Of a DNA stretch of 64,000 nt, positions 1 to 64,000 are shown piece by piece. A program made the position numbers and the translations under genes. Source of the stretch: Pseudomonadota bacterium (GTDB taxonomy: Bacteria; Bdellovibrionota_B; Oligoflexia; Oligoflexales; CAIYRB01); NCBI GenBank assembly GCA_031416315.1, contig JANOTL010000098.1:1-64000 (forward strand). The letters are read 5' to 3'. Every line of letters begins with the position of its first letter. Within the stretch, counting starts at the first letter, position 1. The notes under the pieces are model-generated. The model made no database searches. It saw only the letters and a program-made list of their open reading frames with translations, and was not told where the DNA came from.

Positions 1-497
1 ACCCCCATGTATTTCGGGATGGCGACGCCGAAGTCGTCGTGGTCGATCGTAAAGCGGCCGTCGCCCGTCTGCGCCGAGCCCTGATTTTTCAGGCTGAAAT
101 CGACACTCACCGGCTTGGTCACGCCGTGCAGGGTCAGCTTGCCGGAGAGCGTCAGGTCTTCGAGAAGCGTGCCGCTGGGGAGCGCCGAGGGGTCCAATAC
201 GAGGACGGCCTCCGGATACTTGCCGATCTCGAGGTACTTCGTCTTCATGTGCTCGTCGCGCAGGGCGATGCCGGTCGTCAGATCATCGAGCTTCACCTTC
301 ACGGTGGCGCCGACGAGGCGCGCGGTGCCGTCGAGGACGACGGTGCCCGTCGGACGGCCGCCCTCGCCGTTGATGCGCAGGAATCCGGGCTTCCCCGTGG
401 CCTTGAAAGTTGCGGCGCCGGAGTCGTCGAGCTTGTAGGTGGTGTCAGCGAAAGCCGGCGACGCGATCAGCGCCGAGAGCAGCAGAAACTTAATCAT
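1..497 (-). CDS. YceI family protein (partial, runs off the left edge; absent from the ORF track)
   Basis: Manual translation from ATG 497: MIKFLLLSALIASPAFADTTYKLD...LTTGIALRDEHMKTKYLEIGKYPEA...GKLTLHGVTKPV. Signal peptide plus YceI motifs TG..RD.H and G.LTLHGVTK. Confidence 0.85.
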   Translation of the reverse strand, partial: MIKFLLLSALIASPAFADTTYKLDDSGAATFKATGKPGFLRINGEGGRPTGTVVLDGTARLVGATVKVKLDDLTTGIALRDEHMKTKYLEIGKYPEAVLVLDPSALPSGTLLEDLTLSGKLTLHGVTKPVSVDFSLKNQGSAQTGDGRFTIDHDDFGVAIPKYMG

Positions 498-819
498 TGA
501 GAGCCCCGTTCGTGATCCACGTCTCGATCGCGGCGACCTCTTCCCAGCTGAGCTTCGCGCCGTACTTCGGCATTCTTCCTGCCTGGACCTCGCGCAGGAG
601 CGAGCTTTTCGTCGGCTCGCCCGGCACGACGATCTCGCGAAGGACCGCCGTGTGCTTTAGGATCTCCGCATGGCAGTTGGCGCAGCGCGACCGAAAAATG
701 CGGTCGCGCAGGGCGGAAAAGTGCGGCGGGAAGGCGACGCTCGCTGGCACGGACAACTCGCGACGGCCGCAGCCGGCAAGTACGAGCACGCTCAGGACGA
801 GGCATTCGACCGGTTTCAT
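490..819 (-). CDS. Small monoheme c-type cytochrome lipoprotein
   Basis: Lipobox LAGC, heme motif CANCH, distal GRMP, C-terminal L..EE...I..WI..GA helix. Confidence 0.75.
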   Translation of the reverse strand: MKPVECLVLSVLVLAGCGRRELSVPASVAFPPHFSALRDRIFRSRCANCHAEILKHTAVLREIVVPGEPTKSSLLREVQAGRMPKYGAKLSWEEVAAIETWITNGALND

Positions 820-929
820 GGACGCCCTCTCTGAGTGGGATTCTGGGGGCAGTCTATCGTGGTCCTTTGCCGGCTGATATCATTTAGAGCGACTCCAAAA
901 GCATCTCGCGTCTCGACGAGGTTTCCAGC

Positions 930-2813
930 GTGTGCGGCATCGCCGGCCAACTCTCCTCCGATCCGGCGCGCGCGCGGCGAGGCGTCGCGGCGATGCTCGC
1001 CGCCATGGCTCATCGGGGCCCCGACGGCGAAGGCACCACGGAGCGCGCGACGCCTGCCGGTAGCCTCGTCTTCGGCCATCGGCGCCTGGCCATCGTCGAC
1101 CTGTCGCCTTCGGGGCGGCAGCCGATGCGGCACGCGGCCAGCGGCAACGAGCTCGTCTTCAATGGCGAGATCTACGGTTTCGATCGCCTGCGCGCGCGGC
1201 TCGAGAAGGAAGGCGAGGCCTTTCGTGGCACGAGCGACACCGAGGTCCTGCTCGCGGCCCTGACGCTTTGGGGCGAGCGGACTTTCGACGAGATCGACGG
1301 CATGTATGCGCTGGCTTTCTTCGAGGCCAGAACGCAGCGTTTGCTGCTGGCGCGCGATCCCTGTGGCATCAAGCCGCTCTATGTGGCTCAGCCGGCGCCG
1401 GGCGAGCTCTTGTTCGCGAGCGAGACGCGTGCCGTGCTCGCTTCGGGAGCGGTCGCGTCGCACCTCGACCGCGAAGCGCTCGCGAGCTTTCTCGCCTATG
1501 GCTCCGTGATCGAGCCACGCACGATTCATGCGGGCATCGAGGCTTTGCCGCGAGGCAGCCTCCGTTGGTACGAGACCGGGGCGAACATGCGCGCGACGGC
1601 GCGACGGCTCTGGTCGCCGGCGGCCCCGCGCGCGGGGCTCACGCCGGAAGACGCGGCGAGCCAGTTGCGGGAGTCTTTGGCCGCGGCCGTCCGCACGCAC
1701 CTGGTCGCGGATGTTCCGGTGTCGGTCTTCCTTTCGTCGGGGATGGACAGCGCCGTGCTCGCCGGACTGGTCGCGAAGGCGGGGGCGAACGTGCTCGGGC
1801 TGACGGTGGGCGTCGGCCGCGAGCGCGAGGACGAGACGGTCGCGGCGCGGGAGAGCGCCGCGCGCCTCGGCATCGAGCACGAAGTGCTGACGGTCGACGA
1901 GGCCGCCGCTCGCGCGGCGGTGCCGCGCTGGCTCGCGGCCTCCGATCAGCCCTCGGCGGACGGTCTCAACACCTTTCTGGTCGCCGAGGCCGTGCGCGCC
2001 CGCGGCTTCAAGGTCGCCTTGAGCGGGCTCGGCGCCGACGAGCTCTTCGGCGGTTACGCGAGCTTCGCGCGTTTGCCGCGCCTTTCGCGGCAGCTCGCGA
2101 TGGTGCCGCGCTCGCTCGGTCGCACGCTCGGACGTATGGCACAGGCGCCGTTGGCTTTGCGCATGGGTAGGATGCGGGCAGAGAAATTCGAAGATCTGCT
2201 GGCGTCGCGTCGCGGCGTCGCGACGCCGCTCGCATTGGCGGCGGCGTACTTCGCGTGGCGGCGCACGCTGACGGCCGCGCGGCTGGAATCGCTCGGGCTC
2301 GTCGCGCCCGATGGCGAGATGCCGCAGGGCTCGAGCGCGGATCCCGCGTGGCAGATCTCGCAGCTCGAGTCGACGCACTACATGGGGAACACCCTGCTGC
2401 GCGATGCCGACGTCCAATCGATGGCGCACGGGCTCGAGGTGCGCGTGCCGTTTCTCGCGCGCTCGGTCCTCGATTTGGCGGCCTCTTTGCCCGTCGAGGC
2501 GAGAATGCCCGTGGAAGGGCGGCGCAAAGAGCTGCTGTGGCGCGCGTTCGCGGCGTCGATTCGCCCGGCGCTCGCGCAGGAGGCGAAGAAGGGCTTCTCG
2601 CTGCCGTTCGCGACTTGGCTCGCGGGGCCTTTGCGTGACTGGCGGGAGGCGAGTCTTGCGGCTTTGGGGCGCGCGGGCGTCGTCGACGCCGGGGGATTAA
2701 AGGCTTTGCTGCGGGATCTGGAGGAGGCGAAGGCCGATCCGACGGGGGCGCGGAGAATGCAGCTGTGTGTTTTGGGGGACTTTTTGGGGCGTGGTCATTC
2801 CCCACGGCTGTGA
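930..2813 (+). CDS. asnB: Asparagine synthase (glutamine-hydrolyzing) family amidotransferase
   Basis: MCGIAG Ntn start, GHRRLAIVD, FNGEIY, LSSGMDS, SGLGADELFGGY, SMAHGLEVRVPFL, KKGF. Confidence 0.9.
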   Translation: MCGIAGQLSSDPARARRGVAAMLAAMAHRGPDGEGTTERATPAGSLVFGHRRLAIVDLSPSGRQPMRHAASGNELVFNGEIYGFDRLRARLEKEGEAFRGTSDTEVLLAALTLWGERTFDEIDGMYALAFFEARTQRLLLARDPCGIKPLYVAQPAPGELLFASETRAVLASGAVASHLDREALASFLAYGSVIEPRTIHAGIEALPRGSLRWYETGANMRATARRLWSPAAPRAGLTPEDAASQLRESLAAAVRTHLVADVPVSVFLSSGMDSAVLAGLVAKAGANVLGLTVGVGREREDETVAARESAARLGIEHEVLTVDEAAARAAVPRWLAASDQPSADGLNTFLVAEAVRARGFKVALSGLGADELFGGYASFARLPRLSRQLAMVPRSLGRTLGRMAQAPLALRMGRMRAEKFEDLLASRRGVATPLALAAAYFAWRRTLTAARLESLGLVAPDGEMPQGSSADPAWQISQLESTHYMGNTLLRDADVQSMAHGLEVRVPFLARSVLDLAASLPVEARMPVEGRRKELLWRAFAASIRPALAQEAKKGFSLPFATWLAGPLRDWREASLAALGRAGVVDAGGLKALLRDLEEAKADPTGARRMQLCVLGDFLGRGHSPRL

Positions 2814-2836
2814 CGAATGCTCCCGCGATGGGCTAG

Positions 2837-3886
2837 CTAGTCGAAGTCGCCCAATTCGCCACCGTCGTCCGGCACCGGCACGCTCTCCCGCGGCGGCTCC
2901 CTAAGCCCCGCCTGCCCCAAGGTTCCCGTCGCCCCCGCGCCCGTGACGCTGTCCTTCGCGTCCCAGCGCGGAGGCGCCCAACCGTTGGTGTAGTTGAGGG
3001 TGCCGTTCCAGCCGTTGATCGAGAAGGTGGCGATGCCGCCGCCGTAGTAGGGAGAGTTGGCCTCGTAGGTCAGCGCGCCGAGGGAGGTCTCGATCGCGAG
3101 GACCTTCGGTCCGTTGACGTCGGTCGGCGGCAAGGATTCGCTGGCCTTCAGGCCGGCGAAGGTCTTGGTCGTGAGAGCCAGGCGGCACGGACGCACGACC
3201 ATCAGCTTCTTCTCGACGGGATCACGCTCGATCGCGCACAGCGTGCCGTCGGCGCCGGACCACATGAAATGACCTTCCTCGGAGGTCGCGACCTCGGTGA
3301 ACGTCCCGCCTTCGCCCGCCGTCTTCACGACCTTGCGCGCCGCGTAGCGCATCTCGGCGACGTAGTGGATGAGCGGGGCCGCGCCGCAAGCGCCGCCGGC
3401 GTCGCGGACCTCGCCGAGCGTCTTGTCGGCGAAACGCAGGAAGTCGCCGCCGACGCAGCCGATGACGATCGTGCCGCTGGCGCGGTTGGTGATCTCGGTG
3501 ACGGTCTCGTTGGTCTTTGGCAGCTCGTCGCAGAGCGCCGTCAGGTCGAGGTCGTACTCGATGCGGACGTTCTCCGAGGTGACGGAGACCGGCAGGGTCC
3601 GCAATTTCTGCGCGACGCAGGCGTCAATGCCGTTCGCGAGGCGGCTGAGCCCGGAGGTGCGGAGTGGCGGCGCCAGCAGGGCGTCGACGACCAGCTTCTG
3701 CAAAGCGCTCTCGCCGTTCAGAGCGGCGCGAACGTCATCGCCCTTAAGGGTGGAGGCCGGCGTTCCGGCAACCACGAACGGCGTGACGAGCGGCAGGGCG
3801 TCGGCCGAGCCCTTGCTATCCGGCTCGTCTTTGCTGCATCCCGCGAACGCGAGAACGAGGACAGACGACAAAACGCGACGCATCAT
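2837..3886 (-). CDS. Hypothetical Cys-rich lipoprotein (paralog of 57363..58394)
   Basis: Lipobox FAGC; GC.GGD and F..N.W.G...Y motifs shared with 57363..58394. Confidence 0.75.
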   Translation of the reverse strand: MMRRVLSSVLVLAFAGCSKDEPDSKGSADALPLVTPFVVAGTPASTLKGDDVRAALNGESALQKLVVDALLAPPLRTSGLSRLANGIDACVAQKLRTLPVSVTSENVRIEYDLDLTALCDELPKTNETVTEITNRASGTIVIGCVGGDFLRFADKTLGEVRDAGGACGAAPLIHYVAEMRYAARKVVKTAGEGGTFTEVATSEEGHFMWSGADGTLCAIERDPVEKKLMVVRPCRLALTTKTFAGLKASESLPPTDVNGPKVLAIETSLGALTYEANSPYYGGGIATFSINGWNGTLNYTNGWAPPRWDAKDSVTGAGATGTLGQAGLREPPRESVPVPDDGGELGDFD

Positions 3887-4020
3887 GGCGATTCCCTTTT
3901 TCGGCTCGGACGACGGACGTGGCCGGACCTTACCACCGCTTTTCCGTGCTGGACAAGGGCTCGCGGGTGGTGCAATTCCTTGATCCCAGTCCTGTCCTCG
4001 CGATGTCCCAGGGAGGCTTC

Positions 4021-5292
4021 ATGCGCCGCGTACTCCTCGTCCTTTGCCTTTTCGCCTCGGCCCCGGCCCAGGCGACCGAAACCCGCGTGCAAGCCTTGCA
4101 AGGCCAAGCCGGCGTTCAGGACGAGACCGACATCTTCCGCTACCCCGCCTTGGCGACGAGCTACAACCTGGCGCTGGCCGAGCTCGGCACGGCCGCGAAC
4201 ACCAACGTTTACGGTGCGGCGATCGGCGGTAACGGCGCCTTTGCCGGCGCAATCGCGGTAAGCCGCTCCGACTGGCTGCTCGACGGCGGCGTCCTCGGCA
4301 CGGATCGCTCGCTTTTCGAGCGCTACGAAGGCGCGCTCAGCAGCACCGCGAACAACGGCCCCTTTCTCGTCGGCGCCAAGCGCCCGATCGAGCTGATCGG
4401 CGCCATGAAGCTCGGCAAAGCCGGCCCCGCGATCGGCCTGCGCATCGCGCTCGCCACGCACCGCCGCCGCGAGGAAACGGGCGAAGGTGCCACGAAACGC
4501 ACCGTGAAACAGCTGGCCGAGCAGGTCGACGTCACGCTCGGCATCTCCGGCCCCGCCGGCGGCGGCAACTACGACGCGGGCGTCACGACGCACGCGCTCG
4601 CGCGGCAGGAGCGCGCCGAGTCGGCGCCGGGCGTCAGCTCGGGCGCCTCGGTGAAGAAAAAATCCGGCGGTCAGCTCTCCGGCCGCTACATCTTCGACCG
4701 CGACGGCTTCGGCCCCTACGTCGAAGGCACGTTCATGAAGCGCGGCTTCACGGCCAACGTGAAAAACGCGGCGGGCACGAAGTCGAGCGACTTCCTGGAG
4801 CAGCTCATCGCCGTCGAAGGCGGCTGGGCGGCGCAGTTCACCCAGCGGGAGGCGAAAGGCTACGGCGGCCTGATCCTCGCGCAGACGAACTCGCGCGGCC
4901 CGACGGTCACCGGCCAGGGCGGCAGCGTCGCGCCGAGCTTTCTGACGCGGGACGACGCGAGCGCGTCGATCAAGAGCACCATCCTGAGCGCTTCGCTCGC
5001 GGGCGAAGGCCTGATCTCCGGCGGCTTCGGCGCTCGCGCCGGCTTGCGCTACGCGCTGTACGGCACGACGGTGGAAACGGACAAGACCTCCGGCAGCCTG
5101 CGCAAAGTCGAGACGACGATCGACGAGACTCCGGACGGCAGCTTCTGGACCCTCGGCGCCTACTACAAAGAAGGACCTTTGGTGTTCGACGCGCTCTACA
5201 GCAAAGCGTTCCTGCACAATGGCCCGTACTTCGTCAGCGGCAGTGCGACCTCGCCGTTGTTCGGCCGCCTTTCGGCGAGCTATGCCTTCTGA
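4021..5292 (+). CDS. Outer-membrane beta-barrel protein (PopA-like porin superfamily candidate)
   Basis: GGAGG RBS before ATG 4021; signal peptide ending AQA; amphipathic strands; C-terminal ...SASYAF BAM signal. Confidence 0.75.
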   Translation: MRRVLLVLCLFASAPAQATETRVQALQGQAGVQDETDIFRYPALATSYNLALAELGTAANTNVYGAAIGGNGAFAGAIAVSRSDWLLDGGVLGTDRSLFERYEGALSSTANNGPFLVGAKRPIELIGAMKLGKAGPAIGLRIALATHRRREETGEGATKRTVKQLAEQVDVTLGISGPAGGGNYDAGVTTHALARQERAESAPGVSSGASVKKKSGGQLSGRYIFDRDGFGPYVEGTFMKRGFTANVKNAAGTKSSDFLEQLIAVEGGWAAQFTQREAKGYGGLILAQTNSRGPTVTGQGGSVAPSFLTRDDASASIKSTILSASLAGEGLISGGFGARAGLRYALYGTTVETDKTSGSLRKVETTIDETPDGSFWTLGAYYKEGPLVFDALYSKAFLHNGPYFVSGSATSPLFGRLSASYAF

Positions 5293-6014
5293 AGACGAGC
5301 GCGAAGCTAGGCGAGCTGTTCACCACCGACGACGGCAGCCTGAGCCTGCGGCACCCCGAGCACGGCGAGACCTATCACTCGCAGCTCGGAGCCGACGCTG
5401 AGGCGCGGCTCCTTTACGTCGAGGCCAGCGGCGTTCGCGACCGTTTCGCCACCGGGCAGCCGACCACCGTGCTCGACGTCGGCTTGGGCCTCGCTTACAA
5501 CGCGATCCACACGTTGCGCGCGTGGCACGAAGGCGGCGCAAAGGGGCCGCTGGAGATCGTCAGCCTGGAGATCGACGCGGATCTCGTCGCGGCGCTCGCG
5601 TCGGGAGTCGCTCCCTGGCAGGCCAATTGGGACGTAGCTGCTCTGGGCTGGTCGACGGCGCTTCGCCGGGCACCGGCGCAGGCGGATGGGACGATGAGGT
5701 GGCACGCCGAGGGGGCCGCCTTCGCCTGGACCGTCGTCGTCGCCGATGCCTCCACGCTCGCCGCCCTCCCCGCCGCCGCCCGCCCCTTCGACTTCGTGTG
5801 GCAGGACGCCTTCTCCCCGCAGAAGTCGCCCTCCCTTTGGACCGAAGGCTGGTTCGCGAAAGTTCGCGCCGTTTGCGCCCCCGGCGCAACCCTGATGACC
5901 TACAGCGTTGCGCGGCCCGTTCGCGAGGCGCTTGCCGCCGCTCGCTTCGAGCCGGTGAAGATCGCTGCCGCGCCGGGCCACAAGCGGCAATGGCTCAAGG
6001 CCACGGCGTCGTGA
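5289..6014 (+). CDS. mnmD: tRNA mnm5s2U34 methyltransferase, MnmC N-terminal/MnmD family; probable CTG start
   Basis: In-frame upstream of the track start (5469): TTDDGSLSL...GETYHSQLGA..EA...Y. Then LDVGLGLAYN, QDAFSP.KSP.LW, LMTYS, GHKRQWL. Confidence 0.85.
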   Translation: MKTSAKLGELFTTDDGSLSLRHPEHGETYHSQLGADAEARLLYVEASGVRDRFATGQPTTVLDVGLGLAYNAIHTLRAWHEGGAKGPLEIVSLEIDADLVAALASGVAPWQANWDVAALGWSTALRRAPAQADGTMRWHAEGAAFAWTVVVADASTLAALPAAARPFDFVWQDAFSPQKSPSLWTEGWFAKVRAVCAPGATLMTYSVARPVREALAAARFEPVKIAAAPGHKRQWLKATAS

Positions 6015-6102
6015 GATCTCAGCCTTTTCGAGGGCTTGCGATTCCGGGCCGCCGGCTCCTGCCGCCTTGCCTCGGCCGCCTTTCTTCCGCTATATGTGGG
6101 AA

Positions 6103-7464
6103 ATGGCGAACCCTGAATCCTATGACGTCATCATCGCTGGCGGCGGTCCCTCCGGGCTTTTGACCGCAGCCCGCCTGGCCGCGGCGCGCCCGGGGATCCG
6201 CATCGTCATTCTGGAGAAAGAGGCGATCCTCGGCGGTCGCTTGCGTGCCGCCCCGGTCGCGGGCCGCGCCATGAGCTACGGGCTGAACGGCGTCTCCGAC
6301 ACGCTCTTCGAGCTCTGGAACCAGACCCTGAAGCTCGACCCCGACGGACCCGACCTCGCGACGCTGACGCCGATGCGCCAAAGCGCCACCGGCGTCCTCG
6401 CCGGCAACCGCATCAACCAGATCGCCATCGACCAGTGGTTCACGCCGAAAGGCGCGCGCAACCTCGGCGGTTTCGCCGCCTCGCGGCAGTGGCCGGAGGT
6501 CGAGGAAATCCTTCGTGCCGGCGCCACCGCCGGCACGCTAGAAGACGATGACGAGGACGAAGGCGCCCTCGAAGAAGGCGACGCCGTCGAGATGAAGGCC
6601 GTCGCCGACAAGACGCATCCCTTCTCGCACTACTGGAAAAAGCAGCGCAAGTCGCCCGCCACGATCGTGATGGAGCACTTCGGCAGCGCCTACGGCATCC
6701 CCGACATTTGGAGCTCGACGCTGAACGCCCTGCAGGAGCGCTCCGGGTTCCACACTGGTCGCTTGCACTGCGGCAACTGGGACGAGGCGATCAATGCCTT
6801 GCTCGTCATTCCCGCCGTCGCCGAGGCCGTGAGCATCCGCCTTTCGAGCCGCATCGCGCGCGCCGAGAAGGACGCGGACGGCGTCTGGACGATCGCGGCC
6901 GAGAGCGGCGACTTCCGCGCTCCGACTCTGGTCGTGGCGCAGCCGCCCTGGCTCGCGGCGCACTGGCTCCCGCGCGGCTACTGGCCCCCGCATGTCCTGC
7001 AGATCGCGAGCAAGACGAAGCCGGTGAGCGCCGTCGTCATCTCCGAGCGCCTCCTGCTCCCGCAGATCGAGATCCCCGACGTTCTCGTCGTCCCGGCAGA
7101 GAAGGTCCAGATCATCCGCGTCAGCGAGCACGAGGTCTGCTTCCAAGCGACGATCGACTTCGAGCTGTCCTTACAGGCCCCCGCGGTGGTCAAAGCCGTG
7201 AAGCAGCTGAAGCGCGCGCGCAAGAAGCTCCTGATCCTGCATCCGGGCATCGTCAGCGAAGACGACCGCATCGCGCTCCAGACCGTGGCCTGGGCGCAGT
7301 CGCCCGCGCACGCCGATCGCCGCGTGCTCGAGCGCCTCGAGAAGAAGCCGTGCAGCACGAAATCGCTCGCCTTCGTGGGGGATGCCTACGGCGGCAGTTA
7401 CGACGGGGATCAAAACATCGTGCGGTCGCTGGGGCGAGCTGTGGAAGCAATGACGGCGCCTTGA
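6103..7464 (+). CDS. FAD/NAD(P)-dependent oxidoreductase
   Basis: YDVIIAGGGPSGL Rossmann motif, LEKEAILGGR, C-terminal LAFVGDAY; acidic insertion EDDDEDEG. Confidence 0.8.
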   Translation: MANPESYDVIIAGGGPSGLLTAARLAAARPGIRIVILEKEAILGGRLRAAPVAGRAMSYGLNGVSDTLFELWNQTLKLDPDGPDLATLTPMRQSATGVLAGNRINQIAIDQWFTPKGARNLGGFAASRQWPEVEEILRAGATAGTLEDDDEDEGALEEGDAVEMKAVADKTHPFSHYWKKQRKSPATIVMEHFGSAYGIPDIWSSTLNALQERSGFHTGRLHCGNWDEAINALLVIPAVAEAVSIRLSSRIARAEKDADGVWTIAAESGDFRAPTLVVAQPPWLAAHWLPRGYWPPHVLQIASKTKPVSAVVISERLLLPQIEIPDVLVVPAEKVQIIRVSEHEVCFQATIDFELSLQAPAVVKAVKQLKRARKKLLILHPGIVSEDDRIALQTVAWAQSPAHADRRVLERLEKKPCSTKSLAFVGDAYGGSYDGDQNIVRSLGRAVEAMTAP

Positions 7465-7501
7465 GCCAGAATCGCAATTGATTTCTTATGGTTAGCCTGG
7501 C

Positions 7502-7529
7502 TGAAGGTGCGCGAGGTTTTGTCCGATAA
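7502..7529 (+). promoter_or_regulatory. Putative sigma28 (FliA)-type promoter
   Basis: TGAA-N16-TCCGATAA, 6 nt before ATG 7536. Confidence 0.45.
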
Positions 7530-7535
7530 GGGGAA

Positions 7536-8714
7536 ATGCCCTACGTTCGGCAAAGCCTACGCGCCTCGTTCCTGGCAACGCTCGTCTTCATGACGGCGTG
7601 CCGCGGCGGCTCGTCGGACGATGGCGGCGCGACGAAGGCGACCGTGCCTACGGCGCCGGCCGCAGCCGCGCCCGCCGCGCCGGCACCGGATCCCGAGATC
7701 ATCGCGCCGGCTGACGTCGCGGCAAACGTCTCCGGCGCCTTTCTCACGGCCTGCTCCATGGATACCAGCACGTCGTTCGTGAACAAGGAAAACGAGAGCC
7801 AAGGCGTGGCCGCCTGCGTCCTTCAGAACGCCGCGAGCGAAGTCGCCGACGTCGAAAACGTCGTCATCGAAGCCGTGCGCATCGACGGCTCCCGTTATTT
7901 TCCAGAGGTCGTCGCCAAAGAGGTGATGCTCACGCCGTGGCATGCCGGCGTGCGCGTGCCGAACGACGAGGTGACAAAGCTCGCGAGCTTCGACGTTACC
8001 TACAACGAGACGGGCAAGACCCCGGCGGTCGCGACGACCGCTGACTTCTACTACGACTGGCCGAGCGACCCCACGTTCGACACGATCATCAGCCTCATCC
8101 GCCAGCTCTCCCGCCCGGTCAAGAAGTGGAAGTTCGACCTCTGGGGCAATATCCAAATCCATGTGGCCAACGGCCGGCCCTTTCACTTCCGCTTCGTCAC
8201 GGACGATCGCTACGACGGCAACCTTGGCGGGCTCGCCGGCGCCGACGCCAAATGCACGGCCGCCGGTCAAACTTTGTTCCCGGGCCGTAAGTTTCAGGCG
8301 ATTCTGAGTGATGCGAAGTCCGCGGCGGTTGATCGCATCGAGGTCGAGGGGCGGATATTGGACTACTCCGGCGAAGACCACCCGGGCGACTCCCTGTTCG
8401 ACAGCCTTACCCACTATTGGACCTTCGCGGTCACCGAGCGCGGCAACGACGCGGGAAGCCTGATCGAAGGGACGGATTCGCAACAGTTCAACTACTACGC
8501 GTGGTCTGGCTCGCGCGACGACGGCACGCAAGCCCCCGGCGGCTCTTTCTGTCAGGACTGGACGACGAACGCGTCGACCATCCTCGGCTTCATCGGGCTC
8601 ACCGAGGAGCCTAAGAAGTGGCTCGAGCTCAAGCCCTGGCCCTGCTCGAAAGGCGCACGCCTTTACTGCATCAGTGAATTCAGCGCATCCGCGCCAGTTT
8701 CACCGGCGCAATAA
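7536..8714 (+). CDS. Lipoprotein with N-terminal PADVAANVSGAFL module and C-terminal DUF1554-like domain
   Basis: Lipobox MTAC; FVT...YDGNLGGLAGADAKC, F.AILSD, W.GS...G, C.DWT, C....RLYC. Confidence 0.8.
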   Translation: MPYVRQSLRASFLATLVFMTACRGGSSDDGGATKATVPTAPAAAAPAAPAPDPEIIAPADVAANVSGAFLTACSMDTSTSFVNKENESQGVAACVLQNAASEVADVENVVIEAVRIDGSRYFPEVVAKEVMLTPWHAGVRVPNDEVTKLASFDVTYNETGKTPAVATTADFYYDWPSDPTFDTIISLIRQLSRPVKKWKFDLWGNIQIHVANGRPFHFRFVTDDRYDGNLGGLAGADAKCTAAGQTLFPGRKFQAILSDAKSAAVDRIEVEGRILDYSGEDHPGDSLFDSLTHYWTFAVTERGNDAGSLIEGTDSQQFNYYAWSGSRDDGTQAPGGSFCQDWTTNASTILGFIGLTEEPKKWLELKPWPCSKGARLYCISEFSASAPVSPAQ

Positions 8715-8754
8715 TCGGCAGGCTCTCGTCACGCCGCGCTGGTATCGTGGACCT

Positions 8755-9819
8755 ATGTGGACCCTCGCCAGAATTCTGATCGGCATCGTCTTCTTCTTCG
8801 TAAAGCTCCGTGATCGTCGCAAAACGGGCGTCTCGTTGCCTGACGGGAAGGGGGGAACCTACCTTCTCGACCTGAAAAAAAAGGGGCAAGAGAAGAAGAA
8901 GACCGAGGAAATGCACCTCGGCGCGCCCTTCGTCTCGGGGGCGGTCTTTTGGCTGCACCGGGAAGGAACGTTCGATCGCCTGCTCAAGGGCCTGGGACTC
9001 GCCGAGGAGATCCAGACCGGAGACGAATCCTTCGACCACAACGTCTACATCGTCTCGGACAATCCCGCGGTCGCGAGTTGTCTGAGAGAGAACGCGAAGC
9101 TACGACGCGTGATCGTCGCGACGATCGATCAGGGCTTCGACCTGATCCATGCAGACGGCCGCGCGCTCTGGATCCGGTCGAAGACCGTCCTAAAGCCGCG
9201 AAACGGCGATTTCGACAAGCTCTTCACGATGGTCGGTGCCTTCAAAGATCTGAAGCCGCAGAAGGACTCGACCGGCGTCTTGCTCCGTGTCGCCGTCGTC
9301 GAGATCGTCGTGGCGGTGACGGCCGGTTATGCGGCCAGCGTTGCGCTCGACTTCTTCGACGAAGACCCGACGCTCGTCTTCCCGGAGCTCGCCATCTTCG
9401 ACGGCATCGCTCTCTCGGTCGGTCTCTTCGTACTCCTATTCGGCTTCGCCATCCTGCTCCTCAGGCGGTCCTCGCGCGCGCGATGGGTGCTGGCCGAGAG
9501 CCTGCTCGTGCTCCTTCTGTCCGTGCTCGCCGCGGGTTTCGGTGCCGTCCGCGACCTCAACGCGACCTTCGATCGCAGCGACGCGATCGACGTCGAGCGG
9601 CCAGTCACCGACCGCCGGATCTTCCGGGGGCGAAAAGGTCGCAAGCGGTACTATCTGGGCTTCCCGTCCGCGAGCTATCAGGGCGAGGGCCTGCCGACCG
9701 AGCTCAAGGTCTCGCGCCGCGTTTACGACGACATGGAGAACGGCGGCAAGGTCACGTTTCGCATCAAAGAAGGCTCACTCGGTTACCCGTGGTACCAGAG
9801 GATCGAGACGAGTCGGTAA
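8755..9819 (+). CDS. Hypothetical membrane protein
   Basis: N-terminal hydrophobic segment, EIQTGD..FD...YI.SD motif, three further TM segments, C-terminal G.LG.PW. Confidence 0.7.
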   Translation: MWTLARILIGIVFFFVKLRDRRKTGVSLPDGKGGTYLLDLKKKGQEKKKTEEMHLGAPFVSGAVFWLHREGTFDRLLKGLGLAEEIQTGDESFDHNVYIVSDNPAVASCLRENAKLRRVIVATIDQGFDLIHADGRALWIRSKTVLKPRNGDFDKLFTMVGAFKDLKPQKDSTGVLLRVAVVEIVVAVTAGYAASVALDFFDEDPTLVFPELAIFDGIALSVGLFVLLFGFAILLLRRSSRARWVLAESLLVLLLSVLAAGFGAVRDLNATFDRSDAIDVERPVTDRRIFRGRKGRKRYYLGFPSASYQGEGLPTELKVSRRVYDDMENGGKVTFRIKEGSLGYPWYQRIETSR

Positions 9820-9900
9820 GAACCCTGCGTCGGTCCTTGCGGGGCGATGGGTATCGAGTTACTCAAAGGCATGGTGCCCAACTGCCGGGAGGAGCGCTCG

Positions 9901-10968
9901 ATGATCGGAATTCGGTCTCGTGTTGTGCAAATAATGTATGCCGTTCTAAGCGTGCTGGTTGTCTCGCAAGTCGCGACTGCAGGCGTGTACGAGCTTAAGT
10001 TTCCATCTCTCGGCCGGGGCCAGACTGCGGAAGCCTGCGGATCGCGTATCCAGGCTTTTGCTGAGCAGTTCGCGCGAGAAACTTTGGCTGTTGGCACGCC
10101 CGCAGAAATTCTCGGCGCTGCCTGCGTCCCATCGAGCATCGGTCGTGAGGGTTCGGACGGCCAGCTCACTTACGTGGCCGCAGAGCGCATCGCGACGGTG
10201 ACTTCAGATGTCGGAACGGCCTGGGGTACCGACGGTCACTACCGGTCGTGGGACTCCTGCCTTGAGGGGTTAATGGCCGAGCGGGCTCTGATGGAGCGGC
10301 TCGTGGGCCGCTCGCCGTTCGCGGCTTACTGCTACCAGTCAAACATCGCCTCATCGCCGCGGTTTCGCGCTCGACTCGACTCGATTGGGGCGAGAGACAT
10401 TGTAAAGCGCTCCGTGGACGCAAGCTGGCAGATGCCGCTTGTCGACCCGAGCGGCGTCAAACGAGGCATCCTAGCTCGCGCCGCCATGAACGGTCTTGAG
10501 GTTGTCGAGTTCAGTCTCGATCGTGACGGCATCGGATACCGCGCTACCGTTGACTATTATTCGGCTCAGGACCGCCTGCGCTATCTGCACGCCGAGAATG
10601 GACTGGAATGGCGATCCCTGGCTGACTGCGAAGCATCCTCAGCCGCGCTGGCATCCCGCTGGCCGGTGAGCGAGATGACGCCGATATTCTCGTGCTCCTC
10701 TGCGCGTGAGAACGAATTCTATCTGGTCTATTTATGGTTTTCGTCGGATCCGTTTGATGAGGATGACTTCGAGACCAAACTGATGCCGCAACTGTATCCG
10801 TCAGTGGCCGCTTGCGAGTCCGATGCTCGGCGTATCGAAGAAGCACTTATTCGCGGTGGGGAGCGAGTACTCGCTAGCCAATGCGGTTACGCTGATCGGC
10901 ATGCAGATATACGGTTGATGGTCTTCTTGGAAGTCAGCGCTTCAGCGCTACCTTCACCGCCGCCGTAA
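9901..10968 (+). CDS. Secreted Cys-repeat hypothetical protein with atypical codon usage
   Basis: GGAGGAG RBS before ATG 9901; signal peptide; repeated [YW]xSxxxC motifs. Confidence 0.65.
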   Translation: MIGIRSRVVQIMYAVLSVLVVSQVATAGVYELKFPSLGRGQTAEACGSRIQAFAEQFARETLAVGTPAEILGAACVPSSIGREGSDGQLTYVAAERIATVTSDVGTAWGTDGHYRSWDSCLEGLMAERALMERLVGRSPFAAYCYQSNIASSPRFRARLDSIGARDIVKRSVDASWQMPLVDPSGVKRGILARAAMNGLEVVEFSLDRDGIGYRATVDYYSAQDRLRYLHAENGLEWRSLADCEASSAALASRWPVSEMTPIFSCSSARENEFYLVYLWFSSDPFDEDDFETKLMPQLYPSVAACESDARRIEEALIRGGERVLASQCGYADRHADIRLMVFLEVSASALPSPPP

Positions 10969-11539
10969 GCGTCTTCCGCTTCACCTTCAGCCCGTCGAGC
11001 AAAGCATCGCAGCTCTTCTCGACCGATTCCGCGAACACCGGGTCTTTCAAGTAGACCAAATTCACGTCGACGTTGAAGCGCGAAGCGCGGATCGCCGCCG
11101 CGGCCAGCTCGACGGCGATGCCGGCGTCGCTAACGACGCTCGCTTTCGCCGTGGCGATCACCTCGCCGGCCTCGTCGATCAAGGTGTCGAGCTCGGCCAT
11201 CAAGGCGAGCGGCACGTCGGTGGCGGCGCGGAGCGCGAGGTCGAGGGCCGTGGACCGCGTAGCTTTCTCAAGGTCGGTGGCGCGCGGAAGCTTCATCGCG
11301 CTCATGACGGCGCCGAAGGCAACGCCGTCGCGATCCGCGAGGTCGACCAACTTTTGGCGGCGCGCGTCCAACGCAGAGAGGAGACGTGGGCTCGGCGATC
11401 CGGAGATGCGCGCCGTCATCGACAAGAGCGCCGCCGCCTGCGCCCCCGTGAGCGCCGCCGCCGCACCACCGCCTGGCGTCCCGGCCTCGGACGCGAGCTG
11501 CGCGAGGTAGTCCTCGAGCTTTAGGGTCACGAGGCTCAT
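10934..11539 (-). CDS. fchA: Cyclodeaminase/cyclohydrolase family protein (FchA-like methenyl-THF cyclohydrolase)
   Basis: MSLVTLKLEDYLAQLAS..GTPGGGAAAAL, D.D..AF, SD.G.A, NV..NL; ATGA overlap with the upstream dehydrogenase. Confidence 0.8.
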   Translation of the reverse strand: MSLVTLKLEDYLAQLASEAGTPGGGAAAALTGAQAAALLSMTARISGSPSPRLLSALDARRQKLVDLADRDGVAFGAVMSAMKLPRATDLEKATRSTALDLALRAATDVPLALMAELDTLIDEAGEVIATAKASVVSDAGIAVELAAAAIRASRFNVDVNLVYLKDPVFAESVEKSCDALLDGLKVKRKTLTAAVKVALKR

Positions 11540-12447
11540 GCGCGGCCCTTCCGGTGATAGTTCTCGTAGAGTCGCAGGGTGTTGCGCAAGGCCATCGCGA
11601 CCGTCATCGGGCCGACGCGCGGGACGAAGGTGCTCGCCTTCTCCAGAATCTCCGGCGCGAAGTTCTTCAAGGTCGAGAAGTTGATGCAGAGCGCGCCTGG
11701 ACGGATCTCCGCCGCCTGAACCAGGGGGAAAGAGCGGCTCGGGACGCCGGTGATGACGATGTCCGCCTGCGCCAAGGCCGCCTCGCGCGTGATCTTCGTG
11801 TCTTCCTCGAGGCCGTACTTGAACAGCAGGGGGCCGTCGACATCGAACGAATGCACGGTCGCGCCGTCGTTGGCGAGCATCGCGGCCAAGGGGCGGCCGA
11901 CGACCTCGCTGCGGTTGAATATGGTGATCGACTTCCCCTTCGGGGCGACACCGCCTGCGGCGATCAGCTTGATGACGGCGAGCGGCGTGCACGGGAGGAT
12001 CGACTTCTTCGCCGGGTCGCCGTCGACGTGGCGCTCGTTGTGGTAGAGCTTGCGCGCCCAGAACGAGTGCAGACCCTCGATGTCCTTGCGCGGGTCGACG
12101 AGGTCCTTGACGTAGCGGTCCCGCTCGACGGTGAAGATCGGGTAATAGACGATGATGCCGTGCACTTTCGGGTCGACGTTCGCCGCCTCGATGGCGCCTT
12201 CGATCTCGTGGCGGTTGACGTTGCGCATCTCGAAGCGGATGCCGACGTCGTCGCAGCCGATCTTCGTGTAGCTGGCATAAGTGAGGGACGGCGCCGAGTC
12301 GGTCGCGAGGAAGCCGACCAAAGTGAGAGGTTCGGGCAGCGCTTTGACGCGTACGGCGAGGTCGCGGCGAAACTCCTCCGCGATGAGGCTCGGGTCGATC
12401 ATACGGGCGGGGCTCAAAGCGACTCCCGATTCGAATTGCGTGCTCAC
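11536..12447 (-). CDS. folD: Methylenetetrahydrofolate dehydrogenase, FolD superfamily, Mtd1-like monofunctional type
   Basis: VHGIIVYYPIF, KDIEGL, SILPCTPLAVIK, NRSEVVGRPLAAMLANDGA, VGPMTVAM..RN. Confidence 0.9.
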   Translation of the reverse strand: MSTQFESGVALSPARMIDPSLIAEEFRRDLAVRVKALPEPLTLVGFLATDSAPSLTYASYTKIGCDDVGIRFEMRNVNRHEIEGAIEAANVDPKVHGIIVYYPIFTVERDRYVKDLVDPRKDIEGLHSFWARKLYHNERHVDGDPAKKSILPCTPLAVIKLIAAGGVAPKGKSITIFNRSEVVGRPLAAMLANDGATVHSFDVDGPLLFKYGLEEDTKITREAALAQADIVITGVPSRSFPLVQAAEIRPGALCINFSTLKNFAPEILEKASTFVPRVGPMTVAMALRNTLRLYENYHRKGRA

Positions 12448-12495
12448 GCGGGCTGTGCCAAGACCCGGAAGTCCATATCACGCGAGGTCTTCCCC

Positions 12496-13680
12496 TTGCT
12501 ACCGGTCGCAAGCACGATTGCCGAACGCGCCCAGGGGCTGACGCTGGAGCCCGCGGAGGCCGCGCGCTACAGCCGACACCTTCTCCTGCCGGAGGTGGGC
12601 GTCGAGGGCCAAAAACGGCTCAAAGCGGCGCGTATCGTCGTGATCGGCGCCGGCGGCCTGGGCTCGCCGGTGAGCCTCTACCTCGCCGCCGCGGGCGTCG
12701 GCACCCTGGGGCTCGTCGATTTCGACGTGGTCGACACGTCGAATCTTCAGCGGCAGGTCCTCTACTCGGATCGCGACGCGGGCCGGCCGAAGCTCGAAGC
12801 GGCGAAAGAGCGGCTGTCCGCGCTGTCTCCGCGCACGACCTTCAACCTGCATGCGGAGCGTCTCGACGCCACGAACGTCGAGCGCATCCTCGCGCCGTAC
12901 GACATCGTCGTCGACGGCACCGATAATTTCGCGACGCGCTTTCTCGTCAACGACGCCTGCGTCTTCCTCGGCAAGCCCAACGTCTACGGCTCGATCTTCC
13001 GTTTCGACGGCCAGGCCTCCCTCTTTTATGCGCCGCACGGGCCCTGCTACCGTTGCCTCTTCCCAGCGCCGCCGCCGCCCGGGCAAGTTCCGAGCTGCGC
13101 CGAAGGCGGCGTGCTCGGCGTCCTGCCGGCGCAGATCGGGGCGCTGCAGGCGACCGAAGCGCTGAAACTGGCGCTGGGCATCGGCACGCCCTTGATGGGG
13201 CGGCTCGTGACCTACGACGCCTTGGATCTGGGCTTCCAGGAGCTCCGCTTCGGCAAAGACCCCGATTGCCCGGTGTGCGGGGCGCACCCTTCGATCACGA
13301 CCGTCCAGGAGTCCGCCGTCAGCTGCGCTCTACCTCAGGCGGCGCCGGCCGTGCCGGAGATTCTGGTCGCGGACCTGGCGCGGCGGCTCCGTCAAGGTGA
13401 AAAGCTGACGCTCGTCGACGTGCGCGCGGCGGCCGAAGCGGCGATCTGCCGGATTCCGGCGGCGAGCCTCCTCCCCCTGCCCGAGCTGGAGCGCGGGGCG
13501 CTCGGATTTCTGGAAACTTTGCCTCGGGACACGATGATCGTCCTCCACTGCAAGAGCGGCGCGCGCAGCGCCCGAGCGCAAGCTCTCCTGGCGCAGCGCG
13601 GCTTTACGGGCGCCGTCAGCCTCGCGGGCGGCATCCTTGCCTGGATCGAGGCCGAAGCTCCTCATCTGACGCGCTATTGA
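12496..13680 (+). CDS. moeB: Molybdopterin-synthase adenylyltransferase MoeB/MoeZ with C-terminal rhodanese domain
   Basis: RYSRHLLL, GAGGLGSP, SNLQRQ, DGTDNF.TR, CYRC, SCAEGGVLG, CPVC, rhodanese loop HCKSGARS. TTG start at 12496 inferred from a GAGG RBS. Confidence 0.92.
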   Translation: MLPVASTIAERAQGLTLEPAEAARYSRHLLLPEVGVEGQKRLKAARIVVIGAGGLGSPVSLYLAAAGVGTLGLVDFDVVDTSNLQRQVLYSDRDAGRPKLEAAKERLSALSPRTTFNLHAERLDATNVERILAPYDIVVDGTDNFATRFLVNDACVFLGKPNVYGSIFRFDGQASLFYAPHGPCYRCLFPAPPPPGQVPSCAEGGVLGVLPAQIGALQATEALKLALGIGTPLMGRLVTYDALDLGFQELRFGKDPDCPVCGAHPSITTVQESAVSCALPQAAPAVPEILVADLARRLRQGEKLTLVDVRAAAEAAICRIPAASLLPLPELERGALGFLETLPRDTMIVLHCKSGARSARAQALLAQRGFTGAVSLAGGILAWIEAEAPHLTRY

Positions 13681-13741
13681 TTCCGCCAAACCCTCGTAAT
13701 ATTAAGGATTCACGCCCCCACGCGGATCCTTCGGAGACACC

Positions 13742-14359
13742 ATGGCTCACGCTCTACGCCTCGCCCTCCTGCTTTGCTTTTGCTCGGCCTGCGTCAGCAC
13801 GCCGAAACCGGGCGAAGAGGAAGCCTTGCCGATGGTGTTCGAGGATCCGAGCGCCGACGACGACGGCAAGGACGCGCCGCAATTCTGCAACGAGACCGGT
13901 AAGAAAGGCGACGAGCTCGCCAAGTGCCGCGAGCAGAACCGCTCGATCGGCGCGGCCTACGAGGAGGACGCGAAGAAGCGCGAGCCTTGGTACGCCTTCC
14001 CGGCGGCGAGCTGGGCGTCGGCACCCGAGGTGCCGGAGGACCGCGTCGTCCCGGTGAAGAAGGAGCGCGAGGCGGTCGCGAAGCTCGACCAGGCGGCGTT
14101 TGCGCCGCTTTCGACCACCGAGCTCGAGTTTTATACCGGCGGCCGCGCCGTGCCCGCGGGCCTGCAGCCCTTCCTCGTGCGCGGCCTCTTGTTTTACCGG
14201 CAGACCGGCGCGTTTCGGGTCTTTCAAAACGACGGCGCCATCTTCGTGAAGCACGATTCCCTCGGCCACGACGCCACCTCCGAGACGCGCTCCGCGGTCG
14301 TCGTCTTCCTCCCCCAAGCCCCCAAGCACGTTTACGTCGATTGCTCGCTCATCGAATGA
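13742..14359 (+). CDS. Hypothetical lipoprotein
   Basis: GGAG RBS; lipobox CSAC. Confidence 0.7.
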   Translation: MAHALRLALLLCFCSACVSTPKPGEEEALPMVFEDPSADDDGKDAPQFCNETGKKGDELAKCREQNRSIGAAYEEDAKKREPWYAFPAASWASAPEVPEDRVVPVKKEREAVAKLDQAAFAPLSTTELEFYTGGRAVPAGLQPFLVRGLLFYRQTGAFRVFQNDGAIFVKHDSLGHDATSETRSAVVVFLPQAPKHVYVDCSLIE

Positions 14360-14367
14360 GGTTTCCC

Positions 14368-14802
14368 ATGCAAGGTCTCGCCCTCGCCCTCCTGTCCTTC
14401 GCGCTCGGCTCGACCGCGCTCTTCGGCGCCGACAAGGCCGCCGTCGAGGCGATGTCCGGCAAGGTCGCCAAAGGCGAAGCCATCCTGATCGACGTGCGCG
14501 AGATGGACGAGATCAAAGACGGCATGGCCGCGCCGGCGATCTGGCTGTCCACGAGCGAGATCAAGGGCAAGGGCTCGCGCTACGCCGAGATCATGAAGGG
14601 CCTGCCGAAAGATAAACAAATTTATGTTTATTGCGCCAGCGGCGGTCGCTCGGGCCGCTTCGTCGAGCAGCTGAAAGAGCAAGGCTACAAGGCGGAGAAC
14701 TTGGGCGGCTTCGCCGACTGGCGGGACGCCGGCAAGTCCGTGACGCCCGTGCCGGACGCCGGGGACAAGGCCTGCCCCTTCCTCTGCAAGCCCAAAGGCT
14801 GA
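14368..14802 (+). CDS. Exported rhodanese-like (PspE-type) protein
   Basis: Signal peptide; LIDVRE..E, YCASGGRS, NLGGF..W. Confidence 0.85.
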   Translation: MQGLALALLSFALGSTALFGADKAAVEAMSGKVAKGEAILIDVREMDEIKDGMAAPAIWLSTSEIKGKGSRYAEIMKGLPKDKQIYVYCASGGRSGRFVEQLKEQGYKAENLGGFADWRDAGKSVTPVPDAGDKACPFLCKPKG

Positions 14803-14854
14803 CAGGCTTTTTGGCGGCTCTGTCGTTTCGCGGCCGGCATGATAAAATAGGCGC

Positions 14855-17482
14855 ATGCCTGCCAAAGCTTGCCGCGTTCGCACCGCCTTCGCGCTGCTCA
14901 TCGCCGCCCTGATCCCCATCGTCTCCGGTTGCAAGCTCCTCGACAAAGACGACGACGAGTCGACCAAGACGACGTCGCCCAGTCCTGGTCCTGGGCCAGG
15001 CCCCGGCGCGCCCACGGGCTCCGGCTCGGGCGTCGTCCCCGGTCCCGGCGGCGTGATCCCGAATGGCCCCGGCAGTCAGGCCGTGCTTCTGCGCGACGCG
15101 ACCTATGCGATCCAGGTCACGATTGCGGCGGCGGGCGACGGCACCGAGCCGATCGACCCGACGCCGACGTACGAGACGGTGCGCGACACTCTGAAAAACC
15201 ACTGCGTCTCCTGCCACGGCGAGACCAATGCCTACGATCTGACGAAGTGGCCGGTGAAGTCGCGGTTTCCGACCCCGGCCGACGCCGTGCGGGAGCTTCT
15301 TCTGCGGGTCCAAGATCAAGCACGGCCGATGCCGCCCGTCGGCAACCCGCGGCTCGCGCCCGCCGAGATCCAAACGCTGCAAGCCTGGCTCGACGGCGGC
15401 CTGAAGGAAAAGCCCGCCGTGCCGCCGGTGACCGCGCCCGACCGCTGGGCGGACACCGTCACCTTCAGGCTGAGATGGCGCGGGACGGCGGCGAACGCCG
15501 CGACCGCGGAGCAGGAGGCGAGCTATCCCTGGAACGGCAGCGGCCAGTTCGGCGGCATGCTCGCCAACGTCCCGGTCGGCGGCACGCTGCAAGCCCGCCT
15601 CGTCGCGGTCGGCGAGGACGGAACCGAGATCGCGAGCCGCGCCTACGAGAGCCTGCCGATCGGAGCGACCGGCGACTACCGCTTCTCGGTGACCGTCAAA
15701 GACCGCGACATCCGCTTGCACGTCGTCGATCGCGCGCCGCCCAGCCCTGGCGAGGGCGGTGTCGTCTCCGCCTCCGCCGTCGAGGAAAACCAGCTGAAGC
15801 TCGCCTGGGCGAAAGCCACCGACGAGCTCACCGCGTCCGGCGAGCTGAGCTACGCCGTCTACCTCGGCGACGAGACCACCGACTTCACCGACGCGGCGCG
15901 CGTCGTCGCCAACGGCCGCAAGGCGATGGAGTTCGGCGCCAACCTCACCGGCGCGACGATCTCCGGCCTGGTCGCCGGCAAGAAATACCAATTCGCCGTC
16001 GTCGTTCGCGACCTGGCCGGCAACGTCTCGGTCTACACGGTGCTGCGGCAGCAAACGGCCCTCGACCGCATCCCGCCCGGAATCCCGACGGCGACGCTCG
16101 GCAAAGTCGGGCTCACCGAGCAGAAGGTGACGCTGACCTGGACTGCCGCCGTCGACAACATGACGCCGGCCGACAAGTTGGTCTACCGCGTGTTCTACTC
16201 GGATGCCGACGACATCAAGACCGTGGAGACGCTCTTCGCCGCCGGCACGGAGGTCGGCCGCGCGAAGCCCGGCGAGATGAAGCTCGACGTCACGGGCATG
16301 AACCCGTCGTCGCCTTATTTCTTCAACGTGCTCGTCGAGGACCTCGAGGGCAACCGTGCGGTCTACAAGACGCTGCGCATCGCCACGCCGGTCCAGTTCG
16401 GCTCGGTGACCGCGACGGCGCACGCGCAGCATTGCGCCGAGCGCCTGGGCGCAATCCGTCCCTTCAGCTGCTTCGACGGCGAGATCATGCCGATCAAGGT
16501 GAACGGCGCCGAGATCCAGCCTTACCTCTCTCAGCAGCAGGCCGCGGCCTACGACTTCGGCACCGGGACGAGCCAGCTCCGTTGCGACAAGCCGGCCTTG
16601 CTCGGCTTAGGCAATCAAGGGCACTGCATTCCGTACGCGCGCGTCGGTCGCCTGAAAACTTACCGCGAAGACGGTAGCGAGCATCCCGACGTGGACACTG
16701 TCTTCACCTGCCGTCGCTACGTCGCGCGCCTCGGACAGTCGACGTACGCGGGCCAAGTTTTCGACGGCAGCGAGCATCCGCTCTTTGAGGACATCGCCGT
16801 CATCCAGCACAACCGCGTCAGCGGCGAGACCTGCTTCTTCCAGATGCTGAAGCCCGGCGCGGCGCCGATCGACGGCCGTCGCATCCCGCCGCCGACCGAA
16901 GTGGCCCTACCGCCCGGCGGTCCTTCGTATGCGGTGCCCGCCGCCAGCTTCTGGCTCGGGCCCGACGACACCGCGGCGAAAGGCTGCAACAAGTGCCACG
17001 ACTCCGACCCTTGGATGCACAGCCCTTACATCGACCAGGTCCGCGGCCCGGACGGTGGGCCGATCGTCCCAGCGGGAGCGTTCGGCAGCGGGCGCGGCGG
17101 CAAATACAGCGTCATCGGGCGGCGCGGCTTCTACAACTGGGAGCGCTCGAAAGCGATTTCCAGCACGGTCACGACCGACACCGAGGGCAAGAGCTGCACG
17201 CAGTGCCACAACGTCGGCAACATCAACAGCTGCGCGCAGTGGTCGCAGCAGTCGGCGGGTACGGTCTACGGCCCGAACCTGACGACGACGGGCGCCAACG
17301 ATTTCCATCATCGTTACTGGATGCCACCGGCGGAAGCCGCGCTGCAGAACTACAACGGCTGGGCGAACGCGGGCTGGAAGCGCGCGGCCGAGCGTCTCCA
17401 GGCGTGCTGCACGAATCCCGCGGCAGCTGGCTGCGCCTCGACGCCGATCATGACGCAGCCGCCGCCTTACGCGGCGCAGTGA
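14855..17482 (+). CDS. Tri-heme c-type cytochrome lipoprotein with two fibronectin-III domains
   Basis: Lipobox VSGC; heme motifs CVSCH, CNKCH, CTQCH; Fn3 signatures L.W..A.D...L.Y.V.Y and L....Y.F.V.V.D..GN, each present twice. Confidence 0.85.
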   Translation: MPAKACRVRTAFALLIAALIPIVSGCKLLDKDDDESTKTTSPSPGPGPGPGAPTGSGSGVVPGPGGVIPNGPGSQAVLLRDATYAIQVTIAAAGDGTEPIDPTPTYETVRDTLKNHCVSCHGETNAYDLTKWPVKSRFPTPADAVRELLLRVQDQARPMPPVGNPRLAPAEIQTLQAWLDGGLKEKPAVPPVTAPDRWADTVTFRLRWRGTAANAATAEQEASYPWNGSGQFGGMLANVPVGGTLQARLVAVGEDGTEIASRAYESLPIGATGDYRFSVTVKDRDIRLHVVDRAPPSPGEGGVVSASAVEENQLKLAWAKATDELTASGELSYAVYLGDETTDFTDAARVVANGRKAMEFGANLTGATISGLVAGKKYQFAVVVRDLAGNVSVYTVLRQQTALDRIPPGIPTATLGKVGLTEQKVTLTWTAAVDNMTPADKLVYRVFYSDADDIKTVETLFAAGTEVGRAKPGEMKLDVTGMNPSSPYFFNVLVEDLEGNRAVYKTLRIATPVQFGSVTATAHAQHCAERLGAIRPFSCFDGEIMPIKVNGAEIQPYLSQQQAAAYDFGTGTSQLRCDKPALLGLGNQGHCIPYARVGRLKTYREDGSEHPDVDTVFTCRRYVARLGQSTYAGQVFDGSEHPLFEDIAVIQHNRVSGETCFFQMLKPGAAPIDGRRIPPPTEVALPPGGPSYAVPAASFWLGPDDTAAKGCNKCHDSDPWMHSPYIDQVRGPDGGPIVPAGAFGSGRGGKYSVIGRRGFYNWERSKAISSTVTTDTEGKSCTQCHNVGNINSCAQWSQQSAGTVYGPNLTTTGANDFHHRYWMPPAEAALQNYNGWANAGWKRAAERLQACCTNPAAAGCASTPIMTQPPPYAAQ

Positions 17483-17521
17483 GCCGAGCCGTCGCGGCAG
17501 ACCGCGCATCTCGCGCCTTAG

Positions 17522-18148
17522 TTACTTCTTGCACTTCCGCATGTTGACGCCAGCCTGAAGGCCAACGGCCCCGTCGGCTGAATCGACCGCAACGTAAGCT
17601 TGGGCCTTCTTCTTCGCCGCCGTGATCACGTACGAAGCGAGATGCAGATCGAATTCGCCGCCACAGGGCGACCACTGGTGCTTTTCCTTGCCGCCGGGAA
17701 CGTCGCGCCGGAAGAAGTCGAGCTCCTGCTCGCCGACGATCCGCGTCGGCTTGCTTTGCCCGAGGCTCGCAAAGCCTTTGCCGGACAAGAGGAACCAAGA
17801 CTGGATCTGGGCGCTCGCGCCCTGGGAGACGTTGGCGAAGCCGCGGTAGTCGACCGATTCCATCTTGATCTGATAGCCGTCGGGCACCGTCACGGGGATC
17901 TTGATGAAGCAGAACTTGGTGGCATCACCTTTCGTCGAGCCGGCGCCGGCGCTGGCGACGTAAGAGTCGAAGAGGACGGTAAACGCGCTCTCGGTCGGGC
18001 TGAAGGCGATCGTGCCCTGCGCGCAACCGGTGCCGGAGGACTCCGGCGTGCCGAACGGGATGAAACCAGGCAGAGTCTCGGCTTGCGCCGCGCCGCTCAA
18101 TCCCACCGCCATCGTCACCGCCGCCAAGAGGAACTTCAAGACCCGCAT
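17522..18148 (-). CDS. DUF4360 domain secreted protein
   Basis: Signal peptide; GTGC..G, FTVLFD.YVA, K.C.I...VP.GYQ....VDYRG, WSPCG. Confidence 0.85.
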   Translation of the reverse strand: MRVLKFLLAAVTMAVGLSGAAQAETLPGFIPFGTPESSGTGCAQGTIAFSPTESAFTVLFDSYVASAGAGSTKGDATKFCFIKIPVTVPDGYQIKMESVDYRGFANVSQGASAQIQSWFLLSGKGFASLGQSKPTRIVGEQELDFFRRDVPGGKEKHQWSPCGGEFDLHLASYVITAAKKKAQAYVAVDSADGAVGLQAGVNMRKCKK

Positions 18149-18189
18149 CGTTTTTGCTCCCGCCGCGCGTTCTGCGCCGACGTTCGTAG

Positions 18190-18205
18190 AGCAAGGGGCG
18201 GGCCC
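18190..18205 (-). promoter_or_regulatory. Putative sigma54 -24/-12 promoter of the DUF4360 gene
   Basis: Minus strand GGGCCCGCCCCTTGCT against consensus TGGCACG-N4-TTGCW, with correct GG/GC spacing. Confidence 0.45.
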
Positions 18206-18382
18206 GGCAGGGGTTGCGCCGCAAGGGGGCTACGGCGTTGACGTTTTCGCGCAGAGGGGAGCTATGGCAACTGTCAAGGCGTTTGCCGCATGTTCCGGAT
18301 CAGGACGGAGATTTCAGGAGCCCGGCCAGACGCTCGTCGGGACAAAAGCCGACGGATTCGTAAATGGCGGCGGCGTGATAGC

Positions 18383-19399
18383 CTATCCTTTGCGCTTCTT
18401 CGTCGTGCCCTTGGCCGTCTTCAGCGGCTGATCTTGGCCCAAGACGAGGACGACCAAGGTCTCGCCGCGGTCGTCGCGCGCGGCGAGGCCCGCGACCGTC
18501 GCCGAGCCGTTCAGCAGCAGCTCGCGATGCCGCGGCGAGTTCCACAGGAGCCAGGCCATGCGCTCGGGGTCGCGCCCTTTGACGCGGTTCTCGCCGAGGA
18601 GTTTGATCTCGCCCGCGTCGAGGCTTTCGCCGACCTTCTTCAAGAGCTCGCGGTCGTGATTGAGCGAAGGATTGATGGCGAGGATGGAGGCCTCCTCGTT
18701 CATCTCCCGCTTGAAGACGACGGGCTGCGCTCCCGCCGCGCGGCGGACGGCGAGGATCCAGGACTCGAGGCGCTGCAGAGTCGTGCCGCCGCCGCCGAAG
18801 GCCGCGCTTTCGGGGACGATCTCGCTCGGGCCCTTGCCGACGGGCGCGAGGAACCACAGCACCGGTCCCTGCGTGCGCGGGCGCGGGGGTTGGCAGCTGA
18901 CGCCGAGGACGCCGTCGCCGAGGTCCTTCGCCGCGACCGTGCGCGCGGCGCCCAGTTGCTTCGTCGTGAAGCCGTCGGTCGGCGCGAAGTCGACGCGAAA
19001 GGACGCGCAGGCGTCGATGAGCGACGCCGGCAGATGCAGGGCGCCCGTCTTCGCGTCGACTTTCAGCGGCTCGGCGGAAGGTAGGGCGACGGCCCACCCG
19101 CTGCCGTCGGGACAGCTCCCGGCCGCGTAACCCGCGAAATGCCGCACGCGCGCGATGGCGCGGGCTTTGCGCTCGAGCTCCGCCATCGTCGGCGCGCGAC
19201 CGGCGCGTAGAGCGGCGCGGCGGCCGTCCATCTGCGCGTCGAAGACGCCGGCGGCCCAGGCGGCCAGAGGCCGCTCGTCCGGCGTCTCGGCGCAGGCGAC
19301 GGCGCCGAAGCTCGTCGCGACATCGGTGCGCTTCACGAGCGGCGCGGCGAAGGCGGGCGTCGCAACGGTGAGGCACGCGCACAAAAGCGGGAATTTCAT
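18383..19399 (-). CDS. Secreted protein with C-terminal CAP/SCP-like domain
   Basis: Signal peptide; LGEN and LWNSPRHRELLL motifs. Confidence 0.7.
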   Translation of the reverse strand: MKFPLLCACLTVATPAFAAPLVKRTDVATSFGAVACAETPDERPLAAWAAGVFDAQMDGRRAALRAGRAPTMAELERKARAIARVRHFAGYAAGSCPDGSGWAVALPSAEPLKVDAKTGALHLPASLIDACASFRVDFAPTDGFTTKQLGAARTVAAKDLGDGVLGVSCQPPRPRTQGPVLWFLAPVGKGPSEIVPESAAFGGGGTTLQRLESWILAVRRAAGAQPVVFKREMNEEASILAINPSLNHDRELLKKVGESLDAGEIKLLGENRVKGRDPERMAWLLWNSPRHRELLLNGSATVAGLAARDDRGETLVVLVLGQDQPLKTAKGTTKKRKG

Positions 19400-19627
19400 C
19401 GAGGATCCTTCGCGTGGGTCCCCTTACTTTAGCACCGGCATCCGGTCCTCGCCCAGCAGCACCTCGCGGTACGAGGCACGCGGAACGGGCGGTTGCGCGC
19501 TTACCGCCGCTGGATGGCGCGCGTAGGCCGATGGGAAGTGGTCGACCTAGGCAATTTGCCTCCGCCGCGGTGAGGGCGCCGCGGCCGGCCCGCCGGTGCG
19601 TGGAAGAGGACACAGCCGCCTTCGTCG

Positions 19628-20788
19628 CTAATTTTTTCCGGCATCGATCAATTTGAAGATCGTCGTCAGCTGCATGTTCGACGTGCCCTCGTAGAGCTTG
19701 CCGATCTTCGCGTCGCGGTAGAATTTCTCCGCCGGAAACTCCTTGATGAAGCCGTAGCCGCCGTAAACCTCGAGCGCGCGCGAGGCGACCTCTTCCGCGA
19801 TCTCGGAGGCCATGTACTTCGCCATCGCCGCCTCCTTAATGAAAGGGAGGCCCGCGTCTTTCAAGCGGGCGGCGTTGTAGACCATGAGCTTCGCGCACTC
19901 GGTCTTGGTCGCGAGCTCGGCGAGCTGCATCTGGATGCCTTGGAACTCGCGCAGCTGCTTGCCGAACTGCTCGCGCTGGCGGGCGTAGCCGAGGGCGCCT
20001 TCGAGCGCGCCTTCCGCGAGGCCGAGCATCTGCGCGGCGATGCCGATGCGGCCCTCGTTCAGGGTTTCGATGGCGATCTTGTAGCCTTTGCCGACCTCGC
20101 CGATGACGTTTTCCTTCGGCACTTTCACGTCGTCGAGGATCACCTCGCAAGTCGACGAGGCGCGGATGCCGAGCTTCTTCTCCTTCTTGCCGAGCTTGAA
20201 GCCGGGCATGTCACCCTCGACGATGAAGCCGGTAATGCCCTTGTAGCCTTGCGCCGGGTCGACGTTGGCGAAGACGATGAAGATCGAGGCTTCTTTCGCG
20301 TTGGTGATGAACACCTTCTTGCCCGAGAGGCGCCAGTGCTTGCCTTCATCGAAGGCGCGTGCCTTCATCGCGAAAGCGTCGGAGCCGGAGTTCGCCTCCG
20401 TCAGACAGTAGGAGCCGACCTCTTTGGTCGCCAGCCGCGGGAAATACTTCTTCTTTTGCTCGGCGGTGCCCCAGCGGCCGAAGATGTTGTTCACGAGCGT
20501 ATTCTGCACGTCGCAGACGACCGACACCGAAGGGTCGACCATCGCGAGCGCCTCGATCGCCAAGATCGCCATCATGAAGTTGCCGCCGGCGCCGCCGTAC
20601 TCCGTGGGCACCTCGATCCCCATGAGGCCCATCTCGAAGAACTGGCCGAGGAGCGAGCGGTCGAGCTCCTCCTTCTCGTCCATCTCCAGCACCTTCGGGC
20701 CGATGGCGCTCTTAGCGAACTTCAGGACTTCGTCGAAGAAGAGCTGCTCTTCCGCGCTCAGGACGGTCAAAGGCGCATGGGTCGACAT
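19628..20788 (-). CDS. Acyl-CoA dehydrogenase (short/branched-chain type)
   Basis: YCLTEANSGSDA, G.K.FITNA, KLGIRASST, LNEGRIGIAAQ, YGGYGF, YRDAKI..LYEGTS. Confidence 0.95.
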   Translation of the reverse strand: MSTHAPLTVLSAEEQLFFDEVLKFAKSAIGPKVLEMDEKEELDRSLLGQFFEMGLMGIEVPTEYGGAGGNFMMAILAIEALAMVDPSVSVVCDVQNTLVNNIFGRWGTAEQKKKYFPRLATKEVGSYCLTEANSGSDAFAMKARAFDEGKHWRLSGKKVFITNAKEASIFIVFANVDPAQGYKGITGFIVEGDMPGFKLGKKEKKLGIRASSTCEVILDDVKVPKENVIGEVGKGYKIAIETLNEGRIGIAAQMLGLAEGALEGALGYARQREQFGKQLREFQGIQMQLAELATKTECAKLMVYNAARLKDAGLPFIKEAAMAKYMASEIAEEVASRALEVYGGYGFIKEFPAEKFYRDAKIGKLYEGTSNMQLTTIFKLIDAGKN

Positions 20789-20858
20789 CGCGGCGGCTCC
20801 TGGGTCTTGGGTCCGAAAATTTACGTGTGGCGGCCGGCTATGTAAAGCCGCGCGAGCG

Positions 20859-21260
20859 TCAGTTGAAGGCGACGCCGTCGGCCACGAATTGGTAGACGAC
20901 CGTCGAGCCTTTCACCTTCGCGACCTCCGCCGGCGACTTGCCCTCGTCGGCGAGAAAATGCTGTGATTCGGCGGCGGACAGCTCCTTCTTGACGAGCTTT
21001 CCGGAGAGCGTCGCGGTCTTGCCTTTGACGTCCTTCGGCACGAAGAAGCCGTAGTTCGCGAACATGACGCGGACGCCGGTCCCCTTCGCTTCGACCGCCA
21101 TCCAGCAGCCCTTCTCTTGGCAAACGGTCTTGACCTCGCCGGTGGTGACGACCTGCGTGTCGACTTTTCCCTCGGCGACCAGCTGCGGCAAAGGGGTCAC
21201 GGGCGCCTTCGCGTCGATCGGCGCGCCGAAGGTGGAAAGCAGCAAGACGAGGTGGAGCAT
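20859..21260 (-). CDS. DUF4920 domain protein
   Basis: G.V..VCQEKGCWM, V.F..YGFFVPKD, H..D.GK; GAGG RBS before ATG 21260. Confidence 0.85.
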   Translation of the reverse strand: MLHLVLLLSTFGAPIDAKAPVTPLPQLVAEGKVDTQVVTTGEVKTVCQEKGCWMAVEAKGTGVRVMFANYGFFVPKDVKGKTATLSGKLVKKELSAAESQHFLADEGKSPAEVAKVKGSTVVYQFVADGVAFN

Positions 21261-21383
21261 GGAGTTCCTCCCTTGGGGGTGAAACCGCATCCTACCTCGA
21301 CCGCGCCTTGGTCGGCCCCGCCGTTTTGCGCCCCCGTCCGCCGCCCGCCGCGGCGCTCGCGTGCGCCTATCAAGTATTTGTAA

Positions 21384-22295
21384 TTACAGTATTTTTGACG
21401 TTTCCACGGCCGCTCTCGCGGTTTGCGGCAGGACCGGGCGCGCCTCGGGCAGCCGCGCCGCGCGAATCTCGGCGTACGCGACCTGCACCTCATCCTCCAG
21501 GTCGCTCAGCTGGCGGACGGCGCGGCGCAGGCGCTCGTCGGTCCTTTCGGCGCCGCCGCGCGCTTTGCCGAGCACGAGGTCGCGGCAGAAGCTCATCATC
21601 GTCGCCGACTTCTGCGCGTAGCGGCCATGCACGGCGAGAAAGCGCGAGGCTGCCGCGTCGCCGCGCACGCCGGCGGTCAGCTCGGCCAGGAAATCCGCGA
21701 GGCCGCGGAGGATCGGGCTTTCGCGCGCGTCGTCCCAGGTCTCGCCCAGGCGCGCGCCAAGCGCGCGGGACGCCTCGCGGTTCGCATGCTCGACGGCGAG
21801 CTCGTGATAGGCCTCGACGAGGCGGCGCTGCTCCTTCTTCACGAGCGTGAGCTGGCCGTCGAGGTAGGTCTCGGTCTTGCCCAGGCTCGCTTTGCGGATC
21901 GACAGGCCGACGAGATCGTCGCCGACGGAGATGCCGTCGACGCGCGCGACGCCTATGGCCAAGCGCGCGCGCACGAGGCGGAGCCAGTGGTTTTTCGTCA
22001 TCACGTCGCCGCGGCGTGCGGCGTGGGCGCGGAGCCTTTCGGCGTAGGTCTTGGTCCAGTGGAAGAGGGCTTTCTCGCGCGGGAGGAGGAGAAGCTCCTT
22101 CGCGGTGAGTTGCTCCAGCGCCTTCAGAACGCGCTCGAGTCGCGCCGCCGCGCGCAAGGCGGTCGTCTTGCGCGACAGGAGATCGCGACGTGCGGTGCGC
22201 GGGCCGTGGCCCGAGCTCTGCGCGAGGCTCGCGATCTCGAGCTCCATCGCGGCGAGCTCATGATCCCAGCGCTCGAAGAGGGCTTTGGCGCTCAT
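21384..22295 (-). CDS. Hypothetical alpha-helical protein
   Basis: Start MSAKALFERW overlaps (ATGA) the stop of the upstream gene; Leu/Ala/Arg/Glu-rich. Confidence 0.6.
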   Translation of the reverse strand: MSAKALFERWDHELAAMELEIASLAQSSGHGPRTARRDLLSRKTTALRAAARLERVLKALEQLTAKELLLLPREKALFHWTKTYAERLRAHAARRGDVMTKNHWLRLVRARLAIGVARVDGISVGDDLVGLSIRKASLGKTETYLDGQLTLVKKEQRRLVEAYHELAVEHANREASRALGARLGETWDDARESPILRGLADFLAELTAGVRGDAAASRFLAVHGRYAQKSATMMSFCRDLVLGKARGGAERTDERLRRAVRQLSDLEDEVQVAYAEIRAARLPEARPVLPQTARAAVETSKIL

Positions 22296-23365
22296 GGCAC
22301 GAGCTCCTCGAAGACGGGACCGAGGGCGGGCTCGGCCGGAACTTCCCGCGGCGAGGTTCCCACCTGCGGCGCCTCGCCGCGTGGCGCGATCTCCTTGCGC
22401 AGCTCGGCCCGCGTCTTCCGCCACACGTCCTCGAGCGCCTGCTCCGGTCGCAGGAGGCGCTGCGCGGCCTCGACGCTCGCCGCGGCCGGCTGCGCCTTCG
22501 CGCGGCCCATGACGTCCTCCCAAAACCGCTCGATCGTCGCGCGTCGCTGCCGAGCCTTTTGGAGTTGCGGCGCCACGATCTTCTCGGCTTCGCCGCGGGC
22601 TCGGTTGAGCTCGCTCGGCGGCGGCGGGAAGAACGGCGCCGTCACTTCGGTCAGGAGCTTCTGCCGCCGCACGCGGATCATGCCCGCGAGCTTCGTCGCC
22701 TTCGCCTCTTCCTTACGATACGCGGTGCGGAGCCGCGCGACGCGCACCAACGCTTGATCGAGCTCGCGGTAAAGCGAGACCAGCCGATCAAGGGTCGACC
22801 GCGCCGCTTCGCGCCTTTTGCCCGCCACGCCGAAAGCCGCGACGAGCTTCTCCGCGTGCCGCTCCTGCGCCTCGCCCGTGGCCTCCAAGGCCTGACCGCT
22901 GCGCCCGTGCTTGTCGATGAGCTTCCGCAGCTTCGCTAGCCGGAAGATCGAGCCCAGGGCCAGCGCCTTGCCGCGCACCGCCTGATCGAGCCAACGGTGC
23001 ACCGTTTCGGCTTCTTCGGCCAGCGCCTCGTCCCCGTCCGCGCGCGCCGCGAGGTGCTCGTCGCACATCGCGCGCTCCTGCGGCGTCAGGGTCTCGAGCG
23101 CCGGAAGGCCCGTCAGCTCCTGCACCGCGTCGCTGCGATCCTCGCCGACGCCATTCACGAGTATCTTGCGCAAGGTCGAGACGTCGTTGTGCGCCTTGCC
23201 CAAGCGCTTCAGGCGGCGCATGAACGCGGTCTGACCGACGGCGCCGCCGCGCGCCATTTCCTTCAGCTCTGCTTCGAGCGTGAGGAGGCGGTGCTCGAGC
23301 TGGGTCACGGTGTCGCGGTGTGACGATTGGGTGGAGATACTGGGACTCTTGGGGGAGAATGACAT
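22292..23365 (-). CDS. Hypothetical coiled-coil protein
   Basis: Long helical E/R/A/L-rich ORF divergent from hemE; start at MSFSPK inferred. Confidence 0.6.
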   Translation of the reverse strand: MSFSPKSPSISTQSSHRDTVTQLEHRLLTLEAELKEMARGGAVGQTAFMRRLKRLGKAHNDVSTLRKILVNGVGEDRSDAVQELTGLPALETLTPQERAMCDEHLAARADGDEALAEEAETVHRWLDQAVRGKALALGSIFRLAKLRKLIDKHGRSGQALEATGEAQERHAEKLVAAFGVAGKRREAARSTLDRLVSLYRELDQALVRVARLRTAYRKEEAKATKLAGMIRVRRQKLLTEVTAPFFPPPPSELNRARGEAEKIVAPQLQKARQRRATIERFWEDVMGRAKAQPAAASVEAAQRLLRPEQALEDVWRKTRAELRKEIAPRGEAPQVGTSPREVPAEPALGPVFEELVP

Positions 23366-23450
23366 TGGAAAATGGCGGGGCCGGAGGCCGGGCCTCCAGC
23401 CATTTTCCCATGCTAAGATCTCCCCTCCAAATACGAGGCAAAAGCTGCCC

Positions 23451-24494
23451 ATGACCACGATCCAAAAGCCCCTCGTCCAAGCCGCGCGCGGCGAGAAGCC
23501 CAGCCGCAATCCCGTGTGGTTCATGCGCCAGGCCGGCCGCTATCTGGCGGAATACCGCGAGGTCCGGGCGAAGGTGAGCTTCGTCGAGATGTGCCAGACG
23601 CCGGCTCTGGCCGCGGAGGTTACGCTGCAGCCTTTGCGCCGTTACGACCTCGACGCCGCCATCATCTTCTCCGACATCCTGATCCCCTGCGCCGCCATGG
23701 GCCAGGATTTCACGCTGGCGAAGGACGAAGGCCCGCAGCTCGCGCCGCCGGTGCGGACGGCCGAGGACGTCAAGCGCCTTAAGCGCCCGAACGCGGAGAA
23801 GGACCTAGGCTACGTCGGCGACGCGATCACCTTGACGAAGAAGTCGATGCGGCCGGAGCAGACGATGATCGGCTTCGCCGGCGCGCCGTTCACCGTCGCG
23901 AGCTACATGGTCGAAGGCGCCTCGAGCAAGAACTTCACCGAGGTGAAGCGCCTCTTGTTCCGCGAGCCCGAGACCTTCGTCGCACTTCTCGACCACATCG
24001 CCGACGTCACCATCGATTACCTGAAAATGCAGGTGAAAGCCGGTGCCGACGCGCTCATGCTCTTCGACACCTGGGCGGGCAATCTCACCGGCGCCGACTA
24101 CCGTGCGTACGCGTTCCCGTCGGTCGCGAAGGTCCTGCGCGAGATCCGCAAGAGCGGCGTTCCGGCGATCTATTACCCGGGCCAAGGCTTGGACAAGATG
24201 TTCGAGCTCCAGGGCTTGGAGGTCGACATGATCTCGGTCGACTGGCGCACGCGCCTAGGCCACGCCGCCAAGACCTTGAAGAGCGTCGGGCTCGACGTCA
24301 GCATGCAAGGCAACCTCGACCCGCAGCAGCTCATCGCCGACGAGAAGACCGTGCGCGCTCGCGCCAGGCAGCTCGTCGAGGACGTCAAGGGAGCCGGCAT
24401 GCGCGGCCACGTCTATAACGTCGGCCACGGCCTTCTGCCCCACATCCCCCCGGAATCATTGCATTGGGTGATCGACGAAGTGCACCGCGGGTAA
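23451..24494 (+). CDS. hemE: Uroporphyrinogen decarboxylase
   Basis: PVWFMRQAGRYL.EYR, DAAIIFSDIL, IGFAGAPFT.ASY, QGNLDP, NVGHG. Confidence 0.97.
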   Translation: MTTIQKPLVQAARGEKPSRNPVWFMRQAGRYLAEYREVRAKVSFVEMCQTPALAAEVTLQPLRRYDLDAAIIFSDILIPCAAMGQDFTLAKDEGPQLAPPVRTAEDVKRLKRPNAEKDLGYVGDAITLTKKSMRPEQTMIGFAGAPFTVASYMVEGASSKNFTEVKRLLFREPETFVALLDHIADVTIDYLKMQVKAGADALMLFDTWAGNLTGADYRAYAFPSVAKVLREIRKSGVPAIYYPGQGLDKMFELQGLEVDMISVDWRTRLGHAAKTLKSVGLDVSMQGNLDPQQLIADEKTVRARARQLVEDVKGAGMRGHVYNVGHGLLPHIPPESLHWVIDEVHRG

Positions 24495-24557
24495 GTGGCT
24501 GCGCGCTAAGATGATATGATGGCGGGACTCCATCCATTTCATCGGAGACGCACCCGC

Positions 24558-25793
24558 ATGCGGGCTTACGCTTTCGTCACTACGATTCTCTGGGCGACCG
24601 CCGCCGCGACTTCGGCGAGCGCCACGCCGTGGCCTCAGCCGAGCTTCGCGAAAACGCCGCTGTCGATCGCCGAGCCCCTGCTCGAGCGCGCCGAATGCCG
24701 CGAATTCATGCAGTTCCTGGGCCTCGGTCAAGGCAAGGGCACTTTGCGCTCCGACGGCGTCGCGGTGCTCCATCAAGGCAAATTCCTCTTCACCGTCGCC
24801 AAAGAGCCCTTCGACGAGAACCGGGTCCACCCGATCTGGTCGTCCTCGAAGAGCGTGACGTCGGCGATCGTCGGCGCCGCCATCCACGCCGGCCTGCAAA
24901 ATCCCTCGGGCGCGAAGCTCACGCTCGAGGATCACGTCGCCGACTTCCTCCCGCGTGCGCCGACCGGGGACGCGTTCCAGGACCAGTCGTTCAAGAATCT
25001 GAAGCTCCGCCATCTGCTCGAGATGGGCTCCGGCCTCGCGTGGTCCGAGTCCTACGAGGCCGGGATCGTCGGCTCGAACGTCCTGCAGATGGTCTACCTC
25101 TCCGGCTACAAGGACATGGCGAAGTACGTCTTGAGCCAGAAGTTCGTCGAGCCGGGGCCGGGCAAGATCTACAACTACTCGAGCGGCGACATGAGCCTCG
25201 TGTGGGCTGTGCTCAAAGCTTCGTGCAAGGTCACGCCGGGCTGCGACTACGACCGCATGCCTTGGAAGCTCTTCTTCGAGCCGCTCGGTCTTTCGCCGAA
25301 GGTCGCGTTCGAGCAGGACGGCGCCGGCACCTACGTCGGCTCGAGTTACGTGCAGATGTCGCTCGTCGACATGGCGAAGGTCGGGTATCTGATGCTTCGC
25401 GACGGGGTTTGGAGCGTCAGGCAAGCTGACGGCACGTACAAGGAGACCCGCCTTCTCCCGGAAGGCTACGTGGGGCAGACGCGAACTCCCGGCGAGTCCT
25501 ATCTGAGCGAGGCGACCAAGATCACCAACATGCTCTCCGAAGGCGTCTATGGGCTCACCTGGTGGCTCAACATCGGCGCCAAAGGCTTCGACGTCGGCTC
25601 CTACCCGTCTTTTCCTCCGGACATGTACGCGGCCCTCGGCCACTACGGTCAGCTGATCATCATCATTCCATCGCAAGATCTGGTCGTGGTCCGCACCGGC
25701 GCCGACCTCGAGTACAACACCAAGATCCCGAAGTTCGGCGAGCTGCTCTATCCGTGCTTGACGCACTTCGGCGTGGGAGGGAACCCGACGTGA
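24558..25793 (+). CDS. Exported serine hydrolase, beta-lactamase class C family
   Basis: WSSSKS (SxxK), YNYSSG, LFFEPLG, ALGHYGQ.III.PS.DLVVVR. Confidence 0.9.
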   Translation: MRAYAFVTTILWATAAATSASATPWPQPSFAKTPLSIAEPLLERAECREFMQFLGLGQGKGTLRSDGVAVLHQGKFLFTVAKEPFDENRVHPIWSSSKSVTSAIVGAAIHAGLQNPSGAKLTLEDHVADFLPRAPTGDAFQDQSFKNLKLRHLLEMGSGLAWSESYEAGIVGSNVLQMVYLSGYKDMAKYVLSQKFVEPGPGKIYNYSSGDMSLVWAVLKASCKVTPGCDYDRMPWKLFFEPLGLSPKVAFEQDGAGTYVGSSYVQMSLVDMAKVGYLMLRDGVWSVRQADGTYKETRLLPEGYVGQTRTPGESYLSEATKITNMLSEGVYGLTWWLNIGAKGFDVGSYPSFPPDMYAALGHYGQLIIIIPSQDLVVVRTGADLEYNTKIPKFGELLYPCLTHFGVGGNPT

Positions 25794-26332
25794 AAAACTC
25801 CAAGCTCCTAGCCGTCGCGGCGCTCCTCGCTCTCGCAGGCTGCCGCTCCCCGAATGCGAATCAGCCGAGCTCGGCCCTGCGCGCCGATGCGGCGGCCGAC
25901 GCCGCTACCCCGGCTGCGGACGCCATGAGCGGCGTCGGCGCCTCCGGCCCGGCGGCGCAGAGCGCCTTCGAGAAGAACAAGGAAGCCATCATCTACGCGC
26001 TGAAATCCGGCCTCCTCACCAGCATGTACGCGAAGGAGGTCTGCTCCTGCGTCTTCCTGACGAAGCTGGACCACAAGACCTGCATCGCGCGCACCAACAT
26101 GTACGTGACCGCTCTCGCCGTCACCGCGGAGATCGACACGGTGAAGAAGCGCGTCAAGGGCATCGGCAAGGCCGCCGAGACGAAGGAGCTCGCGGCTCAG
26201 TACTTGCCGGGCGTCGATCCGACGACCTTGAATCCGCCCTTCGAGGCGGAGTTTCGTGAAGGCCAGCCGCACCTCGGTTGCCGCATCGTCACGGAGCCGA
26301 AGATCATGGCGAACGACGGAGGTGCTCCGTGA
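25790..26332 (+). CDS. Lipoprotein, putative partner of the serine hydrolase
   Basis: GTG start overlapping the upstream TGA; lipobox LAGC; YAKEVCSCVF...C...GC motif. Confidence 0.75.
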   Translation: MKNSKLLAVAALLALAGCRSPNANQPSSALRADAAADAATPAADAMSGVGASGPAAQSAFEKNKEAIIYALKSGLLTSMYAKEVCSCVFLTKLDHKTCIARTNMYVTALAVTAEIDTVKKRVKGIGKAAETKELAAQYLPGVDPTTLNPPFEAEFREGQPHLGCRIVTEPKIMANDGGAP

Positions 26333-28365
26333 AAAAGTCCCTGAGCTTCGCGGCCCTCCTCCTCGCCGCCCAGTCGCAAGCCTGCCGCCCCGCCGGCAGC
26401 ACCAGCGCCGGACTGAAGGACGAAGGCGTAGCCGACAGCGTCGCGACCGAAGGCGGCTGCCTCGCCGCCTTGCCTTCCCTCGCGCAGTACGACTGGATCG
26501 AGGACACCGGCAAGGAAGAGCTGGCGAAGGTCTTCGAGGCCTGCCTCGGCGAGTACATCCGCATCAAGACCGTGAATCCTCCTGGCAACGAGGACCAGGC
26601 GACCGCTTTCCTCGGCAAGATGTTCGAGGCCATGGGCGTGCCCTACCGCGTCGTCACCGTAACGGACGACGCGACGGGCGCGCAGCGCTCGAATCTGATC
26701 GCCGGCTGGCCCGCGCTCCGCGATCCGAACGCGACTGGCGCGGCCGGTCGCGGCATCGTCCTGATGAATCACATGGACGTGGTCCACGCCGAAGCCGAGG
26801 AATGGCGCAAGATCGAGGGCGCTCCCGACGCCCCCTTCAGCGGCGCGATCACCGAGATCGACGGCGAGAAGGTGATTTTCGGCCGCGGCGCGATCGACAT
26901 GAAGGACATCGGCATCATGCAGGCGCTGACACTCGGCCTCATGAAGCTGCGCAACGTCACGCCGCCCGTCCCCGTGTACTTCGTCGCGACCGCCGACGAG
27001 GAGAACGACGCGATCGGCATCCGCGGGCTGATGAAGGAAGCGCTCCCGGGCGGCAAGGCTCCCGAGCTGCGCGAGCCCTTCGTCGTCCTGAACGAGGGCG
27101 GCTTCGGCATCCGCGGCGCTCTGGGCACCGCTTCCACCCTCCACGCCATCGGCACGGAAGAGCGCGGCGGCGCCTGGCTCGAGGTCTCGGCGAAGGACGC
27201 CACGACGGCGTTCAAGACCTTGGCGGCGCTGAGTATCACACCGACCACCAAAGACGTCGCCGCGACGCGCCTCAAGCACAAAGCCAAGGCTGACGCGGCC
27301 GCCTGCAAGATCGAGTCGGCCTCCACCGAGAAGACCAAGGCCAACGTGGTCCCCTCGCGCGCGAAAATGCGCTTCACCTGCTCCGCCGACCTCGACGACG
27401 CGCTGCTGAAAGACGCTTTCGATCCGACGCCTCTCTGGGAGAAGCGGAAGAGCGCGTGGCGCGCCTCCGGTCCCGCGACCCCGGTGAAGGTTGAGGTCAC
27501 GCGGCCCGTCGCCGGCGTGATCGAAGTGGCGCTGTCGACCGCGACCACCGGTCACGGCTCGTCCTTTGCCGGCATCTCGGCGCTCGACGCGATGGCCTAT
27601 GGCGCGCAGGCGCTCGGCGCCGTGCCGCCGCTCACCTCGCCCAGCCTACCGAAGGCCTTCGCTTACAAGCTGACGCCCGCGTCGCGCCGCCTTCTCTCGA
27701 CGGCGGCGAAGCATCACGATCTTCTCGGCGGCATCGTGCCGGCGGTCGAGAACCTCGACCAATACCTCGACAAGATCGACACGATGCTCGGGCAGAAAGC
27801 CTTCGACGCCCTGGCGAGCCGCTTCGGCATCGACAAGCTTTTCCGCACCGCCTGTACCTGGACCGGCTTCGACGCACAGGCCGCCGGCGCGGCGAAGCTC
27901 ACCCTTGACTGCCGCCTGATCGACCTCGAGCCCACCGGCCCCGGCAAACCGAGTCATCCGGAGACCTTCGTGAAGGCGCTGAAAGCGCACTTCGCGGCGC
28001 AAAGCTTGGCGGGCGTCGACATCAAGACGCTGACGGGCTGGAATTTCACTTCGAGCCCGGTCGACGGCCCTTACTACAAAGCCATCGCCGACACCGTGGA
28101 GAAGAGCTTTGCCGGCTCGATCGCGACGCCCTTCATGATTCCGGGCGGCACGGACAGTACGTATACGCGCGACCCGTCTTCGTTGGGTCTTACGGCGTTG
28201 GCGGGGGTGCCGTCCTACGGCGTCACTCCGGCGATCGTGACGGTCGACGTGGTGTCGACGTTTCACGGTTCGAACGAGCGGTTTCCGGTGTCGCAGTTTG
28301 CGCCGAGCGTGCGGGCTTACGTGAAGATGGTGATGAAGCTGGCGGCCGTGGCCGCCGCACCCTAA
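26329..28365 (+). CDS. M20/M25/M40 family metallo-hydrolase, probable lipoprotein
   Basis: TVNPPGNE, NHMDVV, GRGAIDMK, ADEE, LNEGG, PGGTDS, HGSNER; GTGA overlap with the upstream gene. Confidence 0.9.
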   Translation: MKKSLSFAALLLAAQSQACRPAGSTSAGLKDEGVADSVATEGGCLAALPSLAQYDWIEDTGKEELAKVFEACLGEYIRIKTVNPPGNEDQATAFLGKMFEAMGVPYRVVTVTDDATGAQRSNLIAGWPALRDPNATGAAGRGIVLMNHMDVVHAEAEEWRKIEGAPDAPFSGAITEIDGEKVIFGRGAIDMKDIGIMQALTLGLMKLRNVTPPVPVYFVATADEENDAIGIRGLMKEALPGGKAPELREPFVVLNEGGFGIRGALGTASTLHAIGTEERGGAWLEVSAKDATTAFKTLAALSITPTTKDVAATRLKHKAKADAAACKIESASTEKTKANVVPSRAKMRFTCSADLDDALLKDAFDPTPLWEKRKSAWRASGPATPVKVEVTRPVAGVIEVALSTATTGHGSSFAGISALDAMAYGAQALGAVPPLTSPSLPKAFAYKLTPASRRLLSTAAKHHDLLGGIVPAVENLDQYLDKIDTMLGQKAFDALASRFGIDKLFRTACTWTGFDAQAAGAAKLTLDCRLIDLEPTGPGKPSHPETFVKALKAHFAAQSLAGVDIKTLTGWNFTSSPVDGPYYKAIADTVEKSFAGSIATPFMIPGGTDSTYTRDPSSLGLTALAGVPSYGVTPAIVTVDVVSTFHGSNERFPVSQFAPSVRAYVKMVMKLAAVAAAP

Positions 28366-28830
28366 ATGCCCGCCTCCCTCCTGCTCCAACGTTCGAGCTC
28401 GGCCATGGCCGCCGCCCTGACGGCCATGGCGTTCCTAGGGTGCGCGATCCACGCCGTCGGTTCCCACGGTCCGCTTCACTGCTGGCGGCTCGCCGATCAG
28501 CCAGTGACGCTCGTCGCCGCGCTCGTCGCCATCGTGGCGGAAGTGCTCGCCGCAACGAGGTCAGGAACGCGATGGGTTTTGTTCGCATTTGCCGCGCAGC
28601 TGCTCCTCGTTGCCGGCCTTAGCGGGCTCGTGGTCGCCGGGAACGGTGAGTGGGAAGGGACGCCCTTTTCGGTGTCCCTTGGGCTAGCGCTGGCTTTCGC
28701 CGCCGCTGGATTGGTGGCGCAGCTCTTCGGCCGCCGCGGCGTTAAAGCGCCGCCCGGCAGTGATACTTCCGAGACCCCGGCTCTTTCCCCGCCTCGACCA
28801 AGCACACGAGCGCGCCCGTCACCTCGGTAG
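28366..28830 (+). CDS. Possible small four-TM membrane protein
   Basis: ATG immediately after the upstream TAA; four hydrophobic segments; 3' end overlaps the convergent gene. Confidence 0.45.
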   Translation: MPASLLLQRSSSAMAAALTAMAFLGCAIHAVGSHGPLHCWRLADQPVTLVAALVAIVAEVLAATRSGTRWVLFAFAAQLLLVAGLSGLVVAGNGEWEGTPFSVSLGLALAFAAAGLVAQLFGRRGVKAPPGSDTSETPALSPPRPSTRARPSPR

Positions 28831-29611
28831 GCTTCTTCCCCACTTCCTTCTGCCCCTTCGCGAGCCGCGCATGATCCAGCGCCGCCTCGAGCATCTTTCG
28901 CGCCACTCCCGGCGCCTCGCGTCCGGAGACTTCCGTCACCTTCTCGCCCAAAACCCCGTTGCTCGTCGCGCGCACCATGCAGGCGACGCGATCTGAGTCC
29001 GGCTGAAAGCGACAGGCGAGTGAGCCCGAGACCAGCGCGCCGTTGTCGGAGAAAGACTGCGCCTCACCGCGCAACGCCTCGGCCAGCTCGACCGCGGTAG
29101 GCTCGGTAAAGACCGCCTCTTTCGTCGTCCGCGGCAGCTCCAGACGGCAACCCACGTCCTCGACCGCGTAGGGCGGGCTCTTCTTTCCGAGATAGTCGCA
29201 CGCGAGGTCGGTGAGCCAGGTACCTTCTTTCTCCAGCTCGGGGCGCGCCTTCTTCGCGAACTTGAACAGGACGTCCGTCTGCGCCTCGGGCAAAGGCTGC
29301 GGGGCCGCGAGCTCGCTCGTCGCCAAGCGGACGAAGGCCTGGCAGCTCTCGAGCCCCGCATCGGAGCGGCACAAAGCCACGCCGCGCGAGGAATGGAGTT
29401 GGTCCTTCGGCACCATCGCGCCCGAGTTCGTCTCCACCTTCAGCATCAGAAGGTAGAGCTCCTGCGCCGTCTCCTTGTCGAGGGTCAACGATTCCGTGAG
29501 CCCCGGACCTATCGCCGCGTCCTTGAGGTCGGCGTCGCCGCCGGTGCTCTTGCAGCTGGCCAAAATCAAGGCGGAGGCGAGGAAAGGCAGGCACTTTTTG
29601 TGGTTGCTCAT
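28742..29611 (-). CDS. Hypothetical Cys-rich lipoprotein
   Basis: Lipobox LASC; several paired Cys; two internal A.EL..(L/A)L helices suggest a duplication. Confidence 0.75.
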   Translation of the reverse strand: MSNHKKCLPFLASALILASCKSTGGDADLKDAAIGPGLTESLTLDKETAQELYLLMLKVETNSGAMVPKDQLHSSRGVALCRSDAGLESCQAFVRLATSELAAPQPLPEAQTDVLFKFAKKARPELEKEGTWLTDLACDYLGKKSPPYAVEDVGCRLELPRTTKEAVFTEPTAVELAEALRGEAQSFSDNGALVSGSLACRFQPDSDRVACMVRATSNGVLGEKVTEVSGREAPGVARKMLEAALDHARLAKGQKEVGKKPTEVTGALVCLVEAGKEPGSRKYHCRAAL

Positions 29612-29680
29612 ACTTCAAATGTACCGGACGTCAAGGCTTTGAGCTACTTCTAGAGGCTAGAAGACGAGGAGAGAATGGGG

Positions 29681-31312
29681 ATGAGCAAGCTGAACCGTGT
29701 GCTCGTGGTGGTCATGGACGGGATCGGGCTGCGGGCCTCGCGCTTCGGCAATGCCGTGGCGCTCGCCCGGACCCCCGAGCTCGACCGTCTGAAGAGCCAG
29801 GGCCTGTATACGACGCTGAAGGCCCACGGCACCTACGTCGGCCTCCCGAGCGACGACGACATCGGCAACAGCGAGGTCGGCCACAACGCCCTCGGCGCCG
29901 GGCGGATCTTCGCCCAGGGCGCGAAGCTTGTGCAGCTCGCCATCCAGAACGGCAGCCTTTTCCAGAGCGAGGCCTGGCGAGCGAGCGTCGGCCGCGCGCG
30001 GCCGGGCAAAGGCACGCTGCACTTCCTCGGCCTCCTCTCCGACGGCAACGTGCACAGCCACGAGGATCATCTCTACGCGATGCTTCGCGCCGCGAAGCGC
30101 GACGGCGCGGTCCGCGTACGGGTCCACGCCCTCCTCGACGGCCGCGACGTCGGCGAGCGTTCGGCGGAGATCTACGTCGACCGCCTCGAGCGCGTGATGG
30201 CCGAGCTGCGCTGCGACACGTTCGACGTCCAAGTCGCGAGCGGCGGCGGCCGCATGCAGATCACGATGGACCGCTACAACGCCGACTGGCGGATGGTCGA
30301 GCGCGGCTGGCACGCGCACGTCCTGGGCCAAGGCCGGCAGTTCCCGTCTTTGCCCGCGGCGATCGCGGCGTTCCGCGAGGACCCGAAGCTCACCGACCAA
30401 TACCTCCCGAGCTTCGTCGTCGCCAAGGGCGGAGTCCCCGTCGGCACGATCGGGGACGGCGACGCCGTCGTTCTCTTCAACTTCCGCGGCGACCGCGCCA
30501 TCGAGATCTCGCGCGCCTTCACCGAGGAGCACTTCGCCCCCTTCCACCGTGGCCCGCGCCCCGACGTCTTCTACGCCGGCATGATGCAATACGACGGCGA
30601 CCTGCAGATCCCGCAGCACTACCTCGTCGAGCCGCCCGCGATCGACCACACGCTCTCTGAGTATCTGCTCGAGTTCGGCGCGCGCCAGCTCGCTTGCAGC
30701 GAGACGCAGAAATTCGGGCACGTCACGTTCTTTTGGAACGGCAACCGCAGCGGGTATCTCGACCCGACGCGCGAGGAATACGTCGAGATCCCCTCCGACC
30801 GCGACATCACCTTCGACGAAAGGCCGGAGATGAAGGCGAAGGAGATCGCCGACGTCGCCATCGACCGCATGCGCCGCGCCACCTTCGACTTCGGCCGCAT
30901 CAACCTCGCCAACGGCGACATGGTCGGGCATACCGGCAATCTCGCGGCCGCGATCACTTCGGTCGAGGTCGTCGACCGCGAGGTCGGCCGCCTGGCAAAG
31001 GTCGCCGCGGAGACCGGGACGACCCTGATCATTACCGCCGATCACGGCAACGCCGACGAGATGTTCGACGAGAAGGAGAAGGACTTCCCCAACTGGGAAA
31101 AGGCGGCGCCCGCGCCCGGGACGCTGCGGCCGAAGACGGCGCACACATTGGCGCCGGTTCCCTGTTATCTGATCGGGCCTGGCATGCACCGATTCGCGCT
31201 GACGAACGCCGAGCCGCGCACGCTCGGCAACGTCGCGGCCACGGCGATCATGCTCCTCGGTTTGCCGCGGAACCCGCTCTTCCTGCCGAGCCTGGTCGAG
31301 GCTAAACCTTGA
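29681..31312 (+). CDS. gpmI: 2,3-bisphosphoglycerate-independent phosphoglycerate mutase
   Basis: MDGIG, GNSEVGH, LSDGNVHSH, DGRD, FNFRGDR, ETQKFGHVT, NGDMVGHTG, TADHGN. Confidence 0.97.
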   Translation: MSKLNRVLVVVMDGIGLRASRFGNAVALARTPELDRLKSQGLYTTLKAHGTYVGLPSDDDIGNSEVGHNALGAGRIFAQGAKLVQLAIQNGSLFQSEAWRASVGRARPGKGTLHFLGLLSDGNVHSHEDHLYAMLRAAKRDGAVRVRVHALLDGRDVGERSAEIYVDRLERVMAELRCDTFDVQVASGGGRMQITMDRYNADWRMVERGWHAHVLGQGRQFPSLPAAIAAFREDPKLTDQYLPSFVVAKGGVPVGTIGDGDAVVLFNFRGDRAIEISRAFTEEHFAPFHRGPRPDVFYAGMMQYDGDLQIPQHYLVEPPAIDHTLSEYLLEFGARQLACSETQKFGHVTFFWNGNRSGYLDPTREEYVEIPSDRDITFDERPEMKAKEIADVAIDRMRRATFDFGRINLANGDMVGHTGNLAAAITSVEVVDREVGRLAKVAAETGTTLIITADHGNADEMFDEKEKDFPNWEKAAPAPGTLRPKTAHTLAPVPCYLIGPGMHRFALTNAEPRTLGNVAATAIMLLGLPRNPLFLPSLVEAKP

Positions 31313-32082
31313 GCGGCGCGCACCAGGCATTCGCCGACTTCATGCGGACGATCGCGGCGCTCAGGCATCCGACCACCGGCTGTCCGTGGGACCGAGAGCA
31401 GAATCATCGGACGCTCCGCCGTTACATGCTCGAGGAAGCGTACGAGGCCGCCGATGCGATGAGCGCAGGCGATCCCCGTGCGATTTGCGACGAGCTCGGC
31501 GACGTGCTTCTCCAGGTCGTTCTCAACGCGCAAATCGCGAGCGACGAAGAGACCTTCACGCTCGAGGACGTGATCCGCGGCATCGACGAGAAGATGGTCC
31601 GGCGCCATCCGCACGTCTTCGGCGGCGCGGCCGGCAAGTGGGAGGAGATCAAGGCCGCGGAGAAAAAGGCCCTGCCGCCGAAGGCCGCCGGCACCTTCGC
31701 CGAGGCCGAAAAAAAGAGCCCGGCCTCGGCGCAGGCGGTGAAGATCGGCAAGATCGCCAAGACGATCAAGTTCGACTGGGATCATCCGACCGAAGTCCTC
31801 GCGCAGTTGAAGTCCGAGCTCGTCGAGCTGGAGGCGGAGTTCGCGCGAAAGGAGTTCGACGCGGCGAAGACGGCGGCAGAGCTCGGAGACGTCTACTTTT
31901 CCTTGGCGCAGCTGTGCCGGCATTTGGATTTGGATCCGGAGACCGTTGCGATGGACGGCAATAAAAAGTTCCTGCGGCGGTTTGAGAAGCTTGAAGGGAT
32001 TGCGGGGGCGAAGGGGAAAGTGGTGGCCGCGATGGCGCGGGATGAGCTGGAAGCGCTGTGGGCGGAAGCGAAGAAGCCCTAG
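31309..32082 (+). CDS. mazG: Nucleoside triphosphate pyrophosphohydrolase MazG
   Basis: GCPWDREQ, LEEAYE, DELGDVLLQVV, RRHPHVFG, ELGD..F, KF..RF. Confidence 0.95.
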   Translation: MSGAHQAFADFMRTIAALRHPTTGCPWDREQNHRTLRRYMLEEAYEAADAMSAGDPRAICDELGDVLLQVVLNAQIASDEETFTLEDVIRGIDEKMVRRHPHVFGGAAGKWEEIKAAEKKALPPKAAGTFAEAEKKSPASAQAVKIGKIAKTIKFDWDHPTEVLAQLKSELVELEAEFARKEFDAAKTAAELGDVYFSLAQLCRHLDLDPETVAMDGNKKFLRRFEKLEGIAGAKGKVVAAMARDELEALWAEAKKP

Positions 32083-32084
32083 AC

Positions 32085-32113
32085 GTCTCTGCGTCCTCTG
32101 AGGACGCAGAGAC
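32085..32113. repeat. Perfect 14-bp inverted repeat with a 1-nt centre
   Basis: GTCTCTGCGTCCTC-T-GAGGACGCAGAGAC directly after the mazG stop. Confidence 0.8.
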
Positions 32114-32116
32114 CGC

Positions 32117-32152
32117 AAAATGGAAAGGGGACCCTCTCGTCGAGGATCCCCT
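32117..32152 (-). terminator. Intrinsic terminator of rpsT
   Basis: Minus strand GGGGATCCTC-GACGA-GAGGGTCCCC followed by TTTCCATTTT. Confidence 0.7.
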
Positions 32153-32211
32153 GGGCAGATGCAGACTCAGCAGTGAGCCCGCCCTTCGCAAGGCGGACCC
32201 GTAGGCCAAAG

Positions 32212-32667
32212 TTACTTTTTGGCTTTCGGCTTGGGAGCAGCTTTGGGCGCCGCTTCCTTCTTCGCGGCGGCCGGCTTGGCGGCGGCCGGCTTGGCGGCGG
32301 CAGCGGCCGGCTTGGCGGCGGCTGCGGGTTTCGCCTTGGCGACGCCGGCCTTCTTCTTCGGCGGGGTGGCCGAGGGGGCGACGAAATTCGCGTCGAGCGT
32401 CTTCAGCAGCGCCGAGAGGCGGCCGATCTTACGCGAGGCGTTGTTCTTGTGGATGATGCCTTTGTTGGCCGCTTTGGCCAAAAGCCCTTGGGCTTTGACG
32501 AACATCGGGTTGACCGTGCTCTTCTCGATCGTGCCGGCGGCGGCGCTCGAGACGGCGAGACGCAAGCGTTTCACGGCCGTGCGGACGGCGGTGAGGTACT
32601 GGCTGTTGCGCACGTTCGCGCGGTTGTTGCGACGGATGCGCTTGATGGCCGACTTGTGGTGTGCCAC
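32212..32667 (-). CDS. rpsT: 30S ribosomal protein S20 with C-terminal Pro/Ala/Lys tail
   Basis: MAHHKSAIKRIR...RN...VRTAVK...KGIIHKNNASRK..RL. Confidence 0.95.
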   Translation of the reverse strand: MAHHKSAIKRIRRNNRANVRNSQYLTAVRTAVKRLRLAVSSAAAGTIEKSTVNPMFVKAQGLLAKAANKGIIHKNNASRKIGRLSALLKTLDANFVAPSATPPKKKAGVAKAKPAAAAKPAAAAAKPAAAKPAAAKKEAAPKAAPKPKAKK

Positions 32668-32762
32668 TGCTGATGACCCTCTCTGTTCGGGGCGAGATGC
32701 CTTCCGAGTGAAACCCTGCTCTTACAGCGCCCGGCGCGGAAAGGCAAGCCTCGGGATCATCC

Positions 32763-33326
32763 CTACGGCCTGAATGCCATGGAGAGCGCGAGCCCGCGGG
32801 TGAGGCCGGTGTTCGCCGCACCCGTCCGGAAGCCCCGCCCGGAGGTCGCCGCGACCGCGTCGAGGCGGCCTTGGTGCCAGCCGACGAAGCCGCCCCAGGA
32901 GATCGTGAGACGCTCGGCGGCGTATGTGCGCCGCTCCCAGCCCAACATGACCCCGTAACCTGAGGATTTGTAGGTGCGCTCGCCGCCAGCGTCCAAAGCG
33001 CTCTCGCTGAAGCGCGAGAGTGCCATCTCGACGGCGACCTTCTCGGTGGCCCGGTAGCTCGCGTAGGGGCCGACGCCGAGCCGGTAGTATTCGGAGGAGG
33101 AGCCGCGGCCGCCCTGCATCATCGTGCGCATGCCGGCCGCGACATCGCCTCTGAAACGGCGGGCGAGGTCGAAGTAGGCGAGGCTGCCTCCGACGTTGTC
33201 GAAGCCCGTCGTCGTGCGTTGGGCGACCGCGTAGCCGACGTGCGCGCCGCTTTCCCAGCCTTCGTAAGCGAGGGCTCGCGGGGCGAGGAGGATCACGACG
33301 GCGATGAGGAGAGTTTGGTAGCGCAT
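32763..33326 (-). CDS. Small outer-membrane beta-barrel-like protein
   Basis: Signal peptide; alternating strands; aromatic residue near the C-terminus. Confidence 0.65.
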   Translation of the reverse strand: MRYQTLLIAVVILLAPRALAYEGWESGAHVGYAVAQRTTTGFDNVGGSLAYFDLARRFRGDVAAGMRTMMQGGRGSSSEYYRLGVGPYASYRATEKVAVEMALSRFSESALDAGGERTYKSSGYGVMLGWERRTYAAERLTISWGGFVGWHQGRLDAVAATSGRGFRTGAANTGLTRGLALSMAFRP

Positions 33327-33332
33327 GCCGAG

Positions 33333-33359
33333 GAATCGGCGCGGGCTGACGAAACTTTA
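33333..33359 (-). promoter_or_regulatory. Sigma28 (FliA)-type promoter
   Basis: Minus strand TAAAGTTT-N11-GCCGATTC, near consensus, 6 nt before ATG 33326. Confidence 0.7.
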
Positions 33360-33406
33360 GACGGCAAGTTTTGCCGGGCCGCTCCCGCCTGCCGCGCGGG
33401 GCCATG

Positions 33407-33434
33407 AAAAAGGCCCTCTTGCGAGGGCCTTCTT
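33407..33434 (-). terminator. Intrinsic terminator of the rpsR-rpmB-sORF operon
   Basis: Minus strand AAGGCCCTC-GCAA-GAGGGCCTT followed by a T run. Confidence 0.85.
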
Positions 33435-33436
33435 AC

Positions 33437-33568
33437 TTACTTCTTCTTCTTCGCCGGCGCGGCGGCCGCCTTCGCGGCCTCGATCTTCTTGGCGATGCGG
33501 GCTTTTTTCTTCCGCCATGCCTTGCGCTGACGCATTTTCAGGGAACAACGATTGTCTGCGCGACCCAT
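33437..33568 (-). CDS. Uncalled 43-aa highly basic protein, candidate ribosomal protein
   Basis: MGRADNRCSLKMRQRKAWRKKKARIAKKIEAAKAAAAPAKKKK; AGGGA RBS right after the rpmB stop; terminator directly after its TAA. Confidence 0.75.
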   Translation of the reverse strand: MGRADNRCSLKMRQRKAWRKKKARIAKKIEAAKAAAAPAKKKK

Positions 33569-33580
33569 GATTGATTCCCT

Positions 33581-33808
33581 TCAGGTTTGCTTGGTGCCGA
33601 ACTTACGCACGAACGCGTCGACGCCGATCTTGGTGATCGTCCGGATCGCGGAGGTGCTGACGCGCAGCGAGATGAAGCGCTTCGTCGTCTCGCTCCAGAA
33701 GCGTTTCTTCTGGAGGTTCGGCAAGAAGCGGTGGTTGGTCTTGATGTTGGAGTGGGACACGCGGTGGCCCACTTGCACGCCTTTTCCAGTCAGGCACTTA
33801 CGAGACAT
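33581..33808 (-). CDS. rpmB: 50S ribosomal protein L28
   Basis: MSRKCLTGK....[18 protein letters not shown]...L.VST..IRTI.K.G. Confidence 0.97.
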
Positions 33809-33811
33809 CGA

Positions 33812-34288
33812 TCAATCCTCCCCGCCGTCGTCGCGATCACGACCCCGGCCGCCGCCGCGCGGTCCGTCGTCACGATCGTCTCCGCCAAAGCCGCCGCCGC
33901 CTTCGCCGTCGCCGTCGTCACGGTCGCGCGGGAACGGACGGTCGCCGAAGCGTCCACCGCCCGGGCCACCCATGCGGGGCGCGTCGCGGAAGCCGCCGGC
34001 GTTGGCCGCGGCCATCTCACCGGCGAAGCCGCGCTCCGGACGGTGCGAGACCGCCACGGGCAGGAGCGCCAGGTAGCGCGCGCGCTTGATCGAGAGCGTG
34101 ATGTCGCGCTGCTGCGCTGCGGTCGCACCGGAGATGCGGCGCGGGATGATCTTGCCGCGATCGGTGATGAAACGCTTCAGCGTGTCGGGTTTTTTGTAGT
34201 CGATGGCGATCGACGGATCCAGCGTGCGCTTGCGGCGCAGCATGAAACGACGGCGCTTCTTCTTGGTCGCTTTCGAAGGAATGGGCAT
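33812..34288 (-). CDS. rpsR: 30S ribosomal protein S18 with Gly/Arg/Asp-rich C-terminal extension
   Basis: IDYK....[18 protein letters not shown].....QR.....[11 protein letters not shown]. Confidence 0.96.
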
Positions 34289-34488
34289 GAGTTCTTTCCG
34301 AGCCTCTAATGGAGGAAATGTCGTTTCACAGGGAGCCGCGCTTCAGACACATTCCATCTGAAATCGGCCGTGGTTTTGGCTTAGGTCCCCAAACCCTGCG
34401 AGAGCCCGGAAACGTATCCCAAAGGGGCTCGATCCGGCAACATGAAACGAGTAAGAGGGAATGCCTCCGCGGAGCACTTCACTAATAT

Positions 34489-36753
34489 ATGCACGAGCTC
34501 GACGTCGCCGTTCCGACGCCCCTGGCGCAAACCTTCACCTACACTGCAGAAATTGCGGTTTCGGCAGGGACGCGCGTCCTGGTTCCCTTCGGCAAGCGGC
34601 GGCTGGTGGGCGTCGTCTTGGGAGCCGCCGGGGCGACCGACCCCGGGCAGAAGCTGAAGGCGATCGAGCACGTGATCGACGAGGCCCCGGTCTACAGCCC
34701 CGTGGTCCTGGAGATCGCAAAGTGGATCAGCACCTACTACTTCCACCCCATCGGCGAGGTGCTCCGGACCATGCTGCCGGCGAGCGCGACGAAGGTGGTC
34801 GACGAGACCTACGTGCTCACCGAGAAAGGGAAAGCCGCGCGGGCCGAGGGGCACGCCTTGAAGAAAGTCTTCGCGCGGAAGGACGAGCTGACCGCGGCGA
34901 CTTTGAAGGCGAAGCTGAGGAAGCTGCCCGAGGCGCCGCCCTTGAAGGAGATGTTGAAGGCGGGGCTTCTGTCGAAGACGCGGTCGACCTCGATGCGCGC
35001 GCGAGCGGAAGAGGGTTTTGCCCCGGCGGAAAAGGGCGAGGCGGCCGAGATCGTGATGCCGACGCTGACGGCGACGCAAGCCGAGGTCACGGCCACTTTG
35101 ATCCGCGAAGGCCTGGATTTCGACGGCACCCCGAAGCCCTTCCTCCTCCACGGCGTCACCGGCGCCGGCAAGACCGAGGTCTACCTGCGCACGATCGCGG
35201 CGACCCTCGAGCGCAGCCCCGAGGCGCAAACCTTGGTGCTCGTCCCGGAAATCTCGCTCACCCCGCAGATGACCCGCGTCTTCGAGCGCCGCTTTCCCGG
35301 GCGCGTCGCGGTCGTCCACTCCGCCTTGAGCGACCCCGATCGCTGGGCCGCGTTGAGCCGGATCCGCAAGGGCGAGGCGTCGATCTTGATCGGCCCGCGC
35401 TCGGCGGTCTTCGGCCCGTTCCGGCAGCTCTGCCTCATCCTCGTCGACGAGGAGCACGACGGCTCCTACAAGCAGACCACCGGCCTCCCCTACAACGGCA
35501 GAGACGTCGCCGTCCTCCGCGGTAAGCTCGAGGGCGCGACCGTCGTCCTCGGCAGCGCCACGCCCTCGATGGAAAGCTACCAGAACGCGCTCACCGGGCG
35601 GTACAGCCTCCTCGAGCTGCCGGAGCGCGCCACCGGCCGCCCGCTACCCACCGTCTCGATCGTCGAGGCCGACAAGACGGCGAAGTTCGGCTCCCTCGTC
35701 AGCCGCCGCGGCCCCGCAGGACCTGCGATGCAGGGCGAGCCGGAGATCCCGATCGACCCGCGGGTCGTCTTGGCCCTGCGCGACAACCTCGCCCGAAAAC
35801 AGCAGTCGATCGTCCTGGTGAATCGTCGCGGCTACGCCTTCTACCTCTTTTCGCTGGAGAAGAAGAAGGCGGTGCAATGCCCGCAGTGCAGCATCAGCCT
35901 CACGCTCCATGCGCGAAGCGCAGTCTTGCGTTGCCATTACTGCGACTACGCGACGACGACCGAGAAGCTGACGCGCGAGCGACCGGACGAGACCTTCATT
36001 GCGGTGGGCTACGGCAGCCAAAAGGCCGAAGACGCGGTGACGCGGATGGTTCCCGGCGCGCGCGTCGTGCGCATCGACTCCGACTCGGTGAACGAGCGCG
36101 ACTTCCTGCCGAAGACCCTGAACGCCTTTCGCGACGGCGAGATCGACATCCTGGTCGGCACGCAGATCCTGGCGAAGGGCCACGATTTCCCGAACGTCAC
36201 GTTGATCGTCATCCTCGAGGTCGACCAGCTCCTCGATCTCCCGGATTTCCGCGCCGGCGAGCGCACCTTCCAGCTGCTCGTCCAGGCCTCCGGCCGCGCC
36301 GGCCGCGCGGAGCTCGCGGGCGAGGTCCTCGTGCAGACGATCCGCGCCGGGCATCCTGTCGTGGCGACGGCGCTTCGCCAGGACTTCAAGGCGTTTGCAG
36401 CGGCCGAGCTGCAGTTCCGCCAGCAGCACTGCTACCCGCCGTTCGCGCGCATGATCGCGATCGAGCTCAACGGCGAGGAGAAGCCGCGGCTCGACGAGCT
36501 CTGCCGCCGCATCGAAGGCTGGATAGAGCAGATGGCGGCCCTGCGCCCCGACCTCGTCCAAAAAGTGCGGATCCTGGGCCCCGCCGTGCCGCCGATCGAG
36601 ATGGTCCGCCGCCGCCATCGCCGCTCCCTCATTTTCTGCGCGACCGACACGGCCGCTCTGCGCCAGCTGGCGCAGCACTTTCTCACCGCCTTCCAAAAAC
36701 TCCCGGCTGACGTGCGTCTGAAGATCGACGTCGACCCGCAAAGTCTCATTTAG
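34489..36753 (+). CDS. priA: Primosomal protein N' (replication restart helicase)
   Basis: VLVPFG, GVTGAGKTEVY, LVPEISLTPQ, DEEHD.SYKQ, GSATPS, CPQC/CHYC, GTQILAKGHDFP, GRAGR. Confidence 0.97.
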   Translation: MHELDVAVPTPLAQTFTYTAEIAVSAGTRVLVPFGKRRLVGVVLGAAGATDPGQKLKAIEHVIDEAPVYSPVVLEIAKWISTYYFHPIGEVLRTMLPASATKVVDETYVLTEKGKAARAEGHALKKVFARKDELTAATLKAKLRKLPEAPPLKEMLKAGLLSKTRSTSMRARAEEGFAPAEKGEAAEIVMPTLTATQAEVTATLIREGLDFDGTPKPFLLHGVTGAGKTEVYLRTIAATLERSPEAQTLVLVPEISLTPQMTRVFERRFPGRVAVVHSALSDPDRWAALSRIRKGEASILIGPRSAVFGPFRQLCLILVDEEHDGSYKQTTGLPYNGRDVAVLRGKLEGATVVLGSATPSMESYQNALTGRYSLLELPERATGRPLPTVSIVEADKTAKFGSLVSRRGPAGPAMQGEPEIPIDPRVVLALRDNLARKQQSIVLVNRRGYAFYLFSLEKKKAVQCPQCSISLTLHARSAVLRCHYCDYATTTEKLTRERPDETFIAVGYGSQKAEDAVTRMVPGARVVRIDSDSVNERDFLPKTLNAFRDGEIDILVGTQILAKGHDFPNVTLIVILEVDQLLDLPDFRAGERTFQLLVQASGRAGRAELAGEVLVQTIRAGHPVVATALRQDFKAFAAAELQFRQQHCYPPFARMIAIELNGEEKPRLDELCRRIEGWIEQMAALRPDLVQKVRILGPAVPPIEMVRRRHRRSLIFCATDTAALRQLAQHFLTAFQKLPADVRLKIDVDPQSLI

Positions 36754-36763
36754 AGGTCTCCTC

Positions 36764-37252
36764 GTGACGCGCCGTGCTCTCATCGTCCTGTCGTTCGCAA
36801 TCCTCTTCTCTAGCGGCCTCACCGGGTGCAGCGCCTTGCGCCGGGTGCGCGCGTGGCTCACGCCGCCGCAGGTGGCGCCTGCGATTTGGTGGAAGGACCT
36901 CGTCGGCACGGCCTTGCCCGAGCCGCTTTCGACGCTCGGGTCGCGCACCTGGGTCTGGGTGTTTCCGCCGCTGGAGGCGCATTACGCGAGGATGAAGCTC
37001 ACGGCGGAGGCCGCGACCTATTTCGCGAAGGCCCTGCCGCTCACGACGTGGAGCGCGGTGGAGAGCGTGCTCGTCGCCTCGGAGCCGGATCGAGGGGCGA
37101 TGCCTTTCTGGACGCCGGAGGCACGGGCGGGGGTCATGCGCGTTTTCGGCGGCGCGCGGCTCGATGCCGGCGGTCATGAGTGGCTGGTCTACGCCTTGCT
37201 CGACGACGAGCGAGCGGAGGTCTATCTCAGCGCTTTGGAGGTGAAGGAGTGA
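36764..37252 (+). CDS. Hypothetical lipoprotein
   Basis: GAGG RBS, GTG start, lipobox LTGC. Confidence 0.65.
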   Translation: MTRRALIVLSFAILFSSGLTGCSALRRVRAWLTPPQVAPAIWWKDLVGTALPEPLSTLGSRTWVWVFPPLEAHYARMKLTAEAATYFAKALPLTTWSAVESVLVASEPDRGAMPFWTPEARAGVMRVFGGARLDAGGHEWLVYALLDDERAEVYLSALEVKE

Positions 37253-40200
37253 TCGCGATCGACCTCGAGCCCGCGTTCGTCCGCAAGATGCGCGAGCTCT
37301 TGGATCTTGAGCTCGCCCAGGACTTCCCGAAGCCGGCGAAGGCCCGCGGCGGGGTCCTGGTCGCCGAGAAGCTGGCGACCGGCCAGCTCTCCGGAGACGA
37401 GCTCATCGCGACCGTTCGCGACAAAGGCGAGGCGTTCAAGGTGCGCCTGACGCTCCCGGTTTTCGGCGGACCGAGCCGAACGCAGTGCGCGTGCGGCCGT
37501 CAGCACGCCGCCTCGGGCGAGCCGCGCTGCGCGCATGTTTACGCCGCGTTGACCGCGCTGTCCGCCGACCTCGACAAGTACGCGGAAAAGGCCCTCGCCG
37601 TCGACGATGAGTCGGCGCTCTTCGCCGCCATGGACGCCTTCATGGGAGAAGGGCTCGCGAGCGATTCCACGATCGTCGCGGGCGCCGACACCGAAGAAGT
37701 CTTGCGCATCGTCTGGCGCATCGACGACCGGCTGGAGATCTCGCCGCATCTGCAGACGCGAATGGGGAGCGCCTCCTGGTCGAAAGGCCGGCGCCTGCCA
37801 TGGGGCGAGTTCATCGGCTCGCCGGCGTTTTGGGCCTCGCCCGCCGACCAAATGGCGGCGGCCCGCGTCAAGCCGCGGCGCGTCGGCGATCCCGACGACT
37901 TCGAGGTCGACGTATTCGGCCTGCTCGAAGACCTCGACGGACACGCGCTGGTCTTCGGCGAGAGCGAGGCGCCGCTGGCGCTCGCCGCGGGGACGATCGG
38001 GCTCACGGTGCGGACGACGGAGGAAGGCATCGTCGTCGCGAGCCATATCGACGCCGCGCCCGTCGCAAGGCAGTGGATCTTCGCAGGGCAGGGCTACGTG
38101 ACGATGGCGGAGGAGCCGCGGCGCCTGTTCTTCGCGCGCGCAAACAAGGCAACGACCACCTTTCTCGACAAGCTCGAGCGGACGGCGCGGCCGGTGCCGC
38201 TCGAAGGTCGCGACAAGCTCCTGCACTACCTCGTGCGGCTCGAGCAGAAGCTCGCGGTCGCGGTCGGCGAACAGATGGATTTGGCGACGACGCCGGCGAG
38301 CGACACGCTCCACGTGCGGTTGACGCCGATGCAGCCGAGCGGGATCAAGATCGAGCTCTTGGTGCGGCCGGCGCCGAGCGGCGGCTATTTTCCCGCGGGG
38401 CAAGGCCCCGAGGCGGTGCTCGACGTCACCGATCCCGAGACGCCGCGCAACGTTTCACGGGCTTTAGAGCAAGAAGCCGAGAAGGCGTACGCGCTCGTGC
38501 ACGAGCTCGACCTCGCGGGCATGCCATGCGTGCACGGGCACATCTTCTTCGTGCGGACCGACGAGACGGCGCTGGACTTCGTCAACGGCCTCAACGCCTA
38601 TGCGGCGAAGGCGGGCGTCGTCGTCGAGTGGCCGAAGCACGCGCAGAAAAATTACGAAGAGGCCGAGCCTTTGGCGGAGCAGACCTTCCACATCGCCGTC
38701 GGCGAGGGCCGCGATTGGTTCGACGTCGCCGGCACGGTCGACGTCGGCGGGCAAGCGGTCGCGCTGCAGGAGCTGATCGAGGCGATCAAGCGGAAGACGC
38801 GCTACGTGCGCTTGTCCGACGGGCGCTGGACGCGCGTGACCGAGCTCTTCGAGAAGCGCCTGGCGAAGCTCGCCGGGCTTTTCGAGACGACGCGCAAGGG
38901 GCTGGCGTTGCCGGCCGCCGTGATCCCGGCGCTGGCGGCGCTCGATCTCGAGGCGGAGCGCATCGAGATCACGCGGGCGAGCGACGATTTCAAGCGCGCC
39001 AACGCCTTGTTCAAGAAGACGCGGGACATGACGGTCTCTTTGCCCGCAGGCTTCCAAGCGACCTTGCGGCCCTATCAGCAAGCCGGCTTCGAGTGGCTGG
39101 CGCGGCTCGCGGCGTGGGGCATGGGCGCTTGCCTCGCGGACGACATGGGGCTCGGCAAGACGGTGCAGACGCTCGCGGTCCTGCTCCGGCTCGCGGCGGA
39201 CGGCCCTTCGCTCGTGATCGCGCCGACCTCGGTGAGCCCGAATTGGGCGAAGGAGGCGAAAAGGTTCGCGCCGGACCTGCGCGTGATCATGTACCGCGAG
39301 ACCGACCGCGAGACGGTGCTCGAAGGCCTGCGGCCGGGGGATCTCCTGCTCGTGAGCTACGGGCTGGCGCAGCGGGATGCGGAGAAGCTCGCGACGGTGG
39401 AGTGGTCGGCGCTCGTCCTCGACGAGGCGCAGGCGGTGAAAAATTTCCAGACGAAGACGGCGAAGGCGATCGGGCTCCTCTCCGCGCAGTGGCGGCTCGC
39501 GCTCACGGGCACGCCGGTGGAGAACAACTTAGGCGAGCTGTGGAGCATCTTCCGCCTGATCTCGCCCGGGATGCTGGGCTCCTGGGAGGCTTTCAAAAAG
39601 AGCTACGCCGTGCCGATCGAGCGCTTCGATCTGGAGGGCGCGCGCCTCGCCTTGGAGCAGCGGATCCGGCCCTTCATCCTGCGGCGGATGAAGGAAGACC
39701 ATCTCAAGGAGCTGCCGCCGAAGACGGAGATCGACGTCGCGGTCGAGCTCGGCGAGGAGGAGCGGCGCCTCTACGACGCGGTCCGGCTCAGCGCCGTCTC
39801 CGACCTCGAAGCGAAGCTCAAGGCGGCGGAGGCGAAGGCGGCGAAGGATCCCAACGCGAAGGAGCCCGATCAGCGCATGGCGGTGCTCGCGGCGTTGACG
39901 AAGCTGCGCCAGATCGCCTGCCATCCGAAGCTCTTCGATCCGGATTGGGCCGGACCGGCGGCGAAGCTCGCGGCCTTCCTCGAGGTCTGTGCCGATCTGA
40001 AGCAGAACGGGCACCGGGCCTTGGTGTTCTCGCAGTTCACGAGCCATCTCGCCTTGCTCGGCGACGCGCTGCGCCTGCGTGGCTACCGTCTGCTCGATCT
40101 CGACGGCTCGGTGCCGCAGGCGCGGCGCGCGGAGCTGGTCGAGGAGTTTCAGCGGGGTGAGATCGACTTCTTCCTGATCTCGCTCAAAGCCGGCGGGACG

Positions 40201-40458
40201 GGTCTCAATCTCACGGCCGCCGACTTCGTCTTGCACCTGGATCCGTGGTGGAATCCGGCGGTCGAGGATCAGGCGACCGACCGCGCGCACCGAATGGGGC
40301 AGACAAAGCCGCTCACCGTGTACCGCTTCATCGCCTCCGGCACCGTGGAGGAGAAGATCCTGGCCCTGCACGCCGACAAGCGCGAGCTCGTCGACAAGCT
40401 GTTCAGCGGCGCCGGGGCTTCGGTCTCGACGGATACGATGCTGGCTATGCTGCGCTGA
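37249..40458 (+). CDS. SNF2-family DEAD/DEAH helicase with N-terminal SWIM Zn finger
   Basis: CAC...CAH, LRPYQ..G, LADDMGLGKT, LDEAQ..KN, LTGTPVEN, FSQF, SLKAGGTGLNL, DPWWNPAVEDQATDRAHRMGQ. Confidence 0.95.
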   Translation: MIAIDLEPAFVRKMRELLDLELAQDFPKPAKARGGVLVAEKLATGQLSGDELIATVRDKGEAFKVRLTLPVFGGPSRTQCACGRQHAASGEPRCAHVYAALTALSADLDKYAEKALAVDDESALFAAMDAFMGEGLASDSTIVAGADTEEVLRIVWRIDDRLEISPHLQTRMGSASWSKGRRLPWGEFIGSPAFWASPADQMAAARVKPRRVGDPDDFEVDVFGLLEDLDGHALVFGESEAPLALAAGTIGLTVRTTEEGIVVASHIDAAPVARQWIFAGQGYVTMAEEPRRLFFARANKATTTFLDKLERTARPVPLEGRDKLLHYLVRLEQKLAVAVGEQMDLATTPASDTLHVRLTPMQPSGIKIELLVRPAPSGGYFPAGQGPEAVLDVTDPETPRNVSRALEQEAEKAYALVHELDLAGMPCVHGHIFFVRTDETALDFVNGLNAYAAKAGVVVEWPKHAQKNYEEAEPLAEQTFHIAVGEGRDWFDVAGTVDVGGQAVALQELIEAIKRKTRYVRLSDGRWTRVTELFEKRLAKLAGLFETTRKGLALPAAVIPALAALDLEAERIEITRASDDFKRANALFKKTRDMTVSLPAGFQATLRPYQQAGFEWLARLAAWGMGACLADDMGLGKTVQTLAVLLRLAADGPSLVIAPTSVSPNWAKEAKRFAPDLRVIMYRETDRETVLEGLRPGDLLLVSYGLAQRDAEKLATVEWSALVLDEAQAVKNFQTKTAKAIGLLSAQWRLALTGTPVENNLGELWSIFRLISPGMLGSWEAFKKSYAVPIERFDLEGARLALEQRIRPFILRRMKEDHLKELPPKTEIDVAVELGEEERRLYDAVRLSAVSDLEAKLKAAEAKAAKDPNAKEPDQRMAVLAALTKLRQIACHPKLFDPDWAGPAAKLAAFLEVCADLKQNGHRALVFSQFTSHLALLGDALRLRGYRLLDLDGSVPQARRAELVEEFQRGEIDFFLISLKAGGTGLNLTAADFVLHLDPWWNPAVEDQATDRAHRMGQTKPLTVYRFIASGTVEEKILALHADKRELVDKLFSGAGASVSTDTMLAMLR

Positions 40459-41161
40459 CTTCGTCGTGCTTGGAGGCGGGCGCGGTTTCCGCCGTGCGCG
40501 TCACGGCTTGCGCCGTCGTCTGCGGTTGAGCTTGAGTCTCGGCGGCTGCTTCGCGCGCCGCCTTGCGCTTCCCCAGCTTCCACTTCGCGAAGATCACGAT
40601 CCCTGCGGTGGCGATCGCGGCGACGATGCCGTGGTTCGCGCGCTGGATGTTCGCGATGACGCTCTCCATCTGGTCGCCGAAGTAGTAGACCGAGTAGACG
40701 ATGGCCGGCACGCTGATCAGCGCGGCGAGGCCGTCGTAGAGGAGAAAAGCGCGCGTCGGGACGCCGAGCGCGCCCGCGGTGAAGAAGAGGGGCGAGCGCA
40801 GGCCCGGCATGAAGCGGGCGGCGAAGAGGATCTTGTTGCCGCGTTTCTGCAGCACCTCGGCGACCTTGTTCAGGCGCGCCTCGGGGAGGAGCCGCGCGAG
40901 AAAGCCCTTCTTCGCGACCTTCAGCCCGTAGCGGCGGCCGAGGAAGAACATGGTGCCGTCGCCGATCATCACGCCGGCCAGGCCGACGGCGATCATTCCA
41001 TAAACGTTGGCGGCCTTCGCGTAGGCGAGGATGCCGGCCGCGATCAGGGTGATGTCCTCGGGGATCGGGACGCCGCAGCCGCAGGCGAGCAGGATCAGGA
41101 AGACGACGACGTAGGCCGTCGGGCCTTGGAACCCGAGGAGGAGCTCAGCTAGCTTTGGCAC
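40445..41161 (-). CDS. dedA: DedA family membrane protein
   Basis: G.PIPEDITLI.AG, GD...F.LGR, ARFMPGLR. Confidence 0.9.
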   Translation of the reverse strand: MPKLAELLLGFQGPTAYVVVFLILLACGCGVPIPEDITLIAAGILAYAKAANVYGMIAVGLAGVMIGDGTMFFLGRRYGLKVAKKGFLARLLPEARLNKVAEVLQKRGNKILFAARFMPGLRSPLFFTAGALGVPTRAFLLYDGLAALISVPAIVYSVYYFGDQMESVIANIQRANHGIVAAIATAGIVIFAKWKLGKRKAAREAAAETQAQPQTTAQAVTRTAETAPASKHDEVSAA

Positions 41162-42071
41162 TCGGGGTTCCTCCTTCTTTGCGCTTCGCGATGATGGATG
41201 CCAGGATCGAGGCGGCTAGGAGCCCGAAGACGACGCCGAGCGCCCAACCTATCGGCACTTTCACGACGTCTGTTAGCAGCATTTTCGCCCCGACGAACGC
41301 GAGGATGGCGGCCAGGCCGTAGTGTAGGTAGGCGAAAGCGTTAACGGCTCCGGCGAGCATGAAGTAGAGGGACCTGAGCCCCAAGATGGCGAAGACGTTC
41401 GAGGTATAGACGAGAAAGGGGTCCTCGGTGATCGCGAGGATCGCCGGGATCGAGTCGACGGCGAAGATCACGTCGGAGACCTCGACGACGAGAAGGGCGA
41501 CGAAGAGTGGAGTCGCGACCCGCTTCCCGTGCGAAAGGATGAAGAACTTGTCGCCGTGCAGCTCCGGAGTCACCGGCACGAGGCGGCGGAAGAGCTTGAT
41601 CACCGGATTATGGGCCGGATCGACCTCTTGCCCGTGCGAGCGCACCATCTTGATCGCGGTGAAGATCAGGAAGGCGCCGAAGACGTAGACCACCCAGTGG
41701 AACTTCTGGATTAGAGCGACGCCGGCGAAGATGAAGCCCGCGCGCATCAGCAGCGCGCCGAGGATCCCCCAGAAGAGGACCTTGTGCTGATGCTGCTGCG
41801 GGATCTTGAAGTAAGCGAAGATGGTGAGGAAGACGAAGACGTTGTCGACGCTCAGCGATTTCTCGATCAGGTAGCCGGTGAGGAAGGCCGTGCCCGCCTC
41901 CGCGCCCTGAAAGAAATAGAGGCCCCCGCAAAAGAGGAGGGCGAGCGTCACCCAGACGCTGCTCCAGACCGCGGCTTCCTTGACGCTGACGACGTGCGCC
42001 TTCTTGTGAAAGACGCCGAGGTCGAGCGCCAACATGCCCAAAACGAAGAGGTTGAAGAGGAGCCAAGTCAT
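41145..42071 (-). CDS. TerC/Alx family membrane protein
   Basis: EKSLSVDNVFVF, LFWGILGAL.MR, E.SD.IFAVDSIPA, SNVFAILGLRSLYF. Confidence 0.95.
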   Translation of the reverse strand: MTWLLFNLFVLGMLALDLGVFHKKAHVVSVKEAAVWSSVWVTLALLFCGGLYFFQGAEAGTAFLTGYLIEKSLSVDNVFVFLTIFAYFKIPQQHQHKVLFWGILGALLMRAGFIFAGVALIQKFHWVVYVFGAFLIFTAIKMVRSHGQEVDPAHNPVIKLFRRLVPVTPELHGDKFFILSHGKRVATPLFVALLVVEVSDVIFAVDSIPAILAITEDPFLVYTSNVFAILGLRSLYFMLAGAVNAFAYLHYGLAAILAFVGAKMLLTDVVKVPIGWALGVVFGLLAASILASIIAKRKEGGTPSAKAS

Positions 42072-42145
42072 GGTCCCAGTTTCGGCCAGAATCTCAGATC
42101 CATAAAATTGATAATCTCGATCGATTTGATCTAGAATCTGGACCC

Positions 42146-43024
42146 ATGAAGACTTGGCTAAATTTTCAACATCTGCGCTATTTCCAAATGATCGCGCAGG
42201 AAGGCGGCGTGGCGAAGGCGGCGGCGAAGTTGCGCCTCGGTCAGTCGACCTTGTCGACGCAGCTCGGGCAGCTGGAGGATCAGATCGGGCTCGCGCTCTT
42301 CGAGCGGCGGCAGCGGCGGCTCTTTCTGACCGAGGCGGGGCGGATCGCGCTCGACTACGCCGGCGAGATCTTCAAGCTGGGCGACGAGCTGCTCGACGCG
42401 CTGCACGATCGCCGCGACGATTTCCGCCTCCGCGTGCAGATCGGCGCGCTCGACGCGGTGCCGAAGGCGGTCGTCGTCGAGCTCGTCGGCGTGGCGCAAG
42501 CGCACGCGCCCTGCGCGATCTCGGTGAGCGAGGGACAAGCGGACGAGCTCTTGCGCGCGCTGAAAGCCCACGAGATCGACCTCGCGCTCTTCAACTATCA
42601 GCCGGCTTTCGAGCGCACGGGCTTGATGGCGCGGCTCGCGCGCCGGACGCCCGTCGTCGTGCTCGGTGCGCCGGGGTTCGCGAAGTTGGCGAAGGGCTTC
42701 CCGCAGTCCTTGAAAGGGCAGCCTTTCGTGATGCCGGGCTCGCAGTCGCGGCTGCGCCACGACGTCGATCATTTCCTCAAAGTGCGTGGCATTCCGGTCG
42801 ACGTCGTGCTGGAGGCCCAGGACACGAGCCTTTTGACGCTTTTGGCGGCGGAGGGCGCGGGGCTCATCCCGGTCGGCGCGTCGTCGGCGGACGAGCTGGA
42901 GCGGAAGTACAAGTTGAAGCGCCTCGGCACCTTGCCGGACGTGCACGAAGAGCTGTGGTTGATCGCGGGCGAGCGGCGGATCGAGAATCCGGTCGCGGCG
43001 CGGTTGTTCAAGTCTTTCCGATAA
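42146..43024 (+). CDS. LysR family transcriptional regulator (NhaR-like)
   Basis: WLNFQHLRYF, HTH region QSTLSTQL..LE, LTEAG; divergent from terC. Confidence 0.92.
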   Translation: MKTWLNFQHLRYFQMIAQEGGVAKAAAKLRLGQSTLSTQLGQLEDQIGLALFERRQRRLFLTEAGRIALDYAGEIFKLGDELLDALHDRRDDFRLRVQIGALDAVPKAVVVELVGVAQAHAPCAISVSEGQADELLRALKAHEIDLALFNYQPAFERTGLMARLARRTPVVVLGAPGFAKLAKGFPQSLKGQPFVMPGSQSRLRHDVDHFLKVRGIPVDVVLEAQDTSLLTLLAAEGAGLIPVGASSADELERKYKLKRLGTLPDVHEELWLIAGERRIENPVAARLFKSFR

Positions 43025-43054
43025 AGACCACCGAAGAAATCAATAATTCAGACT

Positions 43055-43094
43055 TCGCATTTCATTGAAAGCGCCCCGCATCAATGAAATGCGA
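43055..43094. repeat. 14-bp perfect inverted repeat between convergent genes (possible terminator)
   Basis: TCGCATTTCATTGA-N12-TCAATGAAATGCGA. Confidence 0.7.
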
Positions 43095-43121
43095 GGTGCC
43101 CTTTAAAAGTACGCGACGAGA

Positions 43122-43358
43122 TCAGAGGCAAGTGACCTCGACGTCGGCGCACAGCAGCGAGCCGCCTTGGCTGCCGACCATGACTTGGTCAAACATGCAG
43201 CGGTAGCCGCCGCTGTACTGCGGGTAGCCGACACGGACTTGGCAGCTGCCCGTTTTAGGGGCTACCACTTCGTCCCCGTCGTTCCCGTAGGCGTAACCTA
43301 CGAGCCCGGCTGCCACGATCGAGCCACCTAGCGCCATCCCTTTGAGAAAGCTGAGCAT
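43122..43358 (-). CDS. Small exported four-Cys protein
   Basis: GGAGG RBS; N-terminal hydrophobic segment; C...C...VMVG......C......C. Confidence 0.65.
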   Translation of the reverse strand: MLSFLKGMALGGSIVAAGLVGYAYGNDGDEVVAPKTGSCQVRVGYPQYSGGYRCMFDQVMVGSQGGSLLCADVEVTCL

Positions 43359-43446
43359 CTGGTCCCCTCCAAAAACGAGCGGAGAAAGAAATTCCTTTTT
43401 GTTTTAAACTGATAGGACGATTGTCATCAAGGAAGAAGGGCACACA

Positions 43447-44073
43447 ATGACGACCACGACGAACATCAAGACGGCAGACGAAGTTCAGTCCAACGCGTGG
43501 ACCGATCTCGGCCTCGGCGACATGATGACCGAAGCGAAGCTCCTGCAGCGCCGCCAGCTCTTCATCTCCGAAGCCATCACCTCGCGCTCGGCGAAGCGGT
43601 TCATCTCGGAGCTCCTCTCGCTGGAGGCCGACAAGGCAGGCGCGCCGATCACCATCTTCCTGAACAGCCCGGGCGGCGAGGTGAACAGCGGTTTCGCCAT
43701 CTTCGACACCATTCGCTTCATCAGCTCCCCCGTCACCATCGTCAATACGGGCCTTTGCGCCTCGATCGCCACCGTGATCAACGTCGCGGCGAAGAAGAAC
43801 CGCCGCTTCTCGATGCCCAACGCCAAGTTCCTGATTCACCAACCCTTGATCCCGGGTCAGGTCTACGGTCAGGCCTCCGACCTCGAGATCACGGCTCGCG
43901 AGATCCTCAAGACCCGCGAGAAGATCAACCGCCTCCTTTCCGACGAGACCGGCTCCCCGATCGAGAAGGTCTCGAAAGACACCGTCCGCGACTACTGGAT
44001 GAACGCCCAGGAGGCCGTCGAGTACGGTTTGGTCACCCGAATCGTCGAGAACGTGAAGGACATGGACAAGTAA
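43447..44073 (+). CDS. clpP: ATP-dependent Clp protease proteolytic subunit
   Basis: LNSPGG, GLCAS (Ser), IHQP (His), RDYWM.A.EA..YGL. Confidence 0.95.
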   Translation: MTTTTNIKTADEVQSNAWTDLGLGDMMTEAKLLQRRQLFISEAITSRSAKRFISELLSLEADKAGAPITIFLNSPGGEVNSGFAIFDTIRFISSPVTIVNTGLCASIATVINVAAKKNRRFSMPNAKFLIHQPLIPGQVYGQASDLEITAREILKTREKINRLLSDETGSPIEKVSKDTVRDYWMNAQEAVEYGLVTRIVENVKDMDK

Positions 44074-44118
44074 GCCTTTTCAGGTCCCCCACGATGCGTT
44101 AGATAAGTGGACCGCGAT

Positions 44119-44205
44119 GCGATCGTGGTGGAATTGGTAGACACGCTGGTCTCAGAAGCCAGTGGGCTTACGCCTGTGGAGGTTCAAGTCCTCTCGATCG
44201 CACCA
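44119..44205 (+). tRNA. tRNA-Leu (anticodon CAG)
   Basis: Acceptor stem GCGATCG/CGATCGC, D-loop GGAATTGGTAGAC, anticodon arm CTGGT-CTCAGAA-GCCAG, long variable arm, GGTTCAAGTCC, encoded CCA. Confidence 0.97.
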
Positions 44206-44268
44206 GCCTTCGCCAAGGCTACGGCTGGCAAGCCAGCTTAGGCTACGTAAGTCAGCTTAGGCGGTCCG

Positions 44269-46047
44269 ATGAAGAGCGCCCACGGAGACTTCGTGAAGCG
44301 CTCCTTCGTCTTCGGCTACCTCAAGCACGACCTGCCGAGCCTCGTCGTCGCGACCACGTTCGCGCTCGGGCTCGGCGTGACGGCGGCGTCAGTAGGCGCG
44401 CTGAGCGGGCTCGCGTTCCAGGTCTTGAGCGCGACGGGAAACGAGACGCTGCGGTTCGAGCAGACCTTCGGGCCTTCGCTTGGACCTTTGGCGGCCTGGA
44501 TCCTCGGGCGCGACGGCGTGAGCTCGGGCGAGCTGATGCGGCTCTTGCCGCAATGGCTAATCGTGCTCGCGGGGGCGAAGGCGCTTTTCGGGCTCGTGCA
44601 GTGGTACCTCTGGGAGCGCGCCGGCGAGCGCGCGGCTTTGACGATGCGCGCGGATCTGGTCGACGCGTTTCTGCGCCTGGATCCAGCGCAGCGGCGCGAG
44701 GGCGCGGCGCTCGCGGTCGAGGCGGACCTGTCGTCGACGGTGACGACCGACGTGCGGATGCTGCGCGAGTACATCGTCCATTTCTACGGCGGCCTGCCGC
44801 GGGAAGCGCTGCAGATCGTGTTCACGACGGCGACCCTGATCGCCTTGTCGCCGAAGCTGACGGCGATCTTTTTCCTCGCCGTCGCGCCGACGGCCGCCGT
44901 GGTGAGCAAGATCGGGCGCAAGCTCCGCAAGCGGGCGCGCGCCGCGCTCGAGGATTCCTCGTCGCTGACGGAGTGGCTGCAGCAGCGCTTGCTCGGGATC
45001 GAGACGATCAAGCACTACCGGACGGAGGGCCTCGAGGATGCGAAGATGGTCGAGCTCGGGACCGAGCTGCACCGGAAGTTTCAGCGCGCGGCGCGAGTGA
45101 AGGCCAGGACCTCGCCGGCGATGGAGGCGTTCGCGGTGATCGCGCTCGGCGCCGTGCTCGTCGTCGCGCTCGGGGACGTGGCTGCGGAGCGGGCGACGGG
45201 CGCGCAGCTCTTCTGGTTTTTCTCGAGCCTCGCTTTGATGTCGCAGGCGGGGGCGAAGCTCGGCAAGTACTTGAACTCGAATCGCGAGGGCGCGGCGGCG
45301 GTCGATCGGCTGCGCCACGTCCTCGACTCTTTGCGGGCGCATCGCCGAGGCGAGGGCTTCGTCGGCGAAGGCGAGCGGCTCGCGTTCGCGAACGTGTCCG
45401 TGCAATATCCGGGGACGAAAGCGAAGGCCTTGGCGGATTTCAGCTTCACGTTCGCGCCCGGCAAGATCTACTGCTTGGTCGGGCCCTCGGGCGCCGGGAA
45501 GAGCACGGTCTTCGGCGCGGCCCTAGGCCTGATTCGGCCGCAGAGCGGCACCGTGGCGGCGCCGAAGGCGCTGCTCTCGATGCCGCAGCAGGTGCGTTTG
45601 GCGCCAGCGAGCTTGGCGGCGAACGTCGCGTATCCCGATGCGAGCTGGGATGCGGCGCGAATCGACTTCGCTTTGGCGCGCGTCGGCTTGGCCAACGTGA
45701 CGAGGGAGCTGCCGGAAGCGCAGGAGACCTTGGTCGGCGAGGGGGGCCGCGGCGTCAGCGGCGGGCAAGCGCAGCGGATCTTGCTGGCGCGGCTGCACTA
45801 TCGGCGCGCACCTGTTGTTCTGGTGGACGAGGGAACGTCGGCCTTGGATCCAGAAGTCGAGATTTTGGTGCACGGCTTGCTGCGGGAGCTCGCGGATGCG
45901 GGCGCGACCGTGATCGCGATCGCGCATCGCCCTTCGGCGGCGGCGATTGCCGACGAGGTGTTGTTGCTGGACGGCGGCAGGTTGGTGGCGAGCGGAACTT
46001 TGGGAGTGGTCGAGAGGACCGCGTTGTTTCAGCGGTTGATGCGGTGA
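44269..46047 (+). CDS. ABC exporter, fused TMD+NBD (MsbA-like)
   Basis: About six TM segments, Walker A GPSGAGKS, signature VSGGQAQR, Walker B LVDEGTSALD, IAHR. Confidence 0.92.
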   Translation: MKSAHGDFVKRSFVFGYLKHDLPSLVVATTFALGLGVTAASVGALSGLAFQVLSATGNETLRFEQTFGPSLGPLAAWILGRDGVSSGELMRLLPQWLIVLAGAKALFGLVQWYLWERAGERAALTMRADLVDAFLRLDPAQRREGAALAVEADLSSTVTTDVRMLREYIVHFYGGLPREALQIVFTTATLIALSPKLTAIFFLAVAPTAAVVSKIGRKLRKRARAALEDSSSLTEWLQQRLLGIETIKHYRTEGLEDAKMVELGTELHRKFQRAARVKARTSPAMEAFAVIALGAVLVVALGDVAAERATGAQLFWFFSSLALMSQAGAKLGKYLNSNREGAAAVDRLRHVLDSLRAHRRGEGFVGEGERLAFANVSVQYPGTKAKALADFSFTFAPGKIYCLVGPSGAGKSTVFGAALGLIRPQSGTVAAPKALLSMPQQVRLAPASLAANVAYPDASWDAARIDFALARVGLANVTRELPEAQETLVGEGGRGVSGGQAQRILLARLHYRRAPVVLVDEGTSALDPEVEILVHGLLRELADAGATVIAIAHRPSAAAIADEVLLLDGGRLVASGTLGVVERTALFQRLMR

Positions 46048-46312
46048 CGCAGATTCGCCCGGCGCTGCGACGATCCTGATAACATCAGCTCGGCATCGGA
46101 TGACTCATCCCCGGGACATCGACAGCCTGCCGCACTGCGCGTAACGTCATCGAAGTAGGTCATTCTCGTGATCTGTACGATATGCGCACGTCAGGGCGCT
46201 TACGCCCTTTGCTCGCAACCGTCACGATTGGAAAAGACCCGCTTCACCTTGCCGCTGATCGACGTTGGTAGCGCGATCGGACTCGGCAGTTTGGCTTCAT
46301 TGGCCAGAAAGT

Positions 46313-48403
46313 ATGAAAATGTTCCTATCGAGAGGTTCTTCCAGGCGGCTTCCCCTGCTCATGCTCGCGGGGCTCGCCCTTTTTGCCTCGGGCTGCTCCG
46401 GCAGCGGCGAGGGCAACAGCACGGCGACGAGCCTCGCCGTGACGACCGCGCCTGCCAACGGTGCGCAGAATGTCGTGCTCAATCGGAAGGTCACCGCGAG
46501 CTTCTCGCAGGCGATGGACCCGACGACCCTTACCAATGTCTCGTTCACCTTGGCCGGCCCTGACCGCGCCAAGATTCCAGGGGCCGTGTCCTACCTCGCC
46601 GGCAGCAAGATCGCGACTTTCGCGCCGAACGGCAACCTCAACGTCGCGACGCGGTACACCGCGACGATCACGACGATGGTGCTGGACGCGACCGGCCGCG
46701 GTTTTCCGGACGACATCGTCTGGACGTTCACGACGGGGACGAGCGTCGACGTGACCGCGCCTCAGATCGTGTCGACGAGTCCGACGGCGGGCGAAGGCGA
46801 GGTGCCGGTCAACCGTCGGATCGCCGCCGTCTTCGACGAGGCGATGGATCCCGCGACGCTCGGCACGGCGACGTTCGCGGTGACCGGGCCAGGCGGCGTC
46901 GCGGTGACGGGGGTCGTGACGTATGCGGCCCTCGGCAATACCGCAACCTTCGCTCCCAGCAGTGATTTGACCGCCGGCGCCGTCTATGCCGCGACGATCT
47001 CGACCGGAGTCAAGGACATCGCGGGCAATGGCCTCGCGGTCGCGCGCGCTTGGACCTTCACGACCGGCGTGGCGAAGGACGAGACGGCGCCTACGCTACG
47101 CGTGACCGCGCCGATTCCCGCCGCGATCGACGTCGCGGTTAACAGCAGCGTCACCGCCTTCTTCAGCGAGACGATGGATCCCGCGACCGTCACTGCCACG
47201 ACCTTCACCGTCGCCTCCGCAGCCGGCCTAGCGCTCGAGGGAACGGTCACTTGTCTCGGCGCGACGGCGACGTTCGATCCCACGAGCGATCTCGCGCCGA
47301 ATACCGCGCTCGTAGCCAAGATCTCGACCGGCGCTAAAGATCTCGCTGGCAACGCCCTCGCCAGCGACTACGTCTGGACGTTCACGACCGCGGCGACGGC
47401 CGACGTCACGGCGCCGACGCTAAGCTCGACGATCCCGCGTGACGCCGCGATCGACGTCTCGAGAAACCGCGACATCGTCGCCACTTTCAGCGAGGCAATG
47501 GACCCGCTGACGATCACGGCCGCGACCTTCAAAGTGACCGGCCCCGATTTCCTTGCGATCTCCGGCGTGGTGATCAACTTCGGCAGTTCGTCGACCTTCC
47601 AACCTTCGGCCGATCTCGCCGCCAATACGCTCTATACGGTCAGCATCGCGAAGGAAGCGAAGGATATCGCCGGTAACGCCCTCGGCGCCGCCGCAATCTG
47701 GAGCTTCAAGACCGGCGCCGATACGGCCGCCGGCCCCGCGCCCGTCGTCCTCGGGACGTCCGGCGACTTCGTGCTCCTCGCAAAGACGGCGATCTCGACC
47801 ACCGGCGTGACGACCATCGTCGGCGACGTCGGCCTCAGCCCCTCCGCCCAGACCTTCCTGACCGGATTCTCGGAGGCGCTCGATGCGTCGACGACGTTCG
47901 CGACCGCCGGCATCGTAACGGGCAAGCTCTACGCCGCCGACATGACGCCGCCGACGCCGGCCAAGATGACCACGGCGATCAGCGACATGGAGACGGCTTA
48001 TACCGACGCGGCCGGCCGCACGCTCCCCGACTTCACGGAGCTCGGCGCGGGCGACATCAGCGGCATGACGCTCGTCCCAGGGCTCTACAAGTGGGGAACC
48101 GGCCTCTTGATGACCTCTGACGTGACGCTCGCCGGAGGCGCGAACGATGTCTGGATTTTCCAGATCGCGGAGAACCTGACCGTTAGCAACGGCGTGATCG
48201 TGGGGCTTTCGGGCGCGCTGCCGAAAAACGTCTTCTGGCAAGTCGCCGGCCAGGTCGTGCTCGGCACGACGGCCGACTTCAAGGGCATCGTTCTCAGCCA
48301 GACGAAGATCGTGCTCCAAACCGGCGCGATCTTCTCCGGCCGAGCGCTGGCGCAAACCGCCGTGACGCTCGACGCCAACGCGGTGACCGAGCCGGCGCGC
48401 TAG
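46313..48403 (+). CDS. Ice-binding family (DUF3494) lipoprotein with four Big_5 Ig-like repeats
   Basis: Lipobox ASGC; four repeats each with an F(S/D)xxMDP motif and ending W.F.T; C-terminal LGT..DF..LAKT, AYTDAAGR, L.PGLYKW, W.FQI, NVFWQVAG, GRALAQTAVTL. Confidence 0.92.
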   Translation: MKMFLSRGSSRRLPLLMLAGLALFASGCSGSGEGNSTATSLAVTTAPANGAQNVVLNRKVTASFSQAMDPTTLTNVSFTLAGPDRAKIPGAVSYLAGSKIATFAPNGNLNVATRYTATITTMVLDATGRGFPDDIVWTFTTGTSVDVTAPQIVSTSPTAGEGEVPVNRRIAAVFDEAMDPATLGTATFAVTGPGGVAVTGVVTYAALGNTATFAPSSDLTAGAVYAATISTGVKDIAGNGLAVARAWTFTTGVAKDETAPTLRVTAPIPAAIDVAVNSSVTAFFSETMDPATVTATTFTVASAAGLALEGTVTCLGATATFDPTSDLAPNTALVAKISTGAKDLAGNALASDYVWTFTTAATADVTAPTLSSTIPRDAAIDVSRNRDIVATFSEAMDPLTITAATFKVTGPDFLAISGVVINFGSSSTFQPSADLAANTLYTVSIAKEAKDIAGNALGAAAIWSFKTGADTAAGPAPVVLGTSGDFVLLAKTAISTTGVTTIVGDVGLSPSAQTFLTGFSEALDASTTFATAGIVTGKLYAADMTPPTPAKMTTAISDMETAYTDAAGRTLPDFTELGAGDISGMTLVPGLYKWGTGLLMTSDVTLAGGANDVWIFQIAENLTVSNGVIVGLSGALPKNVFWQVAGQVVLGTTADFKGIVLSQTKIVLQTGAIFSGRALAQTAVTLDANAVTEPAR

Positions 48404-48408
48404 ATGAC

Positions 48409-48582
48409 TTAGGCCGGGCGCGCTAAGCCCCGATCCGTAAAATGGATCTTGAAGTCGAGGGGGTTGAGGCTGGCCGCGACGACTTGGATCAAGACCTCGT
48501 TCGCGCCGACGGCAGGCTTGGCGACCTCGGCGATCGAGACGACCTCGTTCTTACCGTAGGCGCTCATGATGACGCCCTTCAT
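48409..48582 (-). pseudogene. Truncated NADP-dependent (MDR/quinone) oxidoreductase, N-terminal fragment
   Basis: MKGVIMSAYGKNEVVSIAEVAKPAVGANEVLIQVVAASLNPLDFKI, then unrelated residues and a stop at 57 aa; ATGA-coupled to the SDR. Confidence 0.8.
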
Positions 48583-49385
48583 GACGCCGCCGCCGCCGCG
48601 CCGTTCATGCGGATGGAGAGCTTGAGCGGCAGGCTGCGCGGGAGGAAGCGCAAGGCGAACGCGGTCATCCGGTTGGCGAGGCCGGTGACGAGCAGTGAGC
48701 CGCGATCCTTCTCCAGGGCCGCGATCGATTCGCCGACGACCTCATCCGCCGTCTGCGTGGCGGAAGGGATCTTGCCTTTGAAGCCGGAGACGTCGACGAA
48801 CTCCGTCTCCGTCGCGCCGGGGCAAAGCGTCTGCACCGTCACGCCGTGCGGCGCGAGCTCCGCGCCGATGGCCTCAGAAAAGGCGATCACGAAGGCCTTG
48901 GTCGCCGCGTAGGTGGCGAAGAAAGGCAGGGGCGCGAAACCGCCGAGCGAGGCCGTGTGGATGATGGTGCCGCCGCGACGGGCGCGCATCGTGCCGCCGA
49001 TCGCGTGCGTGAGCTCGGTCAGCGCGCGGCAGTTGAGGTCGATCATGCCCAGCTCGCGCGAGAGCTCGGCGTCGAGGACGGCGCCGTTGGAGCCGTAGCC
49101 GGCGTTGTTGACCAGAAGCTCGATCTCGACGCCGTCACGAGCGAGCCCGCGAGCCAGCGCGCTGGCGGCGCCAGGAACGCCGAGGTCGAGAGCTTCGACG
49201 CGCGAGGTCGTGCCGTGCGCCGTCTGCAACTCGCCGGCGAGCGCCTCGAGTCGGTCGGCGCGACGCGCCACGAGGACCAGAGAATAGCCGCCAGCGGCAA
49301 GGCGCTTGGCGTAGGCGAGGCCGATGCCCGAGCTTGCGCCCGTGACGAGTGCCCAGGGGGCGGAGGTTTTTTTTGCGGTCGACAT
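48579..49385 (-). CDS. SDR family oxidoreductase
   Basis: ALVTGASSGIG, LVNNAG, YAATK, LCPG.T.T.F. Confidence 0.95.
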   Translation of the reverse strand: MSTAKKTSAPWALVTGASSGIGLAYAKRLAAGGYSLVLVARRADRLEALAGELQTAHGTTSRVEALDLGVPGAASALARGLARDGVEIELLVNNAGYGSNGAVLDAELSRELGMIDLNCRALTELTHAIGGTMRARRGGTIIHTASLGGFAPLPFFATYAATKAFVIAFSEAIGAELAPHGVTVQTLCPGATETEFVDVSGFKGKIPSATQTADEVVGESIAALEKDRGSLLVTGLANRMTAFALRFLPRSLPLKLSIRMNGAAAAAS

Positions 49386-49441
49386 TTGGCTCAGACTCCG
49401 GTTTGATAAGTCCGTCATCGTTATAGATTGGAAAATCTGAA

Positions 49442-50020
49442 ATGTCGACAAAAATATCAATTCTTGAGGCCTACCTCGTCGTCGCCCAGCGCGAGGGCGT
49501 CGAGAACATCACCCTGCAAAAGGTGGCGAAAGCGGCGAAAATGGCTTACGGGACCGTGCATTACCACTTCGGCGGCGAGAACGTGGACCTCCTCCCGTCG
49601 GCATTGAGCTACGTCGCGGAGGTGTGCGAGACCTTCGTCGAAGAGGCTTTGGCTCCGGCGATGGTCGAGCCGAAGAAGAACGCCCTCAAAGCTTACGTCG
49701 AGGCCAAGCTGGGCTGGCAGGCGAAGTACCCGACCCACGCCTCGATGCTTTGCTACTTCATCTATCAAGCGTCGCGGGACGCGAAGTATCAGGCCGTCAG
49801 CGCCGAGATGCATGACTGCGGGCTGAGGAAGATCAAAGGGATCCTGCTCGCGGAGTTCGGCAAGGGACACTACCCGGCCGCCAAGGATTTGGAGGACCAA
49901 GCCGAGAGCGTCTTTCTGATCCTGGCCGGGGGGCAGCTCGGCGCCCTGGGACGGCCTCCGGCGAAGGCCCGGGAAGTCCTGGCGCGGACCTGGCGTCTGG
50001 TCGAGGAACGCCTGAAGTAG
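49442..50020 (+). CDS. TetR/AcrR family regulator
   Basis: ITLQKVAKAAKMAYGTVHYHF HTH; divergent from the SDR. Confidence 0.88.
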   Translation: MSTKISILEAYLVVAQREGVENITLQKVAKAAKMAYGTVHYHFGGENVDLLPSALSYVAEVCETFVEEALAPAMVEPKKNALKAYVEAKLGWQAKYPTHASMLCYFIYQASRDAKYQAVSAEMHDCGLRKIKGILLAEFGKGHYPAAKDLEDQAESVFLILAGGQLGALGRPPAKAREVLARTWRLVEERLK

Positions 50021-50105
50021 CTCGCTCTTCTTCCCATCCGCCCTCGCCTCCCCAAACGCGGGAATCGTGAGATCATGGAGCATCCGCTGACCGCAAGGAG
50101 GCTCC

Positions 50106-52865
50106 GTGACGATTGCTGCGCGTGGGACCGGAGAGACCGGCGATTTCGAGCAGAGCCCCGACACCAACCGGCTTCTGCAAACGGTCGAGTCGACGAGCGA
50201 CGAGGCGCTGCGCCACGAGGCGATCGCCGGCTTGGCGCAGACGAAGGATCCCGCGGCCGGACGTGTTTTGATCGAGATCTTCGGCCGCAGCATGTGGCGG
50301 GAGACGAAGCTCGCGGTTCTGCGGGCGCTCGGCATCATGGGACTCCCCCGCACGACGGCGTTCCTGGTGCGGCAAGCGGGCGACCGTAGCGATCTGGCGA
50401 TGGCCGGCGAGGCCATTCTCGCGCTCGGCGCGACGGCGGACCCGCTCGCCGGCGAGTTTTTGCTGAGCATTCTTGGCGAGCGCGATCATCCTTTGCACCG
50501 CGAGGCGATCATCGGCTTGAGCCAACTCGCGACCTTTCCCTGTGACCTCGAGCTCGACGCGATGTTCGATCGGACGGAGGCGGAGGTTTCGCCGGCTCTG
50601 CGTCAGTATCTGATCTTAGCCATCGGCCGCCGCGGCCCGGTGGGCGCCTGGGAGCGCGTGCGGCGCCATTTCGGCTCCGGCGAGAGCACGGTCATCTTCA
50701 ACGCCGCCTTGATCGCCGCGGGCATGGTGGGCGGCAAAGCCGCGCACGAGACGCTGACGGGACTCGACACGCGCTACCGCTTTTTCGCCGACCATCTGAA
50801 GCAGTTGGCGCTCGAGCGCATCGCCCTTCAGGCGCGCCGCGCCGTGGAGGACGGCGTCGCCGCCGCGCTCGATGCGACCGATGCGCCGGGACTTTTGCAA
50901 GCTCTGTCGCTTCTGCGGCAGTTTCCGGTCGACAAGGCCTGGGAGGCGTTTCGCATCTTGGAGGCCGGGGTCTCGCGGGTGACGGAGGTCGCGGTCCGGG
51001 CCACGCTCTTCCTGCCTTCGCGGCTAGAGGCGGATCTCGACTTTCTCGCCGCGCATTGGGACGAGGTTTCGACGTCGGCCACGAGCTGGGTCGCAGCGCT
51101 CGTCCGCCAACATCTTCGCCACGGCGCCGAGCTCCAGCCCGTGGCGACCTTGGCGGCCCGACTCCCCGTCGTCGCCGTCGCCGCCCTGCTGACGAGCGTT
51201 CGCCACGAGGGCGCATTCGCCTGGCTCGCCACGCAGATCGCCGACGCGGATCTGCCGAACGAGACCCGGGTCGTCGCGGTCAACGCGGTCGTCGCGCAGG
51301 CGAAGATGAGCTTGCCGGGCTCCCGTGAGGCGCTGGAAGCGGCAACGCTCCTTCTCGAGCTGCTCAAGAGCTGTGCCTCGCCCGAGCTCAAGGCGCGGAT
51401 CCTGCGCGCGCTCGGAGAGGTGCGGCACGAAAGCGGCTCGTTCTTGATCTCGCTTGCCGCGATGCTGAAGGACGAGGACAGCGACAACGCCTCGATCTAC
51501 GCGACCCTGGCCGAGGTCGCAAGCGCGGATGCGGCGCGCGTCATCCTGAAGCGCTTGAGCAAGGTCATGAGCCGTGCTTCCGCCGTGCCCGAGATCCGGC
51601 GGGCGTTCGCGGCGCTGGCGCGGATCGGCAAACTGCCCGAGGGCGAGCTCGTGCCGCTGGCGCCGGAGCCTTTGTGGCCCGAGTTGACCGCGTCGATCCT
51701 CGCGCTCTTGGCGCTCCAAGGGCAGGACGGCTACCGCCCGCTGATCACCGCGGGACTCGGCGCCGTCGACTTCCAGCTGCGGCTCATGGCGATCGCAGCG
51801 GCCAAGCACACGAGCTCGCCGGAGATCCTCGCCTCGCTCCTCGCGACGCTCGACGACCCGAGCCCGAGCCTCTCCGGTCGCGCCGTGGACAGCCTCTGCG
51901 CGTCGGGCGACCTGCCCGCTTTCCGCCGCCTCCTAGCTTGGACTCGCGAGCCTGGGCGTGACACGCGTTCCGTGCTCAAGGTGCTGCGGTCGCTGCGCCC
52001 GGGCGAGGCCGACTGCGGGCCGCTCATCGCCGACCTCGACGCGATGCTCCAGGAGAACGCGCCTTTCTTGCGGGATCAGGAGGCACGTACGGCCGCGGTC
52101 AATTTGCGCGACAACCTGCAGCTCATGCGCGGTCGTCGCCTCGGGCGCGGCGCGGCCGTCGTCCCGAGCCCCGCAGACACCGGCGAGCACTCGCTCGATG
52201 CCCAGCTGGCGCAGCTCATCGTTGGCTACCCGCGCTTCAGCGAGACGGTCAAGACGGTCCTGCGCAACGCCGAGGTGACCTTCAAGCACGCCGATCTTTT
52301 CGACGACCGCGTCGACAAGTCGACGATGGTCGTCGAGTACGTGAAGTCGATCGACATCCTGCTTCAGGAGCGCATCGGCGCGGCGATCTTCCTCGACCCG
52401 CATTCCCAGCTGTTGCGCCTCATGCAGTCGCGCATCGTCCAGTTGTCCCTCGACGACGAGACCTTGCCGGTGCCGCAGCTGATCAAGGATCTTCAGTGCG
52501 GGATGCATTTTACCGTCGAGAACTTCCCGGCGCACAAGCTCGCGCTCGTCTCCAAGTCCATCACCTCCGGAAGGTTCCAGCGCGACCAATACGCGACGAT
52601 CGACGGCCTGCGCGCCTGGGCCTTGCTCCTCCTGATCTTTGGCCGGCAGTTCCGTTTCCGGCAAAAGCCGATCGAGCCGCTGTTTACGCTCGCCGACGCC
52701 AGCAATCAGCTCGTCTCCGAGCTCGCCGTCGAGATGAACAGCCTCCAGGAGCTGCGGAACCACGCGGCGCATCGGGCTACGCTCCTTCGCAGCGCCAAGC
52801 TCGTCGAGCTCCGCGAGATCAGCTTCAAGGTGTTAAACGGATTGACCCGAGCTCTCGGCAACTGA
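50106..52865 (+). CDS. HEAT-repeat protein with C-terminal HEPN-like domain
   Basis: Repeated R..A..ALG helical units; C-terminal DKS.MVVEYVKSID and LRNHAAH (Rx4H). Confidence 0.75.
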   Translation: MTIAARGTGETGDFEQSPDTNRLLQTVESTSDEALRHEAIAGLAQTKDPAAGRVLIEIFGRSMWRETKLAVLRALGIMGLPRTTAFLVRQAGDRSDLAMAGEAILALGATADPLAGEFLLSILGERDHPLHREAIIGLSQLATFPCDLELDAMFDRTEAEVSPALRQYLILAIGRRGPVGAWERVRRHFGSGESTVIFNAALIAAGMVGGKAAHETLTGLDTRYRFFADHLKQLALERIALQARRAVEDGVAAALDATDAPGLLQALSLLRQFPVDKAWEAFRILEAGVSRVTEVAVRATLFLPSRLEADLDFLAAHWDEVSTSATSWVAALVRQHLRHGAELQPVATLAARLPVVAVAALLTSVRHEGAFAWLATQIADADLPNETRVVAVNAVVAQAKMSLPGSREALEAATLLLELLKSCASPELKARILRALGEVRHESGSFLISLAAMLKDEDSDNASIYATLAEVASADAARVILKRLSKVMSRASAVPEIRRAFAALARIGKLPEGELVPLAPEPLWPELTASILALLALQGQDGYRPLITAGLGAVDFQLRLMAIAAAKHTSSPEILASLLATLDDPSPSLSGRAVDSLCASGDLPAFRRLLAWTREPGRDTRSVLKVLRSLRPGEADCGPLIADLDAMLQENAPFLRDQEARTAAVNLRDNLQLMRGRRLGRGAAVVPSPADTGEHSLDAQLAQLIVGYPRFSETVKTVLRNAEVTFKHADLFDDRVDKSTMVVEYVKSIDILLQERIGAAIFLDPHSQLLRLMQSRIVQLSLDDETLPVPQLIKDLQCGMHFTVENFPAHKLALVSKSITSGRFQRDQYATIDGLRAWALLLLIFGRQFRFRQKPIEPLFTLADASNQLVSELAVEMNSLQELRNHAAHRATLLRSAKLVELREISFKVLNGLTRALGN

Positions 52866-52981
52866 GTCGTGGCGAGCCGGCGATACTATGCTTAAGAACA
52901 AGCAAGATCAGATAGTTGAGAAATTTTTTCTCAGGCTCCTGAGGAAAGCTCCGAGAGGATCTCACCTTAGGAGGTTCCCCC

Positions 52982-54076
52982 ATGCGCATCCGTCTCATGC
53001 ACCTTGCCATCGCTGCTTCTCTCCTCGTCCCGCTCGGCGTTTCCTGCGGCAAGCAGGAGAAGGAAGAGTCGGCGCCGAAGGACAAGGGCTGCGGCTCTTC
53101 GACCGATAAAGAGACCGCTAAAGACAAAGCCAAAGACAAAGCCAAAGCCAAGGAAGAAGCCGAGCTGACGGATCAGGACGAGTCTGAGGACGGCGACGGC
53201 GCCGGCCTCGCATCCGGCTCGACCTCCGGTAGCGGCTCGGCCTCCGGCAGCGGCTCGGCCAGCGGCAGCTCTTCGGGCTCCGGCTCCAAAGCTTCTGGCT
53301 CCGGCAGTCCGGATTGCGGCTCTGGCTCGACGGGCTCGACCGCGGCGACTGGCAAGACGGGATCGACCGGCACGACGGGCGCAACGGCCAAGACTGGCGC
53401 GACGAGCACGACCGGCGCGACCAGCACCACCGGCGCGACCAGCACGACCGGCGCGACCAGCACGACTGGCGCGACGAGCACGACCGGCGCGAGCGCGGCC
53501 GACGAAGGCGAAATCCTCGGCACGATCTCCGATGAAGTAGAGCCTGCATTCCCCGCGAAATCGGTCTACGGCCTCTTCAACGACCAGGCCGGGACGAAGT
53601 CGGTGAGCTTCACGATTTATTCGGAAGAGGCGCGCGACTCGATGTTTAAGAAGGTCAAGGAATACACCTGCGAGAAGTGTGTCGGCACCGACGACGACAA
53701 CTGCAAGGATCCGGAGACGACAGCGACGAAAGCGGTATCCGTTTCGTTCTTCAACATCCCGAGCACCGCCGAGCCCCTGAACGCGGAAGGCTTCCCGAAA
53801 GCGGCCGAGTACAACAAGCCGAGCGCGACGGACTTCGCGAGCGGCATGGCGGTGGCCTTCGTCGACGGCACGGCGGCGAAGCAAGGAACCGGCAAGTTCA
53901 AGTTCATCACCAAGCCGACGAAGGTCGACGACCCGTTCGATGCGGAAGTGGACTTCGTGTTCGAAGGCGGCAAGAAGTACAAGGCCAAGATCAAGGGCAA
54001 AGTCTATAAGCTGCCGACCAACCCGACGCCGCCGACCTGCAAAGACGACGAGTACCTCGACGTCGAATACGAATGA
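52982..54076 (+). CDS. Lipoprotein with Gly/Ser/Thr low-complexity stalk
   Basis: AGGAGG RBS, lipobox GVSC, GSGSAS and TGATST repeats, globular C-terminal domain. Confidence 0.8.
   Translation: MRIRLMHLAIAASLLVPLGVSCGKQEKEESAPKDKGCGSSTDKETAKDKAKDKAKAKEEAELTDQDESEDGDGAGLASGSTSGSGSASGSGSASGSSSGSGSKASGSGSPDCGSGSTGSTAATGKTGSTGTTGATAKTGATSTTGATSTTGATSTTGATSTTGATSTTGASAADEGEILGTISDEVEPAFPAKSVYGLFNDQAGTKSVSFTIYSEEARDSMFKKVKEYTCEKCVGTDDDNCKDPETTATKAVSVSFFNIPSTAEPLNAEGFPKAAEYNKPSATDFASGMAVAFVDGTAAKQGTGKFKFITKPTKVDDPFDAEVDFVFEGGKKYKAKIKGKVYKLPTNPTPPTCKDDEYLDVEYE
53393..53491 (+). repeat. In-frame 18-bp tandem repeat (TGATST x5.5)
   Basis: ACYGGCGCGACSAGCACS units. Confidence 0.85.
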
Positions 54077-54102
54077 CGGCCGCGCCTTCGGGCGCACGCC
54101 GT

Positions 54103-54142
54103 AGAAAAGCCCTCACCATCGCATGATGGTGAGGGCTTTCTT
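54103..54142. terminator. Bidirectional intrinsic terminator
   Basis: AAAGCCCTCACCATC-GCAT-GATGGTGAGGGCTTT between convergent genes. Confidence 0.88.
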
Positions 54143-54160
54143 CGTCCCGGTCCCGAAGGA

Positions 54161-55132
54161 TCAGGTCAAGAGCTGCTTCATCTTCGCGGTCAACAACGGC
54201 ACCACCTTGAACAGGTCGCCGACGATGCCGTAGCTCGCGACCTTGAAGATCGGCGCCTCGGGGTCGGTGTTGATCGCCACGATCACCTTCGAGGTGCGCA
54301 TGCCGGCCATGTGCTGGATCGAGCCGCTGACGCCGGCCGCAATGTAGAGAGTCGGGTTGACCGTCTTGCCGGTCTGACCGACCTGCATGTCGTGGGTGGC
54401 GTAGCCGGAGTCGACCGCGGCGCGCGAGGCGCCGACGGTGGCGCCGATGACGTCGGCGAGCTCGTTCAGGATCTTGAAGTTGTCGGCGCTGGCGAGCGAG
54501 CGGCCGCCGGAGACGATGCGCGTGGCCTCGGTGAGGTCGGCCTTCGTGCTCGCGCCCTTGCGGACCTCGATCGTCTTGATGCGCGAGTCGGCAGGAGCCG
54601 AGGCGGAGAGCTTCGCCACCGCGGCGTTGCCCGCGCCGGTCTGCGTCGCGGGGAAGACGTTCGGGCGGATGGTCGCGAACTTGACGTTGCCGCTGGCGAT
54701 CTCGATCTTCGCGAGCGCTTTGCCCGAGTACATCGGCTTCACGCCCGAGAGCTTTTCGCCGGAGAGCTCGCACGAGGTGAGGTCGGTGGCGATGCCTGCG
54801 TCCATCCGCGCGGCGAGGCGCGGGAAGACGTCGCGGCCCATCGGCGAGGCGACGCCGAGCACGATTTTCGCGCCGTGCGCCTTGATCGCGGCTTCGACCG
54901 CGTTGGCGTAGGCGAGGGGGTTGTACTTCTCGAACGCGGCGTCGTCGACGACGTGGACCGTGTCGGCCCCGTAGCCTTTGACTTGCGCGGCGAGCCCTTC
55001 GACGCCCTTGCCGACCAAAACCGCGGCGCAGTCCGCGGCGGAGCCGGCGAGCTTGGCGCCGAGGCTCAAGGCCTCGAGGGAGGAAGACTTGAGCTTGCCG
55101 TCGCGCTGCTCCAGGAAAACGAGAACTTTCAT
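54161..55132 (-). CDS. etfA: Electron transfer flavoprotein alpha subunit
   Basis: VSGGR, VGASRAAVD, QVGQTGK.V.P.LYIA.GVSGSIQHMAGM, AIN.D..APIF. Confidence 0.97.
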   Translation of the reverse strand: MKVLVFLEQRDGKLKSSSLEALSLGAKLAGSAADCAAVLVGKGVEGLAAQVKGYGADTVHVVDDAAFEKYNPLAYANAVEAAIKAHGAKIVLGVASPMGRDVFPRLAARMDAGIATDLTSCELSGEKLSGVKPMYSGKALAKIEIASGNVKFATIRPNVFPATQTGAGNAAVAKLSASAPADSRIKTIEVRKGASTKADLTEATRIVSGGRSLASADNFKILNELADVIGATVGASRAAVDSGYATHDMQVGQTGKTVNPTLYIAAGVSGSIQHMAGMRTSKVIVAINTDPEAPIFKVASYGIVGDLFKVVPLLTAKMKQLLT

Positions 55133-55133
55133 C

Positions 55134-55925
55134 TCAGATCACCTTTGCTTCTTCGCGGAGGAGCTTCACCACTTTGTCGACCATGACCTCGACGTCCTCA
55201 CCTTTGAACACCTTGCCCGCCGGTTTCTCCGGCGGGTTGGTGAAGCCGGTGACGACTGTGCGCACGCCGGCCTTCAAAGCGGCGGCGTCGACGCCGAGGT
55301 CGCCCGGCTTCTTCAGGTCGAAGGGTTTCTTCTTCGCCTGCATGATGCCGGGGAGGGAGGCATAGCGCGGCTTGTTCAGGGCCTTGTCGGCGCCGATCAC
55401 GCAGGGGAGACCGATTTCGTAGACCTCGACCATACCGCCTTCGACGGAGCGCTCGGCTTTCGCCGTCTTGCCCGTGACCTCGAGCTTGGAGACGACGTTG
55501 ACGTGCGGCCAGCCGAGGAGCTCGGCGACCATCGTGCCGACGTGCATGTTGTCGTCGTCGATCGCGTGGCGACCGCAGAAGACCAGGTCCGGGCTCTCGC
55601 TCGCGACGGCTTTCGCGAGCACTTTCGCGACGGTGAGCGAGTCGGCGGTCTCGAGGCCTTCGTTGCTGACGAGGAGGCCGCGAGTGCCGCCGACGGCGAG
55701 CGCCTTTACGATCAGCTCCTTGGCCGAGTCGGAGCCGAAGCAGGCGACGATGACGTCGCCGGCGCCGGCCTTCTCTTTGATCTTCACCGCCTCTTCGATG
55801 GCGTACTCATCGTAAGGATTGATGATCCATTTGACGTCGCCCGTCTCGATCTTCGAGCCGTCGGCGCTGATCCGGATCTTCGACTCGGTGTCGGGAGTCG
55901 GTTTCACAAGAACGAGGACCTTCAA
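55134..55925 (-). CDS. etfB: Electron transfer flavoprotein beta subunit
   Basis: K..PDTE, INPYDEYAIEEA, G..AIDDD, N.PRYASL.GIM.AKKK; TTG start. Confidence 0.96.
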   Translation of the reverse strand: MKVLVLVKPTPDTESKIRISADGSKIETGDVKWIINPYDEYAIEEAVKIKEKAGAGDVIVACFGSDSAKELIVKALAVGGTRGLLVSNEGLETADSLTVAKVLAKAVASESPDLVFCGRHAIDDDNMHVGTMVAELLGWPHVNVVSKLEVTGKTAKAERSVEGGMVEVYEIGLPCVIGADKALNKPRYASLPGIMQAKKKPFDLKKPGDLGVDAAALKAGVRTVVTGFTNPPEKPAGKVFKGEDVEVMVDKVVKLLREEAKVI

Positions 55926-56010
55926 GAGTCTGACCTCCTGGGAGTGGGAGAAAACTGAGGAAGCCGAAAGCTATCAGCTCCGGGTACGCCCGTCGTCCCG
56001 GAAATTCGCA

Positions 56011-56123
56011 GTGGGCTCGGCGGCGATCGAGCGCCGCTGGCTTCGGCGCGCCCCCTCAAAATAGCCCCACTATTCCTCGCCTTCGCCCCGAAGCCAGCGA
56101 CGCCCGCTCACCGCCGATCCCAT
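56011..56123. repeat. Long imperfect inverted repeat (REP/MITE-like hairpin)
   Basis: About 40-nt arms including perfect CGCTGGCTTCGG/CCGAAGCCAGCG, with inner AATAG-CCCCA-CTATT. Confidence 0.7.
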
Positions 56124-57298
56124 TACGAACTTTCGGGACGAAGGGCCAGCTGCGCCATCGCCGCTTTAACGCCCGCCCCAAGGCCTTCAGGGCCCCCGCC
56201 CCAGCCTTCTTCCTGAAGCGCGAACTCTAGGGCTGCCACGCCGTCGATGAGATCGAAGCGGTTGACGAAGCCCAGGTGCGCGAAACGGACGATCTTGCCC
56301 TTGAGCTGGTCCTGGCCGCCGGCGAAAAACATCCCGTAACGCTGCCTCAGGCGTTTGCCGAGCTTGCCGCCGTCGACTTTGACCGGGACCGTGAGGGCCG
56401 TCAGGGCGTCGGAAGGCGCGGAATTGGCGAAGAGCTCGAGGCCCATGGCGCCGACCGCGGCGCGACAGGCCCGCGCCAGCCACGCGTGATGGGCGACGAG
56501 GTGGTCGATGCCGATGCGATCGAAGGTCTCGAGCGTCGAGTGGAGCGCCATGATGAGCGTGTGCGCCGGCGTCCAGGCGGAGCGGCCCTCCGCCTGACCT
56601 TTGCGCTCACGCTCGAGGTCGAAGTAGAAACGCGGACGCTTGGAAAGCTTGGTCCAGGCACGCGCGGAGAGCGAAGCGAATGCGAGCCCGGGCGGCAAGC
56701 CGAAGCCTTTTTGACTGCCGGCGACGACGGCGTCGATTTGCCACGCGTCCATTTTCATCATGTGGGCGCCGAGGGACGAGATGCAGTCGACGACGAGGAG
56801 GCCGTCCCAATTTTTGCGGACGGCGGCGGCGATCTCCTGGATCGGGTAGTAGGCGCCGGTCGAGGTCTCGTTCGCTTGCAGGAAGAGGACCTTCGCCTGC
56901 GGCGTGCGCGCGAGCGCCTTGACGACGTCGTCGGGCGTCGGCGCCCGCCCCCATTCGACGCGGAGGACCTCCGCCGGGCATTGATAGGCCGCCGCCAGCT
57001 TCTCCCAGCGCTCGCCGAACTTGCCGCCGTTGACGACGACGACCTGATCGCCGGGCGCGGTCAAATTGACGAAGACCGCCTCCATGGCGCCGGTGCCGGA
57101 GGACGTCAGGATGATCGGATCCTCTTTCGTCCCGAAGATCGGCTTCAAGAGCTCGGTGCAGCGCCGCGAGATTTTGTAGAACTCGTCCGAGCGATGGTAG
57201 ATCGCGGTGTCGCGGGACGCGTCGAGCGCGGCCTGTGGGACCGGGGTCGGGCCGGGACAGAAGATGCGGTCGGTGGTGAAGAGGTCGCGTGTTGCCAT
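56123..57298 (-). CDS. Class-V PLP aminotransferase (alanine-glyoxylate/serine-pyruvate family)
   Basis: PGPTPVP, SSGTGAME, NGGKFGERW, NETSTG, VDCISS, GSQKGFGLPPG, GGQDQLKGK..R..H.G. Confidence 0.95.
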   Translation of the reverse strand: MATRDLFTTDRIFCPGPTPVPQAALDASRDTAIYHRSDEFYKISRRCTELLKPIFGTKEDPIILTSSGTGAMEAVFVNLTAPGDQVVVVNGGKFGERWEKLAAAYQCPAEVLRVEWGRAPTPDDVVKALARTPQAKVLFLQANETSTGAYYPIQEIAAAVRKNWDGLLVVDCISSLGAHMMKMDAWQIDAVVAGSQKGFGLPPGLAFASLSARAWTKLSKRPRFYFDLERERKGQAEGRSAWTPAHTLIMALHSTLETFDRIGIDHLVAHHAWLARACRAAVGAMGLELFANSAPSDALTALTVPVKVDGGKLGKRLRQRYGMFFAGGQDQLKGKIVRFAHLGFVNRFDLIDGVAALEFALQEEGWGGGPEGLGAGVKAAMAQLALRPESS

Positions 57299-57362
57299 GG
57301 GGCGAGAATCGCTGAAGTTCGGGGCGTAAGGAAGAAATAATTTCAGAAAAGGACCAACCCTC

Positions 57363-58394
57363 TCACCGCATCGGCCGCATCGCCAGCCGCCTCACCGCCC
57401 GCGCCATCCTCGGCTCACCCAAAACTTCGACTCCGCGCAAGCGCACGCCGGAAGTGTCGACACCCGGCTGACCGACCACGCCCTCGACCGTAACGCCACC
57501 GCTCGTGAGCGCGTACGTCGGCGCCGTCGCGACCCCGCGGTAGGTAACCGCGCCCGTCCAGTTGTTGAAGGCTAGGTCGAACGCGCCGCTCTTATACCAC
57601 TGGGCGGTATCCTCGTTGCTCTTCACCAGTCCGTTTGTGACGAGTCTTTGCGCGCTGCGCGATGGAGACGAGGCGTAGGCGACGCCGTCGATCTCGGTGA
57701 TCTGGAGGGAGCTGCGCAGAGCGTTGACGCAGCCGTCCTGCCACGCGACGTCGTCCCCCGCAGGCGTGAGCTTGCACGGCGATCCTTCGTCGCGCTGAAT
57801 GGCGTAGGCTGCGTCGAAGACCAAGCGTGCCGTCGCGAGCCTCAGGCTGCCGTCTTCTTGCGGGATTTGGATCGGCTGCTCGGCGTCGAGCGTGAGGTGC
57901 GTGCCGACTAGGAGTTGGATCGGGGAGTTGACGCAGACGTCACTCGGCTCGAGGCTCTTGTCGATCAGCTTGCCGTCGAGCGCGCTTACGTCGCCGTCGG
58001 GGCAGCCGACCCAATAGAGGTAATCGACTGAGGCGGTGTGCACCGTCGAGAACTCGTAGGCGGCGCAGTCTTTGAGGTCGATGGTCTTCTTGATGGTGAA
58101 GTTCGCCTCGTCCGCGCGCCCCTTGAGCGCGGCGAAGGCTTCGTCGACGCAAGTGTCGAAGGACTGCAGGGCCAATGCGGACGGCGTCTTGCTCGTCGCG
58201 TAGAAGTCCTCGGAGTTGTTCATCTCGAACTCGATCGTGTCCTTGTCGAGCGCCGTCGCGCCGTCGACCGTGAGGTCGGCCGCGAGGAAAAGCGCTTTCG
58301 GGGGCGACGGCTCGTGCGTCACTTCTTCCTCCTGGCAGCCAAGGGCCAGGGCCAGCGCCGGCAGAAGGAGGGCGAGCTTGTGGCGACAGGACAT
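57363..58394 (-). CDS. Hypothetical Cys-rich lipoprotein (paralog of 2837..3886)
   Basis: GGAGG RBS, lipobox ALGC; motifs shared with 2837..3886. Confidence 0.75.
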   Translation of the reverse strand: MSCRHKLALLLPALALALGCQEEEVTHEPSPPKALFLAADLTVDGATALDKDTIEFEMNNSEDFYATSKTPSALALQSFDTCVDEAFAALKGRADEANFTIKKTIDLKDCAAYEFSTVHTASVDYLYWVGCPDGDVSALDGKLIDKSLEPSDVCVNSPIQLLVGTHLTLDAEQPIQIPQEDGSLRLATARLVFDAAYAIQRDEGSPCKLTPAGDDVAWQDGCVNALRSSLQITEIDGVAYASSPSRSAQRLVTNGLVKSNEDTAQWYKSGAFDLAFNNWTGAVTYRGVATAPTYALTSGGVTVEGVVGQPGVDTSGVRLRGVEVLGEPRMARAVRRLAMRPMR

Positions 58395-58424
58395 GCGGAG
58401 CCTCCAGTGAGAGGCTCCAGCTTA

Positions 58425-59825
58425 TCAGGTTCCCGCTGGCCGCAAACGCGCTTGAAAGGCGGGCCAGTCGGCGCCGGTCGGGCTCACGAACGGCTTGGCG
58501 GCGCGCGCACCGTAGTTTCCGGCCCGATGGATCTGGTCTCGGTTGAAAATCCGGAAGCAAAAGCTCTGGTAAGGGGTGCGATAATCTCCCGCGTTCGGGA
58601 AGAGCGGGCCGTCTTCATCCGCCCAGCCGGCAACGCGGGTCATCATGCACTGGCTCAGAGTCGCGGAGGTCGGTGGCACCGGGGCTGATACGCCGATCCT
58701 GGCCCAGTCCTCGAGCTGCCACTGCCAGTCGGCGAAGTCGCCGGCGATGACCTCTTCGAAGGCGACGCCGGCCGCGCTCGCGATGCGGTCGCCGATTTCG
58801 TCGGCCGCGAGCTCGCTGGTGTAACGCGCCATGTGCGCGTCGGCGGCCTCGCCCAAGAGCGCGACGGCATTGTCCGTGAGGGGGGCGCGGAGCGAGCGGC
58901 CGCTGAACTCGGCTTTGAGGCGGAGGTCGAGATCCGCGAGCGCCGGCTCGGGGGCCGGCGCGCAAACGCTGGGGCGCGTGTCCTGGCGATACGGATAGGA
59001 TAGCGTCGGATCGCCGGCGTTGCCCCGGGCGAGGTCAGAAGCCATGACGTGCGCCAGCTCGTGGGAAAGCGTCGCAACGAGGTTGCCTTCGGAGTGGCGG
59101 CGCACGCGCCCGCTGAAGATCAGGACGGCGTCGCTCGTCGTCGAGAGCAAGAGCTGGGCGGCCTCGAACGGTGTCTGGAGGGGTGACACGCAGCCCGAGG
59201 AGAGACGGATGCGCAGCTCGGGTTCGGTCTCGAGGCTGAGGTCGCAGGCGGTTTGGTTCGCGTTCAGCCAGTCGATGGCGGGCTTGACCGTTTCCAGCGT
59301 CGTCGGCTCGATCGTGCAGGGAAGGGCGCCTGTCTGAAAGTACTGACCGTAGCCGCCGACCAAGCCGAACGTCGTGGCGCCTGGGGCAGCGCCTTCGCCG
59401 AAGATGACCGGCAGGTTGAAGCAGGAGTAGCCGCCGAGCGCGAACGCGCCGGGTCGATCGTCCTCGATGACGAGGACCTTGGGCGTTTTGCGGCCCTCGA
59501 AGGTCTCCGGAGGGAAGAGGGTCTTCGCCGTCTCATAGACGAGGTCCATGTCGGCCTGAGCGGCGAGGACGATTGGATCGTCGGCGGCCAGGAGCGGGGA
59601 GGTGATGCCTTGCGGTAGGCCCACGGGGAAATCGTCGGTGCTGCGATAGACGACGTCGTCGCCGGGACGACGCGGGCTCGGCGCGTTCGCGCACTCGCCT
59701 GAGGCAAGGGTCCAGGCGCCTGGTTTGAAGGCGGGCGGCAAGGAGGGCGCGTCGTCTTCCTCGCTCCCGCATGCGGCGGTGAGCAGCACAGCGAGACCGA
59801 GACCGGCGCGTCGCAAGGTCCTCAT
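58425..59825 (-). CDS. M48-like zinc metalloprotease lipoprotein
   Basis: Lipobox TAAC; P.AFA, LSHELAH, ELAADEIG. Confidence 0.8.
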   Translation of the reverse strand: MRTLRRAGLGLAVLLTAACGSEEDDAPSLPPAFKPGAWTLASGECANAPSPRRPGDDVVYRSTDDFPVGLPQGITSPLLAADDPIVLAAQADMDLVYETAKTLFPPETFEGRKTPKVLVIEDDRPGAFALGGYSCFNLPVIFGEGAAPGATTFGLVGGYGQYFQTGALPCTIEPTTLETVKPAIDWLNANQTACDLSLETEPELRIRLSSGCVSPLQTPFEAAQLLLSTTSDAVLIFSGRVRRHSEGNLVATLSHELAHVMASDLARGNAGDPTLSYPYRQDTRPSVCAPAPEPALADLDLRLKAEFSGRSLRAPLTDNAVALLGEAADAHMARYTSELAADEIGDRIASAAGVAFEEVIAGDFADWQWQLEDWARIGVSAPVPPTSATLSQCMMTRVAGWADEDGPLFPNAGDYRTPYQSFCFRIFNRDQIHRAGNYGARAAKPFVSPTGADWPAFQARLRPAGT

Positions 59826-61219
59826 GCCGCCTTAGGCTTCACGACCGTGACGACGCCGGGAACCGGCACCGCGACGGTGCGGCCAGGGCGAAGCGTTTTG
59901 ACGTCGAGATCGGGATTCAGCGTCTTGATCTGCTTGATGTCGACCTTGTACTGACGCGCGATGCGGGAGAGCGTGTCGCCCTTCTGGATCGTGTGCATCT
60001 GGACGTCGGTGATCTCGATGAGCGAGAGGCGGCGCTCGACCGCTTGAAACATGTTGGCGTACTTCGACGCGAGGCGCAGCCGGTAGCCGCCTTGACTTGG
60101 CGGCGTGACGTTGCGGATCAGCTCGGGGTTCCATTGCGCGATCGTCTTGTGCGCGACGCCGAGTGCTTGCGCCAACTCGTCGAGACGGACGGGGCGTTGC
60201 ACGACGACCTCCGTGTCCGGCATGAGGTCGACTGGGTTCGCCTGGAAGTCGAAGCCGTGGCTGCGCGCGTCGCTGGCGAGGAGGATCGCTGCCAAAACTT
60301 TGGGCACGTAGCTCTTGGTTTCTCGCGGTAGCAGCGTCGTCTTCGCGATCTTCCAGAAGTCGCGAGTGCCGGCGGCGCGCATCGCCCGCTTCACCTTGCC
60401 CGGGCCGGCGTTGTACGCCGCCATCGCGAGGTACCAGTCGCCGAATTCTTTGTAGAGCGCTTTCAACAGGTTGGCTGCAGCGATCGAGCTCTTGGCCGGA
60501 TCACGGCGCTCGTCGACCCAGTTGTCCATCTTCAGGCCATAGTGTTTCGCGGTGCCGCGCATGAATTGCCAGGTGCCGGTGGCGGCTTTGCGGCTATGGG
60601 CGTTGTTCTTGAATCCGGACTCGACCATGGCGAGGTAGAAGAACTCGATCGGCAGGCCGGCATCCTTCAGGAGCGGTTGGACCAGGGGCTTCACCGACTC
60701 ACCGCGGACGAGCCATCGCATGAACTCCTTGCGCCCCGAGGTCTTGAAGTACTGGATCCAGCGCTCGACGCGCTCGTTGGTGACGACCGGAATGGCGCCG
60801 AAATAGGCAGCTGTGTTGCCCGCGAGGCGGCGCTGCGCGAACAGGAGGGCATCGAGACGCTCCTTGCTCGCGTTCACTTTCGTCGGGCGGTCGGTCTCGA
60901 AGCGCTGGATTAGGTAGCGCGCATAGACGTCGTCAGCGCAGAAGCCGTCCTCGAGGAAGCCGTCAGGGTCGATCCCCGGCTCGGGGTTGGTGACGTCCAC
61001 GGCCAACTCGGTCGCCAACGGCGCGACCTCGGCCGCCAGATCCGTGGTCTCGCCTTCAAGCTCGGCACCGTCATCATTTGATATGATCGCGCTGCCTACG
61101 GATTCAGCAGGCGGTGGCGTTGGCTCGGGCTCGCGCGCCGCGACGGCGCAGGCCGTCAGCAGCACCCCGGCAAAGCTGAGGATGGTCGTGAGCTGAGTGG
61201 TACGCGTCGCGAAAGGCAT
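59822..61219 (-). CDS. mltD: Membrane-bound lytic transglycosylase D-like (SLT + LysM)
   Basis: YLAMVESG, ATGTWQFM..TA, DERRDP, LAMAAYNAG, LPRETKSYVPK, LysM H.IQKGDTLS.IA; start codon uncertain. Confidence 0.92.
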   Translation of the reverse strand: MPFATRTTQLTTILSFAGVLLTACAVAAREPEPTPPPAESVGSAIISNDDGAELEGETTDLAAEVAPLATELAVDVTNPEPGIDPDGFLEDGFCADDVYARYLIQRFETDRPTKVNASKERLDALLFAQRRLAGNTAAYFGAIPVVTNERVERWIQYFKTSGRKEFMRWLVRGESVKPLVQPLLKDAGLPIEFFYLAMVESGFKNNAHSRKAATGTWQFMRGTAKHYGLKMDNWVDERRDPAKSSIAAANLLKALYKEFGDWYLAMAAYNAGPGKVKRAMRAAGTRDFWKIAKTTLLPRETKSYVPKVLAAILLASDARSHGFDFQANPVDLMPDTEVVVQRPVRLDELAQALGVAHKTIAQWNPELIRNVTPPSQGGYRLRLASKYANMFQAVERRLSLIEITDVQMHTIQKGDTLSRIARQYKVDIKQIKTLNPDLDVKTLRPGRTVAVPVPGVVTVVKPKAA

Positions 61220-61312
61220 GGGCAGAAAGGCTCCGAACCCCAAGCCTAGCTCGATCTCATCGGGGGGCACAAGACTTGACAAGCCCTTAATCCCGCACGA
61301 ATTCGGGCTCGA

Positions 61313-62329
61313 TCAGTGCGATCCGAAGGCCGTCAGGATGTAGCGGAAGGACCCCGTGACGGTGATCTTCTGCTTCTTGAAACCATCCGGAAGCGGCGCG
61401 AACGGCGACGCGAGCTTGATCGCTTCGACGATCGCGGTGTCGAGGATCTCATAGCCCGAGCTTTTGATGACGCGCACGCGCGTGGCGGTGCCGTCCTTCG
61501 CGATCGTGAACTCGAGACCAACTTCACCCTGCATGCCGCGACGGCTCGCCTCCATGGGGTAGTTCCACACCAACTCGATCGCTTTGCGCAGGTTGGTGAA
61601 GTAGCCGATGAAGCGGTACTCGGTCGTGTTGATGTCGATGCGGTCGCCTTCTTGGACTTTGTCGTCCACGAAGTCCTGGTAGCCGGCATCGACTTGGCCT
61701 GCGAGGTCGTTGATCTGCGAAGGGAGGAGTGCCTCGTACTCGTTGCGCGGCTTCCTCGGCGCGCTGCCGAAGGCGAGACCGCCTTGGGTCGACCTCACCT
61801 CTGCCGGATTCTTCGGCGTCGGCAGGGTCGGCTCGGAGGGGGGCAAAGGCTTCTGGTCCTTCTTGGGCGGCTCTTTCGGGGGTTTTTGCTCCGCGACCTT
61901 CGGCTTGTCGTTGGCGTCCGGCTTACCCTTCTGTCCGGCGTCAGCCGCCTTCGGGCGCGGGATCTTGTCCGCGATGCGCGTCTCTTTTTTCGCGATGTGG
62001 TCGACGGTGCCGAGGTAGTCGGCTTCTTTCGGCGCCTCGGTCGGCGCTTGCGGCGTCTCCAAGAGCTTCTTCAGCTCCGGGTCGTCCTTCTTCTCTTCCT
62101 CGGGCTTCTTCTCCGGCTCCGGCGCCTTCTTCTTGGGCGGAACCTGGACGATCTTGATCTTCACCTTGTCGCCGTTCCAGCGCGGCGCGGGCTGATGATC
62201 GGTCACGTAGCGACCGAGTTGCACGCCGGAGAGGACGTGGAACAAAGCCGACACGGCCATTGCGGCAAGCAACATCTTGCCGCTGTGGCGTGACCAGGCA
62301 CTCGGTTTCTTTTCAGGCTCGCGGCTCAA
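61313..62329 (-). CDS. tonB: Energy transducer TonB family protein
   Basis: N-terminal TM with S...H, Pro/Lys-rich linker, W.YP..A...G.QG.V, SSG..ILD, ASPFAPLP. Confidence 0.9.
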   Translation of the reverse strand: MSREPEKKPSAWSRHSGKMLLAAMAVSALFHVLSGVQLGRYVTDHQPAPRWNGDKVKIKIVQVPPKKKAPEPEKKPEEEKKDDPELKKLLETPQAPTEAPKEADYLGTVDHIAKKETRIADKIPRPKAADAGQKGKPDANDKPKVAEQKPPKEPPKKDQKPLPPSEPTLPTPKNPAEVRSTQGGLAFGSAPRKPRNEYEALLPSQINDLAGQVDAGYQDFVDDKVQEGDRIDINTTEYRFIGYFTNLRKAIELVWNYPMEASRRGMQGEVGLEFTIAKDGTATRVRVIKSSGYEILDTAIVEAIKLASPFAPLPDGFKKQKITVTGSFRYILTAFGSH

Positions 62330-62413
62330 AGAACCTGGTCTTTCCGGAATGATTTTGTGTAGTGTTCAGGGGTATGTGGGGCAAGGCTTCGGCAGCGGAC
62401 GCCATGCCCCATG

Positions 62414-62440
62414 TTATCGGCAAAACCGGCGCAAATTGAA
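62414..62440 (-). promoter_or_regulatory. Putative sigma28-type promoter upstream of tonB
   Basis: Minus strand TTCAA-N14-GCCGATAA (perfect -10). Confidence 0.55.
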
Positions 62441-62472
62441 GCCCGGAGGCTCCCTTGGCACCCTCTTATACC

Positions 62473-63255
62473 GTGAAATCTTGCGCCATTCGGCTCTTTC
62501 TCGCAATTTTCCCATTGCTACTTTGGGGCTGCGCGGAAAAGGAGTTCGACCCGAACGACGCCGAAAAGTCCTATGGCATTGCCAAAGATCCCTATGATGA
62601 CGGCGCCTATGAGATCGCGGTGCAAAAGCTCGGCGAATTCAAGGCCCGCTTCCCCTACAGCAAGTTCGCCGTCGAGTCGGAGCTCTTGATCGCCAACGCC
62701 CACTACGAGCTCGGCCATTTCACCGAGGCGGCCGTCGCCTACGAGCAGTTCGTGAAGCTGCATCCGAAGCACCCGAAGATCGACTTCGCCATGTTTCGCA
62801 TCGGCGAGGCCTACTGGGAAGACGCCCCCGACGACATCGACCGCGAGCAGGAATTCACCACCCGCGCCGTGCGCGAGTGGGAGAAGCTGATCGCTAAGCT
62901 CCCGGAGAGCCCCTACTCGAAAAAGGCCGTCGTCCTGGTCGCCGAGGGTAAGCGCCGCATCGCGGAGAGCATCGCCTTCATCTTCCGATTCTACTGCAAG
63001 CAGGACTTGCCGCACGCTTGCGCCTACCGCGCCATCCAGCTCGCGGACGAGTATCCAGACCTCTTCGAGCTGCGCGTCGACGCGCTCGAGAACGCCATCG
63101 AAGCGCTCGAGAAGGTGGCGGTCCTGAAGGAGAAAGACCCGGCTAGCGACAAGAATCTCTTCTTCAAGACGATGAGCGCGGCCGAGATCCGGACCAAGGC
63201 GGACAACCTGCGGCGCGGTCTCGCGGACTACAAGAAATCCCTCGGCAAAACCTGA
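62473..63255 (+). CDS. bamD: Outer membrane protein assembly factor BamD
   Basis: Lipobox LWGC; F..RFPYSK.A, Y..F.KLHP.H, D.DRE, P.SPY; start codon uncertain. Confidence 0.88.
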   Translation: MKSCAIRLFLAIFPLLLWGCAEKEFDPNDAEKSYGIAKDPYDDGAYEIAVQKLGEFKARFPYSKFAVESELLIANAHYELGHFTEAAVAYEQFVKLHPKHPKIDFAMFRIGEAYWEDAPDDIDREQEFTTRAVREWEKLIAKLPESPYSKKAVVLVAEGKRRIAESIAFIFRFYCKQDLPHACAYRAIQLADEYPDLFELRVDALENAIEALEKVAVLKEKDPASDKNLFFKTMSAAEIRTKADNLRRGLADYKKSLGKT

Positions 63256-63299
63256 ACCGCTGGAAATTCCGGGGCTTGGCCGGATTCTTTCCGGAAGTC

Positions 63300-63327
63300 T
63301 CAAGTTGGGGCGGCGGCAGGCCGAAAC
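63300..63327 (+). promoter_or_regulatory. Putative sigma28-type promoter
   Basis: TCAAGTT (TCAA-N16-GCCGAAAC), 7 nt before ATG 63335. Confidence 0.55.
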
Positions 63328-63334
63328 GCCCGAC

Positions 63335-64000
63335 ATGCTTAACATAACCAAAATCATCGGCTTCTCCCTCCTGCTCGGCGGCTGCGCTGCCAATGACGCG
63401 GAAACCAAGCCGGCGAAAGCCAACGCCAAACCGACGGCCCCGGCCGTCCCGGACCCCGTTCCTAGCGTCGGGAAGCCGGGGACTGCGGGGGGCGGCATCA
63501 TCCCCTCGGTATCGCCGGCGGATGCGGAAGACGAGCCGGCCGACGTGGCGGCGAACGTCAGCGGCGCTTTCTTGGTCGCCTTATCCTGCGACGTCGTCAA
63601 CGCGAGCGACACCGCGGCCACGCAGACGACCTTCGGCTGCTCGTTGAAAGACGAGCACGGCTTGAACGCAACGGGCAAGGTCGAGCCGCAGAGCGCGAAG
63701 GTCGCGGCGAAAGGTACGAACGAGGTGGCCGAAGCCTCGATCTCCCAGCAGCCAGCAGGCTCGAGCTATCAGTTCGCTTTCGTCGCCGACGGCATCCGCC
63801 CTGGCGCGGCCGCCTCGCTCGCTTTCAAGGTTCTTTATGACGGTGCGGTGCGCGAGTTCATCTACCTCGTTCCCGCGTCGTACTTGACCAAGACGACCGG
63901 CGACATGGACCTCCACGTCGACGGGGCGGGCGGCAACGACAGCGGCCTCTGCGCTGCAGCCGACCCGTGCAAATCCATCGGCCGGGCCGTCTCCCTCGTG
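63335..64000 (+). CDS. Lipoprotein (partial, runs off the right edge; absent from the ORF track) with PADVAANVSGAFL module
   Basis: MLNITKIIGFSLLLGGC lipobox; ...DEPADVAANVSGAFL...; ends LHVDGAGGNDSGLC....PCKSIGRA, a motif typical of the start of beta-helix/DUF1565-like domains. Confidence 0.8.
   Translation, partial: MLNITKIIGFSLLLGGCAANDAETKPAKANAKPTAPAVPDPVPSVGKPGTAGGGIIPSVSPADAEDEPADVAANVSGAFLVALSCDVVNASDTAATQTTFGCSLKDEHGLNATGKVEPQSAKVAAKGTNEVAEASISQQPAGSSYQFAFVADGIRPGAAASLAFKVLYDGAVREFIYLVPASYLTKTTGDMDLHVDGAGGNDSGLCAAADPCKSIGRAVSLV

Follow-up and report, generated by a model that had tools for sequence, protein, structure and literature searches.

In the window (the whole 64,000-nt stretch of DNA that was analysed) an operon beginning with rpsR is read from the minus strand, and its third gene, after rpsR and rpmB, is a short ORF for a basic protein of 43 residues. 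From upstream to downstream, the features of the locus are:

33812–34288, minus strand: rpsR (bS18), first gene of the operon, above the Pfam and NCBIfam cut-offs
33581–33808, minus strand: rpmB (bL28), starting 3 nt after the rpsR stop, above the Pfam and NCBIfam cut-offs
33576–33580, minus strand: AGGGA, Shine-Dalgarno-like, abutting the rpmB TGA, with the ATG 7 nt further on
33437–33568, minus strand: gene of the 43-aa basic protein, by translation, ending in TAA
within 33437–33568, minus strand: conserved head (G2, D5, R7, S/T9)
within 33437–33568, minus strand: predicted basic helix (K11, M12, K16, K22, R24), from the sequence
within 33437–33568, minus strand: variable Ala/Pro/Lys tail, from conservation counts
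33407–33434, minus strand: intrinsic-terminator-like hairpin with U5, behind the TAA of the ORF, closing the operon
32212–32667, minus strand: rpsT (bS20), its product ending in an Ala/Lys/Pro tail, beyond the next gene downstream of the 43-aa ORF, identified by Pfam and NCBIfam

The preliminary description had reported a 43-aa ORF with 18 Lys and Arg residues, an AGGGA ribosome-binding site right after the rpmB stop and a terminator behind the TAA. Translation reproduces that protein (12 Lys and 6 Arg among 43 residues, pI 11.8, 4.9 kDa), the AGGGA lies where it was said to lie, in the 12-nt gap between the rpmB stop and the ORF, and purine-rich counterparts of it are present at most of 30 relatives' loci. 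The hairpin, GGCCCTC-GCAA-GAGGGCC followed by five U, has a folding energy of -20.9 kcal/mol (z -3.74) that was equalled by none of 200 shuffles, but it is absent from the list returned by a consensus terminator scan. Upstream, priA is divergent from the operon; the region before rpsR folds no better than its shuffles (z -1.2), an Rfam scan of the locus gave one chance match and no leader, and a motif search recognised no 16S 3' end in the assembly. The codon usage of the ORF is at the 87th percentile, like that of rpmB, and agrees with a ribosomal-type gene, but as this value is reached by 9% of background simulations it is not significant. One RNA run, in which 0.08 of the sequence words occurred, gave only short pieces, mostly under 90% identity, and so speaks neither for nor against expression. 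Between the operon and rpsT is an ORF of 187 aa (nt 32763–33326, minus strand) whose start resembles a signal peptide and which matches nothing in Pfam or NCBIfam; by eye, similar ORFs follow the corresponding gene at three loci in relatives (L003, L015, L030).

Conservation of the gene downstream of rpmB in relatives, which the preliminary description had singled out as informative, was found throughout. L28 was located in 39 of 41 relatives' genomes, and in each of the best 30 of these 39 loci (30/30) an orthologous ORF begins 9–79 nt behind rpmB. Over codons 2–31, the 435 pairs give a mean pS of 0.78 and a mean pN of 0.36, with one ortholog pair showing a pS of 0.46 and a pN of 0, and the entropy at third codon positions is 1.59 vs 0.89 and 0.90 at the other two. 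The two other same-strand frames are interrupted by stops in 28/30 and 29/30 of the loci. The 43-aa ORF is a true protein-coding gene under purifying selection.

It belongs to no family represented in the databases searched. The ORF has no match in Pfam, NCBIfam or the PDB sequences; the latter also gave 0 matches for two family profiles, and 26 and 68 members run against Pfam and NCBIfam produced only single-member matches with E ≥ 0.05. Although rpmG might be expected at this position, the earlier statement that the ORF is not L33 holds, as the L33 of this genome is encoded on contig C9 and the L33 HMM does not match the ORF. Similarly, S21 is encoded on contig C115 and its HMM does not match, and PF17067 (plant RPS31) was above cut-off in 0/41 relatives. 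The nearest named protein-atlas clusters (0.89–0.90) are those of DUF6800 (PF20607), carried by 24% and 19% of members; its HMM misses the ORF and all 51 family loci, it was above cut-off in 0/151 genomes, and the term occurs in no paper of the open-licence literature.

Within its own phylum (26-sequence profile, E ≤ 0.01), the family was found in 119/131 genomes, at a single place in each, with G091 adding a weak partial second match; 13 matches, mostly weak, were inspected and all were genuine members. A wider profile was used on two further phylum samples of 151 genomes each, those of G134 (a Bdellovibrionia genome) and G132 (a Nannocystaceae genome). In the Bdellovibrionia-phylum sample the family is present in 70/151 genomes, 50 loci of which were inspected, and was not detected in 81/151. 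The Nannocystaceae-phylum sample gave 53/151 at E ≤ 0.05, or 51/151 after two false matches (weak, in G217 and G275) were discarded upon inspection, leaving 100/151 genomes without detection. In addition, 212 clusters at 50% identity reach E ≤ 0.001 with the family profile. A search of viral contigs, with 4 confirmed stretches but 0 loci, is uninformative as to range. The gene order rpsR-rpmB-ORF occurs in named loci of Oligoflexales, Oligoflexus and Pseudobacteriovorax, and other names bearing the family include Kofleriaceae, Nannocystaceae, Myxococcales, Bradymonadales, Bdellovibrionia and Bacteriovoracaceae; all named members among those listed are annotated as hypothetical protein. The protein had been called lineage-specific, and while the family is real, it is wider than one lineage and spans all three of the phylum-level samples on which this distribution rests. 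No name has been given to this family of three predatory and gliding bacterial groups, and searches of the open-licence literature (subscription journals being outside the coverage) found no description of it.

The 226 loci represent 203 distinct proteins of 30–73 aa with a mean Lys+Arg content of 42% (G131/L069 was left out of the conservation, offset-comparison and gene-order counts). Among 159 proteins with the canonical head, S/T9 is conserved in 99%, K11 in 97%, K22 in 96% and R24 in 91%, the percentages at positions 1–9 being skewed both by the search patterns and by the choice of the canonical set; M12 (72%), K16 (71%, with Arg in a further 15%) and Q18 (69%) follow. Such position-specific conservation (S/T9, K11, K22, R24) points to a defined binding site rather than to bulk charge. 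The D5-x-R7 head is missing in 44/203 distinct members, comprising a Bacteriovorax type and short-head types. Because these headless members retain the stretch from K11-M12 to R24, the inferred helix appears to be the core of the protein and the head dispensable. In three longer matches, P0023, P0080 and P0117, the family helix is joined to a C-terminal region that has no name and contains a motif common to them; among the longer matches, none of P0023, P0080, P0112, P0117 and P0105 has a Pfam domain, so that no informative fusion was obtained, and P0121 was set aside as chimeric-looking.

Two ribosomal gene orders were observed: rpsR-rpmB-X (X being the family gene), sometimes continued by rpsT, and X-rpsR. 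The gene is behind rpmB in the 30 best L28 loci (rpsT next in 4), in 28/63 of a separate locus set (rpsT next in 2), and in 2/13 further own-phylum loci, both then followed by rpsT, the remaining 11/13 having no ribosomal neighbour. In 10/50 loci of the Bdellovibrionia-phylum sample it directly precedes rpsR, and in five of these ten the stop and start overlap or are within 5 nt. The genes for S18, L28 and S20 do not adjoin it in 40/50 loci of that sample, in 19/19 metagenome loci, or in any locus of the Nannocystaceae-phylum sample (0/51); 27 other ribosomal proteins sought in the loci tested gave no match. Placement in a ribosomal operon, as originally described, is thus a feature of two lineages and is absent from 51/51 loci of the third group. 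The two orders may stem from a single ancient linkage. Outside these contexts the neighbours include bamA/skp, hppD, amn, shikimate kinase, tRNA synthetases and others.

Some details of these neighbourhoods can be recorded here. At L160, L161, L165, L167, L168, L170, L174, L175, L176 and L204, rpsR and the family gene form a two-gene unit, and the rpsR of these loci has a long N-terminal extension. At L070, L072, L090, L119, L155, L162 and L172, from both wider samples, the gene follows bamA or skp, a position that is possibly ancestral. Kofleriaceae-type loci (L074, L087, L096, L107, L110, L126) have a TATAAG/TATAGA box about 7–11 nt before the ATG and no Shine-Dalgarno sequence, which suggests a near-leaderless mRNA. 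In the metagenome loci L272–L289, a conserved ORF of 95–103 aa lies upstream and one of 158 aa downstream, neither with a Pfam match.

Taken from sequence and gene order, the family is probably a new one of accessory ribosomal proteins, consisting essentially of one basic helix that would lie in an rRNA crevice. It has several traits of lineage-specific small ribosomal proteins, being small, very basic, conserved and single copy, and a further such trait, encoding in a ribosomal operon, is present in two lineages and not in others. The suggestion that the ORF encodes a new or highly diverged small ribosome-bound protein is therefore supported as to a conserved gene outside known families, for which a role in the ribosome is the most plausible reading, and is qualified by a gene link restricted to two lineages. 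The ORF would share a transcript with rpsR and rpmB and be coupled to them in translation, so that its product would be made in pace with the other ribosomal proteins. A basic helix of approximately residues 10–32, which S/T9 may cap, would fold on the rRNA and occupy a crevice between its helices, with K11, K16, K22 and R24 neutralising and stapling these helices and the Ala/Lys tail remaining disordered. The small subunit is the more likely host than the large. If the protein is ribosomal, the pocket of bS22/mS38/eL41 by h44 is the likeliest among named sites, if tentatively so; the pocket of bTHX in the head is an unlikely location, and the chance that the site is neither of these falls just short of even.

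The layout of bS22, with a conserved helix and a variable tail, resembles that of the family, as do its size and pI (33 aa and pI 12.75; PMC10081302), and bS22/mS38 (analogous to eL41) would share with it a basic core of about 30–35 residues that appears to be a single helix. However, bS22/mS38 has an S-V/I-I-K-K start and H15, both of which the family lacks, and PF08213 (COX24_C) matches neither the ORF nor the family. Against the bS22 start, M-G-S-V-I-K-K-R-R-K-x-M, only G2, R7/R8, K11 and M12 agree, and columns 3–5 score negatively. The best ungapped offset is start-to-start, with G2, K11, M12, K16 and K22 in common, a match reached by 2.5% of shuffles at offset 0 and by 41% at their best offset, and hhalign of the family vs bS22 gave a probability of 1.6%, with 22/100 shuffles doing as well; the likeness is not significant. 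In mycobacterial bS22, K16 reportedly touches h44 (PMC10081302); a basic residue at position 16 of the family is common by chance in a sequence so rich in Lys and Arg. According to PMC12123416, bS22 can differ in sequence yet fold alike, and convergence with eL41 has been suggested.

In the Nannocystaceae-phylum sample, bS22 occurs in 39/151 genomes and neither bS22 nor the family in 66/151, and the two overlap in 5/51 family-bearing genomes vs 13.2 expected (Fisher 0.0014, with related genomes not being independent). The five members that co-occur with bS22 are all of the short-head type, one of them sharing a contig with bS22 (in G150), while 0/31 canonical members co-occur. In the Bdellovibrionia-phylum sample bS22 was above cut-off in 2/151 genomes, both without the family, and it was not found in the genome of the window or in 10 well-assembled genomes of its class (0/11). 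The rarity of co-occurrence is suggestive only. A more specific proposal, that a protein combining a head of bTHX type with a helix of bS22 type occupies the decoding-centre-adjacent bS22/mS38/eL41 pocket across the three phylum-level groups, and that headless members tolerate a true bS22 alongside, may be put forward as a rather doubtful one.

Rather than a permanent subunit, the protein could be a sub-stoichiometric ribosome-associated factor, such as an assembly chaperone or a hibernation-type factor. The patchy presence in the wider samples would fit this, as would a gene that, outside the two lineages, is often monocistronic and preceded by a promoter-like region of its own, but coupling to rpsR, rpmB and rpsT would imply growth-linked, equimolar synthesis. 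Hibernation factors are as a rule separately induced, which also argues against a transient factor and leaves this an unlikely reading.

The MGRAD start was previously noted as reminiscent of bTHX, with the rest not matching, a remark that the comparison bears out. bTHX, to which plant bTHXc and bTHXm belong, is likewise small and basic and has the first seven residues M-G-R/K-G-D-x-R in common with the family; of its N-terminal G-x-G-D-x-R, G2, D5 and R7 are present here, with Ala at 4. By hhalign the two align in register over 8 columns (P 0.0005, probability 32%), dropping to a probability of 7% for trimmed profiles without Met, and the likeness was matched by 1/100 column shuffles and 13/2000 best-of-offset shuffles, in a comparison that used 6 bTHX sequences and a canonical set chosen on D5/R7, which inflates the score. 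The likeness is confined to residues 2–7; columns 8–26 score about zero or below, and the bTHX invariants G11, G16, Y18, G19 and P23 are all missing from the family profile, which lacks both G11-K12 and G16-S/T-Y-G-x-x-R-P. Neither bTHX model (PF17070, TIGR04560) matches the ORF, nor any of 68 members (0/68) at E up to 10, and the protein does not qualify as a member of bTHX. A diverged bTHX, in which the head plugs the 30S-head pocket where bTHX is buried at h41/h42 (PMC5737520) and the second half has been replaced by a long helix, would be compatible with the distribution, since bTHX is above cut-off in 0/41 relatives and in 2/151 genomes of the Nannocystaceae-phylum sample, neither with the family. 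Nevertheless, it is improbable, given the missing invariants and a head that has been lost in a fifth of the family while the helix is retained.

Equally improbable is a protamine- or histone-H1-like nucleoid protein, or a general nucleic-acid-binding protein, in a highly expressed operon. Its high Lys+Arg content, its Ala/Lys/Pro tails and the absence of ribosomal neighbours in many lineages are what such a protein would show, but the tails are the variable part, to which the range in total length belongs, and the S20 of this locus bears a similar tail; moreover the fixed positions, including the acidic D5 and the N-cap, argue for a specific pocket. Finally, a chance ORF or non-coding element, as might be suspected from the short length, low complexity and lack of a family match, is refuted by the conserved start, frame and ribosome-binding site, the purifying selection (pN < pS), the 30/30 loci, the 119/131 genomes and the 203 distinct homologues.

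As an accessory ribosomal protein, the family would be one predicted from genomes alone, where the list of bacterial ribosomal proteins grows by single cryo-EM structures (bS22, bL37, bL38, bS24, CLaSP). bL38 (rpmL, DUF4295) of Bacteroidia is a lineage-specific ribosomal protein that, like the family, is small and encoded behind rpmB (PMC11851116), but in that case rpmG intervenes, the protein combines a beta hairpin with a helix and binds uL6, and Pfam scans of family members gave no match to it. Cyanobacterial bS24 was a hypothetical protein until cryo-EM (10.64898/2026.07.03.736309); it is like the family in size and pI and in a layout of one conserved N-terminal basic helix and an unconserved tail, with a conserved basic pair (K9, R20) 11 residues apart, the family pair being K11 and K22. 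The 22-residue extended peptide CLaSP, behind nusB in Coxiellaceae, is unlike the family (10.1101/2025.11.08.686982). For the bacterial groups concerned here no ribosome structure was found in the open-licence literature; cultured members include Oligoflexus tunisiensis and Bacteriovorax stolpii. If the bS22 pocket is filled by the family, this would be another independent way of stapling h44, a site linked to aminoglycoside sensitivity (PMC10081302). The gene is near-universal in its own phylum, yet can be dropped by short-ORF cut-offs.

Several other ribosomal proteins of this genome are unusual in length. S20 (nt 32212–32667) has about 60 surplus Ala/Lys/Pro residues and S18 (nt 33812–34288) about 75 surplus Gly/Arg/Asp residues, in both cases at the C-terminus, and on contig C201 long extensions are also found on S5, L29 and L15. 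On the same contig L5 follows directly after L14, the list of ORFs showing no L24 in the interval, and S14 (C201:58720–58989) is 89 aa long yet retains its Cys motifs.
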